Made by a program: the position numbers and the translations under genes. Below the pieces are notes generated by a model, which was given only the letters and a program-made list of their open reading frames with translations, ran no database searches and was not told the DNA's origin. From IMG/VR virus record IMGVR_UViG_3300046738_000007, positions 1 to 43,507 of that record: a DNA stretch of 43,507 nt; one strand, given 5' to 3'. This stretch comes from a virus. Taxonomy: Duplodnaviria > Caudoviricetes. Each line of letters starts with the position of its first letter. The first letter of the stretch is position 1. Of the stretch, positions 1 through 43,507 are shown piece after piece.

Positions 1-2
1 CG

Positions 3-170
3 ACCGACCTGGTAATGGCGCTTTGGTTCGCTGAGCTGGGAGTGCGACAATACCTGCTTGGGGCACGATTCGAGCAGACGCATATGCGGTCTCGATACAC
101 CACGCGTGCCGGGCGACGCTCACAAACCGTCGTGGACATTAACGAACTTATGCATACAGGGGCCGCATAG
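3..170 (+). CDS. terminase large subunit, C-terminal fragment (partial)
   Basis: Open frame from the window start reads TDLVMALWFAELGVRQYL...GAA*. The D-x-V-M-A-L-W-F motif is typical of the end of the terminase nuclease domain, and the stop overlaps the portal start. Confidence 0.75.
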   Translation, partial: TDLVMALWFAELGVRQYLLGARFEQTHMRSRYTTRAGRRSQTVVDINELMHTGAA

Positions 171-2011
171 TGTCTCGTACTATCGAGGACATCGAGGCGC
201 GCAGGCGCTCACTCAAAGACCGGTATGTCAGCCGTGACAAGGCTATGGACATGGTCGCTATGGTTCGCCACGGCGACATCGACCGGCTGTTCCCAGACTT
301 CTTCTCCGACGACATCCCCAAGAGCGTGGTCGCCAACCTCGTGGACGTCGCCGCACGAGACCTGGCCGAGGTGATGGCGCCGCTGCCTAACCTTGCGTGC
401 TCGTCGGGGAACATGCGCACCGACGCCGAGCGCAAGCGTGCCGCGCTCAAGAACAAGATCGGGTACCACTACTGGGAAAACTCGATGCTCGAACGGCAGA
501 TGTTCGACTTCGCCGACTCGTACAACTCGTTTGGTTTCGCCGCGATGAAGGTGGAGCCCGACCTTAAGGGCCGCGCCCCGCGTATCCGTGTAGTCAACCC
601 GATCGGGGTGTACTATTCGCGTGACCGGTGGGGCCGCACTATCGAGTTTTGTAAGGAGCAGAACGCTACAGCCGGCGAGCTCGCGGCCTTCTATCCCGAG
701 TACCGCGGACAGTTGCTGAGTATGGGCGAAGGTAAGCGCAAGCGGGAAAACAACTCGTGGCTCACTCTCGTCGAATACAACGACTGCGACCGCACCGTCA
801 TCTATGTCCCCGAGTGCGCCAACCTGATCCTCGCCGAGGCGCCCAACCCTATCGGGTGTTGCCCTGTTGCGATTGTCGAACGGTTCGATCTCGGGCGTGT
901 TCCGCGAGGGCAGTTCGACGACGTCGTGTGGGTGCAGCTCGCACGTTCGCTGATGGCGCTGTATCAGCTTCAGGCCGCGGACAAGAGTATCAACGCGCCT
1001 ATCGCAATGCCTGACGACGTGACCGAAGTCAACATCGGGCCTGACGCAGTCCTGCGCACCCAGAACCCTCAGGCGATTCAGCGCGTCAAGCTCGATGTGC
1101 CTCGGGATTCGTGGATGCTGTCCGATCAACTCGACCGTGAAACGAAGATGGGCGCGCGTTATCCTGATGCTCGTACAGGTGGGGTAAAGGGAAGTATTAT
1201 CACCGGCCGCGGCGTCGAGGCGATGCTCGGCACGTTTGATACGCAAATCAAGACGGCTCAGGTATTGTTCAAAGAAGCGCTTGAGCACGCAACAAGTATG
1301 TGTTTCGAGATGGACGTGGCGTTGTGGCCGACCGCACGCAAGACAATCAACGGCTCGATGAGCGGCAAGTCGTTCGAAGTCATGTATGTCCCGGCCCGGG
1401 ATATCGGCGTCAACTACACGACTCAGGTCACCTATGGCTTTGCGGCAGGCATGACCCCGTCGCAAGCAATCGTCACGCTGTTGCAGCTCAGGGGCGACAG
1501 GCTAATTCAGCGGGACACGTTCCGCCGTGCGCTTCCCTTCGACGTTGACCCTGACGAAGAGCAGCGCGGGCTGGATGTCGAAGACATGGAAGAAGGATTG
1601 AAGCAGGGACTACTCGCCCTGATGCAGGGGATCGGTCCGATGATGGCGCAGGGAGGGGACGTGATGACCGTGCTTAAGGCTGCGTCTACCGCGATCAACC
1701 AGCGCCAAAAGGGTCGGCCGCTGCACGAAGCGATCACTGAAGCGTTCACCCCGGAAGAGAAGCCGGAGGAGGAGGCGCCGCCGGGCGCCCAGCCTGAGCA
1801 AGGTGGTGGGCCCCCTCAGCCCGGACAACCCGGCGGCGATCTTGAGGGTATCCAGTCCAACGGTCTACCGCAAGGCACAGCCCCCGGCCAGGCAGGTATG
1901 GGCCCAGGCGGCATGCCGTCGGTGATGTCGCTGATCGCGGAGATGAAGGGCAAGACCGGCAGCACGCCTAACCTTCAGGCAGGCATTATGAGGAAGATCC
2001 CGACCGGATGA
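170..2011 (+). CDS. portal protein
   Basis: 613 aa directly after terminase; RGQFDDVVWVQLAR and ITGRGVEA motifs as in actinophage podovirus-like portals; Pro/Gly/Gln-rich tail. Confidence 0.8.
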   Translation: MSRTIEDIEARRRSLKDRYVSRDKAMDMVAMVRHGDIDRLFPDFFSDDIPKSVVANLVDVAARDLAEVMAPLPNLACSSGNMRTDAERKRAALKNKIGYHYWENSMLERQMFDFADSYNSFGFAAMKVEPDLKGRAPRIRVVNPIGVYYSRDRWGRTIEFCKEQNATAGELAAFYPEYRGQLLSMGEGKRKRENNSWLTLVEYNDCDRTVIYVPECANLILAEAPNPIGCCPVAIVERFDLGRVPRGQFDDVVWVQLARSLMALYQLQAADKSINAPIAMPDDVTEVNIGPDAVLRTQNPQAIQRVKLDVPRDSWMLSDQLDRETKMGARYPDARTGGVKGSIITGRGVEAMLGTFDTQIKTAQVLFKEALEHATSMCFEMDVALWPTARKTINGSMSGKSFEVMYVPARDIGVNYTTQVTYGFAAGMTPSQAIVTLLQLRGDRLIQRDTFRRALPFDVDPDEEQRGLDVEDMEEGLKQGLLALMQGIGPMMAQGGDVMTVLKAASTAINQRQKGRPLHEAITEAFTPEEKPEEEAPPGAQPEQGGGPPQPGQPGGDLEGIQSNGLPQGTAPGQAGMGPGGMPSVMSLIAEMKGKTGSTPNLQAGIMRKIPTG

Positions 2012-2445
2012 CCGCACCAATCCCCACCCAGGTCTCAGGGCCGAACCAGCTCTCTAAGCGCACTGATGCCGGCCAGCCGCTGCGGCACATCGCCAACGCG
2101 AAGTACGGTGAAGACCGCGACTTTATCGCGCAGCAGAAGGCAGCACCGCTTGCTGATGGACCGGACCGGCCGCAGGGAGCAGGAGTCTCAAGCCTGTCCT
2201 CAGAACCCGCGGCCGGTCCACCGAGTGCAGGCATGGCGTCGCCTGCGCCGCCGATCGTACCCTTGTCCGCTCCCAGCCAGAATCCGGGTCAGCACGTCAC
2301 CACCGGCATGCAGACCGCAGGCCCCCGTCAGCGTCCCGAGTTGAAGCCTGACCAGCTCTCCCAGGCGCTCGCCCCGTACTTCGCCGCGGACGACACAGGC
2401 ACGCTCGGCTTCCTCGCCTGGCAGCTCGCCGAGATGGGGCTCTGA
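2008..2445 (+). CDS. hypothetical virion-associated protein
   Basis: 145 aa; ATGA overlap with portal; VSGPNQLSKRTD start; Pro-rich. Confidence 0.65.
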   Translation: MTAPIPTQVSGPNQLSKRTDAGQPLRHIANAKYGEDRDFIAQQKAAPLADGPDRPQGAGVSSLSSEPAAGPPSAGMASPAPPIVPLSAPSQNPGQHVTTGMQTAGPRQRPELKPDQLSQALAPYFAADDTGTLGFLAWQLAEMGL

Positions 2446-2486
2446 TGGCCAGCAACTACGTACTGGCCACGAGGGGTGAAGCCTGA
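2445..2486 (+). other. 42-nt hairpin / 13-aa mini-ORF cassette, copy 1 (MASNYVLATRGEA)
   Basis: TGATG stop-start overlaps at both ends; stem TGGCCAG/CTGGCCA with loop CAACTACGTA; second copy at 19196-19237. Confidence 0.7.
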
Positions 2487-5400
2487 TGGCGCCGTGGTGG
2501 TCCAAGATCACGCCAGACTATTACAAGAAGCCTTCCGGTCTGGGTGCGGCAGTGATGCCACGCGCACGCCAGATGGCAGCGGTGTATCACGACACTAGGC
2601 TCGGCGACCAGCCTGAGATCGCGGCGGCGTTTCTGAATGCGAACGTCCCGTACTCGGTGGCGCAGCGCGCAGACATCAAGACTCGGATCGCTAAGGCCCA
2701 GGCCACCCAGGCTATTCTCGCTGCGGGCGGTGTGCCCGACCAGGCCGACAAGGTCACTAAGCGGATTGTCGAAACCGAAAAGAAGCAGTACCAGATCACC
2801 GCGATGCGCAGGTATCTGGAAGAGAACGCGAGCGGTCTGCTCCCCGCCGCGTTCGACACCGTGCAAGAAGGCAGCCGGTCTAGCGTCAAGGGTCTCGGCT
2901 CGGCGCTCAACGCTGCGTACTCTGTGTTGACGGTTCCTGCCGCACTCTGGCGCGCTAACCAGGGCCCGGCTGATAACGCGGTCGGTAAGGTCGCTACTAC
3001 CGGACTCCGCGCAGTCAACGAGTCTGAGCGTGAAGGCTACGGCCCGTTCCAGTTTATGCCCGATATCAACAACCTGGTTGCTGATCTTGCCGGCGTCGCA
3101 ATCCCCGGCGCGCTAGGCGTGGGCCGCTACCTGGGCGCAGTCCCGCTCACGGGTACGCAGCAAGAAGACATGACGAAGCAGGGTTACGACCCTAACGACT
3201 TCTTCTCTCGGTACGCCTGGTATTACGACGGCCAGCAGGCAGGCCAGCGCGCGGTAGCTGACCAGGATGTCGCCTCCTTCTCCAAGGAGTACGGCGCTGA
3301 GAGCGCGCAAGCAGTACGCGAGATCTTGACGTCTAACGCGCTGAACGAAGGCAAGTTCGAGGGACTGAGTCCTAACGCGCAAGCTTTCATCGCTAAGGTT
3401 CAGACCGGCGACCAGCGCGCCAACGAAGTGTTCGAGCGCATGTCTAAGTCGGCTACGCTCCACCCCGGCTCAGTGATCGCTGACGTGTTTCAGATGGAAC
3501 GGGGTACTACGTCCGCGGCTGTCGTGTCAGTGCTTGGTGACCTGGCGCTGTACTGGATGGCAGACCCGGTGATGCTTGGCGTCAAGGCTGCCAGCTTTGG
3601 CCGGGCACTACATCGCTCGGTTCCCGCAGGAGATATCGCCGCGGGTGAGGCGAAGCTGCTTGCGCTCAAGGTGCCTGGCGAGATCGGGTCTGGTCCTGCC
3701 ACGTACGCCGGCTCTGCGATCGACGAGGTTATCGACGTCGCCGACATGATGAACATTGCGGAGTTCGGCGCCAAGGGTTTGTCGCGCGAGCAGGCAATCA
3801 ACTTTGAGAAGGCGCTGACCAACAAGATTGACCGGTTCAGGATCCGCCATCCTGACCTGATGAACCAGCTTGGCCCTGTCGCAAACATCTTGTCGGGCAA
3901 GCTGGACTTTATGTACGTTAAGTCTCAGGCTGAGATCGAGCTGGCTGCAACGCGGCTGTCGCGGGGGGAAAAGGTTGATCCGTACCTGCGGGTAAATCTC
4001 GGCGGGGCGAAGACTAGTCGGGCGCTCGCTCGTGACCTTGACGGCAAGGCGTCGCAGGCATCGCTGGACATGGCTCGCGGCGAGATCGTCAAGCGCCTCA
4101 GTACCTACATCTGGGGCGAAGCTATCGCTACCGGCCGGCCGATCATCAAGGGTCGGGTTCTGATGCCTGGCGAGGTGATGATCAACCGCGCTGTCCGCGG
4201 AGCTATCGCGCCGTATCGCAACGCACTACTCGGCCGAGGCACCCTGAAGCAGGCGTGGGATCAGACCAACGGGCTAGTGGTCCACTTCTCCGGCGACTTC
4301 GGTCGAGCAACCGACAACTTTATCGGCTCTCGCGCAGGCGACTGGACGAAGGTTCACTACACCACGAAGTGGGGCCCGACGTTCGAAAAGATCGTCAGCC
4401 GGTTTGATATGACGTTCTCGAACAAGCACCTCTCGTGGTCTGGCGCTGACGGTACCGAGGTGTTCCGCCGGTTCGCTATCACCTACTTTCCCCGACACAT
4501 GGCGTACGTCGCCTTGACTAAGTGGGCTACCGGTGGGCCGAATGAGCGCAAGGCGTTGTGGGAGCAGTTCGCCGAAGGCATGGCGCAGGCAGCGAACTTC
4601 AAGTCCAACCCGATCGCCGCGGCGGTCACCGATGTTTTGACCAAGGGTGCTTTGCCCCGGCTGCTCGCTGGCCAGAACGGCAACTACGCGCGGTCGGGAC
4701 CCAACGAAGCGTACGCTGCTAATGCTGCCGACAACACGATCAAGGCCGGCAACGATGACCTCGCTGCGGGTATCTGGGGCTACCAGATGGCGGACGGTGT
4801 CACTCTGCCGTCTATGCGCCTGATCAACGCCTACCAAAAGCGTGTCGGTCTACTGTCTGCGATTACCGGGTTTTTCAACTCGCGGATGATCTCGACGCTG
4901 ACCGCTATTTGGAAGGTCGGCAAAGTCGGCAACCCGGCCAACATGTTCCGCCAGACCGCCGAGCTTTACGCTATGGCCGCGGGCGAGCAGGGTCTCAAGT
5001 TCCTTCGCGAGGTCCGTCGCGCACGTAAGTTCGTCCTCGCTGAAAACCTGACCGCTAAGGCGGGAAGCCACGACCTCAGCCGCGCGGCCAACAAGGTTCA
5101 CGACAATGCGTACGTCCAGGATATCCGTGCGCTGGAAACGTTTGCGAAGCGGGGCGACTGGTTCACGTATCGACAGACGATCGCGCGCATGGCCCTAGCT
5201 AACGGCGCCAACCAGCGCGAGGCCCAGGCGCTGGCTAACCTCGCTGACGGCGTCAAGTTCGAGGATCTTGTCAAGGCTGGTGCGGGTGGTCGAGCCGGCC
5301 TCGCGCTCGCTGGCCCTATCGACATGTTCCGGCGTGCGCGGGTCGAATGGCTGAAGCGTACCGGCGGGAAGACCCCGTCCAGCTCCACGTGGGAAGTCTG

Positions 5401-8014
5401 GATCAGCAAGGACTTTCAGCAGAACGTGCAAGCCGGGTCGGTGTCTGATCTCGGCGACGCGGCCAGCTCGGCACTACAGCTCGGTAGCGCACGCAACGCC
5501 GCAACAGATATGGCTAGCGTAGCCGCCAGGTCGATCGGTGGACGCCGTCCGATCATTCCGAACTCGCGCGACTGGATGGGCGCAGCCGGCGACTCGGGTG
5601 CACAAAACTGGTTCCGCGAGCTTGACGCACGAATGACCGATCCTGCTGGTGGCGGTGACGTTCTGCGCGCGGTAGCGATCGAGGCCCGGCAGACCGGCAG
5701 TGCAAGCGCTGCGCAGGTTCTCAATCAGCCGCACAACATGGCAGCCCGCGGCGTCACGCATTCGTACCCGCCTGGCGTCAACACGGCCGAAGAGATCGCC
5801 GAATACATTATCCGGCACGACCCGCGCGGGGAACTGTTGCGCACGAACGCGATGCGCCTCGCGTACGAGAACGGCTCTCGGGTTACTACTGCTGCCCAGT
5901 TGGACACTGCTGTCGGGGAGCTTGTGCAGGTTCAGCTTCGCGAGGCAGCGCGACACCTGGGCGGCAGGTTCGACAACGCCTCTGGCAAGTTTGTGTACGA
6001 CGCCGCGTACGGGCCCAACCTGGACAAGATCGCGAAGGGTGGCCACCTGCGGCTGGAGGATCTGTCCAAGATCAAGAGCAACCTGCGCCCGGAGTCGCTG
6101 TCCACCCCGATTTTCGTGCCGCGGCTGGTCGAGCCGTCCAAGGAAAAGATCGCCGACATGGCGAGCAAGTTGTACGGGTTTACTGTGGCTCATCCGCTAC
6201 AGAGACTGGCGATCAACCCGACGTACATCGCGAACCGCACTATCGCGTACCGCGAGCTTGCCCCGGCTGCCGATGCTCTGATCGCGCGTGGGCTCAAGCC
6301 GGAACAGGCCGGCGCGTTCCTCGAACTGCAAGCCAACCGGTACGCGGTCAACACCACGTTCCGCTACACAGACAACTCGTTCGAGCAGTCGTTTTTCTCC
6401 GAGCTGACTGATAATTTCCTGATGTTCCAGCGCGCGGCCGAAGACTTTATTCGCCGGTTTATGATGGTGACCAAGGCCAACCCGGCAATCCTGTCCAAGG
6501 CGTATCTCCTGATGGAGGCAGCGCAGCACTCCGGCGTCATCTACCCGAACGCTGACAAGGACGGCGAAGGCAACCCGGATCCGCACCTTGTCTTCACGTT
6601 CCCCGGCTCGGGCATCATGGCGCAAGCTATCGCCGAGGGTGGTCGCGCACTCGGGTTTGGCGACACCGACCTGATCAAGACCGCGCTGTACTCCAGCATG
6701 TCCAGTCAGTTGCGGTTCATCAACCCGTCGTTGTCCAACCCGTTCGGGTTCTCGACTACACCAATGATCGGTATGCCGATGCGTATCGTCCGGTCGTGGT
6801 TCCCCGAGACGTACCGGCCTATCACCGAAACGCTGGCGCGTATCGAGGGTGGCGGCGAGGAGTTCTTCGCAGAGCAGAACGTCGTGCAGTCGATCCTGCC
6901 TACCCCGCTTGCTCGGCTGCTGCCGGCTATCACGCAAAACGATCAGGATGGCCAGCTCGCATCAGCGATCCGCAACGCACTCGTGTACTTCACTGCGAGC
7001 GGGAACATGCCCGGCCCGGACGCAACCGCAGATGAGATCGAGGAAGCTAACGACGCGGTCCGGACCCAGGCTACCAACCAGATCATCTGGCGCGCGATTA
7101 TCGGGTCGTTCTCGCCGTGGTCCCCTGCGTACAACGCGCCGTTGGGTCTCGACCTGCCCGAGGTCAACGCGGTCGATCAAGCGCGGGGTATCAACTCGCT
7201 GCGCTCCGAGTGGTTCGAGATCCTGTCTCAGCAGTCCGAGAAGTACGCTGGGTACGAAGGGTTCGCGCACGCGCTCACAGAATGGGGCACTCGGTACCCG
7301 CACGGTAAGAGCATCCTCAACCCCGAGGCGTTTGTTGTCGGGACTACGCGCGCACCCGGGACTGCCGAGGGTGCCGGCTCGTTCAACTCTGGTCCCCGGC
7401 TTACCGAATGGCTGATGGCCAACAAGGAGTGGGTCAGGTCCAACGCCGCGGTTGCGTACTACTTGCTGCCGCAGTTCGCCGAGGACAACTTTTCCGCTGC
7501 GGGTATGCGTGAGCAGCTTATCAACGAGGTTCGCGAACACAAAGACTCGACTGAGTTTTACCGTGACTTGCGTCAGCGTGTCGGTGAGCGCGAATGGTGG
7601 GATCGGTACAAGCAGCGCAACGCCGAGCTTGCCCGGGGCAACAGGCCCGCTACTGCGGTGTACCGCGACTTCTCCGAATGGGAAGCAGGTTGGCGTACCG
7701 CGCACCCGGCTACCGCCGCAGAGATGGACCGCAAGCAAGACCCGAACACTACCCACTCTGTGGTTGCACCGGCGCTCGGCCGGCTTGTCGAATCGGGGCA
7801 GGCCCCCGCTGACGTGAACCTCGATCTCGCCCGCCAGGTTTGGGAGCATTACCGCGAGTACCGCGATAGGTACAATAAGACCGTTACCGGCGATAAGGGC
7901 CTGTACGACCGCCGCGGCCTCAACAAGAAGTACCGCGAAGATGGGGACCAGCTTTTCCTGGGCACGCCCGCTGAGGAGCTTTGGAACGCTATGAATGTTT
8001 ACGAGGGTGACTAA
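2486..8014 (+). CDS. very large internal virion / DNA ejection protein
   Basis: 1842 aa, Ala-rich and helical-looking, in the virion operon; size fits podovirus ejection proteins; no tape-measure context. Confidence 0.6.
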   Translation: MAPWWSKITPDYYKKPSGLGAAVMPRARQMAAVYHDTRLGDQPEIAAAFLNANVPYSVAQRADIKTRIAKAQATQAILAAGGVPDQADKVTKRIVETEKKQYQITAMRRYLEENASGLLPAAFDTVQEGSRSSVKGLGSALNAAYSVLTVPAALWRANQGPADNAVGKVATTGLRAVNESEREGYGPFQFMPDINNLVADLAGVAIPGALGVGRYLGAVPLTGTQQEDMTKQGYDPNDFFSRYAWYYDGQQAGQRAVADQDVASFSKEYGAESAQAVREILTSNALNEGKFEGLSPNAQAFIAKVQTGDQRANEVFERMSKSATLHPGSVIADVFQMERGTTSAAVVSVLGDLALYWMADPVMLGVKAASFGRALHRSVPAGDIAAGEAKLLALKVPGEIGSGPATYAGSAIDEVIDVADMMNIAEFGAKGLSREQAINFEKALTNKIDRFRIRHPDLMNQLGPVANILSGKLDFMYVKSQAEIELAATRLSRGEKVDPYLRVNLGGAKTSRALARDLDGKASQASLDMARGEIVKRLSTYIWGEAIATGRPIIKGRVLMPGEVMINRAVRGAIAPYRNALLGRGTLKQAWDQTNGLVVHFSGDFGRATDNFIGSRAGDWTKVHYTTKWGPTFEKIVSRFDMTFSNKHLSWSGADGTEVFRRFAITYFPRHMAYVALTKWATGGPNERKALWEQFAEGMAQAANFKSNPIAAAVTDVLTKGALPRLLAGQNGNYARSGPNEAYAANAADNTIKAGNDDLAAGIWGYQMADGVTLPSMRLINAYQKRVGLLSAITGFFNSRMISTLTAIWKVGKVGNPANMFRQTAELYAMAAGEQGLKFLREVRRARKFVLAENLTAKAGSHDLSRAANKVHDNAYVQDIRALETFAKRGDWFTYRQTIARMALANGANQREAQALANLADGVKFEDLVKAGAGGRAGLALAGPIDMFRRARVEWLKRTGGKTPSSSTWEVWISKDFQQNVQAGSVSDLGDAASSALQLGSARNAATDMASVAARSIGGRRPIIPNSRDWMGAAGDSGAQNWFRELDARMTDPAGGGDVLRAVAIEARQTGSASAAQVLNQPHNMAARGVTHSYPPGVNTAEEIAEYIIRHDPRGELLRTNAMRLAYENGSRVTTAAQLDTAVGELVQVQLREAARHLGGRFDNASGKFVYDAAYGPNLDKIAKGGHLRLEDLSKIKSNLRPESLSTPIFVPRLVEPSKEKIADMASKLYGFTVAHPLQRLAINPTYIANRTIAYRELAPAADALIARGLKPEQAGAFLELQANRYAVNTTFRYTDNSFEQSFFSELTDNFLMFQRAAEDFIRRFMMVTKANPAILSKAYLLMEAAQHSGVIYPNADKDGEGNPDPHLVFTFPGSGIMAQAIAEGGRALGFGDTDLIKTALYSSMSSQLRFINPSLSNPFGFSTTPMIGMPMRIVRSWFPETYRPITETLARIEGGGEEFFAEQNVVQSILPTPLARLLPAITQNDQDGQLASAIRNALVYFTASGNMPGPDATADEIEEANDAVRTQATNQIIWRAIIGSFSPWSPAYNAPLGLDLPEVNAVDQARGINSLRSEWFEILSQQSEKYAGYEGFAHALTEWGTRYPHGKSILNPEAFVVGTTRAPGTAEGAGSFNSGPRLTEWLMANKEWVRSNAAVAYYLLPQFAEDNFSAAGMREQLINEVREHKDSTEFYRDLRQRVGEREWWDRYKQRNAELARGNRPATAVYRDFSEWEAGWRTAHPATAAEMDRKQDPNTTHSVVAPALGRLVESGQAPADVNLDLARQVWEHYREYRDRYNKTVTGDKGLYDRRGLNKKYREDGDQLFLGTPAEELWNAMNVYEGD

Positions 8015-9621
8015 TGCCTGTTGATACTTTCGGCTGGGCGAAGCGCGCCGCGGCAGGGATGAGTCTCGGCAAGTACGTCAAGAAGCAGCCGAAGGCGTTT
8101 ATCCCCAAGGCGCCCGCTGCACGTCGTATGCCCAGCCAGGCCCAGTTCCAAGCGTCCAAGCCGATCCCCCCGCCTAACGCGCAGTTTATGGGCGGGCGAG
8201 CCTATCAGGCGCCGTCGCAGTTCAAGCTGGCGAGTGAGATGCTGCTCGGTCCCGGCGACCGTGGCGAGACGAAGATCCCGAAGCCGATCCCGGATCAGGT
8301 TACTGACGCCAACTCTTCGGGTGGCGGGTTTACGTCCAGCGGCACCAAGAAGCAGGATCGATCCGGGTGGCTCACCCCGAACGCGCCACCAGTTCCCGGC
8401 GCCCCGCCCGCACCTGTCCCCGGCCCGCCTGTCGACGAGGCCACCAAGCTTGTTCAGGAAGCGACCGGGCTCGGCGGTGCGTTCGGCAAGGTCAAGAAGG
8501 TTGCCGGCCAGATCGGGTGGCGTGACGACGACAACGACCCTTCGGACGAGCACCTCAACGAGGTCAAGACCCAGGTCGAGTACGCGCTACGCGACAACAC
8601 GTGGTCGGTCGAGGACCGTGTACGCATCGCGCAAAAGTACCGGGAGTTTGTGTTCCGGTATCAGAACGGCGACGAATCCCTGCGCGACATCAACAACGCC
8701 GCAATCATCTCCGAGTACCGCGGATACCTCAAGCAGGCTAAGGAGCGGCAGCTCGACAAGGCTGGTGAAGACGTCGCGACTGTTCCCGACGGGGATCCGT
8801 ACCACACCTACGAGGGGCCACTGTTCGGCAACACCGCCGACTTTTACGGTCTGGGGATTATTATCTCCCAAGACGAGCTAGGCTTTTACCACCTGAAGAA
8901 CCAGGCTGATGTCGTCAAGGAAGTAAAGGGCACAGTCAAGGGCAACCCGGCCGACGCGGCTGCACTGATCCAGCGGCTCGCAGCAGCAGGGTATTACGGC
9001 GGCGCGGTCGCGAAGTTCGTTCCGCAAAACATTGTGTTCGACGCACAAGGCAACCCGATCGCCGCACGCTGGACTGTCGACGACGACAGGGCGCTCAAGG
9101 CCTTCTTGCAGGACGTCTCCGTTATCCAGGCTACGGACCAGCGCGCGTGGGACGAGATCCTGGACGAGCAGGCTATGCAGGCGGACGAGCTGGCCGATAG
9201 CGGTATGGGTGCGACTGTGCCGGGCGAGGGGGGCGGGGGTGGTGGCGGCTACAGCAGGGGTGGCTACGGGGGCGGCGGAGGCTACGGCGGTGGTGCACAG
9301 TCCGGCGTGTCATTCACCGACGCTAACGAACTTAAGCAGCTGATCAACGGTGCCGCCCGCGCACGCCTCGGATACATCCTTCCCGAAGAAGCTGTTGCAC
9401 AATTCATCTCCGAGTATCATCGGGCCGAAGCGGAGTTTGTGAATGCTCGCATGACGGGCGGGTCGGGTATGCAGCTTGATCCGGAGTCTCGCGCGTACGC
9501 GTTCATCGAAGCCCACTTTCGTAACGAGATGGGCGCGCAAGCCGGAAACAACTTTATCCAGGAGCTGACCGCTTTCTTGATGGGCGGCGGCATGTCTTCT
9601 GGTGCGATTGGTAGCTCGTGA
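8014..9621 (+). CDS. putative internal virion protein
   Basis: 535 aa; TAATG-coupled; Pro-rich N-terminus and a Gly-rich GGGGY segment. Confidence 0.55.
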   Translation: MPVDTFGWAKRAAAGMSLGKYVKKQPKAFIPKAPAARRMPSQAQFQASKPIPPPNAQFMGGRAYQAPSQFKLASEMLLGPGDRGETKIPKPIPDQVTDANSSGGGFTSSGTKKQDRSGWLTPNAPPVPGAPPAPVPGPPVDEATKLVQEATGLGGAFGKVKKVAGQIGWRDDDNDPSDEHLNEVKTQVEYALRDNTWSVEDRVRIAQKYREFVFRYQNGDESLRDINNAAIISEYRGYLKQAKERQLDKAGEDVATVPDGDPYHTYEGPLFGNTADFYGLGIIISQDELGFYHLKNQADVVKEVKGTVKGNPADAAALIQRLAAAGYYGGAVAKFVPQNIVFDAQGNPIAARWTVDDDRALKAFLQDVSVIQATDQRAWDEILDEQAMQADELADSGMGATVPGEGGGGGGGYSRGGYGGGGGYGGGAQSGVSFTDANELKQLINGAARARLGYILPEEAVAQFISEYHRAEAEFVNARMTGGSGMQLDPESRAYAFIEAHFRNEMGAQAGNNFIQELTAFLMGGGMSSGAIGSS

Positions 9622-10748
9622 ATACGCTTAAGCAGGGCGCTAAGGGCGAAGAGGTCAAGCAGCTACAAACCGCGCTTGGCGTAACTCCTGACGGCAACTT
9701 CGGCCCGGCTACCGCGGCGGCTTTGCGTGCGTACCAGTCCGCGCACGGACTGACCCCGGACGGTATCGCTGGCCCGCAGACGTGGGGCGCAATCCAGGGT
9801 GCGCCTGCTGCCGCGCCTGCTGGTGGTCTCGCCCCTGGCGCTACTGGCCCGCTCGACCCCGAGGTGATCAAGGCGAGCTTCGGGTTTGTTGGCGCGCTAG
9901 CCGGCGCGGTGCCCGAGCTGAAGGAACTGCTCAACCAGGCGATCCAAGGCCAGTGGACCAACGACCGGTTTATTATGGCGGTGTCCGGCTCGGGCTGGTA
10001 CCGGGCCAACTCGGATCGTGCCCGCGAATGGATCACGCTACAAGCTGTCGACCCCGAGACTGCACGGCAGAACCAGATCCGCGCAGCCGGCGAAGTCTGG
10101 ACTTTCGGTCACGCGCAGGGAATCGAACTCACAGACGACCAGGCGTGGGAAGCGTCGTTGTGGAAGATGTTTAACCCTGGCGTCAGCGAGGACATGCTGC
10201 GCGTCCACCTCGCGCGCACGTACTTTAATCCCACGCAAGACTGGAACAAGTTGACCGGAGTAGCCGCACAATACGCCCGGCAGATCCAGGAGATCGGGCG
10301 CAACTACGGCTGGGACGACTGGGAAAACTACGACCAGTCACGCGACATGCTGGGCAAGATGATGCGCGGCGAACTAGACGTCGAAGGATTTCAGCGGCGT
10401 ATGGTCGACAACGCTAAGGTTTTGTACCCGGGCTTGCACGACCAGTTGCTTTCCGGCATGACGCTTAAGCAGATCGCCGAGCCGTACATGGCGAAGTACT
10501 CAAACATTCTTGAGCAGCCGCAAACCGCGATCAACTGGTACGACGACAAGCTGATCCAGGGCGCGATGCAGTACCGACCCGAGACAGGCTCCGGTAAGGG
10601 TGTCGAGTCTAACGGCGCTATGCCGATGGGTCAGTTTGAGGAGAAGCTGCGGGAAGACCCGCGGTGGCGCAAGACCAAAAACGCTGTTGATTCGACTGGT
10701 GCTCTTATTCAGCAAATCGGCAAGGATTGGGGGTATGTCGGACAGTGA
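9618..10748 (+). CDS. peptidoglycan-binding-domain virion protein
   Basis: N-terminal PG_binding_1 signature LKQGAKGEEVKQLQTALG...DGNFGPAT...YQSAHGLTPDGIAGPQTW. Confidence 0.75.
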   Translation: MNTLKQGAKGEEVKQLQTALGVTPDGNFGPATAAALRAYQSAHGLTPDGIAGPQTWGAIQGAPAAAPAGGLAPGATGPLDPEVIKASFGFVGALAGAVPELKELLNQAIQGQWTNDRFIMAVSGSGWYRANSDRAREWITLQAVDPETARQNQIRAAGEVWTFGHAQGIELTDDQAWEASLWKMFNPGVSEDMLRVHLARTYFNPTQDWNKLTGVAAQYARQIQEIGRNYGWDDWENYDQSRDMLGKMMRGELDVEGFQRRMVDNAKVLYPGLHDQLLSGMTLKQIAEPYMAKYSNILEQPQTAINWYDDKLIQGAMQYRPETGSGKGVESNGAMPMGQFEEKLREDPRWRKTKNAVDSTGALIQQIGKDWGYVGQ

Positions 10749-11596
10749 CCAGCCCGCAGCAGACCGACTCGGATTACGACGACGCATACCAGCTACTCGC
10801 GGCGAAGCTGCACGAGTGGGGTATCGATGATCTCGACGAGACCAGCCGCAAGATTCTCACCGAAGGGTATTCGCCTGACGTGGCGCTGCTGCGCCTACAG
10901 GACACCCCGCAGTACCAAAAGCGGTTTGCCGCGAATAAGGAACGTTTGAAGAAGGGGCTGCCGGTTCTCAGCCCGGCAGAGTATGTGAACACCGAGCGTG
11001 CGTATATCTCCAAGGCGCGAGAGTACGGTTTGCCCGAAGGGTTTTACGACGGGCAGGAAGACTTCCAGCGCTGGATCGCAGCCGACGTTTCCCCCGCCGA
11101 GTTCGAAGAGCGCGCGAGCGCAGCCAGTAAGGCATACATCAACGCCCCGCAAGACGTGAAGGAGCAGTGGGCGAACGTGTACGGGCTGACGCCTGGTGAC
11201 GCTGTCGCTGCGTTTCTCGACGAGAACAAAGCTATGGACATGATCAACCGTCGCGTCGCCGCGGTCAACATTTCTACTGAGGCGCGCCGCGCATTCAACG
11301 ATCCGTACGCTATCGACCAGGTGCGCGCGGGCGAGCTCGCAGACAAGGGCGTTTCCCAGCAGGACGCGCAGCGCGGTTTTCAGGATGTGGCCGGCAGGTT
11401 CGAACGAGACGCCTACCTCGGTCGTCTGGCAGGTGAAGCGTTCACCCGGACCGAGGCGGAAGACGAAGTCCTGCTTGGAGACTCGGGCGCCAAGGCTGAG
11501 CGCGACAGGATTTACAACGCAGAGCGCGGGCGGTTTAACGAGAACTTCCTGGGCACAACCAGCGCGGGCGTTGCCCGTAGCGGAGGACAGTTTTAA
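10745..11596 (+). CDS. putative internal virion protein
   Basis: GTGA overlap start at 10745; LSPAEYVNTERAY...YGLPEGFYD motif. Confidence 0.55.
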   Translation: MTSPQQTDSDYDDAYQLLAAKLHEWGIDDLDETSRKILTEGYSPDVALLRLQDTPQYQKRFAANKERLKKGLPVLSPAEYVNTERAYISKAREYGLPEGFYDGQEDFQRWIAADVSPAEFEERASAASKAYINAPQDVKEQWANVYGLTPGDAVAAFLDENKAMDMINRRVAAVNISTEARRAFNDPYAIDQVRAGELADKGVSQQDAQRGFQDVAGRFERDAYLGRLAGEAFTRTEAEDEVLLGDSGAKAERDRIYNAERGRFNENFLGTTSAGVARSGGQF

Positions 11597-12234
11597 TGAG
11601 TAGTATTCCTGTTGTAGCGGTCGGCACCGCGACCTCGCTACCGCCTGTGCGCCTGGTCTTGGCCGAGGGTGACGTATTCGATATGCCGAACGTGTACGAC
11701 CCTCCGTCTTATTCGGCGGCGCAGGCAGGCAACCTGGAGACTATCCCCCGGTTCGGTCACGTCGGTTCCCCGGCAGTGTCAGGCCAAGCCTGGTTTGTGT
11801 ACTTTAACCCGCAGGCTGATATCACGATCGCCACGCTTGGTGCATCGTTCGCTGATGTGGCATCGGCCACCCCGACTCTGTCCCGGCTGGGTTTGTACAC
11901 CGCGTCTGCTAACGACTCGCTCACGCTGGTTGCCCGCACAGCTAACACCACCTCGCTGGGTAGCGTCACGTTCTCTGACGTCGAGCTTGCGCTAGCGACC
12001 ACGGGTGGGTACCCGGCTAGCTACACGCTGACGAAGGGCACGCGGTACGCGATCGGATACCTAGGCGTTGCGGCTACCGCCGCTAGTCTGCGGGTTGCTG
12101 GTGTTACTAACGCGTCGCTCGCGCCTGTGTTGTGCCGCCGGATTACCGGGCAGGCTGACCTGGCCACCTCGTACGCAGTCGGCACACTGACCACGCATTA
12201 CGACGTTCCGTACTTCTACGCCACTGGTGTGTAA
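11596..12234 (+). CDS. minor structural/fibre protein
   Basis: 212 aa, Thr/Ala/Val-rich beta-type composition; coupled starts. Confidence 0.55.
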   Translation: MSSIPVVAVGTATSLPPVRLVLAEGDVFDMPNVYDPPSYSAAQAGNLETIPRFGHVGSPAVSGQAWFVYFNPQADITIATLGASFADVASATPTLSRLGLYTASANDSLTLVARTANTTSLGSVTFSDVELALATTGGYPASYTLTKGTRYAIGYLGVAATAASLRVAGVTNASLAPVLCRRITGQADLATSYAVGTLTTHYDVPYFYATGV

Positions 12235-14225
12235 TGGCTAACCCTACCTACATCGACTCTAACACCGGGTTCGCTGCCGCTCTCTCCCAGACTATGTCGG
12301 CGACGATCGACTGGACTCCGGTCAGCGGCAACTTGTTGGTGTTCGCTGTTGGGGGGGATAAGGATCTAGGGACGCTGACGCTGACCGGGTGGAGTACGCC
12401 GGTCAACCTGAGGTCGACGTCTGTTTCCCTTATCATCGCGTACAAGACGTCCGACGGAACCGAGACTGCCGTCTCTGGAACTGTTACCGGCGCCAACACC
12501 GCCGGGTCCAACACCTGGGTTGCTGAGTACGCGCAGACAGGCGCGGGTGCGTGGGGCTTGCGCGGTACTGCCGGCACGCACAACACCGACGAATCAAACG
12601 TCAGCGCGTGGGATACCGGAACGACCGGAACGCTTGACGGCGACGCTGTCGCTATCGGTGCGTGGGCTATCGACTCGGTCAACACCGCCGGAACGCCTGC
12701 GTACACTAACGGGTACACCCAGGTTCGCGTCACAGGCAACGGGTCAGGCCAAGCCGGGTTGTGGGTTGCGCACCTGCTGACGGCCAGCTCGGGCAACACG
12801 TACACCGAGACGCTCACGCTCACAGGCCGCACGCCTACCGACCAGATGTCCGGCGGGATCGTCGCGCTTGGTCGCAATCCTGGTGGCGCGGCTGTCGCGC
12901 CGTCGTCGATCACCAGCACTGAAGCGTTCGGCACGACTGTCGTCAGTCAGGCTGTAGTCGGTACCGGCGTAGCCGGCGACGAGGCGTTCGGTACTGCAAC
13001 TGTCGCGCGTGGGGCGACTATTGAAGCGTCGGGCATCACGTCCGCCGAAGCGGTAGGCAGCCACGTAGTCGTCACCACGCAGATCCTGACCCTGACTGGT
13101 GTCGTCACCGCCGAAGGTTTCGGATCCCACACAGTCACGATGGGCATCACGGTAGCCCCGGCTGGTGCTGCTAGCGCGGAGACGTTCGGTTCGGCACAGC
13201 TCCACTCCTCGCCGTTCACCGTCCAGGCTGACAACCATTTCATCCCGGGCGGAACGCTCACGTTCGATGCACCGCTACCTAACACGACTGCGCACGCAGG
13301 TAACGCTATCGTGTTCGTGCTGGTCGGCGACAAGAACATCGGCACGCTGACACTTAACGGCCTGGGCTGGAACGTTCCCGTCAACTTGCGGTCGACCTCG
13401 CTGTCGCTCGTGATCGCGTGGCGTGAAGCGGTAGGAGGCGAAGCCGGCGCGGACGGCTCGTTCACCACAGGCAACCCGGGCGGGTCTCAGATCTACATCT
13501 CCGAGATTGACTCGGACGACCCCGGAGTCTGGGCCCTTAAGGCTTCCGCCTCGAACAACACCAACGAAACCAACGTGACGGCCTGGTCGACAGGTACGTC
13601 TGGTGTCGCGGTTGGTGACGGCAAAGTTATCGCTGCGTTTGGTGTGGACTCGTTCAAGTCGGACACGATCGACACGTTCTCGAACGGGTTCACCACGCTG
13701 TTTGCGCAGTCGACTGGTGATGCCGAGACCGGTATGTGGGTGGCGCAGCACGGCGCTGTGACAGGTGTGGCCTACGAGTCCACGCTGACGCGGACAGTGT
13801 TCGTCGACCCGGTAGTCGCAGACCAGATGTCGGCAGCCCTGATCATCCTGGGCAAAGCGTTCGTGCAGGATCTTGCGCCGGTAGGTATCGAGCCTGGCGA
13901 GGCGTTTGGCGTCACGGTTATCCCGGGCCCGCTAGAGCCTGGTGGTATCGCGAGTGCCGAAGCGTTCGGGTCGCTGACTATCGCAGTCGGCGCACTCATC
14001 ATAGTCCCGGTCGGGGTCGGGTCCGGGGAGGGGCTGGGTACGCCTGTCCTCTCCTCGGGCTTTGTCATCCAGGCTATCGGCGTAGTCAGCTCGGAAGCTT
14101 TCGGAACCCACGTCGTCGCGATCGGTGCCCGCAAGTTTTGGCTAGGGGGGGTGCACGTCGAAGCCGTCAAACTTGGTGGTCAGACGGTTACTGCTGGATA
14201 CGTAGGCGCCGCGCTCGTCTGGTAG
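12234..14225 (+). CDS. fibre protein with an internally duplicated domain and EAFG repeats
   Basis: 663 aa; two copies of a ~200-aa domain (GDKxxGTLTL...PVNLRSTS...DQMS); nine GxxSxEAFG-like repeats. Confidence 0.65.
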   Translation: MANPTYIDSNTGFAAALSQTMSATIDWTPVSGNLLVFAVGGDKDLGTLTLTGWSTPVNLRSTSVSLIIAYKTSDGTETAVSGTVTGANTAGSNTWVAEYAQTGAGAWGLRGTAGTHNTDESNVSAWDTGTTGTLDGDAVAIGAWAIDSVNTAGTPAYTNGYTQVRVTGNGSGQAGLWVAHLLTASSGNTYTETLTLTGRTPTDQMSGGIVALGRNPGGAAVAPSSITSTEAFGTTVVSQAVVGTGVAGDEAFGTATVARGATIEASGITSAEAVGSHVVVTTQILTLTGVVTAEGFGSHTVTMGITVAPAGAASAETFGSAQLHSSPFTVQADNHFIPGGTLTFDAPLPNTTAHAGNAIVFVLVGDKNIGTLTLNGLGWNVPVNLRSTSLSLVIAWREAVGGEAGADGSFTTGNPGGSQIYISEIDSDDPGVWALKASASNNTNETNVTAWSTGTSGVAVGDGKVIAAFGVDSFKSDTIDTFSNGFTTLFAQSTGDAETGMWVAQHGAVTGVAYESTLTRTVFVDPVVADQMSAALIILGKAFVQDLAPVGIEPGEAFGVTVIPGPLEPGGIASAEAFGSLTIAVGALIIVPVGVGSGEGLGTPVLSSGFVIQAIGVVSSEAFGTHVVAIGARKFWLGGVHVEAVKLGGQTVTAGYVGAALVW

Positions 14226-14379
14226 GGGGTGCGGAATCCCCCACGTTTTATAGTAAAGCCACCTTGAGTAGATGTTTACCGAGCCTGCTCAAGCGTAACG
14301 GAATCGGTCACGGTATCCGCACAGGAATCCCCCTCAGCCTGTGTGCGTCCGCCGAGGGTGCGAAGGAAGCAGAACTAAA
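14226..14379 (+). promoter_or_regulatory. terminator-like hairpin, candidate late promoter and structured leader of scaffold/capsid genes
   Basis: GGGGG/CCCCC hairpin followed by a T-tract; TATAGT at 14249-14254; stems CTTGAGTAG/CTGCTCAAG and CGCACAGG/CCTGTGTG; SD AAGGAAG. Confidence 0.5.
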
Positions 14380-14892
14380 TTGTCTAACGAGTTTCTTGCC
14401 GACGGTCAGGAAGATGTGACTAGTGGGCAGGAGTCCGGCACCGCCCTGCGCAAGTTCGCTAACGAGCAGAAGAAGCTAGCGGAAGAGCGCGCGGCTGAGC
14501 TGGCAGAGCTTAAGGCACAGTTCGCCAAGATTCAGGCAGGCGAGATCTTCACCAAGCTTGGTGTTCCCGACAAGGTCCGGAAGTTTTATTCCGGGGAGCC
14601 TACCGAGGATGCTATCAAGAGTTGGGTGACAGAGAACGCGGACGTTTTCGGTATTGAGGTTGGCGCAGAGACCGCCACGCAGACCGAGGACCAGGCGGTA
14701 CAGCATGCCCAGCTTGGCGCAGTCCAGCAGGCTCAGCAGCTTGGTGCGGATCGCGATACGTCGTGGACTCGGGAAGGCATGGCGCAGAAGCGCGCAGGTC
14801 TGCTTGCTAATGGCAACTCCCTCGCCGACCTTAATGCTGTCCTCGCTGAGATGGGCGTTCCTAACGTCCCGATTCAGGGCGGCATGATGTGA
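14380..14892 (+). CDS. capsid scaffolding protein
   Basis: TTG start after SD; coiled-coil LRKFANEQKKLAEERAAELAEL; immediately upstream of the major capsid gene. Confidence 0.75.
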   Translation: MSNEFLADGQEDVTSGQESGTALRKFANEQKKLAEERAAELAELKAQFAKIQAGEIFTKLGVPDKVRKFYSGEPTEDAIKSWVTENADVFGIEVGAETATQTEDQAVQHAQLGAVQQAQQLGADRDTSWTREGMAQKRAGLLANGNSLADLNAVLAEMGVPNVPIQGGMM

Positions 14893-14913
14893 TTCCGAAT
14901 GGACTAACCCCTC

Positions 14914-15873
14914 ATGGCTATTGTTAATACCACTAACTGGAGCGAGTATGTCGAGGAGGCTTTCGACACTACTGTCGCTTGGTTCCTGCGTGACATGCCG
15001 ATGTTCCGCCAGATCGTTGACAAGCACCCTGTCTCGCAGGCGATGCCCGGTTCTCCGATCACCCTGACTATTGACGGTGAGCTGCCGCTCGCTACCACCC
15101 CGCTGTCCGAGGCGTACGACGTTGACTCGGTTGCGATGCCCGATCCGCGGCGCGTGCAGGTCACCCCGAACGAGTACGGCAACTCCACGATCCACACTCT
15201 CAAGCTGACCAAGCAGGATTTCACGCAGGCTACTGTCCGGCGTATTTCCCAGTCGCTGGCGTTCAACCAGGCTGACTCGATCGATCAGCTCATCAAGACG
15301 ATTATCGATGCCGGGTCGAACGTGATTCACACCACCGAGGCTGCCGGCCCGGGTACCGCGACTGGCCCTGCTGATGAGCCGTTCAACGCCTGGACCGCTG
15401 CGGCTGCTGTCTCGCTGCTCCGTGGTCGCAAGGCTCAGGGTCGCGAAGGCGACATGTACATGGCGTACATCCACCCGGATGTTGCCTACGACCTGCGCCT
15501 TTCCTCGGGCACTCAGTCGTGGCGTGCGCCGCACGAGTACGTGGACACCAGCAACATTTACTCCGGCGAGGTTGGCGCTTTCCACGGCGCCCGCTACGTC
15601 GAGACCAACCGTTGCACTGTGACCGCGGGAACCCCCGACCTGTACAAGACGTACTTTTTCGGGCGTGAGGTTCTGCTTGAGGCCAACGTCGTCGAGCCGC
15701 ACACTGTTGTGGGCCCGGTTGTCGATAAGCTGAAGCGTTTTTATCCGATTGGTTGGTACGCCTTCCTCGGGTGGACGCTGTACCGCCAGAACGCACTCCA
15801 GCTCGTTTCTTCGGAGTCCAGCCTGGAGACCTCCGGCCTGGTGGATCACACCACCTACGACCCGAAGGCGTAA
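14914..15873 (+). CDS. major capsid protein (N4-gp56-like family)
   Basis: 319 aa; NEYGN, YMAYIHPDVAYDLR, GEVGAFHGARYVET and DKLKRFYPIGWY motifs. Confidence 0.85.
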   Translation: MAIVNTTNWSEYVEEAFDTTVAWFLRDMPMFRQIVDKHPVSQAMPGSPITLTIDGELPLATTPLSEAYDVDSVAMPDPRRVQVTPNEYGNSTIHTLKLTKQDFTQATVRRISQSLAFNQADSIDQLIKTIIDAGSNVIHTTEAAGPGTATGPADEPFNAWTAAAAVSLLRGRKAQGREGDMYMAYIHPDVAYDLRLSSGTQSWRAPHEYVDTSNIYSGEVGAFHGARYVETNRCTVTAGTPDLYKTYFFGREVLLEANVVEPHTVVGPVVDKLKRFYPIGWYAFLGWTLYRQNALQLVSSESSLETSGLVDHTTYDPKA

Positions 15874-15960
15874 GGCGTAGCTGGGGGCGGGGTGTTATCA
15901 CCTTAAATCCGCGCGGGCCGCCCCCGGCTCGATCACCCCTCTTTCTCTAAGGACTGAATA

Positions 15961-16368
15961 ATGGCTAACGCTCTTTACGGCAAGGGCCGTGAGAAGTTTC
16001 TGAATGCGGATATCGACTGGGCTGCCGACAACATCAAGGTTGTTTTGGTCGACGTCGCCGACTACACCGTTAGTATCGACACCCACGAGTTTCTGAGCGA
16101 TGTTGGCGCGGGTGCGCGCGTCGCTACTTCCGCCAACCTGGGCACCAAGACCAGCACGCTTGGTGTTGCTGATGCTGCGGACGTGACCCTGTCTGCGGTT
16201 ACTGGCGACCAGTCCGAGGCGCTTGTCATCTATAAGGACACCGGCTCTGCTGCCACTTCTCCGCTGATTGCGTACATTGATACCGCGACTGGTCTGCCAG
16301 TGACCCCGAATGGCGCGGACATCACGATCACGTGGGACAACGGAAGCAACAAGATCTTTAAGCTGTAA
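15961..16368 (+). CDS. small structural (fibre-associated) protein
   Basis: 135 aa MANALYGKGREKFL...PVTPNGADITITW..NKIFKL; a common phage family found before repeat-rich fibre genes. Confidence 0.6.
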   Translation: MANALYGKGREKFLNADIDWAADNIKVVLVDVADYTVSIDTHEFLSDVGAGARVATSANLGTKTSTLGVADAADVTLSAVTGDQSEALVIYKDTGSAATSPLIAYIDTATGLPVTPNGADITITWDNGSNKIFKL

Positions 16369-16399
16369 GGAGTAGTCCTCTAGTCTAGGAGGGCTAGCC

Positions 16400-18577
16400 G
16401 TGGCTGAGGCAGGTGTTACCCAGGGGTGGGGAACCCCGATTTACCAAACCGAATTCCCCGAGACGGGGAACCCCAACCCCACGTGGTGGAGCCGCTACGA
16501 CGGGCCTGGCCACAACGGCAACGGCACGCGCGACCCGGAACGCATCCAGGTAGCTAACGGCGTGATGACCCTAACGGGTCTAGCCAACGGTTCTACTGGC
16601 GGTATGGCTCACGAGCTGGGCCAGCAGTACGGCCGGTGGGAAGTGCGCATGCGTGCGTACTCGACTGGTCCGTCCGGTTCGCAGTACCACCCTGTCCTGA
16701 TTGTCTGGCCTGACTCGGATGATTGGCCCGAAGACGGCGAGTACGATTTCCTGGAAAGCGACATCGGGGACACCCAGGCTGGTGCCTGGATCCACTACCC
16801 GCACAACCCGGGCGCAGTCCAGCAGGTAGGGCCCAACTCGAAGACTGTCTCCGGTGGTATCGCCGAGTGGCACAACTACGCTATCGACTGGCAGCCGACT
16901 GGCATCACTTGCTACATCGACGGTGCGTACTGGTTCGGCCCGCTCTCGGGCGGCGCTAACTCGTCGCGTCGCAACATTCAGGCGATGCCGTCTGGCCACC
17001 TCACGATTCAGCTTGACGGGTTTCACGGCGACTCAGGCTACCGGCCCGCTAAGATGGATATCGAGTGGGTCAAGATTTACGACAACGCTACGTCTGGTGG
17101 CGGTAGCAACGCTATCACCGGCGCTGGTGGTATTGCTGCGCCCGCGTTCCTGCCGCCTGCGCCTTTTGTCGGCAACCGCTTCCGGATGTACCTGACGAAC
17201 ACAGCTGCGGAAGCTGAGCCTACGCCGCACACAACGTGGGAACAGGCTAGCGGGTACGTAAAGCGCAAGCTGGATCTCGTGAGGGCCGGGGCCAACACCT
17301 CGGTTGCTATCGCCGAGACCAGCGTCACAGCGAATTATGATGTTCTGCTGGGCCAGTGGGTTTCGCGGCCGATGACATCAGCGGGCACGCTTAAAGGCCC
17401 GTACACTATCGTCACCTCGATCTCCGAATCAGACCTTGCCGCAGACTTCCAGCGCGCGGGCACAGTCCGGGTGGTCTCGGGTGACGGGTCGACTGTCCGC
17501 GGGGTTTTCACCTCGTGGTACCAGAGCGCAGAGCTGACGACCACCGGCCAGGGTTACGCGACGGTCAACTCTGCCGGGCCGGACGTGGCCTGTCAGGTTG
17601 GCGACCGCCTAGTCGTCGAGCTGGGATACAAGTCGACTAACGCAGTAGCCACTAGCTACACGGGCACACTGCGATACGGCGGCACCGCTGGTGATGTCGA
17701 GCACCTAGACACTACTGGTCTCACAACCAACTCCCCGCACATTGCGTTTCCTGACCCGGCTGTCGAGCGGCTGTTCCGTGGTCAGATAGTCGCTGCCGTC
17801 TCGGTCGGATCGTCGGAGGCGTTCGGCACCGCGGTAGTCACGCAGCCCCCGGTACTGGACCTCGGGCCCTCGGGTATCGCGTCCGCGCAAGCTGTCGGGG
17901 CGCACACAGTCACCGCGCTTGCGTACGTTCTTCAGCCTGAGCAGTTCGGCGGGGAAACGTTCGGCACGCTGTCGGTCAACCAGTCGATCGTGGTGCCTAC
18001 AGGTATCCCGTCTGACGAGTCGGTGACCAGCCCTACCCGGGTGATCCGCACCGGCGATCTGTTCCCTGCTGGTATCGCATCTACTGAAGCTATCGGCGCT
18101 GTCGCCCTGCTGTACATCCAGGGAATTAACGTCGAAGGCATCTCGACTTTAGAAGCGTTCGGCGAAACTAACGTCGAAGACCCGAACCGTATAATTCGTC
18201 CGGCTGGTATCTCTAGCGCGGAAGCGTTCGGTGTGTTCGGCGGGGCTAGCCGGCTGCGCACGTTCAGTATCGACTCGGCGGAAGCGTTCGGGTACAAGCG
18301 CCTCGCGGTCAAGTGCGGGCGGTGGCGGCTTGTTCAGCCCACGCGTATCGAACGGCACCGCATCGGTGGCCCGTGGAACGTGTTGTACATCACGAACGTA
18401 ATCGGTCTAACTGTGTACGGGACAGGCCAGATCCTGCGCACACAAGAAAACCCGCGCGCTGACGACCTTACCGCTGCACAATACGTGTGGCAAGGCGGGC
18501 GGGATAACATTACAGAAGATCAGGCTATCCGGGATCTCTGGGTGGCGAATGGCTATTCCGTGGAGATGAGTTTCTGA
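16400..18577 (+). CDS. fibre/receptor-binding protein with GH16 glycoside hydrolase domain
   Basis: GH16 catalytic WP..GEYDFLE (ExDxxE), YGRWEVRMR and WHNYAIDW; C-terminal EAFG repeats. Confidence 0.75.
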   Translation: MAEAGVTQGWGTPIYQTEFPETGNPNPTWWSRYDGPGHNGNGTRDPERIQVANGVMTLTGLANGSTGGMAHELGQQYGRWEVRMRAYSTGPSGSQYHPVLIVWPDSDDWPEDGEYDFLESDIGDTQAGAWIHYPHNPGAVQQVGPNSKTVSGGIAEWHNYAIDWQPTGITCYIDGAYWFGPLSGGANSSRRNIQAMPSGHLTIQLDGFHGDSGYRPAKMDIEWVKIYDNATSGGGSNAITGAGGIAAPAFLPPAPFVGNRFRMYLTNTAAEAEPTPHTTWEQASGYVKRKLDLVRAGANTSVAIAETSVTANYDVLLGQWVSRPMTSAGTLKGPYTIVTSISESDLAADFQRAGTVRVVSGDGSTVRGVFTSWYQSAELTTTGQGYATVNSAGPDVACQVGDRLVVELGYKSTNAVATSYTGTLRYGGTAGDVEHLDTTGLTTNSPHIAFPDPAVERLFRGQIVAAVSVGSSEAFGTAVVTQPPVLDLGPSGIASAQAVGAHTVTALAYVLQPEQFGGETFGTLSVNQSIVVPTGIPSDESVTSPTRVIRTGDLFPAGIASTEAIGAVALLYIQGINVEGISTLEAFGETNVEDPNRIIRPAGISSAEAFGVFGGASRLRTFSIDSAEAFGYKRLAVKCGRWRLVQPTRIERHRIGGPWNVLYITNVIGLTVYGTGQILRTQENPRADDLTAAQYVWQGGRDNITEDQAIRDLWVANGYSVEMSF

Positions 18578-18963
18578 TGGCTTTCGATCGTTCGATCATG
18601 AAGGGTATGACGTTCGGGGAGCCGGTCACCCTGACCGACGCTGCGACTGTGGCAACTGATGCGAGTCTTGGTACCCGCTTCCTGCTCAGCACCGCTGCCG
18701 CCCGAACTATCGGTATCCCGACCAACCCGGTAGATGGCAAGCTGGTTATCTGGGAGATTAAGAACACCTCGGGTGGTGCGCTGACCCAGACCTTTACCTC
18801 TACCGCTGGTGGCCTGCTGCCGATGGAGACTGTGGAGGGTTCGCCTGTCGCGGACACCCCGGCTGCTATCCCGATCCCGGCTGGTGAGGTCGGCGTGGTC
18901 GTGGCGTACTACTCCGCCTCGCAGGGGTATTGGGTTCCGATCTCCATCAAGGCGTCGGTCTAA
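18577..18963 (+). CDS. minor structural protein
   Basis: 128 aa; VTLTDAATVATDAS motif; coupled start. Confidence 0.55.
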   Translation: MAFDRSIMKGMTFGEPVTLTDAATVATDASLGTRFLLSTAAARTIGIPTNPVDGKLVIWEIKNTSGGALTQTFTSTAGGLLPMETVEGSPVADTPAAIPIPAGEVGVVVAYYSASQGYWVPISIKASV

Positions 18964-18965
18964 GA

Positions 18966-19196
18966 ATGTGCCGGTCGGGTTGCCCTACTCAGGATCATGC
19001 ATCGTGGGGCGAATGCTTCAAGGCGTCTGGTGTTGAGTTTGGCGACCCGACCCAGCGCAAGCGTACGTCGCAATGGGATGGTGAGCTAGCTCGGTATCGC
19101 AAAGCGCGGGAGGTGGACGGGCTTAAGCCTTCAACGACTCGTAGCTCTGATATCGAGCTGGCTTACCGTATGGCAGACAAGGGCGTGTTCAGGTAA
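18966..19196 (+). CDS. small conserved actinophage protein
   Basis: MCRSGCPTQDHASWGEC...WDGELARYRKAR. Confidence 0.6.
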   Translation: MCRSGCPTQDHASWGECFKASGVEFGDPTQRKRTSQWDGELARYRKAREVDGLKPSTTRSSDIELAYRMADKGVFR

Positions 19197-19237
19197 TGAC
19201 CAGCAACTACGTACTGGTCATGGGGGTTGAAGACTAA
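19196..19237 (+). other. 42-nt hairpin / 13-aa mini-ORF cassette, copy 2 (MTSNYVLVMGVED)
   Basis: TAATG overlaps at both ends; stem TGACCAG/CTGGTCA with the same loop as copy 1. Confidence 0.7.
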
Positions 19238-20142
19238 TGCCAACATTCCGTGAGATGGTCGAGGAGGCGCGCGGTGTCCTTCACCAGTACACGACCAACC
19301 GGCCGGTCCTCGCTACGTTCACGGGATGGCAGGTAACCGGGACCGACATTACCGGCGTCAACCTTGCTGGTCTGTCCGGTCAGCAAAAGGTGGTTAACGC
19401 GTTCGTCGAGCTTGGGCACGAGCTCGTCTATGTTGCGGCGCACGACCCGGTAGCAGGCACGACTACCGCCCCGCCGTGGTTCAGGCAGCAGCAGGGATCC
19501 CCGGCCAACACCAGCTACCCTGCTAACAGCATGGCGGTAATCAACCCGCAGTGGCCGTGGCACCAGGTGGCTAAGCACGTTGCGACTGGTATCGGGAACA
19601 TGTACCCGTCGCTGTTCCAGGTGAAGAACACTACGATCGTGACGCAGACGCTGACCGAGCGGTACGAACTGCCCGACGACGTCGACGAAATCGTAGCGAT
19701 CAAGCACGAAGACAACCGACACCCTGCTTTGCCGCAGCGCGAGGTTTCCCGCTGGACCCTGGAGACCCGGGCAGGTGACGGTAACCGGTACCTTTTCATG
19801 GAGCAGGTGGGCGTTGCGGGACAGAATGTTTACATCACGTACAAGGCTTCCCCGACGATCCCGGCTATCACGACAGACGCCGACTGGTCCACTACCGGTC
19901 TCCCGGCTACCGCGTCGGACTTGCCCGTGTTGTGGGCAGTGGCGCAGATGCTCCCCTCCGCAGACGCGAGCAAGTCGCAGATCACTAGCGTAGAGCAGTC
20001 GGAGCGGAACAGGTTCGTGCAGCCTGGCGCAGCGAACGCGGCTAGTCGCAGGTACCAAGAGCTGTATATGGCACGGCTCGCCGAGGAGAAGCGGAAGCTT
20101 AACGATCAGTTCCCGCCCAGACTGCATCGGAATATGAACTGA
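19237..20142 (+). CDS. head-tail adaptor / tail tubular protein A-like
   Basis: 301 aa; position after capsid genes; ELVYV and GLPATASDLPVLWA motifs. Confidence 0.55.
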   Translation: MPTFREMVEEARGVLHQYTTNRPVLATFTGWQVTGTDITGVNLAGLSGQQKVVNAFVELGHELVYVAAHDPVAGTTTAPPWFRQQQGSPANTSYPANSMAVINPQWPWHQVAKHVATGIGNMYPSLFQVKNTTIVTQTLTERYELPDDVDEIVAIKHEDNRHPALPQREVSRWTLETRAGDGNRYLFMEQVGVAGQNVYITYKASPTIPAITTDADWSTTGLPATASDLPVLWAVAQMLPSADASKSQITSVEQSERNRFVQPGAANAASRRYQELYMARLAEEKRKLNDQFPPRLHRNMN

Positions 20143-20372
20143 TGAGCTTTGACAGCACGGTTATTCGTCCGCCTCTCGGCGACCTTTTGGAATTCACCCA
20201 GCTTGAGGATCGTGTTGCCGACCTGGAAGAGCAGGTGCCGGGACCTGTCCAGGATGAGCTTGACCAGAAGCCGGACTCCGCAAGTATCGACACGATCGTA
20301 ACCCTCACGCAGGCAGAGTATGACGCACTGACGCCTGACTCCCGAACTCTGTATATCGTGGTGGAAAGCTGA
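20142..20372 (+). CDS. small fibre adaptor protein
   Basis: C-terminal TLTQAEYDALTPDSRTLYIV motif typical of phage fibre joints. Confidence 0.6.
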   Translation: MSFDSTVIRPPLGDLLEFTQLEDRVADLEEQVPGPVQDELDQKPDSASIDTIVTLTQAEYDALTPDSRTLYIVVES

Positions 20373-21796
20373 TGGCTCACAACTACTCGAACACTGCATC
20401 GACCGCGCAGCTTGACGCGCCGCTCAACTCCAGCTCTAACGTCTTTCAGGTTACCGGCCTGACCGGGTACCCGGCCGCGCCGTTTTTCGTGCTGATGGAC
20501 CGGGACACGTCGTCGGCCGAGCTGATGGAGGTGACGCAGGTTGCCGGCTCGACGCTGACCGCTACGCGCGGTGCTGGTGGTACTGCGTCTACGTCGCACG
20601 CAGCGGGTGCAACTGTCGAGCACGTGATCCCTGCTGCTGTGCCTCAGGCTGTTGAGGCGCACATCGAAGCCAGCACGAACATTCACGGTATTACTGGCGC
20701 GCTCGTGGGTGCAGACGACAACACCACGCTGACCAACAAGACTTACCGCGGCGCTGGTCGCCACGTTTATTCCGACACGCTGCCTGCTAGTCCTGCGGCT
20801 GGGTTTATTGTCGAGGCTGATTCGTCGATCTCGCGTGACGGGTTTGTTGCTGCGGGCGTGGGTGCTAACGCTGACCGGTCCGGGTTTCTGCTGACGCAGT
20901 CGGGTGCCGAGCGGTTCAAGGCCAGGTACGACGGAACTGTTCAGGTCAATCCGTCGGGTGCCAGCTCGCACCCTGCTGTTGAGGTGACCGGTACTGTTGT
21001 CGCCGAGGATCTGACGGTGAACAACGACGTGTCCGTACTGGGTCAGCTCTCGGTTATCGGGGACATGTCGGCCGGGTCGTCTACTGTCGCGAACGCTAAC
21101 GTGGCGCAGCAGCTCGCGGTCACGGGTGCAAGCACGCTCGGGCAGGTCACTGCATCGGGGCTCGTCACAGCGAACAGCGGGCTGACCGTGAACAGCGGCA
21201 CCACTACTACAACCGGGCCGATCACGGTCGCTGCCGGCAACGTCACCTTGTCGGGCGCTGACGCACGCGTAGGCCTTCCTGCCAGCCCGACCGCGCTAAG
21301 CCCCGGTACGGTCACCGGCCAGATCCGCTACCGCAACAAGGCTGTTGAGGCGTGGGACCAGGCTACCGGTAACTGGTACAACCAGGGTGGCATGCTCGGT
21401 CTCGGCACTGTTTTCAATATGGCGGGTGGGCATATCACGGCTAGCCGCGCGCTGCTGTACGAGTACACGTTTAGCGGCTACGCCTCCGCAGCCCCGTACA
21501 ACGTTATGGTTCAGGGCCAGTGCGAGGTCAACAACGCTACCGGCGGTTCCCGCTGGGATCTGTTCTGCACGATCGATGACGAGAACCCCGACCCGGGCGG
21601 CGCTAACGTGCTTGCTGTCGGTGTCGGCAACGGCTTCACCCAGACTGGCACCGGAGTTTCCGCTAGGCTGCAAGGCGCGCACACGTTCCGGCTTGTGCTC
21701 GAACGCACCGTAGGCGGGGGCGGGGAGTCGTGTGACGTCACTGCGTTCAACCAGTCGTTTACCGTGATGGTAATCCCGTCGGGTCAGACTACGTAA
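20372..21796 (+). CDS. tail fibre / minor tail protein
   Basis: 474 aa; ELMEVT..GSTLTATRG.GGT..SHAAGATVEH N-terminal module; TLTNKT motif. Confidence 0.65.
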   Translation: MAHNYSNTASTAQLDAPLNSSSNVFQVTGLTGYPAAPFFVLMDRDTSSAELMEVTQVAGSTLTATRGAGGTASTSHAAGATVEHVIPAAVPQAVEAHIEASTNIHGITGALVGADDNTTLTNKTYRGAGRHVYSDTLPASPAAGFIVEADSSISRDGFVAAGVGANADRSGFLLTQSGAERFKARYDGTVQVNPSGASSHPAVEVTGTVVAEDLTVNNDVSVLGQLSVIGDMSAGSSTVANANVAQQLAVTGASTLGQVTASGLVTANSGLTVNSGTTTTTGPITVAAGNVTLSGADARVGLPASPTALSPGTVTGQIRYRNKAVEAWDQATGNWYNQGGMLGLGTVFNMAGGHITASRALLYEYTFSGYASAAPYNVMVQGQCEVNNATGGSRWDLFCTIDDENPDPGGANVLAVGVGNGFTQTGTGVSARLQGAHTFRLVLERTVGGGGESCDVTAFNQSFTVMVIPSGQTT

Positions 21797-23700
21797 TGGC
21801 TACATTCAACCTGCTGCCGCCTACACCGCCTGTTGTACTCGCGGGGTCGAACGCTGCTGTCGTCGATCCTGGTGACGGCTCGGGCGGTGCGGTTGTTGCG
21901 GGTGGAGTTCAGTACGACTGGCTGATCGACGGTATTCCGTTCCTGCTGTGGCCCTCCGAGGAGGATCCGTACCTACGGGACACGAAAGAAGACGTCAAAG
22001 ACCAGTTCGATTCTAGCCAGGAAGCCGGCGAACAGTCGTTTGGTTATTGGTGGCTGCGCTCTCAGGCTAGCTACCATGGCGGGGCAGGACAAGCGTACCT
22101 GGACTCGGATGCACGCGATCAGGTAAGTCGGGTACGGTACTACTCCTCGTCGGCGCTGGATCCCTTCACCGCCCAGGGGCAGGTTACGGTTAACCCTGCG
22201 TTCTCCCGCCAGGTTGTGAGCCGCCGAGGCTCTGCGCTGGTGACGTGGAATGGCGTGCCACGGCTAGCCACAGCGAGTAGTACTAACAACCAGGTGTTTA
22301 TCGCTGACATCCCCGACCTGACCAGCCAGACTACTGTAACGCTCGGCGCTAGCGGTGTGTGTCAAGCGATCACGACCGACGGGGAAAACCTGTACGTCGC
22401 GGTGAACGATCACGTCTGGAAGATCGATGATGACGGCGATGAGACAGACCTGGGTGAGATCACGTTCGTCGGTCCGGTCTCGGTCGGCTTCGCCAAGTCT
22501 CGCGTTATCCTCACTACAGGCGCCGAGGTGTGGGAAGTTGACGTCACCGGCGGCGGGGTCAACACCAAGCTGTACACCCATCCGTCGGACCACTGGCGGT
22601 ATACCGCGGTAGCTGACGGCCCGAACGGGATCTACCTGTCCGGTTACCTAGGTCCACTCTCCGAGCTGGCACTGATGACGGTAGCCGATACCGGCTCTGG
22701 CCTGGAGATCGGGCCGCCTGTCGTGCAGCTCCGCACCCCGCCGTCCGAGATCATCAACGGTATTGTATTCTACCTGAATGCCTTCTTCGGTCTCGCGACG
22801 TCTAACGGTATTCGGGTTGGTCAATTTACACCTTACGGCCAACCTCAGTACGGGCCATTGCTCAATCCAGGTAGTACTACTTACTCGGTCGCAGGCTCAG
22901 GCTCACTTCTCTATTTCGGCGGGGCGAACAGGGTTTGGGCTGTCGATCTGGGTACACAGATCGCCGAAGGTCGTTATGCGTATGCTGAATACGGATCCGG
23001 GATCAACCCCGCCTCAAGCTCCGACCCACTAACCTCGATCGAGGTTGCCGTACTCGACGGGGTAGACCACCTGTTCGGGGTGCTCAACTCAGGTGCGGTG
23101 TACTTCCAGCCGGACGAGCCGGGGTACCCCGCATCAGGCACGCTGACGACGTCGTGGGCCAGGTTCGGAACTGTCGAGCCTAAGCGCCTGCACTACATTC
23201 GGGTAGAAGGCACGTTCCCTATCCCGGTGACTACCGGCCTGAGCGCTATGACGATTCGTATCGAGTCGATCGACGGGGGCAGTAAAACCTTTCAGGTTCC
23301 GGGCGGCAAAACGTTTTACGAGTTTGGCGTCAACGACTTTGCCAGCTCGGAAGCATTCCGGATTGTGTTCACTGTGACGCCCGGAACTATTATGCGGTCG
23401 TGGCAGTTCAAGGCCCGGCCCTCGCCACTCCAGTACCAAGAGTTCATTCTGCCGCTCGGGTGCTGGGATGTTGAGACTGCCGCCGACGGGCAGAACGTAG
23501 GCTATACCGGGTACGCGATAGACCGCCTTCTTAGACTAGAGGAAGCGGCCCGGTCCAACCGGATTGTCACAGCCTCGGATAAGTATGCGAACACGCAGGC
23601 TCGGGTACAGATCAGCCGCTGCCAGTTCCGACAGACTGTGATGCCCGGCCGTTCAGACCGCAGCGGGGGCAAGGTCACCCTCGTTCTAAGGTTGGTGTAA
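21796..23700 (+). CDS. tail nozzle / tail tubular protein B-like
   Basis: 634 aa, beta-rich; QFDSSQEAGEQSFGYWWLRSQASYHGGAG motif; last large virion gene. Confidence 0.55.
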   Translation: MATFNLLPPTPPVVLAGSNAAVVDPGDGSGGAVVAGGVQYDWLIDGIPFLLWPSEEDPYLRDTKEDVKDQFDSSQEAGEQSFGYWWLRSQASYHGGAGQAYLDSDARDQVSRVRYYSSSALDPFTAQGQVTVNPAFSRQVVSRRGSALVTWNGVPRLATASSTNNQVFIADIPDLTSQTTVTLGASGVCQAITTDGENLYVAVNDHVWKIDDDGDETDLGEITFVGPVSVGFAKSRVILTTGAEVWEVDVTGGGVNTKLYTHPSDHWRYTAVADGPNGIYLSGYLGPLSELALMTVADTGSGLEIGPPVVQLRTPPSEIINGIVFYLNAFFGLATSNGIRVGQFTPYGQPQYGPLLNPGSTTYSVAGSGSLLYFGGANRVWAVDLGTQIAEGRYAYAEYGSGINPASSSDPLTSIEVAVLDGVDHLFGVLNSGAVYFQPDEPGYPASGTLTTSWARFGTVEPKRLHYIRVEGTFPIPVTTGLSAMTIRIESIDGGSKTFQVPGGKTFYEFGVNDFASSEAFRIVFTVTPGTIMRSWQFKARPSPLQYQEFILPLGCWDVETAADGQNVGYTGYAIDRLLRLEEAARSNRIVTASDKYANTQARVQISRCQFRQTVMPGRSDRSGGKVTLVLRLV

Positions 23701-23924
23701 TGCCCCCGGAAGTCAGCACTATCATTCTTGTTGGTATCGGCGTCCTTATCGGATGCCTTGTTATGTCGAACCTCGCATTGCGTACGCGCGTGCGCCATCT
23801 AGAGCAGCAGATCGCAACCCTACTGAACGCACTCGGAATCGGAGTTAACCATGGCTACGCGACGCGATTGGGCGGACCTCGGGGAGCGGACGGTGAGCAC
23901 CCTGCTCCAGGCGGGACTAGTTGA
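23700..23924 (+). CDS. membrane protein (lysis cassette)
   Basis: N-terminal transmembrane helix followed by a coiled coil. Confidence 0.5.
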   Translation: MPPEVSTIILVGIGVLIGCLVMSNLALRTRVRHLEQQIATLLNALGIGVNHGYATRLGGPRGADGEHPAPGGTS

Positions 23925-24066
23925 GTCGGGGATCTTCCTGCTCGATGCGCCGCAGTGGGTACTGATTCCTGTGATCGGTGCGGTTACCGCAGTCAAGGCG
24001 TACTTTGCCCAGAAGTTTGGTAACCGCACCAGCGCAGCCTTGCCGCGTGATCTCGAACGGATCTAG
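23851..24066 (+). CDS. holin (r1t-like)
   Basis: WADLGERTVSTLLQA motif plus hydrophobic segments; SD GGAG upstream. Confidence 0.7.
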   Translation: MATRRDWADLGERTVSTLLQAGLVESGIFLLDAPQWVLIPVIGAVTAVKAYFAQKFGNRTSAALPRDLERI

Positions 24067-25151
24067 CCGAACAGCGGGATAACGTCCGCGTTGGTGTCGT
24101 CGTCCGCGAAGAACTCGAACTCGTCCATCACGTCGTCACGCGTCGCCCGCAAGCTGCTCTTCCCGATGTAGAGAAGAGTGATCTCTGGCGTCGCGTGACC
24201 CAGCATGCCCTGCACCACCACGATCGCGTTGTCAACACCAAGCGCGATAAGCGTTTCGTACATAAACCGCGCGTAGCTTCGGCGCAGAGTGTGTGACCCG
24301 ATCGTGTCGGTGTAGCGCTTGTCGCTGCGCTCGTGCTCGGGCAGCCGCTCAACAATCCGCGTCTTGATCGTGGCCCACAAGTCGTACCGCTGCTTGTACG
24401 GGTTGACCATCCCGTCGTACCCGGTGGCGCCGTTAGTCCTGAACGCAGGAAACAAGTACTCGTCACCGCGTAGCTTGCGCCCGATCACCTGCTCGTACAT
24501 CGCCAGATACGTACGCATAATCGCGGTGAGCTGACGCGTCATAGTGATGCGGTCCATGGTCCCTTCGTCCACCTTGTGGCGAACGATGCCCACCTTGCGG
24601 GCGTCGAGGTCCATGTCTTCAACCTTGATCGTCACCAACTCGGACGAGCCACGGATCAACGTCATGCAGCAGAACGCGATCAGCGCGCCGAAGTACCAGC
24701 CGCCCGGCTTGCTGAACTGCGCCTCCCACAAGTCACGCAGCCACTCACCGGTGAAGTAGCGGGCCGGCTTGGCCCGAACGTTAGTCGTCTTACCGGCGGG
24801 CACGTCTTCGCCCGTGATGTCCCACGCATCCTCGATCTTGCGGCCCCACGTGACGAACGCGCGCACGATCCCGATGTAGGTCCGCTTGGTGTTCTGCGCT
24901 TTGCCCGCGTACATCGCTCGGAGCTGCCGCCCTACCCACGCACCGTCGAGAGCAGACGCAACCAGGTTCTCCGCATCGTGCGCCTGGGCAAGGCGGTTGA
25001 GCACCGAGACCCGGATCCGGCTGGGCTTCTGGTTCTCGTCCCGCAAGTACTGAAGGTGAGCGTCCACGAACGGCTGGAGCTTGCGTCCCTGGTGCTGACG
25101 ACGACCCATCACGACCCCCTGAAAGTGCCTCTGACCAGCAAAGATACTCAC
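24063..25151 (-). CDS. int: tyrosine integrase/recombinase
   Basis: Catalytic R (IRGSSEL), K, HTLRR and LGH...Y (GHATPEITLLY). Confidence 0.9.
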   Translation of the reverse strand: MSIFAGQRHFQGVVMGRRQHQGRKLQPFVDAHLQYLRDENQKPSRIRVSVLNRLAQAHDAENLVASALDGAWVGRQLRAMYAGKAQNTKRTYIGIVRAFVTWGRKIEDAWDITGEDVPAGKTTNVRAKPARYFTGEWLRDLWEAQFSKPGGWYFGALIAFCCMTLIRGSSELVTIKVEDMDLDARKVGIVRHKVDEGTMDRITMTRQLTAIMRTYLAMYEQVIGRKLRGDEYLFPAFRTNGATGYDGMVNPYKQRYDLWATIKTRIVERLPEHERSDKRYTDTIGSHTLRRSYARFMYETLIALGVDNAIVVVQGMLGHATPEITLLYIGKSSLRATRDDVMDEFEFFADDDTNADVIPLFG

Positions 25152-25222
25152 GAGGTTCAGGCTTTACACGGTATACTGAGTGATATACGCGGGCGGTGCC
25201 TGACCTGCTGGTATGTCCTGTA

Positions 25223-25251
25223 AACCTAGAGGTCTGGGCGAGGTTCGTCAA
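25223..25251 (-). promoter_or_regulatory. SigA-like promoter for integrase
   Basis: TTGACG-17 nt-TAGGTT on the minus strand. Confidence 0.6.
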
Positions 25252-25275
25252 GCTCGGGGTTCGTCGCTCTCGGTA

Positions 25276-25304
25276 GTGACCTGCCCCGGACGGTGTGCTA
25301 GCTT
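25276..25304 (+). promoter_or_regulatory. candidate repressor promoter (extended -10)
   Basis: GTGACC-17 nt-TAGCTT with TGn extension. Confidence 0.4.
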
Positions 25305-25338
25305 GAGTTATGTCTGTCAACCTAACGGGGGAGAAGGC

Positions 25339-25782
25339 ATGACCACTACGGACACGCGCCGGACATGGAACGTCGACGAGGCGTGGGCCAGGTACAACGA
25401 GCTGAACCCGGACACGGGCACGCGCCTGCACTCGGTGCGCTCCCTGGCCCAGGAGATCGGCGTCAGCCACACCGCCGTGGCTACAGCGTTCAGGGAGAAG
25501 CGGGGTGGCCACGCACCGCGGGAAGCTCTGCTCCCGTACGAGGTGCCCAGGCACATGCACCGTTCGACCACAGGCCAGCGGCTGCGGATGCTCGCCCACC
25601 GGCACAGAGGGGACAAGCTTCCGGAGAGGGAGGCGAGAGTACTGGACCACTGGTTAGCGTCGCTCACGCCAGGTCTCGTGGTCGTGTATGACGTGCCGGA
25701 TAACGACTGGGCGTGGCGGCGTCCGCTCGCAGCGGACACGATCGTGTTCGGGATCATGACAAGCAGGCCGGACGAAGGGTAG
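25339..25782 (+). CDS. immunity repressor (L5 gp71 / cluster A-like)
   Basis: HTH SVRSLAQEIGVSHTAV followed by LLPYEVP..H.S...RLR...L..WL..L....VVVYD; divergent from int; SD GGGGAG. Confidence 0.7.
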   Translation: MTTTDTRRTWNVDEAWARYNELNPDTGTRLHSVRSLAQEIGVSHTAVATAFREKRGGHAPREALLPYEVPRHMHRSTTGQRLRMLAHRHRGDKLPEREARVLDHWLASLTPGLVVVYDVPDNDWAWRRPLAADTIVFGIMTSRPDEG

Positions 25783-25826
25783 AGTTCGCGCTGCGCCTGG
25801 CATGCGAGTGGGGCAGGCGTGAACAC

Positions 25827-25860
25827 GGAGGCCGGGGGTGGGGAACCCCCGGCTTTCTTT
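25827..25860 (+). terminator. intrinsic terminator after repressor
   Basis: GCCGGGGG/CCCCCGGC stem followed by TTTCTTT. Confidence 0.65.
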
Positions 25861-25999
25861 ATGTGGTAGCTTGCGCGGGTCATGTTGGCTCGACCCCGGC
25901 ACGACACCCCTGGCGGGGTCAGTTCGGGCTGCTACTGTGGCTGGCCCCGCCTCTATACTTGTCCGGTCTCCCGCACGCGTAGGAGCCCCAGCCGGACAG

Positions 26000-26052
26000 C
26001 AAAGAACCCTCCACCTTTTGAGGTTAGGCGCCCGGGGTGGAGGGCTTCTTTG
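26000..26052. terminator. probable bidirectional terminator
   Basis: CAAAGAA-CCCTCCACC...GGTGGAGGG-CTTCTTTG between convergent genes. Confidence 0.5.
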
Positions 26053-26095
26053 CGTTCGGGCGGTTGCAGCTAGCACCCGGGTCCCTGCCGGGCGG

Positions 26096-26470
26096 TTAAG
26101 GGATAGCCGGCGTGCCGAGCACGTTGCGAGGGATAACCCGCACCTGGCCTGAGCGCACGCGCGCAGCGAACCTGGCGGCGTCGCCGTCATCCATACCGAG
26201 CAGCTTGCCCAGCTCCCGCCCAGACAGCCCCGGCCGGTGACGGTCAGCTTGCACGACCAGGTACCCACGCTCCGCCTCGGTGAGGTTGCGGCCTACTGGT
26301 TCACCGCTCCACGCCCGGTCGAGCGCTACGTCGTCGAGGTGTTGGCACGCGAGCTCGGACCGCGGCTTGCCTGTCTTCTTGACCTGCTCCCTGTACGCCC
26401 GCTGGGTGCACGACCGGCACTTGCCGCTGACCGGGTAGAAGCTGGGGCGCCCGCACTTACACACGTTCAC
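26096..26470 (-). CDS. Zn-finger + HTH DNA-binding protein
   Basis: CKC..CRSC, then DVALDRA...LTEAER...GLSGRELGKLLG. Confidence 0.6.
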   Translation of the reverse strand: MNVCKCGRPSFYPVSGKCRSCTQRAYREQVKKTGKPRSELACQHLDDVALDRAWSGEPVGRNLTEAERGYLVVQADRHRPGLSGRELGKLLGMDDGDAARFAARVRSGQVRVIPRNVLGTPAIP

Positions 26471-26571
26471 ACAACCTCCGTCTTGCTTGGGTTTCCAATG
26501 CTACACCGCACGTGAAGCGCCTGCGCCAGGCTCGTAGGGTGATCTTCGGACTCTAGGTTTGGGGGAGCTGC

Positions 26572-26820
26572 ATGCGGGTACCGGGGCGTCCGGTCATCAG
26601 GTTCAGCACGTCACCACCACCGGTCAGGCCGCCGTGTACGGGTCGCTGGAGAGAGTGGGAGGAGGGCCAGCCGGAGGCGATCGAGGCGTGCGGGTACTGC
26701 CCTGCTCGGGGGTGGTGTGCTAGCGAAGCGGAAGCGGTACTAGACGCGGGCTACGCCTTGACGGGTGTGTGGCACGGCCGCCTCTACAGTGACCAGACGG
26801 CAAGCGCGGGGGTGGGCTAG
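26572..26820 (+). CDS. whiB: WhiB-family transcription factor
   Basis: C-x17-CxxCP-x4-C and GVWHG (a variant of GVWGG). Confidence 0.65.
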   Translation: MRVPGRPVIRFSTSPPPVRPPCTGRWREWEEGQPEAIEACGYCPARGWCASEAEAVLDAGYALTGVWHGRLYSDQTASAGVG

Positions 26821-27021
26821 ATGGGTCGCAGGTTCAACGGCTGGTTCGCTGTGTGGTTCGACCACGACGGGGTGGTGCAGCGTGCGCAGCTACCCGACGG
26901 TCACACCGACGCTGACTACGACGTGATGCGCAGAGTCACCGACATGATCCCGCGCGTAGTCACTGCGTCCGAGGCGGCAACGGACTACATCGAGAAGCCG
27001 TCTGCGTGGTTCCGCCCGTGA
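26821..27021 (+). CDS. hypothetical protein
   Basis: ORF abutting its neighbours. Confidence 0.5.
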   Translation: MGRRFNGWFAVWFDHDGVVQRAQLPDGHTDADYDVMRRVTDMIPRVVTASEAATDYIEKPSAWFRP

Positions 27022-27239
27022 AGCTGCGCACTGGCCGAGAGAACGGCCGCACGATCTACATCCAGCGTGGCGACGAGCCCGCCAAGACTGACCCGATGGT
27101 CGCCACCGCAGACACGGCACCGCTAGCGGCCCGGCTGGTGGAGGCGTTCAACCAGGTGAACCCGGATGCGGATACCTGGTTCGCTACCCAGATCGTCATC
27201 TATGGACTGGACGTGTTCCGACAGGCGCCCAATGACTGA
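27018..27239 (+). CDS. hypothetical protein
   Basis: GTGA overlap; LRTGRENGRTIY motif. Confidence 0.55.
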   Translation: MKLRTGRENGRTIYIQRGDEPAKTDPMVATADTAPLAARLVEAFNQVNPDADTWFATQIVIYGLDVFRQAPND

Positions 27240-28026
27240 CCTGGTCCTGTCGCCTAGCCGTGGCAGCAAGTACTTGCAGTGCGGTGTTGCTTACGACCTG
27301 CACTACAACAAGAAGGTTCCGCAGGTTCCGCGGGTCTCCACGATCGGGGGCAACGCGTTCCACGACTACGTCGAGGCGTACGAGTACTACCGCCTGGCCC
27401 CTGTCGACGAGCCGATGGACTTCGCCTCCTACTTTTACGCGCGCGTCGAGGAGCAGGAACTTAAGAGCGGGGTCAAGCGCGAAGACTTCAAGACCAGCGG
27501 ACGCAAGACCAAGGCACTCCCGAACGGCGAAGACCTCACGTACTGGGCCGAGGTGCTGGGTCCCGACCTGACTGCGCAGTACGAAGCGTTCGACTGGGGT
27601 GACTGGCAGGTAGCCACGGACTTGCCGCCTGACGCCGAGGGTAAAACGATCGGACTTGAGTACCACCTCGTGCTGCCTGGCCTACCGTGGCAGGGGTACG
27701 CAGACCGGATCGACATCGACCCGATGGGGAACTACCGCGTTATCGACTACAAGACCGGTAGCAAGTTGTGGAAGTCGACGCAGCTAGACGAGTACACCGA
27801 GGCGTTCCGGATCCACGGTATCCCGATCAGCTACTCAGGGTATTACAACGCCCGCAAGATGGAGCTCTCGACCAGCCCCCGCCGGTGGGACACCGCTACG
27901 TTCCTTGAGTTGACCGCGCACCAGCGGACAGGTATCGAGGCAGGGCACTTCGCACCTAACGTGGGCGACCACTGCGGCTGGTGCAACGTCGCAGATCACT
28001 GCAAGTTTAGGCCCGTGAAGTACTGA
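27232..28026 (+). CDS. Cas4/RecB-like PD-(D/E)xK exonuclease
   Basis: N-terminal LSPS..YLQC; GYADRID...VIDYKTG; C-terminal CGWC....C Fe-S ligands. Confidence 0.85.
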   Translation: MTDLVLSPSRGSKYLQCGVAYDLHYNKKVPQVPRVSTIGGNAFHDYVEAYEYYRLAPVDEPMDFASYFYARVEEQELKSGVKREDFKTSGRKTKALPNGEDLTYWAEVLGPDLTAQYEAFDWGDWQVATDLPPDAEGKTIGLEYHLVLPGLPWQGYADRIDIDPMGNYRVIDYKTGSKLWKSTQLDEYTEAFRIHGIPISYSGYYNARKMELSTSPRRWDTATFLELTAHQRTGIEAGHFAPNVGDHCGWCNVADHCKFRPVKY

Positions 28027-28050
28027 CGCTCGGCTCGTAAGTTTGCCTGC

Positions 28051-28440
28051 ATGGCAGATGGCGTTAACCGCGTGTGGATGTCCGTGGATCTGGGTTCGTT
28101 CAGTCTCGGCAAGAAGGTCAGCGTGTTTGCGGGTGGCGATACCCCCGCCGAGGTGCACGACCGGCTGAGTGGTCTGCTCGGGTCGCATGTTGTTGACGAG
28201 CTGCTCGGTAAGATTGTTGAGGCGTCGGGTGACTCGTTCGCTAACGCTGTCAACAACCTTCAGCAGGGTGGACTGGTGGGCGGCGGTACTGCTGCCCCGG
28301 CGCGTAGTGATGGGCCGGTGTGTCAGCACGGTCCCCGCGTGTACAAGAACGGGCAGTCCGCTAAGGGCCCGTGGTCTGCGTGGATGTGCTCGCTCCCTAA
28401 GGGAACGATGGGTGCATGCCCGCCCGAGTGGGTGAAGTAA
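28051..28440 (+). CDS. Zn-binding protein typically adjacent to the phage Cas4-like nuclease
   Basis: PVCQHGPRVYKNG....PWSAWMC......C. Confidence 0.6.
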   Translation: MADGVNRVWMSVDLGSFSLGKKVSVFAGGDTPAEVHDRLSGLLGSHVVDELLGKIVEASGDSFANAVNNLQQGGLVGGGTAAPARSDGPVCQHGPRVYKNGQSAKGPWSAWMCSLPKGTMGACPPEWVK

Positions 28441-28541
28441 TCAGCGGCTGGGAGATCGCGGGGTTCGTGTTCTGTTACCTCGTGGTCTCGGCTGTGTTCG
28501 GTTTGTGTGTCGCTGCTGTCCTCAAAGACAAGGACCTGTAA
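28428..28541 (+). CDS. 37-aa membrane protein
   Basis: MGEVISGWEIAGFVFCYLVVSAVFGLCVAAVLKDKDL; fills the gap and is TAATG-coupled to the next gene. Confidence 0.45.
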   Translation: MGEVISGWEIAGFVFCYLVVSAVFGLCVAAVLKDKDL

Positions 28542-28960
28542 TGAACCGTGACATCGCAAAGCGTTGGGTTGAGGCGCTGCGTTCGGGTGAGTACAAGCAG
28601 AGTCGTTCGATGCTGCGCAACAAGCACGGGTACTGCTGCCTCGGAGTGCTGTGCGAACTCGCTGTGGCTGACGGCGCGATCCCTCCTGCCGTGATCGACG
28701 AGGACGCGATCGGGTACTACAACAACACGTACACCTTGCCGCCTGTCGAGGTGAAGGAGTGGGCAGGCAACACCAGCCAGGGCTGGTATGTGAACCGGCC
28801 GCAGCACGTCGACGCCGAAGACGACTTGTGGGTGGAGCTGATCCCTGTCTCATTCCTGAACGACGCGATCGAGATGTCGTTTCCGCAGATCGCTGACCTG
28901 ATCGAGCAGACGTACGTTACGGAGGCTGTTATGACCGCGGAAGTTTCCGCTGATGCCTGA
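28541..28960 (+). CDS. conserved phage protein (WVxALRSGxY / CCLGV family), copy 1
   Basis: WVEALRSGEYKQ...CCLGVLC...LND....FPQIADLIE. Confidence 0.7.
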   Translation: MNRDIAKRWVEALRSGEYKQSRSMLRNKHGYCCLGVLCELAVADGAIPPAVIDEDAIGYYNNTYTLPPVEVKEWAGNTSQGWYVNRPQHVDAEDDLWVELIPVSFLNDAIEMSFPQIADLIEQTYVTEAVMTAEVSADA

Positions 28961-29414
28961 GGCTAAGATCATCCGCGAGTGGGTTACCGCTCTGCGTTCG
29001 GGTGAGTACCAGCAGGCGCGCAACACGCTGCACCGCATCGAGGCCAACCCGGGCGCGGTCGACGAGGCGCAGCGCACCGAGGGTATGTGCTGCCTTGGCG
29101 TGCTGTGCGACCTCGCCGTAAAGGCGGGTGTTATCCCTGAGCCGGGGATCATCGGTCACGCCGCCGAGCAGAACGGACGGTACGCAGAGTACGAAGGCGA
29201 CTGCGCATTCCTGCCGGAGACGGTGAGGTACTGGGCCGGGCTGGCCGAGGTTGCGCCGCGCGTGAATGTTCCGACCGAGGGTATCGACGGTGTGGACTAC
29301 GAGAGCCGCAATCTTCCTGACCTGAACGACCTGGAAGGTTACGGGTTCGACCAGATCGCCGACCTGATCGAGGGGACTTGGCTTGCTGACTCTGACGCAG
29401 GCCAGCCGGCTTAA
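28953..29414 (+). CDS. conserved phage protein (WVxALRSGxY / CCLGV family), copy 2
   Basis: WVTALRSGEYQQ...CCLGVLC...LND....FDQIADLIE. Confidence 0.7.
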   Translation: MPEAKIIREWVTALRSGEYQQARNTLHRIEANPGAVDEAQRTEGMCCLGVLCDLAVKAGVIPEPGIIGHAAEQNGRYAEYEGDCAFLPETVRYWAGLAEVAPRVNVPTEGIDGVDYESRNLPDLNDLEGYGFDQIADLIEGTWLADSDAGQPA

Positions 29415-30192
29415 GGGTCAGGCAGGCAAGAAGCTTCCGGATGTCTGGTCGTCATGGGAACAGAACAAGGTAGCCTTCCGCCGGGGTCAGCTTCACCTGA
29501 TCGTCGCCGCCCCTGGTGTTGGGAAGTCTGTCCTCACCTTGAGCTATGCCTTGCAGGCGAAGGTGCCAAGTCTGTACATCTCGATGGATACGGACCCGTT
29601 CACTACGTCTGTTCGCGCTGTGTCGGCGCTGACACAAGTGACGCTAGACCAGGCTGAGGCAGGGCTTGACCAGGAGTTCGCGTTCGCAGTGAATGCACTG
29701 GCCGAGGCGGGGAAGACGTTGCGTTTCGCTTTCCCTGCCTCACCTGGTATGGCTGATCTGTTCCAGCACATTTACGCGTACGGGGAATCCGAGGGCGCAT
29801 GGCCTGAGCTGATCATTATCGACAACCTTGCCAACATCGCGTTCGAATCCGATGAGTTCGGGGAGATGCGGACGATGATGGCCGATCTGCAAACGATGGC
29901 GTCCAAGACCAAAGCCGCGGTTGTGGTGCTGCACCACTCGACCGGGTTGTACGAGGACGGACACACGCCTATCCCGCAGTCGGGTGTCAACGGCAAGGTC
30001 AGCAAGTTCCCGTCGATGGTGGTCACGCTCTGCCGTGGCAACGACACCGAGCTGTATGTATCGGTGGTGAAGAACCGCTTCGGCCCTGCTGATCCGTCGG
30101 CGTACAAGGTGCGTGCACCCCTGGCCGTGGATTATTCACGGATGCAGGTGAGAGACACCTACATTCTCAGCGACACGAGGGACGCAGCATGA
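29383..30192 (+). CDS. DnaB-like replicative helicase (ATPase domain)
   Basis: Walker A AAPGVGKS, Walker B LIIIDNL, VVLHH and VVKNRFGP. Confidence 0.85.
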   Translation: MLTLTQASRLKGQAGKKLPDVWSSWEQNKVAFRRGQLHLIVAAPGVGKSVLTLSYALQAKVPSLYISMDTDPFTTSVRAVSALTQVTLDQAEAGLDQEFAFAVNALAEAGKTLRFAFPASPGMADLFQHIYAYGESEGAWPELIIIDNLANIAFESDEFGEMRTMMADLQTMASKTKAAVVVLHHSTGLYEDGHTPIPQSGVNGKVSKFPSMVVTLCRGNDTELYVSVVKNRFGPADPSAYKVRAPLAVDYSRMQVRDTYILSDTRDAA

Positions 30193-30362
30193 AGGATCCA
30201 ACGATCATCGACCCGATCGTGGACAGTATCGAACCGCTAGCCGAGCTGTTCATCGAGTACACCCACCTCTCGCCCGAGCAGGCTAAGGCTATGGCTGCCG
30301 GGATGCTGGAGTTTGTGTGGGGTGCTGACGCTGTTGGTGCTCGGTGGGATACGGAGCAGTGA
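30189..30362 (+). CDS. hypothetical protein (57 aa)
   Basis: MKDPTIIDPIVDSIEPLAELF...; ATGA and GTGA overlaps. Confidence 0.5.
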   Translation: MKDPTIIDPIVDSIEPLAELFIEYTHLSPEQAKAMAAGMLEFVWGADAVGARWDTEQ

Positions 30363-31024
30363 CATACAAGGTGGCCGGTAGTCTGCTTGCATTGCGTGCG
30401 CAGGTGGACGCCGGCTTTCCTCGTCGGTCCAAGCTGTCGGACGGCACGATCGGGAATGCTGAGCACGCGTCGCGTGACTCGGACCACAACCCGTGGTACC
30501 TAGTCGGTGGTATCCCGTACGTGACGGCGCTCGACATCACGCACGATCCTGTCAACGGCGTGGACTGCGTCAAGCTGGATGACGTGTTGTGGGGTGCGAA
30601 GGATCCGCGTATTAAGTACTGGATCTGGAATGGGTACATCACCTCGGGCGACGCTGGTCCGCAGCCTTGGTACGCACGCACGTACAGCGGCCCGAACAAG
30701 CACACTAAGCACATGCACATCTCGGTGAAGGCTGAGCCGGCTTCGCTACTGCAAGCTGACTGGAATCTGGGAGGACTGTTCGCTATGCCTATCGGCGCTA
30801 GCCCTGCTGATCTGTGGGGTTTCCCTGTTCACGACCTGTACACCAGCAACCCGGCTGACGTGATGCCTGCTGGTGTGGCGCTGGAGTGGGCGGTAAGGCA
30901 CGCAGCACTGGCCAACGAGGCAGCACAAGCCGCACTCACTACCGTGCAGCGTATCGAGGCTGCGCAGCAGCGACTGGAAACCAAGCTTGACTACCTGGCG
31001 TCGCACTGGATCGGAGAGGCATGA
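30359..31024 (+). CDS. endolysin, M15-like Zn peptidase
   Basis: SDGTIG..H..R.SDHNP...ALDIT...HTKHMHISV, as in actinophage lysins. Confidence 0.75.
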   Translation: MTYKVAGSLLALRAQVDAGFPRRSKLSDGTIGNAEHASRDSDHNPWYLVGGIPYVTALDITHDPVNGVDCVKLDDVLWGAKDPRIKYWIWNGYITSGDAGPQPWYARTYSGPNKHTKHMHISVKAEPASLLQADWNLGGLFAMPIGASPADLWGFPVHDLYTSNPADVMPAGVALEWAVRHAALANEAAQAALTTVQRIEAAQQRLETKLDYLASHWIGEA

Positions 31025-31170
31025 CTAACCCGGAGAAGTTCGAGCTGTTCGAGTCTGATGTCTGGCCTGTCGCTGATGACGACGACGATTTCTGGGGAGG
31101 GTGGGAGACCGACGATGCCGAGGCGTACCCGCGTGCAGATCGAGAAGGCGACGAGACTCAGCGCAGCTAG
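31021..31170 (+). CDS. small acidic protein (49 aa)
   Basis: SD GGAGAGG and ATGA overlap; MTNPEKFELFESDVWPVADDDDDFWGGWETDDAEAY... Confidence 0.45.
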   Translation: MTNPEKFELFESDVWPVADDDDDFWGGWETDDAEAYPRADREGDETQRS

Positions 31171-31468
31171 GCATGCGGCGCACATCTGGAAGACGTACGG
31201 AATCACAGCTCTTGAGTACGCGTGCATCCTCGACTACCAAGGCGGACGGTGCTACATCTGTCAGCGTGCAACAGGTGCCCGGCGACGGTTGGCTGTTGAT
31301 CATTGCCATAGCACCGGTGTGGTACGAGGATTGTTGTGCCGACCTTGCAATAGAATGTTGGGACACGCACGCGATCGAACAGATTTCTTCTATCGGGCGG
31401 CAGAGTACCTGGCCTCACCGCCTGCACGAGAACTAGGGCTAGACCGAGTGGTACCCGATGCTGGGTAG
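31115..31468 (+). CDS. endonuclease VII (resolvase)
   Basis: YGIT...QGGRCYIC...LAVDHCH.TG.VRGLLC..CN. Confidence 0.9.
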   Translation: MPRRTRVQIEKATRLSAARHAAHIWKTYGITALEYACILDYQGGRCYICQRATGARRRLAVDHCHSTGVVRGLLCRPCNRMLGHARDRTDFFYRAAEYLASPPARELGLDRVVPDAG

Positions 31469-31610
31469 GTCGCGCATGATTCATTGGTCATTGTGCGCAT
31501 GTCGGAATTGCGTAGGCCACGCACGCCGAGGGAACAAAGCGTACAAGCGGATGCTCAAGCGGCGTATGCGCAAGTGGGAACGCAAGCTGTGGCGTAAGGA
31601 GTTGACGTGA
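31458..31610 (+). CDS. small basic Cys-containing protein (50 aa)
   Basis: MLGRSR...CACRNC...KRMLKRRMRKWERKLWRKELT; fills the gap with overlaps. Confidence 0.45.
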   Translation: MLGRSRMIHWSLCACRNCVGHARRGNKAYKRMLKRRMRKWERKLWRKELT

Positions 31611-31894
31611 TCGAGCTGTACTCAGGCCACAACGGGATCGTGAAGGCGGTGCGGCAAGCAGTAGCCGGCGTGTGTGAGGTCGAGGTGCACTCCCCGCCCC
31701 GTAAGGACGTGATGCGTGGCTCGTTCGACCTGGTCGCTACGACCGGCCAGCTCAACGCCGGGCTGGAGAGGTTCGCTGCGCAGTTCGGGGCTATGCCGCT
31801 CGTGCTGCCAGAAGCTGCCGCATACCTGGGGGAGAAAGGGAATCGCGGCTACGTAGCCGTACTTGGCGCCGACTATAGGGACGTGAAGTTTTGA
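31607..31894 (+). CDS. hypothetical protein
   Basis: SD AAGGAG and coupled start. Confidence 0.55.
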   Translation: MIELYSGHNGIVKAVRQAVAGVCEVEVHSPPRKDVMRGSFDLVATTGQLNAGLERFAAQFGAMPLVLPEAAAYLGEKGNRGYVAVLGADYRDVKF

Positions 31895-32082
31895 TCACCT
31901 ACAAGCCTGAGCCTGTCGACCCTGCCGACCTGGCCCCCGGTGCTAGCTACTGGGCTGAGCTGCCCGGCGGGCAGGTCCGTCTGGGCAAGTTCGAGTACCA
32001 GTCAGGCGAAGGGTTCTTGTATTTCGAGTACGGCAATTTCATGTCGGGTGTTGGTCTGCGGTTCTACGAGGTGCCCGAGTGA
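31891..32082 (+). CDS. hypothetical protein
   Basis: Coupled ORF. Confidence 0.45.
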   Translation: MITYKPEPVDPADLAPGASYWAELPGGQVRLGKFEYQSGEGFLYFEYGNFMSGVGLRFYEVPE

Positions 32083-32130
32083 GCTGGCCTTGCCCGGGAT
32101 GCGGTACCTCTACGCCTGACGGGAACTGGT

Positions 32131-32472
32131 GTGGCTGTGCCACGTCGAACGTTCGACCGGGTTGAGAAATATGACATAGGCCCCGTCCTGGAATACCTAG
32201 GCGCCACACTCCCGTACTCACGCCGAGGTGGATGGCAGAAGATGCGGTGCTTCCTTCACGCCGATCAGAACCCGTCCGCCTCGGTCAACTTTCTGTCCGG
32301 ATACTTCCGCTGCTTCTCGTGCGGTGTGTTCGAGGATGCGATAGGACTATTGCAACATGTCGAAGGCACAGACTTTAAAGCTGCCCACGAAGAAGCGCAG
32401 AGACTATCTGGCGAAGGCGACGGACAGATACGTCGGAACAATAGCCCCCGTCACACCTTATTTGGCGAGTAG
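32131..32472 (+). CDS. DNA primase, CHC2 zinc-finger part
   Basis: CFLH.D.NPSASVN....FRCFSC. Confidence 0.85.
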   Translation: MAVPRRTFDRVEKYDIGPVLEYLGATLPYSRRGGWQKMRCFLHADQNPSASVNFLSGYFRCFSCGVFEDAIGLLQHVEGTDFKAAHEEAQRLSGEGDGQIRRNNSPRHTLFGE

Positions 32473-33010
32473 AGGTATCACGATCGAGACTGCTACTCGG
32501 TGGCGCCTCGGGTATGTAGCTGACCCGCTGCCGGGACACGAAGACTACATCGGCAGGCTTGCTATCCCGTACCTGACACCAGCCGGCACACTGATGTTCA
32601 AGTTCCGGTGCATCCAAGAGCACGACTGCAAAGAAGCGAAGTGCGTCAAGTACCTTGGCGAAGCCGGCGAGGTGCCACGCTTGTTCGGGGTATGGAACTT
32701 TAGGCACGACGCACAAACGATAGCGCTCACGGAAGGGGAGCTTGATGCCATCGTGGCAACACAAGCAGGTGTACGGGCTGTCGGTGTCCCTGGTGCAACG
32801 CAATGGCAAGGTTATTGGGATCACCTTTTCGAGGGGTACGACGAAGTGGTACTACTCCGCGACGGTGATGCGGCGGGCCGAGCGATGAGTGAAACGCTAG
32901 CGGGTCGTTTGCCAAACTTGCGTTCAGTCAAGATGCCCGAGGGTGAAGACGTCTCGTCGTTCGTGTGCACGCACGGAGAGGAGGCGTTGCGAGAGAGGAT
33001 CAAAGTGTGA
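32357..33010 (+). CDS. DNA primase, TOPRIM part
   Basis: YLASRGI, TEGELDA, AVGVPGA, DGDAAG and GEDV. Confidence 0.85.
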   Translation: MSKAQTLKLPTKKRRDYLAKATDRYVGTIAPVTPYLASRGITIETATRWRLGYVADPLPGHEDYIGRLAIPYLTPAGTLMFKFRCIQEHDCKEAKCVKYLGEAGEVPRLFGVWNFRHDAQTIALTEGELDAIVATQAGVRAVGVPGATQWQGYWDHLFEGYDEVVLLRDGDAAGRAMSETLAGRLPNLRSVKMPEGEDVSSFVCTHGEEALRERIKV

Positions 33011-33324
33011 AGCTGTTTGTCGGGTACCGCACCGCTGCCACCGTCGAGCGCCAGGCGGGCATGCTCAACCCTGCCGACCAGGTTCAGTACGAAGGCGTGG
33101 TGTTTCGGGATGGCACGGTTGTGGTTCGCTGGCTGACCACGTTCGGCTCGCACTCCGTGTGGGATTCGTTCGCATCGTTCTCTAAGATCCACGCCTCGCA
33201 GCCTGGCGACCGTATCGAGTGGGTCAAGGCGGAGGAGGGCAAGGTGATTGTCATGGACGATGGCGACACGCTCAGCTACCCGCGGTGCGACCCGTTCAGC
33301 ATGACTCCGGGCTACCCGTTCTGA
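33007..33324 (+). CDS. conserved phage hypothetical protein
   Basis: EGVVFRDGTVVVRWLT...SVWDS....IH motif. Confidence 0.6.
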   Translation: MKLFVGYRTAATVERQAGMLNPADQVQYEGVVFRDGTVVVRWLTTFGSHSVWDSFASFSKIHASQPGDRIEWVKAEEGKVIVMDDGDTLSYPRCDPFSMTPGYPF

Positions 33325-33596
33325 TGACCGGCAGCTCGTGGGCATACCCGATCGCGGGCCAGGTCGCGCAGTTCCCCGAAGGGGACGCAGAGTTTGACGT
33401 CAAGATGCACTACTTCACCAAAGCGCGCGAGCAGTACACCCCGAGCGGCGTGCTGCGCAGTATGGCTTTGTTCATCGACGGGCTAGAAGAGACGCAGTCA
33501 GTCGAGGCGATGTTCGTTTACCCTGAGTTCACCGAAGGCTACGGCCAGGGCTGGGCTGGCATGGTGGCTGTGTACCACGATCGGCCGGCCGCATGA
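33324..33596 (+). CDS. hypothetical protein
   Basis: TGATG-coupled ORF. Confidence 0.5.
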   Translation: MTGSSWAYPIAGQVAQFPEGDAEFDVKMHYFTKAREQYTPSGVLRSMALFIDGLEETQSVEAMFVYPEFTEGYGQGWAGMVAVYHDRPAA

Positions 33597-33856
33597 CCGC
33601 GCCTACCCGACGTCGCCGGGCTGACCCTGACAAGCGAAGCAAGCTGCCGAAGGCTACGTGTGGTGGATGCGCTTTTACCTGGCAGTCGATGAGCCTCGCG
33701 CACTGCGGTGCGTGCCATCACTCGTTCGGTTCGGTGGATCTGTTCGACAGGCACCGAGATCAGCACGGCCCGCACGGTGCGTGTGTGCTGCCGAAGCGGG
33801 AAGGCATCACGTTGGTTCAGGGTGTGTGGCGTGAGCAGCCTAGGGAGTGGACGTGA
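33593..33856 (+). CDS. FDxHR-type zinc-binding phage protein
   Basis: CGGC...HCGACH.SF....FDRHR......C. Confidence 0.7.
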   Translation: MTAPTRRRRADPDKRSKLPKATCGGCAFTWQSMSLAHCGACHHSFGSVDLFDRHRDQHGPHGACVLPKREGITLVQGVWREQPREWT

Positions 33857-34587
33857 ACAAGACCGTGATGGTGATGCCGGATGTACACGTGCCGGATCAC
33901 GACCTCGCTGCACTGGCTGCCTTCTTGCACGCTGTCGATGCGATCAGGCCGGACGAGCTTGTTATCATCGGGGATTTCATCGACTGTAAGGCACCGGCTA
34001 GGTGGAGCAAGCAGACCGCAGCCGAGTACGCACAGACCCTGCCTCTTGAGCTGGACGCAGGCAAGGAACTGCTAGCCCTGATTCGGAGTAGCTATGACGG
34101 GCGTATCGTCTTTATTCCAGGGAATCACGAAGCCAGGATCAGTACGTATGTCACGACGTACGCCCCGGCCGTGGCTGGGTTGGTGCCCTCACTGCCAGAG
34201 CTGCTGGATTTCGACAGGTTCGACGTTGCATTCAGCCCCGGCGTATACCATGTCGCCCCAGGGACGGTGGCTATTCACGGCAAGATGCTGTCCAGTGTGC
34301 TCGGGGCGGCCGGTCAGTCGGCATTTAAGGAACGTATGCGCCACGGCTACAGCGTGGTTCAGGGTCACACGCACCGTCTTGGTATTGGGTATGACACTCA
34401 AGACCGTACTCGTTTCTGGATGGAGTGCGGCCACCTTTACGACGTGGCGAAAGCGGGGTACCTCGACTTTGCTAGCCAGGCGAACTGGCAACACGGGTTC
34501 GGGGTCTTGCACGTGCGGGGCGACGACGTCTTTCCTACAGTACATCGCATCAGTAACGGACACTCCGCATTCGAGGTCGCGGCATGA
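33853..34587 (+). CDS. calcineurin-like metallophosphoesterase
   Basis: DVH, GDFID, GNHE, HG and GHTHR motifs. Confidence 0.85.
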   Translation: MNKTVMVMPDVHVPDHDLAALAAFLHAVDAIRPDELVIIGDFIDCKAPARWSKQTAAEYAQTLPLELDAGKELLALIRSSYDGRIVFIPGNHEARISTYVTTYAPAVAGLVPSLPELLDFDRFDVAFSPGVYHVAPGTVAIHGKMLSSVLGAAGQSAFKERMRHGYSVVQGHTHRLGIGYDTQDRTRFWMECGHLYDVAKAGYLDFASQANWQHGFGVLHVRGDDVFPTVHRISNGHSAFEVAA

Positions 34588-34922
34588 AGCGCACGGCTAA
34601 CGCAATCAGCTACACTCTGCTTAACTTTCGGTATGGTTCTTTGATCCTGCCGGTAGGTGTTGTTGCCTACCTGCTCGGCGTCCCGGGCCTGCTGGTTGTT
34701 ACGGCTGTCGTCCTGCTTGCGGGTGCGTTCGCTGCCGAGGTGGTGACTAGCATTCTTAACGGCATTCACACCGCCATGCTGATCCACCACCAGCAGCACG
34801 ACGAGTCGGTTATGTGGGACGAGCTGGCACGGTACGCAAACACAGGAGGACTAGACGATGGCGAAGGCACCGCCCCCGAAGGGGAAGACCCCAGCGAAGG
34901 GGAAGGGCAAGCCGCCCGGTAA
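34584..34922 (+). CDS. membrane protein
   Basis: Two hydrophobic segments. Confidence 0.5.
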   Translation: MKRTANAISYTLLNFRYGSLILPVGVVAYLLGVPGLLVVTAVVLLAGAFAAEVVTSILNGIHTAMLIHHQQHDESVMWDELARYANTGGLDDGEGTAPEGEDPSEGEGQAAR

Positions 34923-35031
34923 GGCGGACAAGTCCACCGGCAAGGGGTTTGTTCCCTTCGGTAAGGAAGGCATGCAGGATCGGGGCGTGAAGAAGGCGCC
35001 ACCTAAGAAGGCAGCGCCTAAGAAGAAGTAA
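34858..35031 (+). CDS. Lys/Pro-rich small basic (histone-like) protein
   Basis: SD AGGAGG; MAKAPPPKGKTPAKGKGK...KKAAPKKK. Confidence 0.6.
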   Translation: MAKAPPPKGKTPAKGKGKPPGKADKSTGKGFVPFGKEGMQDRGVKKAPPKKAAPKKK

Positions 35032-35035
35032 GCTC

Positions 35036-35104
35036 GCGCGCAAGGTCGCACGCAAGGTGAACGACCGTGAATCGTTTGAGGTGAGAGTCCTCCGCCTTGC
35101 GCGC
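35036..35104 (+). ncRNA. miniature tRNA-like cloverleaf (loop CC-GTG-AA)
   Basis: GCGC-GCAAGGT/GCCTTGC-GCGC; CAC/GTG arm; AACGA/TCGTT arm; GAGG-TGAGAGT-CCTC T-like arm. Confidence 0.5.
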
Positions 35105-35130
35105 TTGACTCGGCGGTGTGTCACACCGCC

Positions 35131-35185
35131 CGGCCCCTGCCTCCCTGGTCACCCTCTCCACCAGGTCTGAGGCAGGGGCCGCTTT
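35131..35185. terminator. long hairpin at the convergence of the two arms
   Basis: CGGCCCCTGCCTC/GAGGCAGGGGCCG plus CCTGGT/ACCAGG. Confidence 0.6.
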
Positions 35186-35188
35186 GCG

Positions 35189-35503
35189 CTACGACACACC
35201 TTGCCCGATGCTGAACGCGATCAGGCTGAGAAAGAACACGATCGTCACCAGGTCGGATGTCGACCAGCGCTGCCGGTTACACCCGCACGACCACGAACGG
35301 TGCACATCGCACCACACGCTGCGCTTGAACGCGCCGACGTTGCACGTACAGTTCCTCGGTGCGCAAACCATGCATCGATACGTCATCTCATCCCTTGCAC
35401 CCAGACTCGTGCGCAGACTTGGCCGCTTCTGCGTCCGCGAAGTCATCAGAAGATCCACCAGCGCCGCAACCTTTCGCGCACGACCAGCTCCACACACCGT
35501 CAC
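35189..35503 (-). CDS. hypothetical Cys-rich membrane-anchored protein
   Basis: Several Cys pairs; C-terminal transmembrane segment. Confidence 0.45.
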   Translation of the reverse strand: MTVCGAGRARKVAALVDLLMTSRTQKRPSLRTSLGARDEMTYRCMVCAPRNCTCNVGAFKRSVWCDVHRSWSCGCNRQRWSTSDLVTIVFFLSLIAFSIGQGVS

Positions 35504-35513
35504 TCTTCCTCTC

Positions 35514-35855
35514 TTAGCGTCCCCGTGAACAATCCATTTTGTGCTGCGGGTGCACCATCTTGCATTGACGACACGACCATTGCCCGCGTGTAGTGAACGT
35601 GTCGCCGGCGTGGTGGTGCATGCTGTCCTCGTGGTACGGGCGGGTCAGCTCGATCAACCGCAGGATCTGGATCACTTCGTGTAGCGCGAGCTGCTGGCCT
35701 GCGTTGTATCCGACCTGACCAGCCTCGCGCAGCAGCGCACCGATCACGAGCCGGGCGGTCTCTGAGTCGAACACCTGCACCCACGGCAAAGCCAGCGCCA
35801 TCACACGTTCGTCAGTGGTATCGATCTGTTCACGCACGCTTGCACCACCAGACAC
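35514..35855 (-). CDS. hypothetical protein
   Basis: ORF with C-terminal CxxC; exact start uncertain. Confidence 0.5.
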   Translation of the reverse strand: MSGGASVREQIDTTDERVMALALPWVQVFDSETARLVIGALLREAGQVGYNAGQQLALHEVIQILRLIELTRPYHEDSMHHHAGDTFTTRGQWSCRQCKMVHPQHKMDCSRGR

Positions 35856-35968
35856 GCAGCCGCTTGATCATCGCTTGTTCCTCCGGTCCATGAACTTGCC
35901 GCCCAACCACCAACCCCACGCACGGGCGAAGCCGAGCACGAGGATCAGTACGCATAGCTCGGCGGGAG

Positions 35969-36208
35969 TCACGACCCGTACACAATCTTGATCCGGTCCC
36001 AGTCGGCGGGGTACATCACACCGTAGTGCCGCTTGAGCGAGGACAGGCACAGCTCGTACGCGATACCGCCGCGCACGTCCCCTTCCGCGTACGCTTTCGC
36101 CATGTCCTTCTCGAACATCTCGGCCAGGTTCTTAGCCTCGGTCTTGAGGTAGCCGGTCGTCAGCCGGATCGGCTCAGCCTTCGCCGCAAAAGCCATCGTC
36201 GTCTCCAT
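35969..36208 (-). CDS. hypothetical protein
   Basis: ORF in the right-arm operon. Confidence 0.5.
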   Translation of the reverse strand: METTMAFAAKAEPIRLTTGYLKTEAKNLAEMFEKDMAKAYAEGDVRGGIAYELCLSSLKRHYGVMYPADWDRIKIVYGS

Positions 36209-36599
36209 CCCTCTCGCCGGGCAGGCACGGGTGACCGGTGTTCCCGGTCCGCTTCTTCTTGCTGGTGTTCACGTCCGGATCAGGGTCCGGGTCGGCAGCC
36301 GGTGGTGGCGGCTGCGTGGTTGCAGGCGCGGGTCGTGTCGTCACCGGCACAGGGCGGGGAGCTTGCGTCGTGCGCTTCGGAGGCGGCGGGGTAGTCACAG
36401 GCGGGTGGCCGGGCGGGGTCACCGAAGGCAGCGTCACCGGCGCAGTAGTAGTAGGCAGCGGGATCACCACCGCAGGCAGCGGGGCACGTGTTGTCGTAGG
36501 CGGTGGGCTGGTCGCCCGGCCTGGCTTGCCGCACTGAGCCAGCAGCACGAGCACACACCCGACCACAACAAGACCTACGATAATTCTTTTAGTACGCAC
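36174..36599 (-). CDS. Pro/Thr-rich putative lipoprotein
   Basis: Basic N-terminus, hydrophobic stretch and LAQC; P/T linker; C-terminal RDGDDDGFCGE (Excalibur-like Ca-binding loop). Confidence 0.6.
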   Translation of the reverse strand: MRTKRIIVGLVVVGCVLVLLAQCGKPGRATSPPPTTTRAPLPAVVIPLPTTTAPVTLPSVTPPGHPPVTTPPPPKRTTQAPRPVPVTTRPAPATTQPPPPAADPDPDPDVNTSKKKRTGNTGHPCLPGERDGDDDGFCGEG

Positions 36600-36600
36600 G

Positions 36601-36675
36601 CACCCCCGGCGGGATTCGAACCCGCACCCTCTCCGTTTCATAGACGGATGACTCTGCCAATTCGTCCACGGGGGT
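36601..36675 (-). tRNA. tRNA with anticodon ATG (nominally His); no encoded CCA
   Basis: ACCCCCG/CGGGGGT acceptor; GAC..TGG..GTC D arm; TCCGT-CTATGAA-ACGGA; GCGGG-TTCGAAT-CCCGC. Confidence 0.8.
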
Positions 36676-36679
36676 TAGC

Positions 36680-36777
36680 GCCGTCCGTATCCCTAACCTG
36701 GCCTGATAGTTGCCGAACATGTGGTGTTGATATGGGAGACCACGACAAGTACCACTGAGCGCCGGGATACGGACGGC
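36680..36777 (-). ncRNA. structured RNA domain closed by a perfect 14-bp stem
   Basis: GCCGTCCGTATCCC/GGGATACGGACGGC with internal stems; lies between two tRNA-like elements. Confidence 0.6.
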
Positions 36778-36806
36778 TTTGCGGGTGGCATATCGCTACG
36801 CCACCG

Positions 36807-36955
36807 TGGGGGTGGCGGGACTCGAACCCGCCTCTACCTGCTGTCATGCTTTGTACCTAACGCTTGTAGGTACGCGCGAGTGAGTGACAGGAAATCCTGT
36901 GAGGTCCCGCTGAAGCATGCACTACTGCAAGTGTGCACTCGTACACTAAACCCCC
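36807..36955 (-). ncRNA. tRNA-like RNA with an 85-nt structured insert replacing the anticodon loop
   Basis: GGGGGTT/CACCCCC-A; T8A9; GTGT/GCAC D stem; CTTGC/GCAGG; canonical T arm GCGGG-TTCGAGT-CCCGC. Confidence 0.75.
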
Positions 36956-36985
36956 TGCGCGCCGAGCAGGCTCGGCGCTACTGAT

Positions 36986-37099
36986 AGCGCGGGCGGGACC
37001 GGTCATGTAGTCGCATCGCAGCCAACCAGCCCGCTGCAATAACCGGTCCTCTTCTGTGGCTGTCCGTGCGACTGGTGGTTGCCGCCTTACGCCCGCGCT
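36986..37099 (-). ncRNA. structured RNA domain with a potential pseudoknot
   Basis: 10-bp closing stem AGCGCGGGCG/CGCCCGCGCT and two crossing internal helices. Confidence 0.55.
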
Positions 37100-37102
37100 T
37101 GT

Positions 37103-37276
37103 TCAGATAACCCGCAGCGCGGCGAGCAGCACCGACACGGCTACCGACCCGCCCAACCCTGCGACCGCGAGGCACACCCGCTCAAGGCGCAGGTTCGCTG
37201 CGCGCCGACGCACCAGCCACCGACGGTTGATCTCACGCTGGTCGGCTGCGAGCCCGGCCTGCTGGTGCTGGTTCAC
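37103..37276 (-). CDS. small membrane protein
   Basis: GTGA overlap with lsr2; C-terminal transmembrane segment. Confidence 0.5.
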   Translation of the reverse strand: MNQHQQAGLAADQREINRRWLVRRRAANLRLERVCLAVAGLGGSVAVSVLLAALRVI

Positions 37277-37863
37277 GATGCCTGCGCCTGCTCGTACGCC
37301 TTGATCATGTCCTCGGTCGGCTTGCGCCGTGAGTGGTGGATCGTGAATCCGTTGGACCGGGCCCACTCCAGCACCACCTTCGGAGGGGGCATGATTCCCT
37401 TGTCCACCCGAGGGACAGACGTGAGCGTGCGCTTGTTGCCGCCGGTGTTGCCGCCGTGCACCTCGCACCCCTCCAGGTCCTCGCACTCGTCGCGGTGGTG
37501 TCCGTACGTTGCCGGCTGTGGCTTCTCGTCCCGCTTGTCGTACGCCTCAAGCAGCGCAGCCGGGATGCGCCCGCGGTCGGGGACCTTGAACCCGTGCTCA
37601 CGACCCCACGCGCGGACCAGGTCGTTGTCCTCACGCTTCACTGCCTCGACGCGTGAGCGATGACCCACCCTGCCTGGCCTGTTCGTCGGGTTGGCGAGGC
37701 GCCCGGCGTCGATGTGACGGGCCAGCGTGGTGACGAACTCCTGGATGTGGTCGTCGTTCAAGTCCACCGAGTACCACTTCCCGGCGTATCCGAACAAGAC
37801 CGTACCGGTAGCCTCCGTCTCACCGTCCAGGTCGTCGACCAGCGTGCGAGTGATCTTCTCCAT
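37273..37863 (-). CDS. lsr2: Lsr2-like nucleoid protein with a duplicated DNA-binding domain
   Basis: LVDDLDG...TVLFG...YSVDL dimerisation domain; VRAWGREHGFKVPDRGRIP; second copy VLEWARSNGFTI..RRKP...AY; SD AGGAG. Confidence 0.85.
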   Translation of the reverse strand: MEKITRTLVDDLDGETEATGTVLFGYAGKWYSVDLNDDHIQEFVTTLARHIDAGRLANPTNRPGRVGHRSRVEAVKREDNDLVRAWGREHGFKVPDRGRIPAALLEAYDKRDEKPQPATYGHHRDECEDLEGCEVHGGNTGGNKRTLTSVPRVDKGIMPPPKVVLEWARSNGFTIHHSRRKPTEDMIKAYEQAQAS

Positions 37864-38056
37864 CGATACATCTCCTGTTGACAAGGCCAGCATTCAGGCT
37901 GGCACCTACGATTCGAACCAACCTAGCGGAACAGCACAGCGAGGACAACAGCACCGACCGACACAAGCACAGTCAGTACGAGCATCAACGCTGCCAGCCA
38001 GCGCAACCCCGGCGGTGGGCCAGCCGGGTCCGGGTGCGGAGCCGACCAGTTCCGAC

Positions 38057-38248
38057 TCACGTCCACTCCCCGTTCTTGCCGAGCATGCGGTTGATCGCCT
38101 CGACTGCGGTGCCTAGGTTGTCGAACGATCCGGCCCACCCGTTGCCGAGCGTGGCTCGGTACGTGCCACCCGCCTGCATCGAGATGAAACACGGGCCGCA
38201 CACCCACACACCCCAGCCGTACGACACCGCCACGTACGGCGTACGCAT
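38057..38248 (-). CDS. hypothetical protein
   Basis: Coupled ORF. Confidence 0.5.
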   Translation of the reverse strand: MRTPYVAVSYGWGVWVCGPCFISMQAGGTYRATLGNGWAGSFDNLGTAVEAINRMLGKNGEWT

Positions 38249-38565
38249 CAGCTATGCCTCTGGCGCAGCTCGCTAACCGAGGCGCCCAACACCCAGCGGC
38301 GAGCCTCAGTCAACGCGCCCGGGTCACCACCCGCGACGACCGGGTCCAGCCAGAACGTGATCGCCTCGACACACGGACGACACCTTGCATCCTCACGAGC
38401 TGCATCGTCCGACTCGTACACGCCACGGACCGCACGCGGGATACCGAGCGGGCCCTCGTTGGTGCAGTCGATCGTCGCGCACTCACGCACCGCAGCCAGC
38501 TCGTCAGGCACACGGTGCCTCGGCTGATACACGACAAGAAACCCCGCCGTATCCACCACACTCAT
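38248..38565 (-). CDS. hypothetical protein (two Cys pairs)
   Basis: SD AAGGAG; coupled to the next gene. Confidence 0.55.
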   Translation of the reverse strand: MSVVDTAGFLVVYQPRHRVPDELAAVRECATIDCTNEGPLGIPRAVRGVYESDDAAREDARCRPCVEAITFWLDPVVAGGDPGALTEARRWVLGASVSELRQRHS

Positions 38566-38641
38566 ACTTGCCGCTCTCCTTCGCTGCTGCTAGCTCACGG
38601 CGAACGCTAGTACTAGACCAGCGCTGCCGAAAACAAACAGA

Positions 38642-38815
38642 TCAGACGACGTGGTTACAGCTCGGACAGCAGGTGTTCAGGCGCTGCGTACGGGCACGGA
38701 TCGCGTCATCCTGCCTCTGCTTAGCGGACAGCTTGTTCACCGCCGCCCACACCATGGCGTCGCACTCCCGCTCCGTCTTGCCGCACGTGCGGCACTGCTT
38801 GTTGGTCAGATCCAT
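38642..38815 (-). CDS. small Zn-finger protein (57 aa)
   Basis: SD GGAGG; MDLTNKQCRTCGK...CCPSCNH. Confidence 0.5.
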   Translation of the reverse strand: MDLTNKQCRTCGKTERECDAMVWAAVNKLSAKQRQDDAIRARTQRLNTCCPSCNHVV

Positions 38816-38941
38816 TACCCCTCCAAGTAGGTCACGTACGCGAGGTTCAGGTCTGCGTACGGGTTGAACGTCATCGACCGGGGTGCACGGTCACCAGCCG
38901 GCATAAGCAAGGCAGCGACCAGGGCGACGACGGCCAGCACC

Positions 38942-39100
38942 TCAGCCACACTCGTGCTCTTCGGCTGCGAGGACCACGTAGTCCAGCTCCACCACATCGT
39001 GCGTCCACATCCCGATGTCACCACCACACGTGACGTGCCTGGCTGTGATGTAGCTGCGAGCCAGCGCGCGAAGCTCGACCTCGGAAAAGTCCTCGATCAT
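38942..39100 (-). CDS. hypothetical protein
   Basis: TGATG-coupled MIEDFSEVEL... Confidence 0.5.
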   Translation of the reverse strand: MIEDFSEVELRALARSYITARHVTCGGDIGMWTHDVVELDYVVLAAEEHECG

Positions 39101-39495
39101 CAGCTCTTCCCCTCGTACCGGTCCATCACAACACGCATGCAGTCGGTCGGGTGGTGGTGACGCTCGTACCCGAACTCGGTGGTGTACATGCCCCAGTTGC
39201 TGCCCCACCCACGCCCGTCGTAGCTCACGGTCTGCACCGTCTTGCCGTTCAGTTGAACGTGGTACTCGGCCGGCGTGCGCTGGACCAGCGCCCACCCCTT
39301 GACGTGCTGCCAGGCCGACGGCAGGTACCCACGCTTCGGCGCAGACAACCACGTGTCGAGGTCGGTGAACGCGTCGCGCGCCTGGTCGAACAGTTCGTGG
39401 ATCCATGCACCCTGCGGGGTGCCGTCGCCTCGCTCGTCCTCCCATTCGCTGACCGCCTCGCGCAGCCGGGCCAACGTCTCGTTCGGGTCACTCAT
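39100..39495 (-). CDS. hypothetical protein
   Basis: MSDPNETLARLR...; preceded by the conserved GAGTGACAGGAG leader. Confidence 0.65.
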   Translation of the reverse strand: MSDPNETLARLREAVSEWEDERGDGTPQGAWIHELFDQARDAFTDLDTWLSAPKRGYLPSAWQHVKGWALVQRTPAEYHVQLNGKTVQTVSYDGRGWGSNWGMYTTEFGYERHHHPTDCMRVVMDRYEGKS

Positions 39496-39501
39496 GTCCT
39501 G

Positions 39502-39513
39502 CTCCTGTCACTC
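39502..39513 (-). repeat. start-associated leader GAGTGACAGGAG, copy 3
   Basis: Identical 12-mer at 39721-39732 and 40629-40640, each 6-7 nt before an ATG. Confidence 0.8.
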
Positions 39514-39573
39514 GGATACACACGACAGGCACGGGACCCTCGGCCCACGCACCCATCGAACACACCCGAACGA

Positions 39574-39714
39574 TCAGCTCACGATCGACTCGCACTCCCA
39601 GCACGTCACCGGGTCCGAGGTCGGCTCCGGTGCACACGCAGGCATCATCGCGTTGCCGCACACCGGCGTCATGCCCTCGGCTGCGTGCACCACGTCGTCG
39701 TAACGGACGTTCAT
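39574..39714 (-). CDS. small Cys-containing protein (46 aa)
   Basis: MNVRYDDVVHAA...PVTCWEC; follows the conserved leader. Confidence 0.55.
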   Translation of the reverse strand: MNVRYDDVVHAAEGMTPVCGNAMMPACAPEPTSDPVTCWECESIVS

Positions 39715-39720
39715 CTCTGT

Positions 39721-39732
39721 CTCCTGTCACTC
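39721..39732 (-). repeat. start-associated leader GAGTGACAGGAG, copy 2
   Basis: Same 12-mer as copy 3. Confidence 0.8.
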
Positions 39733-39800
39733 AGCTTCGCTGGGTACCTCGGTCCGGAGGGCAGACGCGTTACGCGCGCACGCCTGCCCACCAGGCCCAA

Positions 39801-40097
39801 CTACCCGACGTGCTTGCCCAGCGTGCCGCCATCCTCGCCGCACCCGCACCATGCGCGGATCCAGTCCTCCGGATCCATGCCGTCGATCAGGTACTCGTTG
39901 CCGCTGTAGAACAAGTCGGCGGAGGTGAGGTCGAACCCGTGAACATCCGCGAGCGTCAGCCACACGAGCCGCAGCTCAGCCAGCGCCATCTGCCGCGACG
40001 GGAACCCACCCGCCACGATCACGCCGTCATCCTCGACCAGCGCGTACGTAGCCGGTTCACCCTCGGCCAGGTCGAGGTCAACCACCGAAACAAACAT
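39801..40097 (-). CDS. hypothetical protein
   Basis: TGATG-coupled MFVSVVDLDL... Confidence 0.55.
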   Translation of the reverse strand: MFVSVVDLDLAEGEPATYALVEDDGVIVAGGFPSRQMALAELRLVWLTLADVHGFDLTSADLFYSGNEYLIDGMDPEDWIRAWCGCGEDGGTLGKHVG

Positions 40098-40291
40098 CAC
40101 TCCACCACCCCGGCATCCGAGAGGAACAGCGCCTGACCGTACGTGTGCCCGATCCGCTCCGCCCCACCCGCGACCGGCGTCACGTTCCACGACAACGCCA
40201 TGCGCAGCCCGGTCGCGTCGTCGACCACCTCGAACCCGTCATACTCCACCGGCGTATCGGCCAGCAACTTGCGCAACTCACCAACGGTCAT
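40097..40291 (-). CDS. hypothetical protein
   Basis: SD AAGGAG; MTVGELRKLLA start common in phage small proteins. Confidence 0.55.
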   Translation of the reverse strand: MTVGELRKLLADTPVEYDGFEVVDDATGLRMALSWNVTPVAGGAERIGHTYGQALFLSDAGVVE

Positions 40292-40364
40292 GACTGCCAC
40301 TCCTTCGCGTCTGAGGAACCATGGCAAGACAGGGACCCTGCGCCCCTGCCCCACCACGAGCTGC

Positions 40365-40565
40365 TCAGACGTAGCACCGCACCTCAGCCACCGTGCGGTC
40401 CGAGATGCGCGACCACAACCCGTCGAACAGCGGGACGTACCCGGTGCACGCGAGGTGGTCGACCGCAGCCAGCAAGGTGCCCGCATCAATCGCACCCTGC
40501 TCGACACCACCGCGGCGAATCACGATCCAGACCTCGGCGTAGTCGGCGACCTGCGTGGTGCTCAT
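40365..40565 (-). CDS. hypothetical protein
   Basis: ATGA-coupled ORF. Confidence 0.5.
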   Translation of the reverse strand: MSTTQVADYAEVWIVIRRGGVEQGAIDAGTLLAAVDHLACTGYVPLFDGLWSRISDRTVAEVRCYV

Positions 40566-40621
40566 GCTGCGAGGTGCTTCGCGGAGGTGTGCTTCCTGCG
40601 CTTGCGGTGCTTACCCGGCAT
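40562..40621 (-). CDS. 19-aa basic peptide MPGKHRKRRKHTSAKHLAA
   Basis: Follows the conserved leader; ATGA overlap with the next gene. Confidence 0.45.
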   Translation of the reverse strand: MPGKHRKRRKHTSAKHLAA

Positions 40622-40628
40622 GTCCTGT

Positions 40629-40640
40629 CTCCTGTCACTC
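40629..40640 (-). repeat. start-associated leader GAGTGACAGGAG, copy 1
   Basis: Same 12-mer as copy 3. Confidence 0.8.
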
Positions 40641-40954
40641 GGTGCTGCTGACAGGAAGAACACTACGGGCCAGGCCAGGGCTGCACAGCCGCCAAACGGA
40701 GCAATCGTGGGAAATCTGGATTAGGCCGAATGCGCAGCCGGCGTGCAGGCCACCTGGAGAGGAGACGAACGCGTACGCGCGATACACCACGCCGGCCTGG
40801 CACGCCAGGTGTGTCACCCGAATAGCGTATCGGCATCCGGCGCAATCGGCGAGGTCCCGGAATTAGACCGAATGGTGGCTGTGCTGCCATGATCAACTGG
40901 ATAGGCTTGAGGCTTCGCTACCACGTATATCAACAGGGATACCGGGCAGGCAGA

Positions 40955-41160
40955 GGTGGGAGGGGGGCGGGGGCGCGGGAATGATGATCATAACATGTGT
41001 ATTTGCGCAGGTCAGAGGCTTGCACCGCGCGCGCGAGCTGGCCCGGGGCCGGCGCCGGGGTGACCTGGGTGTTTATATATGTGTGTGTATATATATGTAA
41101 CTACCCTCGACGATTTTTCCGTCGATACCCGTACATAGGGGGTACAGGGGGGGTAGTCCT
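40955..41160. other. non-coding low-complexity region, candidate genome terminus/packaging region
   Basis: G-tracts, a 26-nt alternating RY tract and short inverted repeats; no credible ORF. Confidence 0.45.
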
Positions 41161-41164
41161 CCCA

Positions 41165-41180
41165 GGTTCCACGTGAAACA
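41165..41180. promoter_or_regulatory. parS-like site
   Basis: GGTTCCACGTGAAACA versus the bacterial parS consensus TGTTNCACGTGAAACA (15/16). Confidence 0.7.
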
Positions 41181-41189
41181 CCACTCGCC

Positions 41190-41459
41190 TTACACGCGTT
41201 CCCGCGCCCATTCGACGCCTTCGGCGGTGAGCCGGTAGGTGTACGGGTCGGAATATCTTTGCCCACGTCGGCGGTCCATCATGCCGTCTCTGACGAGCGA
41301 GCGTACGCTGTAGTACACCTGTTCGTGGTCGCCGTTGTGGACGAGTGAGGCGAGCTGGCGTGTGGTGTGTTCTTCGTCTGGGTCGCGCAGCATCACCTCG
41401 CAGATCGCTCGTCGTAGCGGGGTCATCTCGGTGGGCTTGTCGGTTTTGCGCGGCCTCAC
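41190..41459 (-). CDS. winged-helix (PadR-like) DNA-binding protein
   Basis: SD GGAGG; VYYSVRSLVRDG...YRLTAEG. Confidence 0.65.
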   Translation of the reverse strand: MRPRKTDKPTEMTPLRRAICEVMLRDPDEEHTTRQLASLVHNGDHEQVYYSVRSLVRDGMMDRRRGQRYSDPYTYRLTAEGVEWARERV

Positions 41460-41499
41460 TCGGTTCCCTCCACGATGGGCAGGACGTAGTTGCTGTCCA

Positions 41500-41676
41500 T
41501 CAGCATTCCCCGCAGGTGCAGATCTGGTCGGGTCCAACCATGCGGGCTTGTTGGGCGTACCCGTTTGCGACGCGTGCGACGTCGAGGCCGGTGGTGTTGT
41601 TGGTGACGACGACGCTCTGGCCTTCTTGGCGGGGGGTGAACTGCGCCTGGTCGAGCAGGTCTCGTGGGTGCAGCAT
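41500..41676 (-). CDS. hypothetical protein
   Basis: SD AAGGAG; C-terminal CTCGEC. Confidence 0.5.
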   Translation of the reverse strand: MLHPRDLLDQAQFTPRQEGQSVVVTNNTTGLDVARVANGYAQQARMVGPDQICTCGEC

Positions 41677-42025
41677 CTCTAGTTCTCCTTGTTGTAGCAG
41701 GGGCACTTTTCCAGCGTGACGAGCAGGTTGCCGAACCGGTCTTGAAGCGGGAAGGGCTTGGTGCGGCAGTATTCGTGAAAGTCGTGTTGGGGGCAGGGGC
41801 AGACCGCGCCGCCTACCGGCTCGCTAAACTCCATGATGTGACCTCCGTCACAATCTTGTCAGATCGGGAATAAGCCTGGTTTCAAGCTTGTTCTGTAGTA
41901 GGGGGAACCCGCAGGAGGGGGTCAAGTTGGCTGGTTGGGAGCGACCCCCAGGGAGCGAAGGTTAGAAGACTAGAGCGCCTACCGGCCGGCGCTAGAAGAC
42001 GTAACAAGACTTAACTTCGCTTCGC

Positions 42026-42364
42026 TCAGTTGTTAGGGAGAGGTCTGCTCTCGGTGACTCCGGGCCGAGCTGTTGGCCAAGGACTAGTTTCTAGCCCCGG
42101 CTGCCTCACCTCCCCGGTCTCGACGTTCTTGTTCCAATGCCTAGGTTCGTCGCCTCCTTCTACGGCCCACAGCTTCGCTGCCGCTGTCGCTCGTAGCAAG
42201 GTCACCTCGCCCCGGCCGAAGTAGCAAAACCCCGCGGTGCAATACGAGATGTCGCTTCGCGGAACTTTCACCAACCGGTAGTTAAAGATCATCGGTCGGA
42301 TGATGTAATACGACTCCGAGTCTTCGGCTGCGAGGATGCCCCACTCTTCTAGCGTGTAGGTCAT
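42026..42364 (-). CDS. hypothetical protein
   Basis: SD GGAGG; PMIFNYRLV...FCY...WNK. Confidence 0.55.
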   Translation of the reverse strand: MTYTLEEWGILAAEDSESYYIIRPMIFNYRLVKVPRSDISYCTAGFCYFGRGEVTLLRATAAAKLWAVEGGDEPRHWNKNVETGEVRQPGLETSPWPTARPGVTESRPLPNN

Positions 42365-42436
42365 TTCTTCACCCCTCCTACGTGGCATCGGATACTGCTA
42401 GAGCCCCGGTCGCGTGCGCTCCCGCCGTGGTAAATC

Positions 42437-42568
42437 TCAACGTCGTGAATCATGGTTGCTCCACTCTGCGATAATCCGGCTTGTCTTCCTGCGGTGATAT
42501 TCAGCCCTGGCGAGAAACACCCACGACAACCAGATCATCGCCCAGGTTGCCCACGTAATCGCGTTCAT
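42437..42568 (-). CDS. small membrane protein
   Basis: ATGA overlap; MNAITWATWAMIWLSWVFL. Confidence 0.45.
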   Translation of the reverse strand: MNAITWATWAMIWLSWVFLARAEYHRRKTSRIIAEWSNHDSRR

Positions 42569-42843
42569 TCGGTCCTCTTCGGCAGCGTTCGGTTGATCGG
42601 GCCACGGCTGCTCCACTCTTTGTACGTCTGGATTCCCAGCTCGGTGATCCGGTACCGAAACTGGCGGCCGCCTGCCATGTCTCGTTCGAGCAGCTTGTGT
42701 TGAGACAGACCGTTCAACGTGTCGTTGTGGATCCAGTCGTACGTCCTGGCCATCATTTCTGCTTTGACCCACCACTTTTCGGCGTCTTGAACCAGCACAG
42801 CCATAAGCTGCACCCGCTGCTCGGTTCTGTTGATTCTGTTCAC
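42565..42843 (-). CDS. winged-helix DNA-binding protein
   Basis: LNGLSQHKLLER...RFRYRITELG-like wing motif. Confidence 0.55.
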   Translation of the reverse strand: MNRINRTEQRVQLMAVLVQDAEKWWVKAEMMARTYDWIHNDTLNGLSQHKLLERDMAGGRQFRYRITELGIQTYKEWSSRGPINRTLPKRTE

Positions 42844-43124
42844 CTAGCCCAACTCCCTGTTTCCCGCCACCGCCGCCGCGCCGCGGAGTTGTCTTCGGTG
42901 CACGGCCAGCATCTGCACGACCAGGCTTGGTACGTGGTGTACATCCCGTGCCGCCACGGCCCGTCTGGTGGTAGCCACGGCTGGACTAGCCGGCCGTCAA
43001 CTAGCCTGAGCAGCTTTTTCCGCTCGTAGTATTTCATCATCTTGTGCTCAGTGGCAGCCCGTCGACACAACGCGCACGTGCAGTTGTAGTTTATGCGCAT
43101 GCTCAGGGTTCCGTGCTCCGGCAT
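42840..43124 (-). CDS. protein with a tandem HG..Y..CxC..C zinc motif
   Basis: HGTLS..NCTCALC and HGMYTTY..SCRCWPC; SD AAGGAG. Confidence 0.65.
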   Translation of the reverse strand: MPEHGTLSMRINYNCTCALCRRAATEHKMMKYYERKKLLRLVDGRLVQPWLPPDGPWRHGMYTTYQAWSCRCWPCTEDNSAARRRWRETGSWAR

Positions 43125-43221
43125 TCGTCCTCTCCTTTATAAGAAACGCCCCTAGCCGGGGGGTCTGGGGCACCAGGTCCGACTAGAGGCGTCTCATTCC
43201 CGTCAGGGCAGGGGTTAGTCC

Positions 43222-43401
43222 CTAACGGTGGCTTTTCCTCCAGCGCATCGCCGCCCAGGTGACGAGCACGATCATCACCAGGTTGGGCACGATCCAGAAC
43301 GGCGAGTTCACGATCGCGTCGGCGAGCCCCAGCCCCAGCACGCCCATCGACACGACGTACACAAACTGTGCTTGCGGGGTGGTTAAGGGTTCTCGGCTCA
43401 C
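43222..43401 (-). CDS. small membrane protein (59 aa)
   Basis: GTGA overlap with the upstream partial ORF; two transmembrane segments. Confidence 0.5.
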   Translation of the reverse strand: MSREPLTTPQAQFVYVVSMGVLGLGLADAIVNSPFWIVPNLVMIVLVTWAAMRWRKSHR

Positions 43402-43507
43402 AGGCGCCTCTCTCGTAGTCTGGCCCGCTCTAGCTCTGCTGCTGCCGCGATAGCGCCCGGGTCCCGCAGCAGCCGCTCCATACCATCCCAGTACAGCGCG
43501 TGCAGCA

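Follow-up and report, generated by a model that had tools for sequence, protein, structure and literature searches.

RNase P releases the C4 RNA of phages P1 and P7 from a precursor, and this RNA masks ribosome-binding sites (PMC5320573, partial text). In the cluster K mycobacteriophages, 13-bp start-associated sequences (SAS) have been described (Pope et al. 2011, PMC3203893, partial text), four K1 genomes carry a single reversed SAS copy, and the available part of that paper left open whether an RNA or a protein binds the SAS. For the T4 species 1 and 2 RNAs (rnaC and rnaD) the function is given as unknown in the available parts of three papers (PMC3014915, PMC9697503, PMC12685909), and in M. 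smegmatis the tRNA-like RNAs YrlA and YrlB are cut from a single precursor (PMC4201824, partial text).

We report that positions 36601-37099 of an uncultivated phage genome, minus strand, are a real non-coding RNA cassette of ~500 bases. What is new here, as read from the sequence, is that one of its units, a tRNA frame referred to as TL, carries an insert complementary to a motif over the Shine-Dalgarno sequence of three right-arm genes, and that the reversed SAS of the K1 phages lies in a conserved hairpin loop. In a literature search that tested absence weakly, no account was found of an anti-SAS RNA or of this cassette.

The window, i.e. the whole stretch of DNA analysed, is a virus record of 43,507 bases (97% complete, 62% GC) with PHROG and Pfam matches to portal, capsid, tail, a tyrosine integrase and a replication module; its right arm consists of minus-strand small genes, including one for an Lsr2-like protein (PHROG, Pfam). 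The capsid protein is 39-45% identical to those of Streptomyces phages of the Beephvirinae and 50-51% identical to those of prophages in Lentzea and Umezawaea, and because of these relatives the phage is likely temperate with an actinobacterial host. The DNA primase at 32131-33010 is present as two overlapping ORFs in different frames, as is also the case in Streptomyces phage Kumquat and other relatives. The surroundings of the cassette include the following features.

40987..41015, minus strand: promoter-like site with an extended -10, a candidate for right-arm transcription (weak: 2 sites found against 1.2 expected)
37273-37893, minus strand: Lsr2-like gene (Lsr2 Pfam matches)
37103..37276, minus strand: small ORF with a hydrophobic C-terminus, upstream of the cassette and after the Lsr2-like gene (GC3 0.83)
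36174..36599, minus strand: ORF of 141 aa downstream of the cassette, likely GTG start, 1 nt after the tRNA discriminator

A search with the Lsr2-like protein gave a single full-length relative, which came without genomic context. The downstream 141-aa ORF has a signal-peptide-like N-terminus, a Pro/Thr linker and an excalibur-like C-terminal motif, and its Atlas matches (0.85-0.87) are a lead only.

The cassette itself consists of six structured units, listed here in transcript order together with the insert of TL. They had been described in an earlier note on this DNA, and all were found on the minus strand at the positions it gave and fold as it described (z-scores per unit are against 200 dinucleotide shuffles).

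36986..37099, minus strand: D1, a 114-nt closed domain (fold z -3.62; no family match)
36959..36978, minus strand: hp1, an 8-bp hairpin in the 5' leader of TL (z -3.82)
36807..36955, minus strand: TL, a 149-nt tRNA frame (fold z -3.88; missed by ARAGORN)
36842..36926, minus strand: branched insert of 85 nt in place of the TL anticodon loop (from the fold; length counted from the sequence)
36784..36805, minus strand: hp2, a 9-bp hairpin with a GCGA tetraloop directly 3' of TL (z -3.83)
36680..36777, minus strand: D3, a 98-nt domain with a perfect 14-bp closing stem, between the tRNA bodies (z -5.08; no family match)
36601..36675, minus strand: irregular tRNA with anticodon AUG (z -2.96; ARAGORN tRNA-His(atg); Rfam RF00005)

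The entire region folds with a z of -5.93, and 0/100 shuffles were equally good. Among 499-nt minus-strand tiles it ranked top of 86 with a score of -6.7, the runner-up having -3.7 (85 other tiles, mean -0.15, sd 1.3; 8 shuffles per tile, pooled sd), with boundaries that were picked post hoc and 100-nt shifts lowering the score to -4.0 and -2.9; with fixed 100-nt tiles the region is not singled out (z -2.1 to 0.0). Two strong hairpins lie elsewhere in the genome, one at 35130-35190 where both arms converge (tile z -5.3; likely a terminator) and one at 40301-40400 between right-arm genes (tile z -8.3). In the sequencing runs of a second soil study an identical 151-nt piece of 36871-37021 was present, with zero variants.

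The plus strand folds nearly as well (z -2.8, -3.8, -4.8), and folding alone is therefore insufficient to call the strand; the assignment to the minus strand made in the earlier note holds by virtue of two canonical T arms and not through folding by itself. These T arms, 206 nt apart, bear out the T arm said to be shared by both tRNA bodies, the acceptor/T-arm half being kept in both, and the chance expectation per shuffled genome (n=300) is 0.07 T arms and 0.007 T-arm-plus-acceptor units.

The absence of a convincing ORF was likewise borne out. Five overlapping ORFs (60-175 aa) gave no PHROG match and have a GC3 of non-coding type (0.55-0.63 vs 0.83-0.85 for the two genes immediately upstream), and a protein-coding reading of 36601-37099 was rejected. 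An attP reading was also rejected, the integrase being 12 kb off and the cassette lying far from the integrase in related prophages as well. ARAGORN and Rfam called only the final unit of the cassette; the proposed Rfam search for GOLLD, YrlA, tmRNA and ribozymes gave none of these above threshold, with the tRNA as the sole pass, and D1 and D3 had no match up to E 10 (GOLLD, ROOL, self-cleaving ribozymes etc.).

TL has an acceptor stem of 6 pairs and a U7-C66 mismatch followed by U8 and A9, a 5-bp D hairpin with a 4-nt loop without GG, a 5-bp anticodon stem, a 5-nt variable loop, a canonical T arm and A73, with CCA not encoded. The insert folds as a 7-bp stem bearing two arms. As a canonical tRNA, TL fails on the 7-nt anticodon loop, which the 85-nt insert replaces, and it is called by neither ARAGORN nor Rfam. 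Several other identities were considered and rejected. For an intron-containing tRNA, inspection gave no join that restores a loop with U33 and a purine at 37, the fold has no bulge-helix-bulge, and no intron family matched. For a tmRNA or TLD-only tmRNA, TL has G3-C70 and not G3-U70, the D hairpin is paired and the conserved 5' motif is absent; the Rfam tmRNA scores were 14.5 and 15.4 bits vs a threshold of 47, the 14.5-bit match covering the T arm only. A YrlA-type Y RNA was rejected for the cassette, since the GNCGAAN0-1G motif has no exact match in the array, no Ro60 gene (PF05731; expected within ~4 kb) is found in the 97% complete record, and the permuted T-acceptor-D module scored 13.7 bits vs 69 (E 9). 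Finally, no C4 family was among the Rfam matches to E 10.

The last unit scores 53.6 bits vs a threshold of 29 with RF00005, aligned over the full model, and its minimum-energy fold differs from the cloverleaf. It has A1-U72, G73, A at -1, a Leu-type D arm and a short variable loop, and CCA is not encoded. Identity of tRNA-His involves G-1 and C73 together with a GUG anticodon. By these rules the A at -1 and G73 imply that this tRNA is not a HisRS substrate, and with its AUG anticodon the assignment as tRNA-His was rejected. Its best match is a weak one to a Beephvirinae tRNA-Leu (E 0.019). Of 242 His codons counted in the ORFs, 30 are CAU. In the Kumquat tRNA array A34 anticodons are frequent, but these belong to four-codon boxes. 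The AUG-anticodon tRNA is probably a processing mark or decoy and not a His decoder.

The central observation concerns the TL insert, for which self-comparison of the genome and folding gave these elements.

36881..36894, minus strand: anti-motif in the TL insert, complement of three ribosome-binding motifs
40629..40640, minus strand: target motif 1 (GAGTGACAGGAG), covering the Shine-Dalgarno of the 19-aa ORF that starts at 40621
39721..39732, minus strand: target motif 2, covering the Shine-Dalgarno of the 46-aa ORF that starts at 39714
39502..39513, minus strand: target motif 3, covering the Shine-Dalgarno of the 131-aa ORF that starts at 39495

The 11-mer GAGTGACAGGA occurs in exactly 4 copies in 43.5 kb, both strands counted, with zero 1-mismatch copies. 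Three are sense copies 6-7 nt before an ATG and cover AGGAG; the fourth is reversed and lies in TL at 36892-36882, with the TL copy and the sense copies being made from the same strand. The complementarity between insert and targets amounts to 11 Watson-Crick pairs, or 12-14 with one G-U. Complementarity to the ribosome-binding sites of the phage's own genes, which marks C4-type RNAs, is thus found here over 12-14 nt at three sites. A reading of the reversed motif as the ribosome site of a plus-strand gene was rejected, this gene having only 4 codons.

Dinucleotide-shuffled arrays matched a thrice-repeated right-arm 11-mer in 0/3000 cases and any of the 142 thrice-repeated 11-mers of the genome in 111/3000 (p ~0.04); the match was noticed post hoc and the true chance therefore lies between these two figures. 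None of 169 other minus-strand windows matched the right-arm repeat set, and the corresponding whole-genome control on real windows (148/169) is invalid because the windows include the repeats themselves. The antisense content of the array is otherwise ordinary, with 4 stretches of at least 12 nt (p 0.03 against shuffles) and 29/169 real windows reaching 4. A second thrice-repeated right-arm 11-mer (37237-37251, 38961-38971, 42324-42334) lies within coding frames and is complementary to the apical region of D1 over 10-15 nt with one G-U, which is not significant; the 15-nt D1 complement to 37251-37237 was rejected, with p 0.07 for the longest match and no formation in cis. Two D3 segments (9 + 8 nt) facing a 16-nt right-arm leader stretch at 40927-40943 gave no co-fold and were also set aside.

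Six nucleotides of the anti-motif, CACUCA, are predicted to be unpaired (P 0.91-1.0), with the complement of the Shine-Dalgarno sequestered in a 5-bp hairpin, which gives a toehold-like layout with an opening cost of 7.0 kcal/mol. Three binding predictions count against an antisense role. The predicted net binding of TL to the three sites is modest (-6.5, -4.7 and 0.0 kcal/mol), a coding-region match at 6977-6989 outscores all three (-7.4 kcal/mol), and co-folding beats the separate folds at only 1/3 sites, via a rearrangement of TL.

TL looks like a payload rather than a mere processing mark, because its insert is antisense to three ribosome-binding sites. As the main reading we put forward that the cassette with TL is a C4-like antisense RNA on a tRNA scaffold, which would be released by RNase P and block translation at the three right-arm sites; we give this a probability of roughly 45%. 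The right arm would be transcribed from the promoter-like site near 41000, such that the targets come first and the cassette ~4 kb further downstream. RNase P reads the acceptor/T-arm half of a tRNA, and it would be expected to cut 5' of 36955 and 36675; the acceptor mismatch and the GG-less D loop of TL may weaken its cleavage. That CCA is not encoded is compatible with such cuts, RNase P being able to process CCA-less precursors in vivo (PMC1874595, partial text). The 3' ends would be made by RNase Z, or by exonucleolytic trimming and CCA addition, leaving TL stable. The 6 unpaired bases are predicted to seed pairing, after which the 5-bp hairpin would unzip into a 12-14-bp duplex over AGGAG, and with TL at the three ribosome sites translation of those genes would be damped. 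Since transcription reaches the cassette later than its targets and its RNA would build up, the outcome might be delayed negative feedback on promoter-proximal early genes, or damping in the lysogen as for C4 in P1. The hp2 and D3 units would be released as a by-product or a second RNA, and D1 would most likely stay on the upstream message and protect its 3' end.

The earlier note had further taken the tRNA-like units to be marks that release several RNAs from one transcript. In favour of this are the acceptor/T-arm halves kept in both bodies, the precedents and the cassettes of related phages; against it, D1 has no 5' mark, only hp2 and D3 lie between the tRNA bodies, and both 3' trailers, that of TL and that of the tRNA, begin with C. 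RNase Z is suppressed by cytidines after the discriminator (PMC7479834), and clean RNase Z punctuation is therefore uncertain. D1 has a 10-bp terminal stem, a long inner stem and a side hairpin, and without a 5' processing mark it may remain a 3' UTR. It starts 3 nt past the stop of the 54-aa ORF upstream and its closing stem has P 0.85-1.0 in context, and both features would suit a role in cis only, in which the operon is split by RNase P, the 3' end of the upstream mRNA is shielded by D1 and hp1, and cleavage after the tRNA leaves the message of the downstream secreted protein almost without a leader. A start codon 1 nt past the tRNA discriminator is found both here (36599) and in a relative (L295:2592), for unrelated ORFs, which likewise agrees with such a role. 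But one tRNA would be enough for it, leaving over the 85-nt folded insert, D3 and the anti-motif; in other relatives a separate Shine-Dalgarno follows the cassette, and the C following the discriminator disfavours an exact RNase Z cut. As the whole explanation we regard a cis role as improbable; it is compatible with the antisense explanation as an additional role, and the alternatives discussed here are not all mutually exclusive. With respect to the two starts themselves, their sole Shine-Dalgarno-like run is the G-rich 3' acceptor strand, and their placement suggests processing-linked leaderless translation.

Comparison with related phages bears on both the C4-like reading and its competitors. 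Neither D1, D3 nor the TL insert had a sequence homologue, the matches being T arms or short chance matches only. No cassette homologue was present in 50,697 phage records, 72,556 plasmids or 299 fetched loci (blastn/nhmmer); 401 genomes of the order holding Lentzea, queried with D1, hp1 and most of TL (D3 excluded), gave 2 matches of 24-32 nt; IMG/VR pattern scans gave 3 and 4 matches, which are chance except for the locus the pattern came from, and a JGI metagenome pattern scan gave 0. For this reason neither the structure nor the target pairing has support from covariation.

Nevertheless, T-arm-bearing non-tRNA cassettes are present in 7/12 related records inspected (structural-arm fragments and G004 being left out of the 12), and a strict scan passes 4 of these; five records (G011-G015) have no T-arm elements besides ordinary tRNAs. 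The cassettes of the relatives have T arms alone in common with the present one and are of similar build. Among the relatives with a full cassette the closest is L296 (phosphoesterase 71% identical), where hairpins are accompanied by a TLD-only tmRNA, a tRNA frame whose anticodon insert is folded, and a closing hairpin.

L296:3322-3402 and 3402-3497: TLD-only mini-tmRNA (G3-U70, A73; Rfam 54.2 bits vs 47), then the tRNA frame with anticodon insert

In L295 (phosphoesterase 73%) the syntenic position is occupied by a closed stem and a Leu-like frame that is degenerate, two Lentzea prophages have a closed domain flanked by two tRNA-like frames, and G002, G005 and G008 have looser T-arm elements. 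The two Lentzea cassettes (L188:16282-16557 and L192:2525-2822) differ by a 29-nt insertion and a swapped first frame. In G005 (L197:15157-15427) a ~270-nt structured RNA without Rfam match lies upstream of a WhiB-like gene, its 3' end being formed by a T arm plus an acceptor that may have a G3-U70 pair; a likeness of D1 to its 5' part failed on comparison. The Kumquat array contains, at L018:8008-8251, a 244-nt unit without annotation that consists of an invariant hairpin and a tRNA-like frame with large inserts. This Beephvirinae unit is found in 15 records at 75-100% identity and varying array positions, has no Rfam match, and shows both-side changes at 15/76 pairs (4 sequences). The recurring builds and these paired changes together indicate that tRNA-framed ncRNAs under structural selection are a feature of the lineage. 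Kumquat also has a circularly permuted tRNA-like unit (L018:7084-7166; T arm, loop-closed acceptor stem, D arm) with a weak YrlA score of 20.6 bits and no Ro60 annotated in the record. In addition, a conserved non-coding stretch of ~180 nt follows the lone right-arm tRNA in Kumquat (L018:24625-24800) and Manuel (L208:937-1117), with 68% identity over 288 nt including the tRNA.

The cassette might be the decaying remnant of a tRNA array, the four motif copies being protein-binding sites at the DNA level or recombination scars without an RNA role. Arrays of ~21 tRNAs do occur in the Beephvirinae and 1-3 tRNAs in other relatives, the cassette sequence is conserved in no relative and 5/12 related records have no such cassette. 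Yet decay would erode the pairing of the insert, D1 and D3, which is almost perfect (z -3.6 to -5.1), and the T arms are intact; the paired changes in the 244-nt unit and the AGGAG held at correct ATG spacing in all three sense motifs argue in the same direction, and we consider decay to be quite unlikely.

A more probable alternative is that the units are stable tRNA mimics that would decoy tRNA-binding proteins of the host (SmpB, synthetases, or anticodon nucleases from toxin-antitoxin and defence systems), comparable to T4 rnaC/rnaD and the DS6A TLD-only tmRNA, with the antisense match as a by-product of an inverted motif copy. L296 carries its TLD-only tmRNA beside a tRNA frame with anticodon insert, a TLD-like molecule inhibits tmRNA (PMC4131195, partial text), and T4 rnaC is an acceptor and T arm with enlarged arms; moreover, the relatives' cassettes share just T arms with this one and have no anti-motifs, and the tRNA at 36601-36675 is without His identity, irregular tRNA polycistrons unused in translation being known (PMC5389517, partial text). 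Such a decoy role leaves unexplained why the sole reversed copy of a private ribosome-binding motif sits, part-exposed, in the TL insert, and with no G3-U70 or tmRNA 5' motif in TL and no YrlA motif in the array no decoy target can be named. We judge it unlikely, if less so than decay or a purely cis role.

The motif of the present phage is an SAS-type repeat, i.e. it is asymmetric, has AGGAG near the ATG, and occurs in the non-structural arm in one orientation (3/3 sense copies). SAS-like repeats before right-arm start codons were also seen in Kumquat (8 copies; L018 right arm) and G011 (5 copies; L301). The cassettes of relatives with such repeats (Kumquat, G011, Lentzea prophages) contain no anti-motif of at least 10 nt. 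Among the cluster K phages, the right half of Adephagia has 15 sense SAS copies and 1 reversed copy. Genes 92 and 93 are separated by a gap that contains a long hairpin, and the core of the reversed copy makes up the unpaired 10-nt loop of this hairpin.

L327:28650-28725 (~58650-58725 of Adephagia JF704105), gene-coding strand: candidate anti-SAS hairpin with the reversed SAS in its loop

The element was matched in 131 records. In an alignment of 6 phages, with 5 chosen for their divergence, 5/6 share the same loop and the 18-pair stem is kept; counted against it are both-side changes at only 1/18 pairs and records that annotate a hypothetical protein across the hairpin. The half of the TM4 genome that was examined yielded 10 sense copies and none in reverse orientation. 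It is a doubtful extension, if somewhat more credible to us than the decoy explanation, that the SAS of actinophages are address tags for a phage-made antisense RNA with the single reversed copy as the regulator, this RNA being mounted on an RNase P-released tRNA scaffold here and in a hairpin loop in K1, such that dispersed early genes would be co-silenced and the cassette would be a modular platform for lineage-specific RNAs (anti-ribosome-site RNA, mini-tmRNA and others).

If the antisense reading is true, TL would be a natural tRNA scaffold displaying an antisense regulator, with C4-like logic on a true tRNA frame, and such an RNA is invisible to ARAGORN and Rfam. It would also provide a testable answer to the question raised in 2011 of what binds the mycobacteriophage SAS (PMC3203893, partial text); the K1 phages are cultured and genetically tractable, and their reversed SAS copy is thus open to direct testing. 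More generally, this phage lineage appears to hold fast-changing, unannotated cassettes of tRNA-shaped RNAs.

Compared with the known systems (each cited paper being available in part), the T4 rnaC and rnaD RNAs are likewise structured non-decoding RNAs adjoining tRNAs, but there is no sequence similarity, the T4 cluster has 8 normal tRNAs, and the available text reports no antisense target (PMC3014915, PMC9697503, PMC12685909). The DS6A TLD-only tmRNA (PMC4131195, PMC11915505) also keeps the tRNA-like top half without a decoding loop, from which TL differs by its G3-C70, its paired D hairpin and the absence of the tmRNA 5' motif. The YrlA/YrlB Y RNAs (PMC4201824) differ in that the cassette is without the permuted arm order, the GNCGAAN0-1G motif or a phage Ro60 gene. 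The irregular tRNA polycistrons of Mukai et al. (PMC5389517) are also tandem tRNA-like genes from soil, some of them charged but unused in translation; in contrast, they are 8/4 or E-loop cloverleaves near toxin-antitoxin genes, and no anticodon insert is reported in the available text. The P1/P7 C4 RNA (PMC5320573) shares with the present case a temperate phage, cutting by RNase P from a longer transcript and loops that pair with phage mRNA, as is predicted for TL; C4 is a 77-nt RNA of three stems with two target loops, whereas TL, at 149 nt, is a tRNA frame that has a canonical T arm and a single complement of 12-14 nt. With the cluster K SAS (PMC3203893) the motif has in common an AGGAG-bearing asymmetric repeat just before the ATG of non-structural genes with wide upstream gaps, and one reversed copy away from gene starts; the sequence and consensus are different, there are 3 copies here vs 11-19, and whereas the K1 phages carry the reversed copy in a plain hairpin loop, here it is part of a tRNA frame.
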